Part shown: piece after piece, positions 1-29,043 of the stretch
How the letters are laid out: the number at the start of each line of letters is the position of its first letter
How positions within the stretch are numbered: position 1 is the first letter of the stretch
IMG/VR virus record: IMGVR_UViG_3300009175_000062
Coordinates: 1-29,043 of that record
Source: a virus
Lineage: Duplodnaviria > Caudoviricetes
Direction: 5' to 3' (one strand)
Length of the DNA stretch: 29,043 bases
Notes under the pieces: model-generated
What the model was told of the DNA's origin: nothing
What the model saw: the letters and a program-made list of their open reading frames with translations, nothing else
The model's database searches: none
Made by a program: the position numbers and the translations under genes

Positions 1-43
1 GTTTGTTGATATTATGATTAATAACCCCTAAATGGGGGTGTCT

Positions 44-67
44 GTTGGAACGTTGGAACGTAGGAAC
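44..67 (+). repeat. Three tandem 8-bp repeats (GTTGGAAC GTTGGAAC GTAGGAAC)
   Basis: Read directly; lies next to a small CCCC-TAAAT-GGGG hairpin upstream of the methyltransferase. Confidence 0.7.
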
Positions 68-117
68 CTAAAATGACAGTCACCAAAACGAAAATTAAAA
101 TTTATGATCAATTATAA

Positions 118-1692
118 ATGCATTTAATGAAAAACAGCTATATCACGGTCACGGATCAGTTCTGCGGAGCTGGAGGATCTTCCCAGGGAGTTCGTAATAT
201 TTCTAAAATGAATGGTGGCGGTGCTGAAGTTAAGCTGGCGCTTAATCATTGGAAACTTGCTATTGAAACTCATAATACGAACTTCCCTGAAACAATACAT
301 GATTGTACGGATATAAGTGCAGCTGATCCACGTCGGTATCCTTCAACGGATATCCTTATAACCTCACCTGAATGCACAAATCATACCCTTGCTAAGGGTT
401 TAAAGAGAGTCAAGTCACAGATTGATCTTTTCTCATCAGGCAAACTTGACCCGGCTGCGGATAGATCTCGTGCAACAATGTGGGATGTTCCCCGATTCGC
501 TGAGTATCATAATTATAATATAATCATTGTTGAAAATGTTGTGGATGCCAGGGAATGGTCTCTTTTTCCTGCATGGTTACAGGCCATGCATCTTCTGGGA
601 TATAACCATAAGTGCGTATACCTCAATTCCATGTTTTGTCATCCTACACCCCAAAGCAGGGATAGGATGTATGTTGTTTTCTGGAAAAAAGGTAATCGGG
701 AACCTGATCTTGATTTCCGGCCAGCTGCCCGGTGTCCGAAATGTGAAATTGACATAAAGGCTATTCAGCGCTGGAAGCATCCGGATAAGCAATCTGGAAA
801 ATTCAGCAAACAGTATATCTATGTTTGTCCCAAATGCGCATGCGATGTGAAACCTTATTATTATGCTGCCTTCAATTGTATCGATTGGACTGATATCGGA
901 ACCCGGATTGGAGATCGTAAAAAACCTTTGAATGAAAATACAACCAGACGGATCGAATATGGATTTAAAAAACATGGTAACCGGCCATTAATGGTAGTCA
1001 ATTATTCACCCGGTTATTCCAGGCCATTATCCCACCAATTTGGAACTATCACAACCGATGATCATCATTCAATAGTGACTCCATTCATAATTAATGATCA
1101 GCAAAGTACCGGTGTTGGATTTCGGGTTAACGGAATTGACGAAGTAATACCAACAGTCAGCACTAATCCTGGATTTAAATTGGTGATGCCATTCGTAATA
1201 AAAGAAGAACACTCACAAAATATTGAGATTATCAGACCGGTTTCAGGATCACTCCAAACCCAAACCACACGTCAGAGCATGGCCTTAGTAACTCCATTTA
1301 TGGTTGAAATGAAAAAGACCTCCAATTCCCGTGCTATATCTGATCCATTATCTACGATGACTTCCGTCGCTTATCATGGCTTAGTAACTGATGAATCATG
1401 GAAATCATTCATCAGTTATTTCTATGGCCAATCACAGTCATCAGGGATTAATGATCCATTGGGAACCGTATCCACAAAAGATCGGTTTGCAGTTGTGAAT
1501 TATCAGGAACCACGGATTGAAGATTGCTATTTCCGGATGTTAAAACCGCATGAAATAAAACTGGCCATGGCTTTCAATCAGGAATATGTTGTTTTAGGAT
1601 CACAAAAAGACCAGGTCAAACAACTTGGTAACGCCGTAACGCCACCGGCTATGCAGTGGCTCGTTGAACGAGGAATTGAATCATTACAATAG
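118..1692 (+). CDS. dcm: Phage C5-cytosine DNA methyltransferase
   Basis: Motif I DQFCGAGG, catalytic SPEC, motif VI ENV, Q.R.R (PQSRDR) and C-terminal QLGNAV; CPKC..CPKC insertion; repeated variable region. Confidence 0.92.
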   Translation: MHLMKNSYITVTDQFCGAGGSSQGVRNISKMNGGGAEVKLALNHWKLAIETHNTNFPETIHDCTDISAADPRRYPSTDILITSPECTNHTLAKGLKRVKSQIDLFSSGKLDPAADRSRATMWDVPRFAEYHNYNIIIVENVVDAREWSLFPAWLQAMHLLGYNHKCVYLNSMFCHPTPQSRDRMYVVFWKKGNREPDLDFRPAARCPKCEIDIKAIQRWKHPDKQSGKFSKQYIYVCPKCACDVKPYYYAAFNCIDWTDIGTRIGDRKKPLNENTTRRIEYGFKKHGNRPLMVVNYSPGYSRPLSHQFGTITTDDHHSIVTPFIINDQQSTGVGFRVNGIDEVIPTVSTNPGFKLVMPFVIKEEHSQNIEIIRPVSGSLQTQTTRQSMALVTPFMVEMKKTSNSRAISDPLSTMTSVAYHGLVTDESWKSFISYFYGQSQSSGINDPLGTVSTKDRFAVVNYQEPRIEDCYFRMLKPHEIKLAMAFNQEYVVLGSQKDQVKQLGNAVTPPAMQWLVERGIESLQ

Positions 1693-1714
1693 TGTCTCAC
1701 CAAATAAAAAGATC

Positions 1715-2194
1715 ATGAACAATCACTTAAAAGCAAAGATGATGGTGGATCAGCTTCCGCCATTAACAGGTAAATCATTCAAGAATGGTTTTTACCAGGG
1801 AGTCATTATGGCTCTCAACGAAGAAAATAAACAAAAACCTAAGTTTGACTGGAAGTCAATCAACACCCTGGAGGATGCACTGGCTTATACAGGAAAGAGG
1901 CCGGAAGATGTTTACAATGTTTCGGACCCGGTGCGTCGTCAAGCTCTCGATATCCTTGAATTTGTCATTGAATTAATCGGAGAAGGATTCGTCGCTGATT
2001 ATACAAACCCTGATCAGAAGAAATGGGTTCCATTGTTTAATCTTTCGTCCGGGTTCGTTTTTTCGTACTCGCTTTACAGCTATTCGGACGCGGGTGCGGG
2101 GTGCGGTTCTCGCCTTTGCTCAGAAAACGAAGAAAAGAGTAATCATATCGGAATAAAATTCCAGTCTTACTGGATGGATTTAATTACCAAATAA
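1715..2194 (+). CDS. DGR target protein 1 (about 159 aa, contains VR1)
   Basis: Contains VR1; paralogous to the next ORF (PEDVY, NPxQxKWxPxFNLSSGFVFS...CGSRLC); ATG at 1715 preferred over the TTG that overlaps the MTase. Confidence 0.85.
   Translation: MNNHLKAKMMVDQLPPLTGKSFKNGFYQGVIMALNEENKQKPKFDWKSINTLEDALAYTGKRPEDVYNVSDPVRRQALDILEFVIELIGEGFVADYTNPDQKKWVPLFNLSSGFVFSYSLYSYSDAGAGCGSRLCSENEEKSNHIGIKFQSYWMDLITK
2041..2119 (+). repeat. DGR variable repeat VR1
   Basis: 79-nt ungapped match to TR; 15 mismatches, 13 of them at TR adenines. Confidence 0.95.
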
Positions 2195-2586
2195 TGATCA
2201 TTATGAAAACTGAAAAAAAAGAAAAAACAAAAGATGCATTCGACTTCAGATCAGTTGAATCATTTGAAAAAGAACTTGCAAAACAAGGCAAGAAAGCAGA
2301 GGATGTCTATCATCCTTCAGACGCTCCGCACATTGTCGCTCAAAAGAAAATTGAGTTCCTCTATGACGTGATGAGAAATGGAGTGATCATGGATCATGCT
2401 AACCCCAACCAGAGGAAATGGCTCCCGGTATTTAATCTTTCGTCCGGGTTCGTTTTTTCGAGCTCGGATTACCTCTATTCGTTCACGTGTGCGTATTGCG
2501 GTTCTCGCCTTTGCCTTTTTGAAGAGGAAATGTCGGACTATGGCGCAAATCAATTTATCGATTTGTGGGAAACGCTGATCAGATAA
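2194..2586 (+). CDS. DGR target protein 2 (130 aa, contains VR2)
   Basis: Contains VR2; translationally coupled to target 1 (TAATG). Confidence 0.85.
   Translation: MIIMKTEKKEKTKDAFDFRSVESFEKELAKQGKKAEDVYHPSDAPHIVAQKKIEFLYDVMRNGVIMDHANPNQRKWLPVFNLSSGFVFSSSDYLYSFTCAYCGSRLCLFEEEMSDYGANQFIDLWETLIR
2436..2514 (+). repeat. DGR variable repeat VR2
   Basis: 79-nt ungapped match to TR; 13 mismatches, 12 of them at TR adenines. Confidence 0.95.
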
Positions 2587-2622
2587 ATTAAACCGAAGGT
2601 TGTATGCTGCATGGCCGTCAGT

Positions 2623-2701
2623 TCTTTCGTCCAGGTTCGTTTTTTCGAACTCGAATTACAACTATTCGAACACGAATGCGAATTGCGGTTCTCACCGATG
2701 C
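2623..2701 (+). ncRNA. DGR template repeat (TR)
   Basis: Intergenic, directly upstream of RT; six AAY codons in the VR reading frame (LSSRFVFSNSNYNYSNTNANCGSHRC); 3' end CGGTTCTCACCGATGC vs VR CGGTTCTCGCCTTTGC is IMH*/IMH-like. Confidence 0.95.
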
Positions 2702-2800
2702 GATAAACCGCGGCATAAACCCTGCCAACAGTTGCAAAAAATGACATTTTAAAATGGATCATTGGTACCGAAAGAGAAAATGATCTTTGATAAGCAAAGC

Positions 2801-3754
2801 ATGAAAAGGATAGGTAATTTATACACACAGATCTGCAGTATTGAAAACTTACGACTGGCCGATTCAATTGCCCGAAAAGGCAAGGCAAAGCAGCCCGGAA
2901 TCATCGCACATGACAAAGAAAGAGAGGATAACATTGAACGACTTCATAAATCACTCATGAATAAAACGTACCGGACCTCTGAGTATACCACCTTTACGAT
3001 CCATGAGCCAAAGGAACGACTGATATTTCGTCTGCCGTATTATCCTGACAGAATCACTCATCATGCCGTGATGAACGTCCTGGAGCCATTGTTCGTTTCC
3101 ACCTTCACCGCAGATACATACAGTTGCATAAAGGGACGCGGGATCCATGGAGCAGTCCGGGCGGTTAAAATGGCACTCCGGGATAAACAGGGCACTGCAT
3201 ACTGCCTTAAACTTGATGTGCGTAAGTTCTACCCGAACGTGGATCATAATGTGTTAAAAGAACTCCTGCGCAGAAAAATAAAGGATCAGGATCTGCTCTG
3301 GCTTCTTGATGAGATTATCGATTCCACCGACGGCCTGCCGATCGGCAACTATCTCAGCCAGTATTTCGCAAATTTCTACCTCACTTATTTTGATCACTGG
3401 CTCAAGGAGCAAATGAACGTGAAGTATTACTTCAGGTATGCCGATGACATGGTAATCCTCGCTGCCGGCAAACCGGAGCTTCATCAGCTTATGAGTGAAA
3501 TAAGGAATTATCTCGAGACAAATTTAAAATTGTGTGTAAAGGATAACTACCAGGTATTCCCGGTGGATGCCCGTGGGATTGACTTCGTTGGTTATGTTTT
3601 CTTTCATTCTCATACACTCCTTCGTAAAAGCATCAAACAAAACTTTGCCCGCATGATAGCACGTCGCCGGAATCCGGCTTCCATCGCATCATATAACGGC
3701 TGGGCAAAACACGCGAACTGTAAAAATCTACTTAAAAAACTACTCGATGAATAG
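2801..3754 (+). CDS. DGR reverse transcriptase (about 317 aa)
   Basis: MKRIGNLY start, PKERLI, PDRITHHA, LKLDVRKFYP, DGR-type LPIGNYLSQ and RYADD; no maturase or HNH domain. Confidence 0.95.
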   Translation: MKRIGNLYTQICSIENLRLADSIARKGKAKQPGIIAHDKEREDNIERLHKSLMNKTYRTSEYTTFTIHEPKERLIFRLPYYPDRITHHAVMNVLEPLFVSTFTADTYSCIKGRGIHGAVRAVKMALRDKQGTAYCLKLDVRKFYPNVDHNVLKELLRRKIKDQDLLWLLDEIIDSTDGLPIGNYLSQYFANFYLTYFDHWLKEQMNVKYYFRYADDMVILAAGKPELHQLMSEIRNYLETNLKLCVKDNYQVFPVDARGIDFVGYVFFHSHTLLRKSIKQNFARMIARRRNPASIASYNGWAKHANCKNLLKKLLDE

Positions 3755-4052
3755 ATTCGGCGAATTCAATATTAAAGTCAAACGGAAGGTTTTTGTTGGA
3801 GGAAAGATCAATATGGCGAAGATACTGGGTAAGGAGATTATTATTCTTGACTTCAAAATAGAAGAATCAAAGTGTTTCAAACAGAAGGGATCCGGAATGT
3901 GTCTTTGCCTTCAAATCTCAATTGAAAGTGAAAAACATATCGTTTTCACCTCGTCAAGTTATCTCATCGAGATGATCGAGCAGGTCCCGTCAGCAAGTTT
4001 TCCGTTTGCCACCATTATCGTTGAAGAAAATAAAGGATTCAAATTCACTTGA
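3747..4052 (+). CDS. Small beta-rich protein coupled to RT; candidate non-Avd DGR accessory factor
   Basis: Overlaps the RT stop by 8 nt; alternating hydrophobic strands (IIILDFKI, LCLQI, HIVFTSS, FPFATII). Confidence 0.6.
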   Translation: MNRFGEFNIKVKRKVFVGGKINMAKILGKEIIILDFKIEESKCFKQKGSGMCLCLQISIESEKHIVFTSSSYLIEMIEQVPSASFPFATIIVEENKGFKFT

Positions 4053-4363
4053 TCATGGGAAAAATATCTTCATATAAAAAATTAAAACTTCAAAATCTTG
4101 AACTCATTCGCGATTTACGATTAATCGTCATGAATGATAAATCCGTTGATGCTACTTTATCATTGTGTAAGTGGAGAATAAAATTTGAACAGGAAAATCG
4201 ATTTGTATTTGGTAATCAAATTGGTAAAACTCTGTGCAAATGCAAGGTAGTACCCGTGGATAGTTGTGGACTGTTTCCTATGTGTAATGGATGTTCAGAG
4301 AAACCAATTCAGAAGAATGAATCAAAGTCTGACAGACTTTTCAAAAATTCATACATAAAATAA
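4049..4363 (+). CDS. Hypothetical protein, Cys-rich C-terminal half
   Basis: ORF coupled to the previous gene; CKC...C....CNGC. Confidence 0.5.
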   Translation: MIMGKISSYKKLKLQNLELIRDLRLIVMNDKSVDATLSLCKWRIKFEQENRFVFGNQIGKTLCKCKVVPVDSCGLFPMCNGCSEKPIQKNESKSDRLFKNSYIK

Positions 4364-4391
4364 CGTAATGGATGCCAAATAATAAAACTGT

Positions 4392-4619
4392 ATGAGAGAA
4401 GCTGAAGTTCGTGGGTACCTTCTTGGATTAACTCCGGATACAAGATCCAGATTAAAAAAACATTATGTGAAACTTATTGCAGTTAATACTGGCAACCTCA
4501 TTGAATACAATAGAAAAGGTAAACCCATTAATCAAAAGTTGATGTGGTGGATGGTGCCAGCATGGGAAATGGGCCTAAAAGAATTAAATGATATAATGAA
4601 AGAGTTGAATGAAGAATGA
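4392..4619 (+). CDS. Hypothetical protein
   Basis: 75-aa ORF with an A-rich leader, in operon orientation. Confidence 0.5.
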   Translation: MREAEVRGYLLGLTPDTRSRLKKHYVKLIAVNTGNLIEYNRKGKPINQKLMWWMVPAWEMGLKELNDIMKELNEE

Positions 4620-4656
4620 CCTTTAAATAAGTACTAATCCAAACTAACTTTAACCT

Positions 4657-5136
4657 ATGCCTGGAGAAATTATTAACATCCAATGTGAGCAGCGCCTTGT
4701 GAGATTTCTGGAATCGTATTTCAAGTCATCACCAGTCAGGTTCCCTCGTGGTCATCACTTCAACAATATCCTGGAGATATTGCTTGACTTCCCCCCTCTT
4801 GATTACCGCCCCGTCGATCACCAGGAGAATACCCTGAGTATCGAGATTCCATCTTTCGAGCTGAAGGATCCCCGATCTTACAATTATCTATCACCAGTAA
4901 AACAACGTGTTTTCGAAAATCACATCAGGAAATTCTTTTACATGGATTTTCGCTCTGAAATTTCCGACATGATCTTAAAAGGCCTCGATCGGAAAGAGGC
5001 CATTGAGATCTATATCGAAAAACACAATCTTTCTTTTGATTGCTGGGACGCTCTGGAGAAAGACTTTGGACGCTTCAAAGCCATCAGAAGGCGCAGAAAA
5101 CATAAGCTTCGCAAAAAATCTGTAGTTGAAAATTGA
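4657..5136 (+). CDS. Hypothetical protein, possible late-gene transcriptional regulator
   Basis: Last gene before the morphogenesis operon; helical C-terminus with a basic tail (RRRRKHKLRKK); function inferred from position only. Confidence 0.45.
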   Translation: MPGEIINIQCEQRLVRFLESYFKSSPVRFPRGHHFNNILEILLDFPPLDYRPVDHQENTLSIEIPSFELKDPRSYNYLSPVKQRVFENHIRKFFYMDFRSEISDMILKGLDRKEAIEIYIEKHNLSFDCWDALEKDFGRFKAIRRRRKHKLRKKSVVEN

Positions 5137-5190
5137 GGCTTATCTGTAATTATTACAAATTATCGGGTTCAGCGCCCAATTTTATCGTAC

Positions 5191-5260
5191 AGGAACATGC
5201 TGTAACACGGGGTAACGCAAGGTAACAGTAGGTCACAACGGGTAACGCATGGTACCACTA
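5191..5260 (+). repeat. Seven degenerate 10-bp-periodic repeats with a GGTAAC core
   Basis: aggaacatgc tgtaacacgg ggtaacgcaa ggtaacagta ggtcacaacg ggtaacgcat ggtaccacta. Confidence 0.75.
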
Positions 5261-5273
5261 AATTAAAAATGAA

Positions 5274-5753
5274 ATGAGTATTCAAAAAAATGCCAATCTC
5301 CTTAATCCGGTTTGCCGGATTCTCTTCCTTCCGACATCCATGGTTCAGATGCTTCCAGGATCCGATCCTTTTCACAAAAAAGTAGTGCCGTTGAATAACA
5401 CTCCCTGGAAAGAGATCTATTTCACCAGGGGAACTGCCGAACTTGAGGAAAAGGACAAGGATGACCCGGCCGGGGATCGTATTGAACAATCATTAAAGAT
5501 ATTCTTTCCGGGCGAAGACACTTCCAATACCCTGAACCTGGAGGAAATGAAAAAACCATCGGTTTATCTGCTTCAGCATTCCGTTGGTGGGCAGTTTAAA
5601 ATCATGGGATCACCGGATAATGGCGCAAGAATAGAAAAGTCGCTTAAGAACGCATCCAAGGTCACCGGATCCGACATCATCATCACCTGCTCGTCATCAG
5701 AACCATGCTGGTGGTTTGAAATTTCACAGCAAGGACCTCCAATTTCAGACTGA
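5274..5753 (+). CDS. Hypothetical phage protein
   Basis: 159-aa ORF preceding the head genes. Confidence 0.6.
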   Translation: MSIQKNANLLNPVCRILFLPTSMVQMLPGSDPFHKKVVPLNNTPWKEIYFTRGTAELEEKDKDDPAGDRIEQSLKIFFPGEDTSNTLNLEEMKKPSVYLLQHSVGGQFKIMGSPDNGARIEKSLKNASKVTGSDIIITCSSSEPCWWFEISQQGPPISD

Positions 5754-5778
5754 TTTTTACTAAATACCTACTTTTTAA

Positions 5779-5813
5779 GTCCTTTATAAAGGTCCAACGC
5801 ACAATTAATATTG
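5779..5813 (+). promoter_or_regulatory. Late promoter copy 1 (GTCCTTTA-N19-TAATATTG)
   Basis: Motif shared by five sites; upstream of the protease. Confidence 0.75.
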
Positions 5814-5832
5814 CCCCATCAATATTAATTGT

Positions 5833-6711
5833 ATGTTGGATCGAATTTTTAAACTCCTCTCTTCAGACTGGTTAATCCATCAGGATACAGCGATATCTTA
5901 TTTACCGGTATTGATATCCTTTCTCAATGGACAGAAGTTGGATGTTGTGGCCGGCTCCCTAAAACCACCTCAGCGAATTTCCGGGTTCCGCAGTGATGCA
6001 GATCCTGAATGGGTTGATCAGGATAACCTTTCCGACATATCAATTCCTGAAAACTCAATTGCCGTCATCCCGATCCAGGATACTATCCTATCATGGAAAA
6101 CTCAAAGAATGGTAGGCCAGATCAAGCAGGCCGATGCTAACCCGCAGATCTGCGCCATTCTGTTTTTGGTATCATCTCCCGGGGGCATGGTTTCTCAGCT
6201 TGATATTGCGGCTTCTGCCATTAAGAATTGTAGCAAACCAACAGTGGTTGTTATTTCACAGATGGCTGCATCAGCCGCAATGTGGCTTTCTTCCGCAGCA
6301 AATTATCGGATCGCCACCTCCCCTATTGATGCGATAGGATCCATCGGTACAAAGACCTCCTTCATGGATATCAATGGCTTCTTGAAAGAGAAGCTGAATA
6401 TCTCCGTGTATGAGATCTATGCAACATTATCGACCAAGAAGGAAGAGGAGATCCGTGAGCTTCTTAAGGGCAACGACAAACCCATTGTTGCGAAACTCGA
6501 CTTCATCAATGCAATTTTTCACAAAACCATTCAGGATAACCTGGGAATTCCTGAAGGATCTGAAGTCTTTACCGGTGCGATCTATTTTGCTGAACAGGCC
6601 AAGAGCCTTGGGCTGATCAATGAGATCAACACCATTGATTATGCGGTCAATTTCACTTATGAGCTCGGACTAGCTAATAAAATCAAGTCAAACCCAATAT
6701 TTAACAACTAA
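5833..6711 (+). CDS. S49/ClpP-like prohead protease
   Basis: SSPGGMV, MAASAAMWL and IGSIGT motifs; directly upstream of the capsid gene. Confidence 0.88.
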   Translation: MLDRIFKLLSSDWLIHQDTAISYLPVLISFLNGQKLDVVAGSLKPPQRISGFRSDADPEWVDQDNLSDISIPENSIAVIPIQDTILSWKTQRMVGQIKQADANPQICAILFLVSSPGGMVSQLDIAASAIKNCSKPTVVVISQMAASAAMWLSSAANYRIATSPIDAIGSIGTKTSFMDINGFLKEKLNISVYEIYATLSTKKEEEIRELLKGNDKPIVAKLDFINAIFHKTIQDNLGIPEGSEVFTGAIYFAEQAKSLGLINEINTIDYAVNFTYELGLANKIKSNPIFNN

Positions 6712-6724
6712 ATTTTAAAAAATC

Positions 6725-8866
6725 ATGAAAAGAGTAATTGCAATGTTCTATGCGCTTCTCAGTATTGAGGCCTTCACAAAGGGCCCGGATGGAAACATCT
6801 GCTTCACTGACGAGCAAAAGGCAAAGCTGGAGGCTGCAGGGCTTGGAGATGATATCCAGGCCAAGTTCATTGCCGCCTTCGCAAAGGATGCTGAAAAAGA
6901 GACACCGGAGTCACAGGTTCTGGTGGATACCATTACGGCAAGCATGCAGGAAAAACTGACAGCATCCATTGCTGAGCAGGGTCGCCTGAATGTATTGCTG
7001 ACGGCTGAGAAGTCAGCCAAAGAAAAAGCAGAGGCCGCGGTGACTGAACAGAAGCTCATCATTGCACGGCTACAGAAAAAACCGGAAGACGATCCGCCTT
7101 CCAATTTAAATGACCCAACCATGAAAGACAAACCGTGGATTCCAAAATCCGGGGCAACCCATCTTTTCGCCGTAGCTGAGCCTTTCTTTGCTGTGGACGA
7201 TGCACACCCTTATAACCAGCGCGCCATGGCTGCCATTTCTGCGCGTCATGGTGTGTCGATTGCCGCACCGATGCACATCAATGCCGCAATTGATTATTCT
7301 TCTCTGAGCGCTGATCTTGGCGATTTCTATCGCACAAGAAAACAGGACAGGATACAGAGTTTCCTGACTGATCTCCCGTCAATCACCAGCGTCTTCCCGA
7401 CTGAAAGCGGTGTTCAGGATCAAACCGCACTGGTCAACATGTTCCTCACGGAATTCTCCCAGGCAGATAACACCTCATCTACCTTCGGTAATGTGGTAAA
7501 GGGCAGTTTCAAGTTCGAAGCCGAGATCATTACCATGTTCGATGTGATGTTCGCGCACAAGTTCACAGATCTCAAGAAACTTGAGAAACAGTGGATCGGG
7601 TACCTGAACAAGGAAGGTTCATCCACCATGAAATGGTCGTTTATCGAATTCATCATGGTTGAAGTCGGCCGGCAGCTGAAAAACGAACAGGAAATGCGCT
7701 GGATCAACGGTATCCGCAAAAATCCGATTCAGAATGTTTCTGGAACGGCAATGGGCGCTTCAAATGGTTTCCGCAAGTTCATTGCAAACCAGATTGCAGC
7801 TTTCAAAATCAAGCCATTTACCCTGGGAGAATGGACCGAATCCAATATTGTGAGCAATATTGAACTTGGTACATCCATGATTCCTGCTGCTATCCGTGAT
7901 AGTGGGAGAGTTGTTCTTTACATGGCACCGGCTGCATTGACAGCGTACCATAAGAACCTCGAAATCCTCACCGGTATTATGCCGACTTACAAGCCTGGAC
8001 AGATGACCGTCAAGAATTACGATTCTGTCTCCATCGAGGTTGTCCCGAACATGGGCGTTTCGAAAAGATTGGTTTGGTCGATCAAAGGAAACATTCACAC
8101 CTTCGAGGATCAGCCGAATGAAATGCTGAATTTCTCATTCCAGCAGGAAGACTGGGGATTGAAAGTCTGGTCAAACTGGAAAGAATCAGTATGGGCTTAC
8201 CTGGTCGGTAAGAAATATGCCAGCGCTGCTGACATGCCGGATGATTACAGTACCCAGATGATCTGGACCAACGACGTCGATCTGCCGGCAGGTTTCTATC
8301 TCCCGATGGATACTAACGACACATCTCCTTCCATTGCGAACCATACATCCCTGATCTCTGTTGAGAACAGTCAGGCTACAGCTATCACCGATTTCGATGA
8401 TGCTGTGACGGGCCAGACAATCCGTGTTAAATGTGGACCGGGCGCCAACCCGATCACCATTGCCAAGGCAAACAAGTTTTCGCTGCTCTCGGCTGCATGG
8501 ACTCCGGAACCGGGGAATGTTCTTGTGATCAAGAAGCGTTCCGATGGTAAATGGATCGAACTGGAGCGTATCACTGAAGAAACAGATGCCATTGTGATCG
8601 CCGATGGCGATACCACTCCGGACGTTTCTAAGGGAACGAAGTTCATCACCAGCTCTAACACTGCAGCATGTGCCATCACAGCCCTTGACAATGCAATCTA
8701 TGACACTGAGTACGTGATCATGGGTGGCAGTGGCAATCACTCCAGCACCATTGCAAATGCGGGGAACTTCTCTCTCACGGCAGCAATGACTCTCGCCGCA
8801 GGTACATTCATCAAGCTCCAGAAGAGCAGGGTGGACGATAAACTTTGGGAAATTGATCGCGGATAG
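6725..8866 (+). CDS. Major capsid protein with N-terminal scaffold-like coiled coil and C-terminal duplicated domain
   Basis: 713 aa following the prohead protease and ending at a terminator; assignment by position and architecture. Confidence 0.72.
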   Translation: MKRVIAMFYALLSIEAFTKGPDGNICFTDEQKAKLEAAGLGDDIQAKFIAAFAKDAEKETPESQVLVDTITASMQEKLTASIAEQGRLNVLLTAEKSAKEKAEAAVTEQKLIIARLQKKPEDDPPSNLNDPTMKDKPWIPKSGATHLFAVAEPFFAVDDAHPYNQRAMAAISARHGVSIAAPMHINAAIDYSSLSADLGDFYRTRKQDRIQSFLTDLPSITSVFPTESGVQDQTALVNMFLTEFSQADNTSSTFGNVVKGSFKFEAEIITMFDVMFAHKFTDLKKLEKQWIGYLNKEGSSTMKWSFIEFIMVEVGRQLKNEQEMRWINGIRKNPIQNVSGTAMGASNGFRKFIANQIAAFKIKPFTLGEWTESNIVSNIELGTSMIPAAIRDSGRVVLYMAPAALTAYHKNLEILTGIMPTYKPGQMTVKNYDSVSIEVVPNMGVSKRLVWSIKGNIHTFEDQPNEMLNFSFQQEDWGLKVWSNWKESVWAYLVGKKYASAADMPDDYSTQMIWTNDVDLPAGFYLPMDTNDTSPSIANHTSLISVENSQATAITDFDDAVTGQTIRVKCGPGANPITIAKANKFSLLSAAWTPEPGNVLVIKKRSDGKWIELERITEETDAIVIADGDTTPDVSKGTKFITSSNTAACAITALDNAIYDTEYVIMGGSGNHSSTIANAGNFSLTAAMTLAAGTFIKLQKSRVDDKLWEIDRG

Positions 8867-8878
8867 GATCCATCGAAT

Positions 8879-8907
8879 GGGGCGGCCAGTATGGCCGCTC
8901 CTTCTTT
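8879..8907 (+). terminator. Rho-independent terminator
   Basis: GGGGCGGCCA-GTA-TGGCCGCTCC followed by TTCTTT. Confidence 0.75.
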
Positions 8908-8941
8908 AATTCTTAAGTCTTAACCATAAAAAAACAGCGAA

Positions 8942-9754
8942 ATGTATACGAAAGTTGATGTTCTCAAGCCGGGCGACAATAAAGGCGTTGGCGGGGACAA
9001 GAAAGATAAACTCATCATCTTTGATTGGGATGATGTATTGACTATGCCGCAAAGGGATAGCAAAGGTATTGTGATCACCGGAAACATTGTTTTCAAGCCC
9101 AATACCTACCAGACTAAACTTTATGTAACCCAGAGCACGATCAAGGCCGGAGCTGACAGTGAAGGCGATCCTGATGCCAAGGGTATCACCCAGACTGTTG
9201 AAGGTTCGCACCCTGGAGATTCGGTTGAAATCAGGGAATTCCGTGCAAATTGGATGAACAAAAACATCGGGATCATCATTGAAAAATGTGGAACGCAGCG
9301 GAAGAATCTCTATGGAACACCCTGCGCGCCCTTACAAATGGTCTTTAAAGCCGAAGACGATAAGGACAAGAACAATACCACGTTCACCTTCAAGTCAATT
9401 CAGAAAGGCCCAGACGTAGCCGATTACCAGGGAACATTCACGTTCGATGCTCCGATTGCTACAGTGCCGGCAGCTATGGAAACGATTAATGTAGCAGCTG
9501 GTGAAGGACGTTATCAGTTAACCTCTGGAGTTGCTGGATGCAGAATCATGGGTCTTACAGGCGGTGTCGAAGGTGGTGTATACACCCTTGTAGGTAGCGG
9601 TGGCGCCCATCCTCCTGACATCAGTACGGATGAAGGTGAAATCATCCTTGAACATGGGATTAACTGGGTTGCGTTGGAAGGATCTGAGATCACACTCAGG
9701 GCTTACCCGATTGCAAACAATACGTTGACGTACTACGAACAAAGCAGGAAATAA
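8942..9754 (+). CDS. Virion structural protein, probable tail tube protein with C-terminal accessory domain
   Basis: Beta-rich 270 aa; follows the capsid gene, has its own terminator and precedes a frameshift gene pair. Confidence 0.5.
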   Translation: MYTKVDVLKPGDNKGVGGDKKDKLIIFDWDDVLTMPQRDSKGIVITGNIVFKPNTYQTKLYVTQSTIKAGADSEGDPDAKGITQTVEGSHPGDSVEIREFRANWMNKNIGIIIEKCGTQRKNLYGTPCAPLQMVFKAEDDKDKNNTTFTFKSIQKGPDVADYQGTFTFDAPIATVPAAMETINVAAGEGRYQLTSGVAGCRIMGLTGGVEGGVYTLVGSGGAHPPDISTDEGEIILEHGINWVALEGSEITLRAYPIANNTLTYYEQSRK

Positions 9755-9776
9755 GTCCAGTTTCCAGCAGGATATG

Positions 9777-9805
9777 AAAAGCCCGGCCATGTTGCCGGGC
9801 TTTTT
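9777..9805 (+). terminator. Rho-independent terminator
   Basis: AAAAGCCCGGC-CATGTT-GCCGGGCTTTTT. Confidence 0.85.
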
Positions 9806-9840
9806 GTCCTTTACCAGGTCTGAGCATCTTGATATGTTTG
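9806..9840 (+). promoter_or_regulatory. Late promoter copy 2 (GTCCTTTA-N19-TATGTTTG)
   Basis: Shared motif immediately after the terminator. Confidence 0.8.
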
Positions 9841-9871
9841 AACTTGATTAATCACTACTAAATTCATTGCA

Positions 9872-10279
9872 ATGAAAAACACGATCATAAATTTTTTTCG
9901 ACACGACCGGACATTCAAATCTGCCGTAAAGCTCTATCATGAGCATGGGAATAAAATTTCCCTTAAAAAGAGATTGAATGTGGAAAATGAAAATGAATTC
10001 CTCAAAGGAGTCCTCTTTGAAGAGTTACGCGCAATGGCCGGCATCCATCCGCAAATTTTCAGTACCATGATTTCAAACCAGGTTGTTCCCGAAACAAAGT
10101 CAATGGCTGTCAACGAAATCAAGGCACCGGTTGACTTAAAGAAAGCCAGAAAACCGGCAGTTAAGAAGGATGCAAAGCCAGCCGCCAAGAAAGAAGCGAA
10201 ACCTTCCATCAAGAAGGATTCAAAACCGGCGAAAGAAACAAAACCAAAAGGTGGCATCGGGGATTCCCCAAAAAAATAG
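9872..10279 (+). CDS. Hypothetical protein with Lys/Ala/Pro-rich tail; zero-frame product of a -1 frameshift pair
   Basis: Ends TCC CCA AAA AAA TAG; repeated KKxAKPA units. Confidence 0.75.
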   Translation: MKNTIINFFRHDRTFKSAVKLYHEHGNKISLKKRLNVENENEFLKGVLFEELRAMAGIHPQIFSTMISNQVVPETKSMAVNEIKAPVDLKKARKPAVKKDAKPAAKKEAKPSIKKDSKPAKETKPKGGIGDSPKK

Positions 10280-10761
10280 CCGTCAGTTCTGTACCTGCCT
10301 TCAGGATCAGGGATGAATTCCCTTTCCTAAGGGAGAAAACCTGCCCTCCAGAGCTGAAGATCCTTGTGGCAGATATGTTGACCGCACATGAGGCTTACCA
10401 GAGCGCTCATGTGTGGTTATTTTCGTGCTCCACACAACCGGAACTATTTCAGACGTCAAAAACTATCGTCGAAAACTATCTGGAGAACCGCAGGATCTGG
10501 GATGAACTGAATTTCTACAAAATCAACGGATCCCTGCTTGGCAAACATCCCATTTTCGAATCCTTACAGCGTAATGAGTTCATTCGCGGCTTGAAAACCG
10601 GAGAATTGGTCCAGCTCAAGATCCGGTTGGAAAACAACCTGGTACGCAACCGGTCTGCCCTTAAAAGGGACCCTCATTCCAAGGAGGCTGCCGCCCGAAT
10701 CGAGCGGATTGAAAAAATGGAGACAGAATTACTTGAAGTAAACCGTTTACTCAATATTTAG
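10267..10761 (+). CDS. -1 frame extension of the preceding ORF (fusion about 296 aa)
   Basis: The -1 frame is open from the slippery site (PKKIAVSSVPAFRIRDEFPFLREKTCPPELKILVADM...) into the listed ORF 10366-10761. Confidence 0.65.
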   Translation, partial: PKKIAVSSVPAFRIRDEFPFLREKTCPPELKILVADMLTAHEAYQSAHVWLFSCSTQPELFQTSKTIVENYLENRRIWDELNFYKINGSLLGKHPIFESLQRNEFIRGLKTGELVQLKIRLENNLVRNRSALKRDPHSKEAAARIERIEKMETELLEVNRLLNI

Positions 10762-11360
10762 TGGATCATCATAAGTTCTTTGATATAAACCATATTAGTT
10801 CTGAGATCAAGGGAAAGGGACCGGTTCAACAATCAGGCATCCATGTAGAAAAGTTTCTTCAGGTCCATGTTGAGAAGGTCGAAAGCATCAAGAATTTGGG
10901 CGGCAGATTCCCCAGGGATGGAGAGATCTACTTCCTGTGGACTGTAAAAAGCTTTAACGCTTTCACATTCATTCCCTATATCATCCATGAATGCGGATAT
11001 ATTGATGAGCTGATTCTTTCGACCTATTCCATCAACATCCGGATCATCGATGCGCTGATCCGCCTGGTTGATCTTAAAAAAATTGGTTCAGTAGAGATTT
11101 TTATCAGTGACTCGATCCGAAGCCGGTTGCCAAAAGTTAATGATCACCTCTCTGCCCTGGTTAAGAACTACCCGGTTCGCGTCACATATTGCTGGAATCA
11201 TTCCAAAATTACATTGATCCGCACCGGAAGTAATTATTTCTGTGCTGAAGGATCCGGCAACTGGGGTGAGAACGCACAACATGAACAATATATTTATCTG
11301 AATTCAAAGACTGTTTTTGAATTCCGCAAAAATGAAATACTCAATGTTACTAAAAGCTGA
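10761..11360 (+). CDS. Phospholipase D (HKD)-like domain protein, possible nuclease
   Basis: ILSTYS...HSKITLI...EGSGNW...EQ pattern of single-domain PLD-fold proteins. Confidence 0.7.
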   Translation: MDHHKFFDINHISSEIKGKGPVQQSGIHVEKFLQVHVEKVESIKNLGGRFPRDGEIYFLWTVKSFNAFTFIPYIIHECGYIDELILSTYSINIRIIDALIRLVDLKKIGSVEIFISDSIRSRLPKVNDHLSALVKNYPVRVTYCWNHSKITLIRTGSNYFCAEGSGNWGENAQHEQYIYLNSKTVFEFRKNEILNVTKS

Positions 11361-12231
11361 ACAATTAGACGAAATATCCAAACTAGCGGGTATCAATTAC
11401 TCGATAGAGGAGATTGCCATGTACCTGGATGTGGATCCGGATGAACTCGAACGGGAATATAACCTGGAAGATTCCGAGGTCAGATATCATTATAACCGGG
11501 GCCGGCTGGTTAACCAGGCACAAATCGATATGGCCAATATGGACCGGGCTAAGGATGGAAACCTTACATCCATTGAACAGTGGAAAAAGGACGCCAAAGC
11601 TAAGAAACTGGAGAATTTCAAAAGGCAGCTGCTCTTCGATAAAGAACGCAAGGAGTATGAATCAATTCAGGCCTTGGTTGAGAAAGGAGAAACCCGAAAC
11701 CTTCCAGAAAAGCTTGTTCAGTACTTTGAACAGATCGATTATATCCGTTGTGTAATTGGAAAATTTAAATCAAAAACCCAGGTCATCAACATGGTGGCTT
11801 TAAAATGGCCACAGCTCTCCAAATACGTGATCACAAACCTCTATTATGAGAGTATCAATTTCTTTAACCTGGATAATGAGGTAAAGCCGCTTGCCTGGGC
11901 AAACTTCTATGCGGATAAATTGGATAACATGTCGCTCATTGCCCTGGAAATGGGTTTGATGGAAGAGGCCAGACGCTGTCTCAAGGATGCTGCTGAGATG
12001 CGCGGTGTTGGAAAAGATAAGCCGTTCCAGATCCCGCCGGAATTACTTGAGCGTAAACCGATACTTTATACAATCAAATTACAAGATTTAGGTATCGAGC
12101 CGATAAGTCGGAATGTTCTGTCAGGCTGGATCGAGAATCTTCCTATAACATCTATCGAAAAAAGGAAGGCAAAACAGGATGCCATGATTGAAGATGTAAC
12201 CTTTGAACTGCTGGACCATGAAGAAAATTAA
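11344..12231 (+). CDS. Putative terminase small subunit region protein
   Basis: N-terminal HTH-like YSIEEIAMYLDVD; overlaps the terL start. Confidence 0.55.
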   Translation: MLLKAEQLDEISKLAGINYSIEEIAMYLDVDPDELEREYNLEDSEVRYHYNRGRLVNQAQIDMANMDRAKDGNLTSIEQWKKDAKAKKLENFKRQLLFDKERKEYESIQALVEKGETRNLPEKLVQYFEQIDYIRCVIGKFKSKTQVINMVALKWPQLSKYVITNLYYESINFFNLDNEVKPLAWANFYADKLDNMSLIALEMGLMEEARRCLKDAAEMRGVGKDKPFQIPPELLERKPILYTIKLQDLGIEPISRNVLSGWIENLPITSIEKRKAKQDAMIEDVTFELLDHEEN

Positions 12232-13903
12232 ACTAACGGCTGAAGATGCCGACTTGAGATATTCAAATTGGATTGCTACGCTGATTGACCTGATCAAACC
12301 GGCCAATCTTTACCTGATTGGTGGCCGTGGAACCGCAAAAAGTACCGATATTCTTGCAAAGAGGACCATCGATGTGATCTATGACATGCCCAGGGCCAGC
12401 TTTGCGTTCGTTTCAGACACCTACGTCAACCTTATGACGAATATTATCCCGGCCATTCTGCTGGGATGGGAGAACCGGCAGGAGTTTTTTGAGAAGTATC
12501 ATTTTGTTGTGGATGAACCGCCCCCTGATTGGTACGCAAAACCATACATTAAGACATTTTCTTTCAAACATACCATTTCAACCTTCAATGGTTGTAAATT
12601 CTTCCTGACATCATTGGACCGGCCAAGCTCCAATGCCGGGATCTCTGTTGTGCATCATTTTGGCGACGAGGCGAAGTATCTGCAGGAACAGAAACTTCGA
12701 AAGTTATTCCCCACCCTCAGGGGTGACTATGCGCTCTATGGCCATTCACACTATTTCATGGGGCAGACTTTCTGCTCAGATATGGCAGATCCCAGCGTGG
12801 GAGAAGATGACTGGATGTTGCGTATGGCTAAGAATATGGACAAGGAACAGATTCACATGATCCTTCAGGCAGCCATTGTTGTCAATGAAATTAACTGGGA
12901 ATTATATGAGGCAGAGCAGGAAGGGAATCAAAAAAAAATTGCCCTGGTTAAGAATAAGCAATCCAGATGGATGGAAAAACTCAAGAAGGTTCGCTATAAC
13001 AGTACCTTCTTCTATGTGGTCAGCTCATTCGCAAATGCCGATATCCTTACCCTTAAATATTTTGAGAACCTGCTGGCAACACTCACCTTCGAGGAATTCA
13101 AAACTGCCGTGCTATCAATCCGTAAATCCCTGGAGAAGGGTATGCGCTTCTATGCCGAGCTGGGTGATCGACACTTCTATGAAGATGGGTACAACTATGA
13201 CTACTATGACCACTTTGGAATTAGAGATAGTGTAAGCCAGACATCTGAAGGGTTGAAGTATATCCAGAAGGACCAGCCACTGGAGGGTGGATTTGATGCG
13301 GGGAACATGATGAGCCTGGTCATTGGTCAGGAACAGGGCAATACGATGCGCATCTTGAAAGGCATGCATACGATCAGTCCTGAGTGGATAAGGGAGTTAG
13401 GTGATAAGTTCATCACATTCTTTGCACCCCATAAGAAGAAGATCCTAACCCTGTATCATGACCGATCCACCAATCAGTATCGTAAGGTTGGTAAGGACTT
13501 CGCATCGCAACTGAAGCATGACATTGAGTATGATAAGGCAGGCAAACGAACAGGGTGGATGGTAAATCTTATGAACGTTGGTCAGGGTGATATCACCCAC
13601 GCTGAAGAGTTCAACCTGATGAATGTTATCCTGGGGGAGAAGGATAAGCGCCTGCCTCATGTTGCAATTGATAAGTTCGAATGCAAGGAACTTAAGAGCC
13701 AACTCGAGATAACGCCTGTAACCAAGGGTTCAAAGGGTCAAATACAAAAGGTCAAGAAGGGAGACAAACTTCCACCCTCTCGTCTGGCTTATGAGTCAAC
13801 CAACTATACGGATGCATTCAAGTATCTCATGTGTAGACCCAAGTGGTTGTCTATTGCTAAGCAAAAGCAAAGTCTAACCTTTTCCTCGATAAGTTTGAGA
13901 TAG
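12218..13903 (+). CDS. terL: Terminase large subunit
   Basis: Walker A GGRGTAKS, Walker B HHFGDE, RNase H-like GFDAG and C-terminal TDAFKY. Confidence 0.88.
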   Translation: MKKIKLTAEDADLRYSNWIATLIDLIKPANLYLIGGRGTAKSTDILAKRTIDVIYDMPRASFAFVSDTYVNLMTNIIPAILLGWENRQEFFEKYHFVVDEPPPDWYAKPYIKTFSFKHTISTFNGCKFFLTSLDRPSSNAGISVVHHFGDEAKYLQEQKLRKLFPTLRGDYALYGHSHYFMGQTFCSDMADPSVGEDDWMLRMAKNMDKEQIHMILQAAIVVNEINWELYEAEQEGNQKKIALVKNKQSRWMEKLKKVRYNSTFFYVVSSFANADILTLKYFENLLATLTFEEFKTAVLSIRKSLEKGMRFYAELGDRHFYEDGYNYDYYDHFGIRDSVSQTSEGLKYIQKDQPLEGGFDAGNMMSLVIGQEQGNTMRILKGMHTISPEWIRELGDKFITFFAPHKKKILTLYHDRSTNQYRKVGKDFASQLKHDIEYDKAGKRTGWMVNLMNVGQGDITHAEEFNLMNVILGEKDKRLPHVAIDKFECKELKSQLEITPVTKGSKGQIQKVKKGDKLPPSRLAYESTNYTDAFKYLMCRPKWLSIAKQKQSLTFSSISLR

Positions 13904-14245
13904 TTCGCCTAAGTGAAGGATCCTGCCATCTGGTGGGATTTTTTTTGCGCATTGCCCGCCCCGTGTGGGATTCACTCATATGTCCACCGGCGGCGAGGGG
14001 TGCACGTGCGCCGGCGCGGCTGAGCGGGTCGTGTAGAATCGTGAGATTTGTTTTTAAAAATGAATCGAAATTTTCGCAAAAATCGAAATTCCAGATATTT
14101 ACGGTTTTTGTGTTTAAAAAAAAGGGGCAAAGTTGCCCGTTCTCAACACAAAGTTGAATATTTGACTTCCTTTTTCTTTGATTATTGCCTGCAAAGAAAG
14201 AGGAAGCGAAAAAGAATACAGCTCATCCCACCCACACTATTACTC

Positions 14246-14429
14246 GAAATTTATAACAAAGCTACCGTAGGGAAACCCCTCGTCGCTTCGCTCCTTTTGA
14301 AATAGTAAAGGGCGATCTCCTGAAGGATCATATCGCTTTCAGTGTATTCAGTCCGATTGCTATCGGAATAGACCTACACCCTTGACTTTATTCAGTTTCC
14401 CCGGTGTGTTGCTTCGCAATTAAAATTTC
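14246..14429. promoter_or_regulatory. Fold-back leader of cassette 1
   Basis: Arms GAAATTTATAACAAAGCTACCGTAGGGAAAC / GTTTCCCCGGTGTGTTGCTTCGCAATTAAAATTTC; inner ATTCA..GACCT motif. Confidence 0.65.
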
Positions 14430-14467
14430 TTGTTCAATCGCGGCCACGCTGCACAAAACTCAACCTT

Positions 14468-14641
14468 ATGAAAGCCACTACAAACACTAAAGAACAGAAC
14501 TTAGTTGACATTCTCGCTGCTGAATTAGATGAAATCTATTATCCAGGCTATTCTGAAGAGATCATGAACTCTGATCCTCTGAAGTTCCAATTTGAACTTG
14601 ATGAGTTCAAAGGCCAGTTGGCCGAAGAAATTAAAAAGTAA
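14468..14641 (+). CDS. Small acidic protein (57 aa), not in the ORF track
   Basis: MKATTNTKEQNLVDILAAELDEIYYPGYSEEIMNSDPLKFQFELDEFKGQLAEEIKK; bounded by a leader and a terminator. Confidence 0.75.
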   Translation: MKATTNTKEQNLVDILAAELDEIYYPGYSEEIMNSDPLKFQFELDEFKGQLAEEIKK

Positions 14642-14650
14642 GAAGTACGG

Positions 14651-14677
14651 CGGCAGTCATAGACTGCCGTTTTTTTT
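14651..14677 (+). terminator. Rho-independent terminator
   Basis: CGGCAGTC-ATA-GACTGCCG followed by T8. Confidence 0.9.
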
Positions 14678-14720
14678 ATGCTCGTCCTGCTCGCAAGTTT
14701 AAATGCGTTGGCAAATCCAG

Positions 14721-14914
14721 GGCCATGGAGAGCGATGAGAATTTACAAAGTTATGCCATGGGAAAATATTTTTCGCTAAGCGTGACCGCCTAAAGGCATT
14801 GTCACCTTTCAGGATCATTCAAATTCACTGCCGCGAATTATGACCTGATCACTTGCTTAAAATTTTCTCCGAGGCATGCTGGTACTGGTAAATTTCATTT
14901 ACTCACCATCGGCC
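14721..14914. promoter_or_regulatory. Fold-back leader of cassette 2 (radC)
   Basis: GGCCATGGAGAG..AATTTAC..ATGCC..GAAAAT pairs with ATTTTC..GGCAT..GTAAATT..CTCACCATCGGCC. Confidence 0.7.
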
Positions 14915-14940
14915 ACACAGCTGATTAAAACTATCAGATT

Positions 14941-15642
14941 ATGAAAACTACTTATTCGAACACCATCCCGATGAGATCCTGGTCAGAAGATGATCTCCCA
15001 TCTGAAAAATTACTACTCAAGGGCAAAGCAAGCCTTTCAGATGCTGAGCTCCTGAGCCTGATCATAGGGTCCGGAATCCAGGGGAATAACTCACTTGATA
15101 TCGCTAAAAAGGTACTGGCATCATCGGCAAATAACCTATCTGATCTCTGGCGTCGCTCCTTCACAGACCTGCGGCAGATAGAAGGCATTGGCAAAGGGAA
15201 GGCTGTTCAGATCCTTGCCATGATGGAGCTGGGGCGCAGACGCTCTGAAAGTGAGGTATTCGCCAAGGCAAAGATTTCAACATCCAGGGATGCCTACGAT
15301 ATTCTTCATGCAGTACTGGGGGATCTACCATATGAAGAATTCTGGATGCTGATCCTTAACAAGGCAAACAAAGTGATCCGCAAAATAAAGATATCTGAAG
15401 GCGGTATCTCCGGAACGGTCGTAGATCCAAAGAAGATCTTTAAGATATCACTCGATTTTCACGCCTCCAGTATTATTCTCGGGCACAATCATCCAAGCGG
15501 AAACCTTCAGCCCAGTGAAGCGGATATCAAGATCACGAAAAAGCTCAAGGATTCGGGAATTCTTCTCGACATATCAGTACTGGATCATCTGATCATCGGA
15601 GATGACCGATACTATTCATTTGCAGATGAAGGGGCGATTTAA
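14941..15642 (+). CDS. radC: RadC family JAB-domain protein
   Basis: LSDAELL, HhH GIGKGKA, EEFW, HNHPSG...PSEAD, LDHLII. Confidence 0.95.
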   Translation: MKTTYSNTIPMRSWSEDDLPSEKLLLKGKASLSDAELLSLIIGSGIQGNNSLDIAKKVLASSANNLSDLWRRSFTDLRQIEGIGKGKAVQILAMMELGRRRSESEVFAKAKISTSRDAYDILHAVLGDLPYEEFWMLILNKANKVIRKIKISEGGISGTVVDPKKIFKISLDFHASSIILGHNHPSGNLQPSEADIKITKKLKDSGILLDISVLDHLIIGDDRYYSFADEGAI

Positions 15643-15672
15643 CCCATTGCTACCCGGTAATTCTGATTCTTT

Positions 15673-15708
15673 AAGCTGCTGTGTAACCCACAGCAGCTTT
15701 TTCTTTTT
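15673..15708 (+). terminator. Rho-independent terminator
   Basis: AAGCTGCTGTG-TAACC-CACAGCAGCTT followed by a T tract. Confidence 0.9.
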
Positions 15709-16020
15709 AAAAAATTGTAAAGTCATTATTTCAGCTAATTACACTTGTAAATGGCTTCCATTTGTGAAACATTTGAGCACCTTCAAATTGAACTTATTGC
15801 CTTCGTGTTACTTGATCCTGATGCAGCTTTAAAATTTAATGGCAGTAATTTTTGTGCAATTCCTATGCTAAGCTATTATCCCATTCCTGGGTAAAAGTGA
15901 TACTCATTCAAGAATTTTCCCGGCATATCCTGCATGTATTCGGTATTCCAGTTCCTTCTTGAGTGCCCTTACATGGTCTTAATTACACTTGCATATAAAT
16001 TTCACTTAAAAATCACAGCC

Positions 16021-16332
16021 ATGAAAAAATTTGTAAAAAACTACATCGGAAAAGGAAAGAAAGTTGAAGGACTTGAAATCATTAAGATCAATTTTAAAGT
16101 TGAAGATCTCGTGAAGTTCTCTCACAAATACAAAGGGGAAGACTACATCTCAATTGAAATTGCGAAGCTCAAGAGCCCGGACCAATTCGGACATAACTAT
16201 ACTGCTTATGTAAACCGCCTTGAAGAATCTAAAGAGAATGACCAGGTATCGAAAAGTGAAAATCCGAAAAAGAAAGGATCTGCTTCAAAGAAAGTATCAA
16301 AGAAGGTATCATCCGAGGATTTTCCATTCTGA
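16021..16332 (+). CDS. Small beta-rich protein with SSB-like acidic C-terminus (EDFPF)
   Basis: ATG at 16021 follows an A-rich leader; low-complexity linker ends in an SSB-Ct-like tip. Confidence 0.7.
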   Translation: MKKFVKNYIGKGKKVEGLEIIKINFKVEDLVKFSHKYKGEDYISIEIAKLKSPDQFGHNYTAYVNRLEESKENDQVSKSENPKKKGSASKKVSKKVSSEDFPF

Positions 16333-16352
16333 TCCCAAATAGAATGTCTGAG

Positions 16353-16386
16353 AAAGACCGCCCTTCGGGACGGTCTTTTTTTATTT
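16353..16386 (+). terminator. Rho-independent terminator
   Basis: AAAGACCG-CCC-TTCG-GGA-CGGTCTTT with a UUCG loop and T tract. Confidence 0.85.
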
Positions 16387-16581
16387 GGCCTATCACTACT
16401 CAAAATTTAAGGCAAAGTTAGCCTCATGAAAATATCATGTCACTAAATGCAACCTCCTGCAGGATCCGTTGCCCGTTGGGTTCATTCAAATTCCCGGGAC
16501 CGGGAATTGTGACCTGAACGTTTGTGCCAGAATTTTCATTCCGGCTGTGGATGATGGCATAAATTTTAACCAGGCGGGCCA
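16386..16581. promoter_or_regulatory. Fold-back leader of cassette 4
   Basis: TGGCC..AAAATTTA..AGCC..ATGAAAAT pairs with ATTTTCAT..GGCT..TAAATTTT..GGCCA; inner GTTCATTCA..GACCTGAAC. Confidence 0.7.
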
Positions 16582-16619
16582 GATGCCGACATAAGTCTCC
16601 AGGGCAGGAGCAAAACATT

Positions 16620-17045
16620 ATGACAAAGATTACATCACCTGTACAGCAGCCGACAAACGGGAAGGCTGCATCTTCGGATGTAAAAAAGATTGCCGATACG
16701 GCAAACACAATCCTCTCTAATCCATCTGTCGAAGAAAAGAAGATTGTTGTTCCCGTTGCACTGCTTTCGGAGCCCAGGAAGGAAATGACTCTCCAGGAGA
16801 AGATCATGAAAATTGAGAACCTGCAGCTGGTGGTTGGTAAACGCGAAAAATTGGTTGCCACCCGCTCTGAACTCGACCGCTTCCAGATCTCCTCCAATGA
16901 TTTCAATTGCACCATGAGATTGAATGACTCAGACGGGAATGTGTTTTCTACCAATTTCACTCCCGGGATCAAGAAAGTCATTGAGTTCCTTAAAGGATCA
17001 TTTGATGCAAGTATCGCTGAGGTTGAGAAAAAGATAAATTTCTAG
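16620..17045 (+). CDS. Hypothetical protein (disordered N-terminus, coiled coil)
   Basis: 141-aa ORF between a leader and a terminator. Confidence 0.75.
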   Translation: MTKITSPVQQPTNGKAASSDVKKIADTANTILSNPSVEEKKIVVPVALLSEPRKEMTLQEKIMKIENLQLVVGKREKLVATRSELDRFQISSNDFNCTMRLNDSDGNVFSTNFTPGIKKVIEFLKGSFDASIAEVEKKINF

Positions 17046-17063
17046 CTGTCTTTGCTTAGTTCG

Positions 17064-17096
17064 GGAGTTCCGTAAAAAAACGGAACTCCTTTTTTT
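17064..17096 (+). terminator. Rho-independent terminator
   Basis: GGAGTTCCGT-A-rich loop-ACGGAACTCC followed by T7. Confidence 0.9.
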
Positions 17097-17119
17097 ATGT
17101 TCGTAGCCGGCAATTCCTT

Positions 17120-17154
17120 GTCCTTTAAAAAATTTCCTGGTCAAAGTATGTTTG
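17120..17154 (+). promoter_or_regulatory. Late promoter copy 3 (GTCCTTTA-N19-TATGTTTG)
   Basis: Positioned to restart late transcription after the island; ATG only 3 nt downstream. Confidence 0.8.
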
Positions 17155-17157
17155 CTT

Positions 17158-17448
17158 ATGCCCGATCAGGAAACCATCGACCTATATGAAGCAATCCGTC
17201 AAATGAGGAAACTTACCTCCGAAGGAAAGTTCTTTTCGTTCGTCCATTCAACCTACAACCGGGATACGCAGACGACCAACGGCATAAGGGCCGTGAATAA
17301 GGCGCATCTGAGACCTCAGGCGAAAGGAGATGACGTTTTAAACAGCGATTTCAAGTTGTTCTATATCGATGACGTACTAGACAAGCCCCGCACGTGCTGG
17401 CAAATGCTCATACTTTTCTTTAATGACAAAAAGGTCATTCTCAACTAG
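17158..17448 (+). CDS. Hypothetical phage protein upstream of portal
   Basis: ORF directly after promoter copy 3. Confidence 0.7.
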   Translation: MPDQETIDLYEAIRQMRKLTSEGKFFSFVHSTYNRDTQTTNGIRAVNKAHLRPQAKGDDVLNSDFKLFYIDDVLDKPRTCWQMLILFFNDKKVILN

Positions 17449-17454
17449 GATGAA

Positions 17455-18873
17455 ATGAAAAATAAAGATCAAAAACCGTCAGATGTAAAGGTCATCAGAG
17501 AAGGGAATGTCGCCTTCGGATTCAGTCCTGTTGGTGTTTATGCCTTCAGCGTGGCCGGTTCACAGCAGTTTGCAAGCCCTTCTGTCCTTCCTTTCTACAC
17601 CCATTCAAGGGCATTACTGCCCACGATCATTGGAGACTTCCGTATTGTTCCCATGGGAATGGAAAATAATTATCCGGAAGAGATCCGGATGATTATTGAT
17701 GAGGATAACTTCCTGCCTCAGGGACTGAAGAAGGATTTCGGTCTGATCTGGGGTCAAGGGCCTGAACTTTACAAAATAAGATTCCAGGACGGAAAGAGAT
17801 TTAAGGAATTCGTTACCGACTCCAAGATTCAGGCATGGCTAGATAGCTGGGATTACAAAGAATATTTACTCCGTGCAACCACGGATTATACCACAATCAA
17901 CGGTCATTTTACGAAGTTTTATCGAAATCGCGGTGTGCGGGTTGGTGCCGCCCCGATGATCGTGAACCTGGAACACGTTTCCAATACGTTTGCCCGCCTG
18001 GAATGGCCGGATCCCAATTATGTAGTCCACAATATCATTGTAGGAGATTACCGGCAACCATGGAAGTATGGATTACGGGCCTACCCGGTGTATGATCCTT
18101 CGGATCCGTTTGCCTACCCGGTAGCAATGAGTTATAGTAACCTGTATAACTTCTCTCTCGATCATGAGTATTCCCGGGCTCCATTCCATGGGGCATTGAA
18201 CTGGATCAAGCTGGCCAGCTCCATTCCCAAATTGCTTTCAAACTTCAATGCAAATTCAGCGGCGATAAAGTATCATATCGAATCGCCTCAGGAATACTGG
18301 GCATCGGAGAAACTTAAACTTGAGCAAAAATGTATTGAGGAAGGCAAACCGTATACTGAAAAAGTATTCGAAGATTTTAAAGACAAGGTCTTTGAAAGAA
18401 TAACGGCCGGTCTCAGTGGAATTGAAAAAGTTGGCAAAATCATTACCACCGAATCGTTTTTCTCGGAGATAAGCCGCAATGGGGACCTCACCGGATGGAA
18501 GATTACCGTACTGGACCAGAAAGTGAAAGATTTCATCGATGCACAGATCGGGATTGCCCGCGAAGCATCTTTCCAAGTATCTGCCGGCATCGGGTTACAT
18601 CCTGCCCTGTCCAATCTTTCTAAAGACGGGAACCTGCCCAGCGGCTCTGAGCAGCTCTATGCATTCAAACTTTACCTGATGACTTCCATTGATATCCCGG
18701 AACTGATCATCATGAAGGCTATCAATGCTGCCATTCGTGCCAATTTCCCCGGCACAGATCTTTACCTTGGATTTTATCACAACGCGGTACTTACAGAAGA
18801 GGCCACGAATCCCAATGACCGGGTAAAACAAGCAGATACCGGGATCCCTCCCAAATCTGTACCGGTTCAATAA
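17455..18873 (+). CDS. Putative portal protein
   Basis: 472 aa; first large gene after terL and the island; assignment by size and synteny. Confidence 0.65.
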   Translation: MKNKDQKPSDVKVIREGNVAFGFSPVGVYAFSVAGSQQFASPSVLPFYTHSRALLPTIIGDFRIVPMGMENNYPEEIRMIIDEDNFLPQGLKKDFGLIWGQGPELYKIRFQDGKRFKEFVTDSKIQAWLDSWDYKEYLLRATTDYTTINGHFTKFYRNRGVRVGAAPMIVNLEHVSNTFARLEWPDPNYVVHNIIVGDYRQPWKYGLRAYPVYDPSDPFAYPVAMSYSNLYNFSLDHEYSRAPFHGALNWIKLASSIPKLLSNFNANSAAIKYHIESPQEYWASEKLKLEQKCIEEGKPYTEKVFEDFKDKVFERITAGLSGIEKVGKIITTESFFSEISRNGDLTGWKITVLDQKVKDFIDAQIGIAREASFQVSAGIGLHPALSNLSKDGNLPSGSEQLYAFKLYLMTSIDIPELIIMKAINAAIRANFPGTDLYLGFYHNAVLTEEATNPNDRVKQADTGIPPKSVPVQ

Positions 18874-18890
18874 TGTAAAAAATCAAGAAG

Positions 18891-19961
18891 ATGATATTCA
18901 ATAAAAACAGCAACGGGTCAACCGAATTAAAGGATCTCATTGGATTCATTTATAAATCCATCAGGTTCGAGAACCTTACAACCTATATCGGGTTTTCCGA
19001 AGAAGGAATCCAGGATATCATCGGGAAAGATGTTTTTAAAACCGCGCTCGACCATTATAACAGCGAACATTATAAGGCAGAATCGCAGAATACTCACCCG
19101 GCTTACCGTATTCTCGACGAGCTCGTCCGCCTGATCCAGTTCCCTGTGGCCATGAACGCCTATCGTAATTATGTTCCCTCACTGGATGTCCAGCATACGG
19201 ATAAAGGCCGGAAGATCATCGTTACAGAAGAGGAAAAACCTGCCTTTGAATGGCAGACCGAAAAAGACAATCTGAACCTGGTTGAGCTTGAAAACCGTGG
19301 AATCGATCTCCTTTTAAAATTCCTTGACGAGAAGATAGATCTGATGGCCCCTAACTCCTGGGCTGACAATGAATCATGGAAAGATAATTCTTCATGGGAG
19401 GACAATTCGGACGAACCGCTGATTCCCTGGGGGACCTCAAAGGAGTACGAGGCCACGAAGGATCTGCTCATTAATAAGGTTTCTGAGTTCGATAAGGTTT
19501 TCGTGATCAAATCCCGCAGGACCTTCCTTGGATTGGTCCCGTTTATCCGCTACGTCCAAGACAACATGATCCGCAGCGCATTTTTGAAGGCAAAGTTTGA
19601 CGAGATCCTTGATCAGATTAAAGATGGTGATCTGACAATTGAAAACGAGCTTATTGTATCCATTGCCAGCCAGTCCCTCGCGCTCCTTGCGCTGAGCATG
19701 GCCATACGCCGTCTTTCTGTGGAAGTACTGCCCGATGGCATCTTTACCCCTCTGGTGTCGAACGTGATCAAGAGTAAGTCTTCAACCACCAAGGTAGACC
19801 GCAATGAGGTTTCATCTTACCTGGAGAAAGATGGCGCTGCACAATTCCGGGTGCTGCAGGAGCATCTACGCAAATTGGATCTGCAAAAGGCCGGCCTGAT
19901 CTATGCCGGAGAGGATTCAACAGAGCGTATGAAACCTGATGAAAAATTCATACGCTTATGA
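18891..19961 (+). CDS. Putative head-tail adaptor/head completion protein
   Basis: Follows the portal; two helical halves joined by an SW.DN repeat linker. Confidence 0.45.
   Translation: MIFNKNSNGSTELKDLIGFIYKSIRFENLTTYIGFSEEGIQDIIGKDVFKTALDHYNSEHYKAESQNTHPAYRILDELVRLIQFPVAMNAYRNYVPSLDVQHTDKGRKIIVTEEEKPAFEWQTEKDNLNLVELENRGIDLLLKFLDEKIDLMAPNSWADNESWKDNSSWEDNSDEPLIPWGTSKEYEATKDLLINKVSEFDKVFVIKSRRTFLGLVPFIRYVQDNMIRSAFLKAKFDEILDQIKDGDLTIENELIVSIASQSLALLALSMAIRRLSVEVLPDGIFTPLVSNVIKSKSSTTKVDRNEVSSYLEKDGAAQFRVLQEHLRKLDLQKAGLIYAGEDSTERMKPDEKFIRL
19356..19409 (+). repeat. Three 18-bp coding tandem repeats (SWADNE SWKDNS SWEDNS)
   Basis: tcctgggctgacaatgaa / tcatggaaagataattct / tcatgggaggacaattcg. 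Confidence 0.8.
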
Positions 19962-20878
19962 ACAGGCTGGATATCCCGGAGAGAAACATCACCATCGAAT
20001 TTCCTTCACAAATCGATGAGTTGAATGAAAAACAGTTCGTCTTCTTTGTCGAACAGCTTCTCAGTTGTACTGCCGGCGATATCACCCTTCCGGAATTCAA
20101 GATCCGGATGACTGCACGTTTTTTAGATCTCAAACTGGGATGGGCATGGCATCGGATGCCTGAACAGGATAAACTTGATGCCATGAGCGAACTAACCCGC
20201 CTTTCTAATCTCATGGATGGCTTCTTTACCACTGAAATAAGGAATAATCAGCCTGTATCTGTCTTTAAACTCGATTTTATACGGAATTTCATCCCCAAAA
20301 TATGCGGGAAATACTACGGCCCGGCGGATGCACTGACCGATATCACCTTCTGCGAATACCGGCAGGCCCATAATTACTTCAATGCATACCAGAATTCCGG
20401 ATCGGATGACGACCTGAATCACCTTATTGCGATACTTTACCGCCCGAAAAAGAAGTTCCTATGGCTGATCAAGCGCCTTCCATGGTTTGATGGACGAGAA
20501 AAAATCACGTTTTCTTCCAAATCTAACCCGCTTTTCCTCGAAAAAAGGACGAAAAAGATCGCAAAAATGCCACTTCCCATCAGATATGGCATTTATCTGT
20601 TCTTTTCAGGATGTGAGCAGTTTCTTGCCACCGGCACACCAACTATCGACGGGATCCCAATCCGTCTGTCTGTTTTGTACGAGAAATCAGAAGGATCTTC
20701 ATCGGATCCGGGTACCGGCTTGTATGGCATCCTTTGCACCCTTTCAGAATCTAAGGTTTTCGGCTCATTAATGGAGACCGATAACCAGGGACTGTACGAT
20801 ATCCTGCTCAGACTTTACCAGGTGGTGATGCAGATGAAACAAATGAACGAAAAAACAAAGAACAATGGTGCCAGTTAG
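19958..20878 (+). CDS. Hypothetical morphogenesis protein
   Basis: Coupled (ATGA) ORF in the structural operon. Confidence 0.65.
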   Translation: MNRLDIPERNITIEFPSQIDELNEKQFVFFVEQLLSCTAGDITLPEFKIRMTARFLDLKLGWAWHRMPEQDKLDAMSELTRLSNLMDGFFTTEIRNNQPVSVFKLDFIRNFIPKICGKYYGPADALTDITFCEYRQAHNYFNAYQNSGSDDDLNHLIAILYRPKKKFLWLIKRLPWFDGREKITFSSKSNPLFLEKRTKKIAKMPLPIRYGIYLFFSGCEQFLATGTPTIDGIPIRLSVLYEKSEGSSSDPGTGLYGILCTLSESKVFGSLMETDNQGLYDILLRLYQVVMQMKQMNEKTKNNGAS

Positions 20879-21344
20879 AACATACCGAACATTCTGGGAA
20901 CACATGAAGACGCTGGTTCCCCAGGTTAATACCGTTTATCTGTTTGCGACGGAGAAGGAGTTGACCAAGTACATCGCTGAGGTCACAACCAATGACATCC
21001 TGCTTCTGGCGCTCATCCCTTCTTCTGATACTAAGGCCGCCAATATTGACAACCTTACTGAGGTGGCTCCCTGCGTGATCTTTATTCTTCGCAAAACAAC
21101 GGACGGAGATCTTTCTCCGGAGCAATTATTTGAGGACCGGGAGATCACCCAGGGGGTCATGAATGCTGTCAAGCAGAAAATGTGGGACATGGCCGGTGAC
21201 TTCGATCACCAGGACGCCAATACCCGGCTTATGCGCCGGCTTATTCTTAACGGGATGCACACAGATCCCGAGTACAATTATCTTGGTTGTAACGGCTGGT
21301 CCCTCGCCTTCGGACTGGACACAAAAGGAATTTTCAATGAATAG
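20865..21344 (+). CDS. Putative tail completion/terminator-like protein
   Basis: 159-aa alpha/beta protein; position-based call. Confidence 0.4.
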   Translation: MVPVRTYRTFWEHMKTLVPQVNTVYLFATEKELTKYIAEVTTNDILLLALIPSSDTKAANIDNLTEVAPCVIFILRKTTDGDLSPEQLFEDREITQGVMNAVKQKMWDMAGDFDHQDANTRLMRRLILNGMHTDPEYNYLGCNGWSLAFGLDTKGIFNE

Positions 21345-21735
21345 CATCATAGTGTACATCGTAATCGGGCTTTGCCTGCTGATTTCAGCAGCTTCAAAGG
21401 CCGTCATGGATCAAATCCATTCATGCATCTGTAATACGATATTTTGGAAGCTGGAAGGCAACCGGTGGGTGGATCCTGCCGTCTCCTGGATGAATAAGTA
21501 TAAGGGCAACGATCCTAAAAAGGGTGAAAAGTTCTTTCTTTCAACAACGATTCTGGTATTCACAACTGATCTATGGCACTTCGCTCAATTCATCTTCCTG
21601 CGGACCTTCTTTGCCGTGCCGATCATTTATTCATTTTGCCATCCGATAGTATCCTGGTGGGCAGACTACCTGATCATGTCAGTATTCTTCGGAATCTCTT
21701 TTGAACTCACTTATAAACTCGTCGGCAAAAAATGA
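21337..21735 (+). CDS. Membrane protein preceding the holin
   Basis: ATG at 21337; several hydrophobic segments; SWMNKY and TDLWH motifs. Confidence 0.65.
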   Translation: MNSIIVYIVIGLCLLISAASKAVMDQIHSCICNTIFWKLEGNRWVDPAVSWMNKYKGNDPKKGEKFFLSTTILVFTTDLWHFAQFIFLRTFFAVPIIYSFCHPIVSWWADYLIMSVFFGISFELTYKLVGKK

Positions 21736-22193
21736 TGACAAGATGGATTACTTACCTGGAGACATCTGGGATACTTGCTAAAATAGGCATTGCCTTTGTT
21801 GCCTACTTCACTCCTATTGCTCCAATTGCGCATACAATGGTCATGTTTCTATTCGCAGATACTGTCTCCGGGGTCTGGGCTGCAAGGAAGAGCGGGATCC
21901 CAATTGAGAGCCGGAAGCTCCGGAAGGCCGTTTACAAATTCATCTGGTACACCGTCGCCATGCTGGCCAGCTACCGTATGGAAGTTACATTCCATCTCTG
22001 CTGGACGAACTTATCCAGTGTAATTGGAGGTTTCATCTGCTTTGTTGAGCTCAAATCAATCTTTGAGAATATAACGAAGATTACCAATGAGCCGGTATTC
22101 ATGAGAATACTGAAGATATTCAAAAAGAAATCCACTGAAACCATCAATGAAGTAATGGATGGTGTTGATGATGAAAAGGAGACAAAATCATGA
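21732..22193 (+). CDS. Phage holin
   Basis: DTVSGVWAARK..IESRKLRKAVYK..ELKSIFEN pattern, transmembrane segments and charged C-terminus; directly upstream of the endolysin. Confidence 0.82.
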   Translation: MMTRWITYLETSGILAKIGIAFVAYFTPIAPIAHTMVMFLFADTVSGVWAARKSGIPIESRKLRKAVYKFIWYTVAMLASYRMEVTFHLCWTNLSSVIGGFICFVELKSIFENITKITNEPVFMRILKIFKKKSTETINEVMDGVDDEKETKS

Positions 22194-22618
22194 TGATCAG
22201 CAAAAATTACGATGTCCGGGAACTTGTACCCCCAGAGATCTGGGCCGCCTTCGGCGAAAAATCAATACGCTTCGGGCGTACGAACGTCGTTGAATTCCTG
22301 GAATGGCTTTCTGACTATCTGAATGTTCACGTCGTTGTAAACGACTGGCATAAAGGAGGCCATTATAAGAACTCAGGTTTCCGGCTTCCGGATTGTCTGG
22401 AGGGCGCCAAGCTCTCTCAGCATAAATTCATGAATGCTATAGACTGCAAAGCTGAGGGCTTTGATGCAGAAACTCTGCGAGGTATCATCCGCGAGAACTT
22501 TCAGGCGCTGCATGATCGCTTCGGCGTCACCACCATCGAAGAGGATACCCCCGGATGGTTGCACGTTGATTTCCGTTGGACTGGGATGAGTATTCTTCTC
22601 GAGGTCCCTTTCAAATAA
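22190..22618 (+). CDS. Endolysin, peptidase M15-like
   Basis: SGFR, SQH-x6-D (SQHKFMNAID) and WLHVD Zn-peptidase motifs. Confidence 0.82.
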   Translation: MMISKNYDVRELVPPEIWAAFGEKSIRFGRTNVVEFLEWLSDYLNVHVVVNDWHKGGHYKNSGFRLPDCLEGAKLSQHKFMNAIDCKAEGFDAETLRGIIRENFQALHDRFGVTTIEEDTPGWLHVDFRWTGMSILLEVPFK

Positions 22619-22644
22619 ATGTCAAATCCTTAAAATCAAAAAAC

Positions 22645-23214
22645 ATGAAAAAGTTGATCTTAATGCTCTGCCTGGCGGCCATATCGGTCGCCGCTACTGC
22701 TCAATACTCTGTGAGCGGTTATGTTTATTATTTCGGGACGAACAAACCGGTTCCGAAAACTTACGTTCAGGCCCTGGATAAGAATGCAGATTTCAAAACT
22801 GCTGCAGGTGATGATGCTTCATCTGTCGGGTTCTACCAGATGAACAAACTCTTGCCTTCAACCTACTTGTTTCTTCCTTACGAGAACTCTCAGACGTTAA
22901 CCTGGTCAAAACCTGACTCTATAGATGTTCGGATAATGCAGGATATCGTTTCCGGCAAACTATCTCAGCCGACAGATCCACTGGTACTGGCAGCGCTGAC
23001 TCGATCCGGAAGAGGAAAAGTTATAACAAAGGATGATGTGGCGTTTGTGCAGGAACTTATGAATATGCCAGCAGACCAACTTAGGGGGATCATCGATATG
23101 CATCAGAATTATAAGTTCAGCCAGCAGACTATTGAGGTAGTGAATAAGAATGTGACCGGCCTGGTGATCAAGGCACTCCGTGTGGGGGATGCTAAATCGG
23201 TTTATAAATACTGA
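22645..23214 (+). CDS. Secreted protein with beta-sandwich and degenerate dockerin-like segment
   Basis: Sec signal MKKLILMLCLAAISVAATA; VSGYVYY..G.Y...L.PSTY; paired helices DSIDVRIMQ / ITKDDVAFVQ. Confidence 0.55.
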   Translation: MKKLILMLCLAAISVAATAQYSVSGYVYYFGTNKPVPKTYVQALDKNADFKTAAGDDASSVGFYQMNKLLPSTYLFLPYENSQTLTWSKPDSIDVRIMQDIVSGKLSQPTDPLVLAALTRSGRGKVITKDDVAFVQELMNMPADQLRGIIDMHQNYKFSQQTIEVVNKNVTGLVIKALRVGDAKSVYKY

Positions 23215-23219
23215 CCGCC

Positions 23220-23915
23220 ATGAATGATAAATCTAATATCAGGATCCCGAATCCACCGGATCCACCTCAGGATCGGGAGATCTATGATAGCACCACTGTA
23301 ACAATCGGATGCGGATTTCCTATCATGATCTTGTTTTTTCTGATCTCTTTCTTTCTATTTGTCTCCTGCAGTACGACCAGAACGGTCAACTCAGCTTCAC
23401 AGGAAACAAAAATGAGTCTGAACACAGAAGATCATTCACATGCCACTGGGTCTACGGAAACAAAAACGGACACTCATTCTACTTCGGATATAACGACCAC
23501 CCGCAAGGGTGATACGATTATCCATGATCCGGGAGGAAATATCGGATCGAGCTTTCAGGGATCCGACCTGATCACCGGCCGGTACCATCGGTCAGAGTCT
23601 GGAAATATGATCCTGGATATTTACCTGGATAGCTCTGGTACGGTACATGGTATCGCTATCGAAAAGCCTTCGGATAATCATGTCAATATTAATCAGACCA
23701 CGACTGAACATAAGAACGTTGATCAGACGGGTACTCAGAAACAAAATACCACGGCGGATGCGGACAAGAAGTCAAAGGCAACTACCGATGATAATACCAT
23801 GTCTAAAAACAAGGAAATAATTCACCCAGGGATCCCTACCTGGGGTATTTTACTAATGATTTTAGCAACGGTTATCGGGATTGCCGTGTTGCTGTGGCGG
23901 TTAAAGGTATTTTAG
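23220..23915 (+). CDS. Putative unimolecular spanin (lipoprotein with C-terminal TM helix)
   Basis: Lipobox FVSC, Thr/Ser-rich body and C-terminal TM (WGILLMILATVIGIAVLLW); last gene of the lysis cassette; start may be about 23325. Confidence 0.65.
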   Translation: MNDKSNIRIPNPPDPPQDREIYDSTTVTIGCGFPIMILFFLISFFLFVSCSTTRTVNSASQETKMSLNTEDHSHATGSTETKTDTHSTSDITTTRKGDTIIHDPGGNIGSSFQGSDLITGRYHRSESGNMILDIYLDSSGTVHGIAIEKPSDNHVNINQTTTEHKNVDQTGTQKQNTTADADKKSKATTDDNTMSKNKEIIHPGIPTWGILLMILATVIGIAVLLWRLKVF

Positions 23916-23929
23916 TCTCGTAATTGAAA

Positions 23930-23967
23930 AAAAGAAAAAGCCGGTTAAATGACCGGCTTTTTCTTTA
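23930..23967. terminator. Bidirectional terminator
   Basis: AAAGAAAAAGCCGGT-TAAATG-ACCGGCTTTTTCTTT between convergent genes. Confidence 0.88.
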
Positions 23968-24088
23968 ACTCTTTCTCAAGAATATGGATTATAAGGTTCC
24001 CTACCGTTCGCCCCTCTTCAGCGGCTTCCCCCTTCAGCTTATCCATTAATACCTCAGGGATACGTATTGAGAATGGTGCCGGCTTCAT
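23945..24088 (-). CDS. Arc-like ribbon-helix-helix DNA-binding protein (47 aa), not in the ORF track
   Basis: MKPAPFSIRIPEVLMDKLKGEAAEEGRTVGNLIIHILEKELKKKPVI. Confidence 0.85.
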   Translation of the reverse strand: MKPAPFSIRIPEVLMDKLKGEAAEEGRTVGNLIIHILEKELKKKPVI

Positions 24089-24279
24089 TTTTCTTCAAAA
24101 AAAAGGTTCTCCAACTTCTTACATGCGGCATCATACCCTGAATCCTCTTCATCCATTATGGCATCAACCATCATGCTATCGGTTGAGTGAAGTGATTGTT
24201 TCCCGTTGCTAATCGTGTACTGACCATATCCAGCAGGATTGATCGTGTAGGTTACATTGTTGATTGTTATTTTTTTCAT
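24085..24279 (-). CDS. Small hypothetical protein (64 aa) coupled to the RHH gene
   Basis: MKKITINNV... start after an A-rich leader; ATGA overlap with the RHH gene. Confidence 0.7.
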   Translation of the reverse strand: MKKITINNVTYTINPAGYGQYTISNGKQSLHSTDSMMVDAIMDEEDSGYDAACKKLENLFFEEK

Positions 24280-24316
24280 GGCCTTGGGTTTAAGTGTTAT
24301 TGTTTGATGAAGTAAA

Positions 24317-24335
24317 TGTAATACATTGTAATACA
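24317..24335. promoter_or_regulatory. Putative RHH operator: tandem palindromic TGTAATACA x2
   Basis: TGTAATACA-T-TGTAATACA about 40 nt upstream of the operon. Confidence 0.6.
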
Positions 24336-24439
24336 CAAAGCAAGTATTTTACTGTTATTTTTGAACAGCTAACATCTTTTATTCGGTATGGCGATTCCGG
24401 GGGATTTTTTATATTTGGGGAAACTTTAAACTATACATC

Positions 24440-24994
24440 ATGAAAAAGATTCTACTCGTAATTCTCATTGTAACCTCTGGGATGAGGTTATTCTCTCAAT
24501 CGGCTGATACATCAAAATCTAAAATTTATGATGGATTTGCGCTTGGTATGTCCTATCAATCACAAATTGGAGTTGAATTTATTGGTGTGGGATTGTATCT
24601 TCATAAATGTATTAGTGTGGTTGGACTTTATGGTAATTTAACTGGTTTTCACCAATTTAATCCTGATACAAGTAAAATTCAGTGGGATATAAAATGCGGT
24701 GGATTAACATTTGAAACAGCACCGGGAACATTCATTTATGCCGGATTTAGTTGGGGCGTAAAAAGACTTTTAGATGGTTCAGTCGAAAATCATCCGGGTG
24801 CAGATATTGGAATGATTTATTATCCCGGTTCTCGACAGGGTAGAGTGGGAATGCAACTTGGATTTAATACAAGTACATTAACTGTCACTGCAGGACTCCA
24901 TATAGGTATTTTCTTCGAAAAGCAGAAACCACTGCCTAAAACAGAAGAATCCACTCCTTATCCAGTTTGGCACGGAACTGAGCAATCAAAATAA
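24440..24994 (+). CDS. Moron: exported, outer-membrane beta-barrel-like protein
   Basis: Signal peptide, Gly/aromatic alternating strands, own TATATTTG element (24410-24417), AT-rich. Confidence 0.55.
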   Translation: MKKILLVILIVTSGMRLFSQSADTSKSKIYDGFALGMSYQSQIGVEFIGVGLYLHKCISVVGLYGNLTGFHQFNPDTSKIQWDIKCGGLTFETAPGTFIYAGFSWGVKRLLDGSVENHPGADIGMIYYPGSRQGRVGMQLGFNTSTLTVTAGLHIGIFFEKQKPLPKTEESTPYPVWHGTEQSK

Positions 24995-25090
24995 CCCTCC
25001 AATAAAAGGGTATTGACTTTCTCAATGGAAGATGTATATTTGTCGTGTTCTAATACGAGTAAAATTGTTTACACATCTTCTAAATAGGGG

Positions 25091-25160
25091 AAACCCTCAA
25101 GTCTTCCGCTTCCGTAAGGAGCGGACGGTTCTCGTAACCGGAACAAGGCTTGGGGGTTTT
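25091..25160 (+). ncRNA. Three-way-junction structured leader RNA (CI/C4 antisense-like)
   Basis: Closing stem AAACCCTCAAGTCT/AGGCTTGGGGGTTT, two inner hairpins, complementarity to 25046-25059; promoter TTGACT..TATATTTG upstream. Confidence 0.55.
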
Positions 25161-25177
25161 TTCATTAGGAGGTCATT

Positions 25178-25507
25178 ATGGACACCATCATTAAAGAGGG
25201 ACCGGGTCCCTGTGGTAAAATTCAAGCATTCGAGTTACCAGAGAATGTTCGTGTCGTAATCAACGGCAAAGTTTACAACAAAGATTTCTTCGACGTTTTT
25301 GAAGATCTATTCGCCTTCGACGGGATTGATAGCTCTACGGCAATCGCTAAAGCCATTAATTCTTTGAGGGATATAGATTATGAAAACTTGAAGAAATTCC
25401 AAATTGATCATGATCCGGATATTTACCCCATCCTGGAATGCCTGTTACGACTTATCCAGGTTCATGAAAAACTCAGGTATGAATTCAGAAATGGGATTCC
25501 CTGTTAA
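25178..25507 (+). CDS. Hypothetical protein
   Basis: 109-aa ORF preceded by AGGAGG, downstream of the structured leader. Confidence 0.65.
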   Translation: MDTIIKEGPGPCGKIQAFELPENVRVVINGKVYNKDFFDVFEDLFAFDGIDSSTAIAKAINSLRDIDYENLKKFQIDHDPDIYPILECLLRLIQVHEKLRYEFRNGIPC

Positions 25508-25509
25508 CC

Positions 25510-25689
25510 ATGGCCAGGAAGAAGTATTATCGCAACCGGGTCGAGGTATCCGGTTGCGATCCTGAGTCGCTATGGTATCGCTCAGGGGAGTTTGTTGTCC
25601 TCGTTGATGATGATCAGTTTATCCAGGTAGAATTCGATCCGACTATTTTCCTGAGGATAATAGTCCCCAGACGATCAAAGCCCCGATAA
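25510..25689 (+). CDS. Possible 59-aa protein
   Basis: MARKKYYRNRVEVSGCDPESLWYRSGEFVVLVDDDQFIQVEFDPTIFLRIIVPRRSKPR; ends in the terminator. Confidence 0.45.
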   Translation: MARKKYYRNRVEVSGCDPESLWYRSGEFVVLVDDDQFIQVEFDPTIFLRIIVPRRSKPR

Positions 25690-25700
25690 GGGGCTTTTTT
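25677..25700 (+). terminator. Rho-independent terminator
   Basis: AAAGCCCC-GATAA-GGGGCTTT followed by a T tract. Confidence 0.85.
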
Positions 25701-25734
25701 GTCCTTTAATTTGGAAGGAAGAGAATTACTTTTG
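25701..25734 (+). promoter_or_regulatory. Late promoter copy 4 (GTCCTTTA-N18-TACTTTTG)
   Basis: Shared motif; upstream of a 49-aa membrane peptide. Confidence 0.75.
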
Positions 25735-25753
25735 TTTATTCAAATCTTAAATC

Positions 25754-25903
25754 ATGAAACGTTTAATGAATTTTTTTGAAGAAACTCCAATTTGGGCAGT
25801 GATCGAGACAATCCTTTTTAACATCAGTATTGTAATTGGAATTGCAGGTGGCATATGTGGCATGGCTGCGCTAGCCATTATGCTGCTTAAAATTCGCGGA
25901 TAG
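25754..25903 (+). CDS. 49-aa single-TM peptide, not in the ORF track
   Basis: MKRLMNFFEETPIWAVIETILFNISIVIGIAGGICGMAALAIMLLKIRG. Confidence 0.7.
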   Translation: MKRLMNFFEETPIWAVIETILFNISIVIGIAGGICGMAALAIMLLKIRG

Positions 25904-25922
25904 TCTGGTTTCTATAAGGGGG

Positions 25923-26351
25923 CTATCTGTGACCCGAGCACATTGTGATGACAAGTGATAGAATCCCAAGAATACCACCAATCAGACCGATTGTAGATCC
26001 CGGCCAGTATGTGTAAAATGACCACTTTTTGAGTGCTGCATCATACATTTCTTTGTTTTCAGCACTCTTTTCTTTCCTTTTCTTTTCGTCAACATATTTT
26101 AGCCATCCCTGGTTTTCCCCAATTTCCCATCCGAGAGGCGTCAAGGTATAAATTTCCTCATTGGATATTTTTGAGACGATTCCCTCTTCAAGGAGCACGT
26201 CTAAGATTCTTATAGCCTTTCCCTGGGTTTCTTTTAAATCTGTATTTCCGACTATACTGACGAAATATTCCCAGGTTACTCTGTACTCTTTCAGGAAACA
26301 TTTAATCAAAGCATCAATTTTAAAATCAATATCAGACGGTTGGTTTTTCAT
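25923..26351 (-). CDS. Moron: winged-helix-like domain plus C-terminal TM helix
   Basis: ILDVLLEEGIV..YTLTPLG winged-helix pattern; TM IGLIGGILGILSLVITM; AT-rich; TATCTTCG element upstream. Confidence 0.7.
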   Translation of the reverse strand: MKNQPSDIDFKIDALIKCFLKEYRVTWEYFVSIVGNTDLKETQGKAIRILDVLLEEGIVSKISNEEIYTLTPLGWEIGENQGWLKYVDEKKRKEKSAENKEMYDAALKKWSFYTYWPGSTIGLIGGILGILSLVITMCSGHR

Positions 26352-26412
26352 AATTGTGTTTTTTATTGTACGAAGATATTGAAATTAAGTTCTATTCTTA
26401 GCATGTATCCTT

Positions 26413-26447
26413 GTCCTTTAATCAGTATTGCCTCCGTTGTATCATTG
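26413..26447 (+). promoter_or_regulatory. Late promoter copy 5 (GTCCTTTA-N19-TATCATTG)
   Basis: Shared motif; upstream of the tail operon, ATG 4 nt downstream. Confidence 0.78.
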
Positions 26448-26451
26448 CTTC

Positions 26452-26904
26452 ATGAATGGTAAATTCAATGATTCCGAACTTCTTTTTGTCGAAGAAACCT
26501 TGGATCAACATGGGGAATTCCTTTGTGATCTGCTTACCGAATCCATTGAGAAAAAACATTTGATCAAGAGTGAGGATCTTCTGAACTCTATCAATTACAA
26601 GGTCACGCATTACGGGATAGATCCAGTACTGGTAGTGGATTTCTTTACCTATGGCCGGTTCATAGAGTTGAACTACTTCAAAAGAAGCCAGAACGCAAAG
26701 AAATTGAGTGCCCCGGATACCAAGAGTATCATGTGGGGGATCCGCCAAAACCGTTCCCGGATCACAAAAAAAGACACCCGTTGGTATGCCAAAACCGCAT
26801 ATGGTTCCATCAACCGATTGATCGCCATTCTTTCCTATGAGTATACCGAGGATGAAAGAAACCGTCTAAAAACAATCTTACAACGCAGAGCAAATGAGTC
26901 TTAA
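26452..26904 (+). CDS. Hypothetical tail/neck morphogenesis protein
   Basis: S.DLLNSI.Y...YGRFIE pattern; overlaps the tape measure start. Confidence 0.5.
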   Translation: MNGKFNDSELLFVEETLDQHGEFLCDLLTESIEKKHLIKSEDLLNSINYKVTHYGIDPVLVVDFFTYGRFIELNYFKRSQNAKKLSAPDTKSIMWGIRQNRSRITKKDTRWYAKTAYGSINRLIAILSYEYTEDERNRLKTILQRRANES

Positions 26905-29043
26905 AATTGACAGATTACAGCTTGAGATCATTATTAATAATGATCAGAGCAGAAAACAACTCCGTGAGTTGAATGATGAGGCGCTGAAGCTCCAAAAGTC
27001 GATGAAGGGAATGGCCCAAGGATCTGATGAATATGTCACAGCTTCAAAGAGGCTGAGTTCAGTAAAGGATCAGATGGATGGCATTTACCATAAGATCGGA
27101 ATTACAGGACTTACCTTGAAGGAACTCACGGCCAAGCAAAAGGAGTTCAACATGGTGTTGAATAACCTGGATCCCAATGTTCCGCAGTACAAAGCCATGA
27201 AGGTAACCCTGGACGAGATCAATGCCAGGATCAAAGAAGTAAGGGGAACAGCTCAGAGCACAAAGGATTCCTTCGGTGCTGGAGGGATGCTCGGATCAAT
27301 CCTTGGAATCGCCGGAGGTTTTGGTCTTGAAAGTATGGTTGAAAAAGCGTTTGGGACAATAAAGAAGGTATTTATTGATGCCGCGAAGTCAACTGAGGAA
27401 ACAGGTAATAAACTTGAAAAGGCTTTTACTCAGGCAGATTGGGCTTACCAATCATTAATGAGAACATTTGCAGAGGGGGGTAGTGCCTGGTCATCGGTTC
27501 TTACGGATATGTCCAACGCAATCACAAAGGCCGGAGAATATAAGGATATCATTGATGAACTTGAAAAAAGGCAACGATCATTTGATATGCAGCAAGCTGA
27601 TCGTGACAATCAAATCTCCATTCTATCTAGAGTTGTAAAGGATAAATCGGAGGATGCTCTTACTCGGGCAAATGCGGGATTAGCGATATTAAAACTTGAA
27701 AATAAAGGATTATCAGAAAATGATAGACTGAAACGCAAGGCATTGGATGCTTCGGCATTAAAAGCATCTGTTGAGACTGGATTAAGTGCTGCTCAGGTTA
27801 TTCAATATGAACTCAATTATAACGCAAATACTAAATTAATAACAGCTGCTGAGGAATATAATAGATTGCTTGAGCGTAAAAAGCAATTGCAAAAAGCATC
27901 TTCTGATGTTTCTGGCGATTTAACAACGCTCAACCTAACCAAAGCAGAAGCGAATGAAACGCTGGAATCAATCAATAAGAAGATAGAGTCAACTGATATG
28001 GTAACAAGGGCATATGCTCAGACGGTAACTAAAATGGGACATGCCTCAAAGGAAACATTGAATGAAGTTTCTAAATCATATAGTGATATGGAACACTCTG
28101 CTGCAAATATGAGAGATGGTCACACACGTGCAATGGTTGCATTTGGTGCTGCAATGAATGAGATTAATTCCGATGGAAAGAAAAAGAAGGATGGAAGTGC
28201 CAATGATGCAAAAAAACAGGAAGATGAACGGCTTAGGTATCTTGAAAGGTACAAAGATTTCATGGCTGAAATCATCCTGATGGAGAATACCAATTTTGCC
28301 GAAAAACTTTCCCAGACACAGGCAGAGATCAAAGCTGTCAATGACAAGTATGATGCAGAGATTCGGAAAATTGATGAGTTTAAGGAAAAGAATGCAAAAA
28401 TTATGGCTCCTGGTGACAACGCCGTAATGGATTTTAATAAGGAAAATCTAAATATTGCTCGGGATGCACAGACCAAACAAGTTCTGGAACAGGCTGAACT
28501 TGATTTTTCGGAAAAAGTAAAGAATATTCATGAAGCCCTCAGGGTTGCCAGGTTAAGCATTACCGAGCGGGAGATCTATGACATTAATAAAAAGTATGAT
28601 GATTCTCAGAAGGAGATTCTTAATGCCATTCAATATCGCTATGACCAGGAGGTCAAGGCCGCAAATGGAGATGTGGTAAAACTTGCCGCTGCAGAAAAAA
28701 ATAAAGCAGATGAATTGGCTAAAATACAGGCTTCAGCCGATCAGTTGAGTAAGGATCGTAAGGCAGAAACTGATAAGGCCATTGCTGATGGAGAAGTGCG
28801 TTTTGAACAGGAACTCAATAATTTAAAATTGAAATCCGATCAGAATCTGGCAAAAGGGAAAGAGAAGATCCAGCTCGAGATCAATGCTAAGTATCAAAAA
28901 TTACTGGATGAAAATGTAAAGGATGAGGAAAAAACCAAAGAGATTAAGGCTCAAATGGAGGCTGAATATCAAAATAGGGTTTTGAAACTTAATGAGGAAA
29001 CGAATCAAAAATTAATTGAGAAATTAAAAGGTTTTGTCTCTGA
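26894..29043 (+). CDS. Tail tape measure protein (partial, runs off the window)
   Basis: MSLKIDRLQLEIIINNDQSRKQLRELN...; appears open for more than 700 codons, coiled-coil rich, with a Gly-rich hydrophobic patch; not in the ORF track, consistent with no stop inside the window. Confidence 0.8.
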   Translation, partial: MSLKIDRLQLEIIINNDQSRKQLRELNDEALKLQKSMKGMAQGSDEYVTASKRLSSVKDQMDGIYHKIGITGLTLKELTAKQKEFNMVLNNLDPNVPQYKAMKVTLDEINARIKEVRGTAQSTKDSFGAGGMLGSILGIAGGFGLESMVEKAFGTIKKVFIDAAKSTEETGNKLEKAFTQADWAYQSLMRTFAEGGSAWSSVLTDMSNAITKAGEYKDIIDELEKRQRSFDMQQADRDNQISILSRVVKDKSEDALTRANAGLAILKLENKGLSENDRLKRKALDASALKASVETGLSAAQVIQYELNYNANTKLITAAEEYNRLLERKKQLQKASSDVSGDLTTLNLTKAEANETLESINKKIESTDMVTRAYAQTVTKMGHASKETLNEVSKSYSDMEHSAANMRDGHTRAMVAFGAAMNEINSDGKKKKDGSANDAKKQEDERLRYLERYKDFMAEIILMENTNFAEKLSQTQAEIKAVNDKYDAEIRKIDEFKEKNAKIMAPGDNAVMDFNKENLNIARDAQTKQVLEQAELDFSEKVKNIHEALRVARLSITEREIYDINKKYDDSQKEILNAIQYRYDQEVKAANGDVVKLAAAEKNKADELAKIQASADQLSKDRKAETDKAIADGEVRFEQELNNLKLKSDQNLAKGKEKIQLEINAKYQKLLDENVKDEEKTKEIKAQMEAEYQNRVLKLNEETNQKLIEKLKGFVS

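What the first reader, a model, noticed from the sequence alone, without database searches (positions are those of the whole stretch)
1715..4052. DGR diversifying two tandem small, non-tail proteins in the early region
Seen: the TR (2623-2701) has 18 adenines. VR1 differs at 13 adenines plus 2 other positions, and VR2 at 12 adenines plus 1 other. The two VRs carry different substitutions at the AAY codons (YSLYSYSDAGAG vs SSDYLYSFTCAY), so each was mutagenised independently. Known: adenine-specific TR-to-VR mutagenesis with a GxxxSQ/YADD RT defines DGRs (Bordetella BPP-1), whose typical phage targets are large receptor-binding tail proteins with a C-terminal VR. Here the targets are 130-160 aa paralogues with no signal peptide. 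They sit beside a DNA methyltransferase, upstream of the first late promoter, and each VR is followed by about 23-24 more codons. Inference: these are intracellular hypervariable binders, e.g. anti-defence or host-takeover factors, rather than tropism determinants.
Basis: partly seen in the sequence, partly recalled or inferred. Interest (0 to 1): 0.88.

Follow-up and report, generated by a model that had tools for sequence, protein, structure and literature searches.

The report
Phage mutator targeting small early proteins
A lake phage carries a genuine targeted-mutation cassette (a DGR) aimed at the same short stretch of two small neighbouring proteins encoded among its replication genes rather than its tail genes; surveys have already catalogued this cassette type, and the proteins likely act as variable binders inside the infected cell, which remains untested.

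Summary
The layout is common: 68 of 80 related viral loci show two or three VRs. It is already catalogued. A locus with a 77%-identical RT is a row of Roux 2021's non-structural cluster PC_00007, Wu 2018 lists the layout, and Benler 2021 and Dahlman 2025 proposed a defence-related role. This scan also found it before on other DNA. Added here: the same protein family is the remote second target of tail DGRs in LoVEphage-type, Versailles and crAss-like phages. In 14 of 14 near-complete phages the TR matches only this family. The predicted fold is helical with a VR hairpin, and no lectin match was listed. Long/short pairs and natural fusions suggest a heterodimer (weak model support). An OB-fold-like ORF follows the RT, and no Avd was found. 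A related strain varies at TR adenines; this phage's own contigs do not. The anti-defence function is unshown, and the methyltransferase neighbour is not conserved.

The parts
118..1692 (+). C5 cytosine DNA methyltransferase (neighbour, not a conserved part of the cassette)
   Evidence: PF00145 E 7e-23; directly upstream in 2 of 49 related loci
1715..2194 (+). Target 1, 159 aa, long first member of the pair; PC_00007-type family
   Evidence: phrog_11581; A1 profile 125 bits
2041..2119 (+). VR1, internal (24 codons follow)
   Evidence: 13 A + 2 non-A mismatches to TR
2194..2586 (+). Target 2, 130 aa (127 aa from ATG 2203), start overlapping the stop of target 1
   Evidence: AF2 model pLDDT 83
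2436..2514 (+). VR2, internal (23 codons follow); covers the predicted beta-hairpin
   Evidence: 12 A + 1 non-A mismatches; strands E86-90 and E95-99 in the model
2598..2610 (+). 5' strand of a predicted 12-bp RNA duplex closing the TR (cPRT-Stop-like)
   Evidence: covariation in 53 distinct motif pairs; BPP-1 counterpart in Handa preprint
2623..2701 (+). Template repeat with IMH* end; six AAY codons, about 2e9 possible peptides
2710..2721 (+). 3' strand of the predicted TR-closing duplex
2801..3754 (+). DGR reverse transcriptase, 317 aa, intact, GNYLSQ and YADD
   Evidence: PF00078, phrog_1423 E 3e-126; 77% identical to the RT of L033, a Roux clade 1 DGR
3747..4052 (+). 101-aa basic ORF overlapping the RT stop; predicted OB-fold-like, candidate RT accessory
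   Evidence: present after the RT in 68 of 80 viral loci; AF2 pLDDT 89; best VIA rows mostly OB folds, Z 6.1 and 5.6; Atlas structural hits inside RT-domain clusters

Best explanation
This is a DGR whose template matches a ten-codon variable stretch in two small paralogous proteins encoded in the phage's replication region, and these proteins are likely non-virion binders that act inside the infected cell against a changing host protein. Shown by sequence: TR, two independently changed VRs, an intact RT, no Avd match, and adenine-position variation in related phages. Inferred from BPP-1: the TR RNA, closed by a conserved duplex, is reverse transcribed with errors at A and replaces each VR, probably helped by the OB-fold-like ORF in place of Avd. 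Predicted: each target is a small helical scaffold displaying the VR as a beta-hairpin, and the long and short targets likely form a heterodimer with two variable hairpins. My pick for the ligand is a host defence or regulatory protein (counter-defence or takeover). My odds: real DGR 0.97, non-virion about 0.8, heterodimer about 0.5, counter-defence or takeover about 0.45.
For: DGR anatomy. Conservation: 75 of 80 viral RT loci have TR-VR pairs (61 with two VRs, 7 with three, 7 with one); their full-length targets are 121-180 aa. Activity in relatives: near-identical phages differ at TR adenines in 3 of 7 groups (13 of 26 pairs), e.g. 12/43 TR-A sites vs 0/127 other VR sites and 1/4420 outside. 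A related strain in run X9 has 7 of 7 listed VR2 differences at TR adenines (p 1e-5). Non-tail: in 14 of 14 records at least 90% complete, the TR matches only genes of this family; two of them carry a separate second DGR with a 481- or 755-aa terminal-VR target. In Versailles, BI-TP1 and crAss cr56_1 a family member outside the structural module is a second VR (14/0, 15/0, 18/0 A/non-A) of the TR that also matches the tail gene. None of 69 neighbour proteins (64 family representatives, 5 L001 genes) showed a PHROG 'tail' match among the best five listed. Roux 2021: PC_00007 only 1.6% predicted structural. Selection on the fold: proline at AAY sites 1 vs 10.9 expected in 621 codons. Pair: the first target is longer in 48 of 49 adjacent pairs, and position labels need 4 changes vs 28.8 in shuffles (quick tree). 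Two-domain fusions: 20 of the best 150 representatives, L122 and L139, G001. Complex model: weak support, 0.53 vs best control 0.01, runs agree in at least 86% of contacts, partner pLDDT at least 77 (in calibration 18 of 157 solved complexes and both passing mismatches of 215 passed at 0.60 or under).
Against: No functional, expression or virion evidence. No match to a family of known function. A 2026 gut-virome preprint found no DGR target among known anti-defence proteins. This phage's own contigs show no VR variant in 7 of 8 runs laid (contigs drop rare variants). The window ends in a tape-measure-like ORF, so its tail-tip genes could not be checked for a remote VR. MTase adjacency is not conserved. 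The window's two targets group together on long branches (support 92) rather than with the A and B types, and single-copy members exist in the three gut phages checked, so a heterodimer is not obligatory. The complex controls did not include a homodimer or paralogue. GenBank labels the Versailles member 'tail protein', although it lies between NinB and the replisome organizer.
Confidence: 0.5

Rival explanations
1. The targets are small virion-attached receptor-binding modules encoded outside the tail operon, so the DGR still switches tropism.
For: Roux 2021 leaves this open for PC_00007. In gut phages the same TR and VR peptide serve both the tail protein and this family. One GenBank label says 'tail protein'.
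Against: Early or replication-region location in unrelated phage groups. Similarity to the large tail-like targets is confined to the 29 VR columns. Two of 14 phages keep a separate classic DGR as well.
Confidence: 0.17
2. The targets act in phage-versus-phage conflict inside the cell (superinfection exclusion or blocking of rival prophage proteins) rather than against host factors.
For: Carriers include many prophages and integrase- or transposase-bearing records. Variable binders would suit rapidly changing rival proteins (inference).
Against: In L001 the cassette lies in the rightward run of genes after the repressor-like gene, beside the primase; such operons are usually silent in lysogens (general knowledge). 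A crAss-like phage also carries the family.
Confidence: 0.2
3. The targets are ordinary accessory genes mutated as passengers; the variation is tolerated rather than useful.
For: No function is known. No variant was seen in this phage's own contigs. 4 of 7 groups of near-identical relatives show no VR change.
Against: The cassette is kept with no other target in 14 of 14 near-complete phages, across many Bacteroidota hosts (46 of 80 genome loci), with intact frames and proline depletion.
Confidence: 0.1

Closest known systems
Roux et al. 2021 (PMC8144416) target cluster PC_00007 'Phage_other', DGR clade 1, RT cluster t122
   Same: L033 (contig 46,664 bp, RT 317 aa, 77% identical to this RT, two family targets) matches their table row by dataset id, contig length and RT length, with two PC_00007 targets. 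Listed VR positions 0.64-0.82 of the gene fit 0.61-0.84 here.
   Different: They give no function or fold in the passages I saw. The id of the record identical to this window gave 0 hits in two tables that were cut when stored.
Wu et al. 2018 (PMC5758913) entries 120 (Galbibacter, TG-TG-TR-RT) and 121 (Pedobacter arcticus); lineage 3, VR class CLec3, code f4
   Same: Same order, gene spans of about 157 and 124 codons, short TR, about 24 codons after the VR, no Avd, similar VR motif. Judged from the table and the VR peptides, not by a profile search.
   Different: Wu files them as CLec3 but notes that they align poorly to other CLec3 targets, and lists no accessory gene in the columns shown. 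Here a conserved post-RT ORF and a predicted helical scaffold are found.
Second, distal DGR target of Quimbyvirus/LoVEphage-type phages (Benler 2021, PMC8008677; Dahlman 2025, PMC12629997)
   Same: BI-TP1 gp84 belongs to this family (E 3e-25), is a VR of the tail DGR, and lies among methyltransferases and a tRNA ligase as Benler describes. Both papers suggest a role in phage-host conflict. That it is Benler's very gene is inferred from the neighbours.
   Different: There one DGR serves the tail and a single remote copy with a 107-113-nt VR. Here the DGR has moved beside two copies, uses a 79-nt TR and has no known tail target. Benler calls the target a C-type lectin.
Bordetella phage BPP-1 DGR (mtd-avd-TR-brt)
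   Same: Adenine-specific TR-to-VR differences, IMH/IMH* difference, RT motifs, and an upstream-downstream duplex like the cPRT Stop (11 bp with one unpaired base in BPP-1).
   Different: No Avd match, internal VRs, two small non-tail targets, an OB-fold-like ORF after the RT.

Membership tests
DGR | RT with GxxxSQ and YxDD | tested here: met
DGR | TR-VR pair with mismatches at TR adenines, VR in a coding frame | tested here: met
DGR | IMH differs from IMH* at the 3' end | tested here: met
   constant TR-vs-VR differences at the 3' end here and in 33 distinct relatives; function not tested
DGR | Ongoing variation at TR adenines | tested here: inconclusive
   met in relatives; none seen for this phage in contigs of 7 of 8 runs; no raw reads available
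BPP-1-type DGR | Avd accessory gene | tested here: not met
   no Avd family among 37 window proteins in Pfam; Wu lineage 3 lacks Avd
BPP-1-type DGR | VR at the very C-terminus of a large tail protein | tested here: not met
   targets 159 and 127-130 aa with 24 and 23 codons after the VR
BPP-1-type DGR | Duplex between sequences upstream and downstream of the TR (cPRT Stop) | tested here: met
   motifs found in 92 of 121 small-target loci; 294 of 318 free cells pair vs shuffle mean 233, max 252; shuffles ignore kinship
Roux PC_00007 | Target family and RT cluster membership | tested here: met
   through L033, whose targets are in alignment A1; their own clustering was not rerun
C-type lectin DGR target | CLec fold around the VR | tested here: inconclusive
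   model is helical with one hairpin; no CLec chain among the listed rows, best Z 4.1, rmsd 3.3, 62 aligned; profile likeness to tail-like targets only over 29 VR columns. An unlisted family is not excluded.
Phage anti-defence or host-takeover protein | Binding or inhibition of a host defence or essential protein | not testable with these tools
   no anti-defence library or assay here; PADLOC holds defence genes and gave only 2 single-member weak hits among 93
Virion receptor-binding protein | Presence in the particle | not testable with these tools
   only indirect evidence against
OB-fold / SSB-like protein (ORF 3747-4052) | OB fold | tested here: inconclusive
   top VIA rows mostly OB folds but Z only 6.1 (rmsd 3.2, 69 aligned) and 5.6 (2.8, 67); Foldseek not significant; Atlas lead PF17427 on 44% of one cluster

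The most novel reading that the evidence does not exclude
Bacteroidota phages keep an intracellular 'nanobody library': a family of about 5,000 sequence clusters with a non-lectin helical scaffold, working as a two-hairpin heterodimer, is hypermutated by a dedicated Avd-less DGR that uses an OB-fold helper, and it neutralises host defence or regulatory proteins. This would be a DGR target that is neither a lectin nor a surface protein.
Probability: 0.25. Interest if true: 0.88.

Novelty: new member of a known kind. Interest (0 to 1): 0.5.

Why it matters
The cassette is catalogued, but the job of non-tail phage DGR targets is an open question in the papers I read. This work ties the freshwater and soil small-target DGRs to the second target of cultured gut phages (BI-TP1/LoVEphage type, Versailles) and to prophages in cultured Flavobacterium, Chryseobacterium, Elizabethkingia and Sphingobacterium strains, so the question can be tested directly. 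If the scaffold is not a lectin, the near-universal CLec rule for DGR targets has an exception, and a roughly 125-aa soluble diversifiable binder becomes available. The OB-fold-like ORF is a concrete candidate for how Avd-less DGRs work.

Tried and rejected
Word-index homologue search with target 2 found only 2 proteins, and tblastn with it found nothing in GenBank phages; profile and less divergent queries were needed. No solved-structure relative by sequence or fold; BFVD gave only uncharacterised phage proteins, best TM 0.64, E 1.2e-3. These absences do not show a new fold. Pfam and PADLOC: no family beyond single weak hits among 93 members. No RNA holder listed. No remote VR or third family copy in the window or in the 7.2 kb upstream in L001. 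The promoter scan was at chance level (18 vs 15.2); the motif I tried as a late promoter had 8 matches vs 4.6 expected (9 of 100 shuffles). The TR region folds no better than shuffles (z -0.79), and Rfam gave only one sub-threshold match. No strong hairpin after the VRs. The careful target tree did not finish; the quick tree is used. The RT tree interleaves small-target and tail-target DGRs (3 changes, FastTree, midpoint root; 3 loci without a full RT and 4 without a VR left out), so no direction of target switching is claimed. Literature: a search for DGR + OB-fold + reverse transcriptase + accessory + Avd returned 0 papers, and searches listed no functional test of this family; the library lacks most subscription papers. 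Four fetched papers and the LoVEphage and BI-TP1 papers showed no mention of this target family in the passages seen. Rejected: chance repeat, simple gene duplication without a DGR (mismatches track TR adenines), and MTase linkage as evidence of anti-defence.

Full report
Observation. The TR at 2623-2701 has 18 adenines; VR1 (2041-2119) differs at 13 of them plus 2 other bases, VR2 (2436-2514) at 12 plus 1 (Fisher p about 3e-9 and 4e-9), and the VRs differ from each other at 13 sites, 12 opposite TR adenines. Four mismatches are shared by both VRs; three of them lie in the constant IMH end seen across relatives. Six AAY codons give about 2e9 possible peptides. The RT (2801-3754) is intact. The targets are 159 and 127-130 aa, acidic (pI 5.6-5.7), overlap stop-to-start, and show no hydrophobic leader on a simple scan. 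The 'late promoter' was not demonstrated.

Setting. The 29-kb contig is the whole record held. It encodes a head protease, holin and endolysin and ends inside a long tape-measure-like ORF (my label), so tail-tip genes are missing. L001 is identical over 13,751 nt and adds a repressor-like gene, a sigma-like regulator and a primase upstream, which places the cassette in the replication run. Holders are freshwater and lake metagenomes. The closest RTs in genomes (77-78%) are in Prolixibacteraceae MAGs, with others across Bacteroidota, so the host is probably a Bacteroidota.

How common. Of the best 80 viral RT loci, 75 have TR-VR pairs: 61 with two VRs, 7 with three, 7 with one. Several are redundant copies and one is the window itself. 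Four of the five without have the RT at a contig end. The summed mismatches are 2151 at A and 89 elsewhere, though my filter required an A bias. Of 80 genome loci, 46 target this small family, 30 target other proteins (mostly 430-1070 aa with a terminal VR and a longer repeat), and 4 showed no pair. The family has 5,027 clusters at 50% identity.

Activity. Near-identical phages differ specifically at TR adenines in 3 of 7 groups (13 of 26 pairs). In run X9 a related strain shows 7 of 7 listed VR2 differences at TR adenines, and in VR1 four at TR adenines plus a return to the TR base at the one VR1-specific non-A mismatch (20 further rows were not shown). In the other 7 of 8 runs laid (of 10 listed), the contigs of this phage match the window without differences. 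Contigs hide rare variants, so current activity here is open. Proline is depleted at variable codons (1 vs 10.9 expected), which suggests selection on the fold, although a bias of the RT itself is not excluded.

Not a tail target. In 14 of 14 records at least 90% complete (of 19 searched), the TR matches only genes of this family. Two of the 14 also carry a separate DGR with a 481- or 755-aa terminal-VR target (not annotated, and the 64-kb record could hold two prophages). In three gut phages a single family member outside the structural module is a remote second VR of the tail DGR: Versailles (14 A, 0 non-A), BI-TP1 gp84 (15, 0) and crAss cr56_1 gp09 (18, 0) (contexts). Neighbour families are replication, integration, regulation and head genes, with no 'tail' match among the best five listed for 69 proteins. 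The C5 methyltransferase is directly upstream in only 2 of 49 loci.

Structure and pairing. The AF2 model of target 2 (93 sequences, pLDDT 83, lowest over the VR) is four helices with a hairpin in the VR. No solved fold stands out, and likeness to the large tail-like targets is limited to the 29 VR columns. So the lectin label looks inherited from the VR motif, but the test is inconclusive. The first target is longer in 48 of 49 adjacent pairs and first/second types cluster (4 changes vs 28.8), though the window's two group together on long branches. Two-domain fusions occur in 20 of the best 150 representatives and in genomes with both VRs inside one frame. The complex model gave weak support: 0.53 vs best control 0.01, at least 86% contact agreement, partner pLDDT at least 77; in calibration 18 of 157 solved complexes and both passing mismatches (of 215) passed at 0.60 or under. 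No homodimer control was run.

Machinery. No Avd was found. A 101-aa basic ORF overlaps the RT end in 68 of 80 viral loci and occurs in 40 of 46 small-target and 13 of 30 other genome loci. Its model (pLDDT 89) ranks mostly OB folds first at modest Z, and similar domains lie within RT proteins in the Atlas. A 12-bp duplex between 2598-2610 and 2710-2721 covaries across 53 distinct pairs (the outer positions were fixed by my search pattern, and shuffles ignore kinship). It resembles the BPP-1 cPRT Stop, which the Handa preprint surveyed only in Avd-bearing DGRs (passages).

What is known. Roux 2021 (two sections, passages, supplement rows; two tables cut when stored): PC_00007 'Phage_other', non-structural/unknown, 1.6% predicted structural; L033 matches one of its rows. 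Wu 2018 (parts 2-5 of 8, supplement rows): entries 120 and 121, lineage 3, noted as aligning poorly to other CLec3 targets. Benler 2021 and Dahlman 2025 (passages) describe distal second targets near methyltransferases and suggest conflict roles. Macadangdang 2024 (passages) did not describe this family in what I saw; its supplements are closed. The Lifelines preprint (passages) found no DGR on known anti-defence proteins. Earlier notes of this scan report the same cassette in other genomes and gave me the Wu, Roux and RT-partner leads; I checked these against the tables and with my own searches.

Verdict. A real DGR of a catalogued kind, so a new member rather than a new system. The best reading is a dedicated diversifier of small, probably non-virion binders that likely act as a pair inside the cell. 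The ligand and the anti-defence role are inference. Interest 0.5: ordinary as a locus, but the cross-links to cultured phages, the possibly non-lectin scaffold and the candidate Avd substitute make an open question testable.

Noticed in passing
window 5779, 9806, 17120, 25701, 26413 (+): A 7-nt motif has five plus-strand copies, four of them shortly before gene starts in the structural region (5833, 9872, 17152, 26428); a possible late-promoter element, but the total count is not above chance.
   Followed up: partly
window 5793-5840: 21-nt inverted repeat, 90% complementary, 6-nt gap, just before the head protease gene.
   Followed up: no
window 14941-15642: RadC/JAB (UPF0758) gene inserted among structural genes.
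   Followed up: no
window 10139-10230: 24-nt tandem units encoding a lysine/alanine/proline-rich stretch in the 135-aa ORF at 9872-10279.
   Followed up: no
G001:C1:55482-56285 and 14536-15221: One TR serves four VRs: two adjacent targets and a remote fused two-domain gene about 40 kb away.
   Followed up: partly
G003 (L175) and G015 (L205): Records carrying two different DGRs, one for the small family and one for a large terminal-VR target.
   Followed up: partly
L081:10181-10762 (phage Versailles): Gene annotated 'tail protein' lies in the recombination/replication module and is the remote second DGR target; the label is probably transferred through the shared VR.
   Followed up: yes
runs X3, X4, X5, X7: A second phage with a related DGR cassette co-occurs in the same lake runs (28-33 kb contigs matching only the VR and TR ends).
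   Followed up: no
L022, L023, L024, L025, L026, L028, L034, L035, L043, L052: No post-RT ORF of the family was called in these loci although sequence continues past the RT in most, so the candidate accessory is not universal.
   Followed up: no

What the first reader, a model, noticed from the sequence alone, without database searches (positions are those of the whole stretch)
14246..17096. Cassette array with fold-back leaders that look like single-strand (Frpo-like) promoters inside a dsDNA phage
Seen: between terL and portal lie four monocistronic genes, each with its own terminator. Three are preceded by 185-195-nt imperfect inverted repeats (14246-14429, 14721-14914, 16386-16581). In each, the gene-distal arm carries a perfect Bacteroidota -7 element on the minus strand (CAAAGCTA 14257, CAAAGTTA 14746, CAAAGTTA 16413 = TAnnTTTG), while the gene-proximal arm has only a degenerate copy (e.g. 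TTGCTTCG 14409). In duplex DNA the consensus points away from the gene. If the minus strand folds back, it becomes the non-template strand aimed at the gene. Known: Frpo/ssi hairpin promoters drive early anti-defence genes in conjugative leading regions, and N4 uses hairpin promoters. Inference: an expression system switched on by ssDNA or cruciform formation during entry, replication or packaging, which would be unexpected in a tailed phage.
Basis: partly seen in the sequence, partly recalled or inferred. Interest (0 to 1): 0.88.

Follow-up and report, generated by a model that had tools for sequence, protein, structure and literature searches.

The report
Single-strand promoters at a phage's end
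A tailed bacterial virus keeps a row of likely host-countering genes next to the predicted end of its chromosome, each behind a fold-back DNA element also found in conjugative elements, which would act as a promoter only when that end is single-stranded, a switch our literature searches did not find described for double-stranded phages.

Summary
Observation confirmed and extended. The window is a temperate Bacteroidales siphophage related to Duneviridae. The fold-back leaders belong to one family (69 non-redundant copies). The distal arm carries an away-pointing -7 box (exact in 54 of 69; sense strand 0 of 69). The proximal arm carries the -33 TTG (65 of 69). The arms co-vary (51 of 52 phage copies), and wobble pairs favour the template strand. 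Duplex spacing is canonical in only 4 of 69, so a complete promoter forms only on folding. Gene 3 has a second fold-back family.

New here: the array starts about 190 nt inside a conserved probable 3'-cos site (contig-end pile-up; phage Leef ends there). The same leaders precede ArdC, RadC and similar genes in true conjugative elements, on the predicted transferred strand, and in cos-bearing satellites. No relaxase or ICE-type oriT was found in the phages. Distant relatives run the same cassette from what look like ordinary forward promoters.

Best reading: Bacteroidota Frpo-like promoters, fired when 5'-3' resection of the entering cos end bares the template strand. Promoter activity, entry order and resection are inferred, not shown.

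The parts
12218..13903 (+). Terminase large subunit
   Evidence: 40% identity to a protein annotated terminase in Bacteroides phage BT-TP2, about 31% to Porphyromonas phage terminase LSU, 44-47% to Duneviridae proteins
13913..13945 (+). Terminator-like hairpin after terL; would insulate the cassette from read-through
13977..14035 (+). Conserved bipartite site (CATAT.TCC, central palindrome, GC-rich 9-mer at 14023-14031); probable 3'-cos with the fixed end after 14022
   Evidence: phage Leef ends at +58 of the homologous site (Cos 3' by PhageTerm)
14161..14211 (.). T-rich/A-rich hairpin between the cos-like site and leader 1, seen in many relatives; role unknown
14246..14429 (-). Fold-back leader 1: -7 box TAGCTTTG at 14257-14264 (minus strand), proximal -33 TTG at 14382-14384, about 20 nt looped out of the distal arm
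14468..14641 (+). Gene 1, 57-aa acidic protein, no family hit; terminator 14649-14671
   Evidence: homologues in the cassettes of relatives
14721..14914 (-). Fold-back leader 2: -7 box TAACTTTG at 14746-14753, proximal TTG at 14853-14855
14941..15642 (+). Gene 2, RadC (UPF0758 N-terminus + JAB); terminator 15673-15699
15839..16022 (-). Leader 3, a second conserved fold-back family: away-pointing TAGCTTAG at 15868-15875, proximal TTG at 15959; also a near-consensus forward TACACTTG at 15984
   Evidence: same family before the gene-3 homologue in ICEs
16021..16332 (+). Gene 3, 103 aa, conserved acidic (I/L/F)PF tail like the SSB C-terminus; fold unresolved; terminator about 16350-16381
   Evidence: single-sequence model uninformative (pLDDT 53)
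16396..16575 (-). Fold-back leader 4: -7 box TAACTTTG at 16413-16420, proximal TTG at 16522-16524
16620..17045 (+). Gene 4, 141 aa, no family; homologues across the cassette family, also in phage 6H and in ICEs; terminator 17063-17090
17147..17154 (+). Ordinary forward -7 box TATGTTTG before the 96-aa gene and portal operon (internal contrast)
17455..18873 (+). Probable portal protein (by synteny with annotated portals of Ingeline, BT-TP2 and Leef)

Best explanation
Each cassette gene sits behind a split promoter that is predicted to be complete only when the minus (template) strand folds back, and the phage likely bares that strand when the cos end that would enter first is resected 5'-3' during injection. 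Shown by sequence comparison: the distal arm supplies the -7 box on the non-template side, the proximal arm supplies the -33 TTG and the spacing, the -7 box lies in a poorly paired bubble between two conserved stems, and the array reads inward from about 190 nt inside a fixed genome end. Inferred: host RNA polymerase with the Bacteroidota primary sigma factor fires these hairpins; the end is a 3' overhang and enters first; host helicase-nuclease removes the plus strand and leaves the 3' cohesive end intact; products (ArdC, SSB or SSB-tail proteins, RadC) protect the bare strand; cos annealing and gap filling then switch the genes off and keep them silent in the prophage without a repressor.
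For: Family anatomy over 69 copies: -7 box exact 54, within one mismatch 69; sense-strand box 0; proximal TTG 65, distal partner TTG 19; pairing 0.75-0.93 upstream of the box, 0.38 at box positions 2-4, 0.78-0.97 in the downstream stem. Proximal TTG-to-AAATTT distance 36-44 nt, distal equivalent 29-64 nt; canonical duplex spacing 4 of 69. Own arms match better than other leaders' arms in 51 of 52 phage copies. Wobble mismatches favour the template strand 43 to 18 in 27 copies under 70% identity, against 1.29-fold in mismatched arms. Same family in 3 of 6 ICE regions fetched around traG plus the G087 ICE, 9 of 9 examined copies with an exact away-pointing box, co-oriented with oriT-like site, mobC and relaxase. 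Cargo includes ArdC, SSB, SymE, ParB, KilA-N. Fixed end: 9 of 27 contig ends within 1 kb fall at +45 to +59 of the site; Leef ends at +58, Ingeline's junction is inside the 9-mer. 52 of 61 arrays have the site upstream on the same strand, first leader at a median 192 nt. Site and cassette invert together in distant clades. No hit to the relaxase, coupling-protein, tra or ICE oriT queries in phage loci.
Against: No transcription or read-end data; no RNA holder listed. The leader set came from a profile seeded mostly on copies with the box, so 54 of 69 is partly circular. Folding is moderate (z below -2 in 40 of 69 on the template strand, 38 of 69 on the sense strand, 12 shuffles each); in the 9 ICE copies the template strand folds better in only 3. 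The -33 element is reported as not essential (PMC2483708, passages), so the distal box could fire leftward in duplex DNA. Arrays reach 8-9 kb from the end, needing long resection. Clades in which the block is inverted use ordinary-looking forward promoters, so inversion ties the cassette, not the hairpins, to cos. 0 of 9 MAG contig ends within 1 kb fall in the bin. One mobilisable element carries a degenerate leader opposite to its relaxase, and two of the ICEs have a truncated reverse relaxase left of the cassette. A 3' end facing the template strand has a one-in-two prior.
Confidence: 0.5

Rival explanations
1. The leaders are ssDNA promoters, but the template strand is bared later, by rolling-circle or lagging-strand replication, or at the free end left after terminase cuts cos on concatemers.
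For: Same anatomy evidence. Phages and satellites keep their primase gene upstream in the same orientation. Long arrays are easier to expose by strand displacement.
Against: A fork moving with transcription would bare the plus strand, not the minus strand (inference). The cargo is establishment-type, and the cassette stays glued to cos through inversions.
Confidence: 0.2
2. In the phage the distal -7 box is an ordinary duplex promoter firing leftward (antisense or small RNA), and the genes are read from weak or unrecognised forward promoters; the fold-back is inherited from ICEs.
For: The box is near-perfect, and -33 is dispensable in Bacteroidota (PMC2483708, PMC7366714, passages). A conserved hairpin lies about 50 nt to the left of box 1. 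Gene 3 has TTG-22 nt-TACACTTG on the sense strand.
Against: A leftward RNA would not contain the fold-back, so it cannot explain arm covariation or the conserved proximal TTG. No sense box within 300 nt of genes 1, 2, 4. Phage and satellite leaders are deeply diverged, with the 8 ICE copies on one branch, which argues against a recent relic.
Confidence: 0.12
3. The prophage or its excised circle is moved as ssDNA by a host conjugative element, and the leaders fire only then.
For: The family and its cargo are shared with ICEs of the same host group.
Against: No relaxase, coupling protein or ICE-type oriT in phage loci. The conserved site behaves as a double-strand end. With oriT at that site the cassette would enter last or on the wrong strand (inference).
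Confidence: 0.08
4. Negative supercoiling extrudes the leaders as cruciforms in the circularised genome, as with N4-type hairpin promoters.
For: Both strands fold to similar energies.
Against: The arms are imperfect, with large loop-outs, so extrusion from a perfect duplex is costly (inference); mismatch asymmetry favours one strand; no RNA polymerase hit among 47 ORFs of complete genome G001.
Confidence: 0.05
5. The genome crosses the inner membrane as one strand, 3' end first, through a competence-type channel.
For: 3'-first uptake from this end would deliver the template strand and the cassette first (inference); explains long arrays.
Against: A single strand cannot close by cos annealing (inference); nothing tested supports the route.
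Confidence: 0.05

Closest known systems
Frpo/ssi single-strand promoters of F and IncI plasmid leading regions (PMC9849209, PMC11541004, PMC7690428; passages read)
   Same: Non-coding stem-loop of about 200-250 nt that rebuilds promoter boxes from one strand, upstream of establishment genes such as ssb and anti-restriction genes; repeated within the region.
   Different: Bacteroidota -7/-33 boxes, not sigma-70 -10/-35; no DNA match in the plasmid collection; one leader and one terminator per gene; found beside a cos-like site in phages and satellites without relaxase or oriT hits.
Establishment-gene clusters of Bacteroidales ICEs (G087, G957, G1015, G1021 here)
   Same: Homologous leaders of both families and homologous cargo (RadC, ArdC, gene 3, gene 4).
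   Different: ICEs enter as ssDNA through a relaxase and T4SS; the phage has neither. The sampled ICE leaders form one branch apart from phage and satellite leaders.
Duneviridae (Ingeline, 6H, laban6-1) and Leef (Helgolandviridae)
   Same: Related terminase, gene order, terminal site; 6H and laban6-1 hold a cassette of gene-4-like, SymE, ArdC-N or DUF932 genes reading away from the site.
   Different: In 6H and the inverted clades the cassette is one operon behind an ordinary-looking forward promoter; no leader-family hit.
N4 virion-RNA-polymerase hairpin promoters (recalled, not read)
   Same: DNA hairpin used as a promoter in a tailed dsDNA phage.
   Different: N4 uses short perfect stems, its own polymerase and supercoiling; here long imperfect stems carry host sigma boxes and no phage polymerase was found.

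Membership tests
Frpo/ssi single-strand promoters | Fold-back of one strand rebuilds promoter boxes that are incomplete in the duplex | tested here: met
   In silico:
Frpo/ssi single-strand promoters | Lies upstream of establishment genes whose template is the transferred strand of a conjugative element | tested here: inconclusive
   Fits ICE copies if the relaxase enters last, with one contrary element; the phage copies have no relaxase or oriT hit
Frpo/ssi single-strand promoters | Host RNA polymerase initiates on ssDNA but not on the duplex | not testable with these tools
   Needs in vitro transcription or start-site mapping
Frpo/ssi single-strand promoters | Sequence homology to known Frpo, with sigma-70 boxes | tested here: not met
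   One chance 22-nt match in 72,556 plasmids for leader 4; no Rfam match in the cassette; boxes are Bacteroidota type
3'-cos phages | Fixed genome end at a conserved site | tested here: met
   9 of 27 ends at +45 to +59; Leef and Ingeline ends; 0 of 9 in MAG contigs
3'-cos phages | 3' single-stranded overhang shown from reads or end sequencing | not testable with these tools
   Only contigs were held; Leef's Cos 3' is a PhageTerm prediction, not verified
Duneviridae | Shared core proteins and genome-level clustering | tested here: inconclusive
   Terminase 44-47% identical and syntenic; no genome-wide clustering run
N4-type hairpin promoters | Phage-encoded virion RNA polymerase | tested here: not met
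   No such ORF or Pfam hit among 47 ORFs of complete relative G001

The most novel reading that the evidence does not exclude
A clade of temperate dsDNA cos phages and their satellites has replaced the ordinary early promoter with conjugation-style single-strand promoters and uses the host's own resection of the incoming genome end as the on-switch for its counter-defence genes: expression sensing nuclease attack, ending at circularisation, and silent in the lysogen without a repressor.
Probability: 0.45. Interest if true: 0.92.

Novelty: new variant of a known kind. Interest (0 to 1): 0.82.

Why it matters
Single-strand promoters are known from conjugative plasmids of Proteobacteria and some Gram-positives. 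This gives a Bacteroidota family with a clear split design and natural covariation, shared by ICEs, cos phages and satellites. If it works in the phage, a tailed dsDNA genome has a functional single-stranded phase on entry, and the fate of injected ends (order of entry, resection before circularisation) becomes testable with a simple reporter. The leader also marks candidate anti-defence genes of unknown family in Bacteroidales elements, and offers an ssDNA-only promoter for this phylum.

Tried and rejected
Rfam: six weak matches in the window, none in the cassette. Plasmid collection: leader 4, leader 3 and gene 3 found nothing real. Consensus folding of the 69-copy alignment recovered only the inner stems, because loop-outs misalign the arms; replaced by per-copy arm alignment. 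The idea that the conserved site is an oriT (its CATATATCC recalls MOBP nick sites, from memory) was dropped: ends pile up at +45 to +59, not +10, and no convincing copy lies in seven ICE regions (two loose pattern matches away from the cassettes). Sequencing runs: no RNA holder listed; only contigs. One of eight laid runs breaks at exactly 14022 and one of the same study has an uncovered stretch across the site, six go through; weak and not counted. Element G492 (MobF) had no leader and was uninformative. Gene 3: no Pfam, PHROG, NCBIfam, PADLOC or PDB family, Atlas neighbours unnamed, single-sequence model poor, alignment-based model not finished when the session closed. Gene 4: unnamed. Earlier scan notes: nothing found. 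Papers on laban6-1 and Porphyromonas phages gave no end type in the passages seen. Integron attC was considered but not tested.
Full report
What is there. The window is a fragment of a temperate tailed phage: methylase, reverse transcriptase, head protease, terminase, portal operon, holin, endolysin and the start of a tape measure gene. Its terminase is 44-47% identical to those of cultured Duneviridae and 40% to an annotated terminase. Close relatives in genome collections are titled mostly Bacteroidales or Bacteroidota, including Draconibacterium. The complete relative G001 (44 kb) has integrase, primase, tape measure and lysozyme, and no relaxase or RNA polymerase hit among 47 ORFs scanned. 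The box alone is not enriched in the window (20 against 22.3 expected), and folding z-scores run from -1.1 to -4.7 for these three leaders, so relatives were needed.

The leader family. Relatives hold a variable cassette in the same slot, up to about 10 kb long, with RadC, ArdC, SSB, SymE, ParB, KilA-N and unknown genes. A profile seeded on 21 leaders found 95 distinct copies, all on the gene strand and within the cassette slot wherever terminase or the portal operon could be placed; 79 were near full length and 69 under 90% identity, mean identity 58%. In these 69 the distal box is exact in 54 and within one mismatch in 69; most seeds were chosen by the box, so this count is partly circular. 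Independent of the seeds: no copy has an exact box on the sense strand; the proximal arm has TTG in 65 while its distal partner reads TTG in 19; arm pairing is 0.75-0.93 upstream of the box, 0.38 inside it, and 0.78-0.97 in the AAATTT stem beyond. The proximal spacing is tight (36-44 nt to the downstream stem) while the distal one ranges over 29-64 nt, and only 4 of 69 distal boxes have TTG at 19-21 nt in duplex form (the 19-21 spacing is recalled, the -7/-33 consensus is from PMC7366714 and PMC2483708, passages). A leader's arms match each other better than the mean of other leaders' arms in 51 of 52 phage copies, though best of all in only 18. Wobble-type mismatches favour the template strand, 43 to 18 in 27 copies under 70% identity, against a background of 1.29. 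Energies are less telling: z below -2 in 40 template and 38 sense strands of 69. Gene 3 has a second conserved fold-back family with an away-pointing TAnCTTAG, but also a near-consensus forward box, so it is less clear.

The same leaders in conjugative elements. A sequence model matched 10 of 151 genomes of the host order. One hit is an ICE with TraG, J, K, M, N. Of six related ICE regions fetched, three carry leaders, before ArdC, RadC, gene-3 and gene-4 homologues; all 9 examined have an exact away-pointing box and none a forward one. Cassette, tra genes, an oriT-like repeat, mobC and relaxase share one orientation. If the relaxase enters last (PMC11541004, passages), the transferred strand is the template, as for Frpo. 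Against this: two of the ICEs have a truncated reverse relaxase beside the cassette, and one mobilisable element has a degenerate leader opposite to its relaxase. The 8 ICE copies form one branch, while phage and satellite copies are deeply diverged, so the design has been kept in phages for a long time.

The site next to the array. A bipartite motif follows terminase in most close relatives. Of 27 contig ends within 1 kb of it, 9 fall at +45 to +59, three at +46 (binomial about 1e-8 after correction, rough because two are near-identical phages). In MAG contigs 0 of 9 do, as expected for prophages. Phage Leef, predicted Cos 3' by PhageTerm and not verified (PMC8776804, passages), ends at +58 of a degenerate homologue; Ingeline's deposited junction is inside the 9-mer. 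A 3' overhang from about +46 to +58 fits all of these. Of 61 distinct phage and satellite arrays, 52 have the motif upstream on the same strand, the first leader a median 192 nt inside; 6 of the other 9 are cut contigs. In distant clades motif and cassette are inverted together and the cassette follows an ordinary-looking forward promoter. Tail-less integrated elements with integrase, VapE helicase, primase, one or two motifs and the same cassette look like satellites. Relaxase, coupling-protein, tra and ICE oriT queries found nothing in the phage loci.

How it most likely works. Shown: a split promoter anatomy under selection on the template strand, shared with ICEs, placed just inside a fixed end. 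Inferred: the leaders fire from ssDNA (about 0.8). The template strand's 3' end faces the cos end, so 5'-3' resection of that end bares it. By recalled knowledge of RecQ-RecJ and of lambda cos architecture, such resection spares a 3' cohesive end, and the first-entering end cannot circularise until ejection ends; the conserved box 46 nt on the terminase side would then be the packaging-initiation element, making the cassette end last packaged and first out. None of these three steps was tested. Replication-made ssDNA, leftward duplex firing (the -33 element is not essential, PMC2483708), conjugative hitchhiking, cruciforms and single-strand uptake are the rivals, scored above.

Novelty. It works like Frpo but is not a sequence member of that family. 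Six searches of the held library (listings and abstract starts only, 25 of 37 papers listed) showed no report of such promoters in Bacteroidota or in a cos phage; most subscription papers are not held, and no supplements were read. Passages were read from PMC11541004, PMC9849209, PMC7690428, PMC8776804, PMC7077304, PMC10367356, PMC7366714 and PMC2483708. Verdict: new variant of a known kind in an unexpected host element, with a plausible and directly testable new switch. Interest 0.82.

Noticed in passing
L215:8900-15700 (G007), L259:2500-9100, L253:1600-18700: Integrated, tail-less elements with primase-type replication genes, one or two cos-like sites and the leader cassette, and no relaxase seen (L215 at mnmE, with integrase and VapE helicase): candidate PICI-like satellites of these phages, resembling mobilisable elements with cos in place of mob.
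   Followed up: partly
window 2762-4363: Reverse transcriptase with adjacent small ORFs, conserved in G001 and in L213; looks like a diversity-generating retroelement.
   Followed up: no
window 10761-11360; L213:3029-3622: A 199-aa gene just upstream of the terminase genes; the gene at the same place in L213 has a PLD nuclease domain. It might assist cos cutting as HNH proteins do in other 3'-cos phages (recalled).
   Followed up: partly
L212-L213 (G007:C1:12000-50000): A prophage whose terminase is only 21% identical to the window's (Leef-type) carries the same cos-like motif and the same leader family.
   Followed up: partly
L006:7000-7012, 8838-8850: Some leaders contain TAAGTGCGCCCT, which recalls a MOBQ nick site (from memory); not conserved in the family.
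   Followed up: no
window 14867 to 16578: All four runs hold a contig joining leader 2 to leader 4 (short side 27 nt); may come from related elements or from recombination between leaders, which could drive cassette shuffling.
   Followed up: no
window 15716-16117: Summed contig depth over the gene-3 leader is several-fold above the rest in four lake runs: this leader is shared by many co-occurring elements.
   Followed up: no
L011, L018, L020 cassettes: Restriction-modification and other defence-like genes are inserted between leader-driven genes, without leaders of their own.
   Followed up: no
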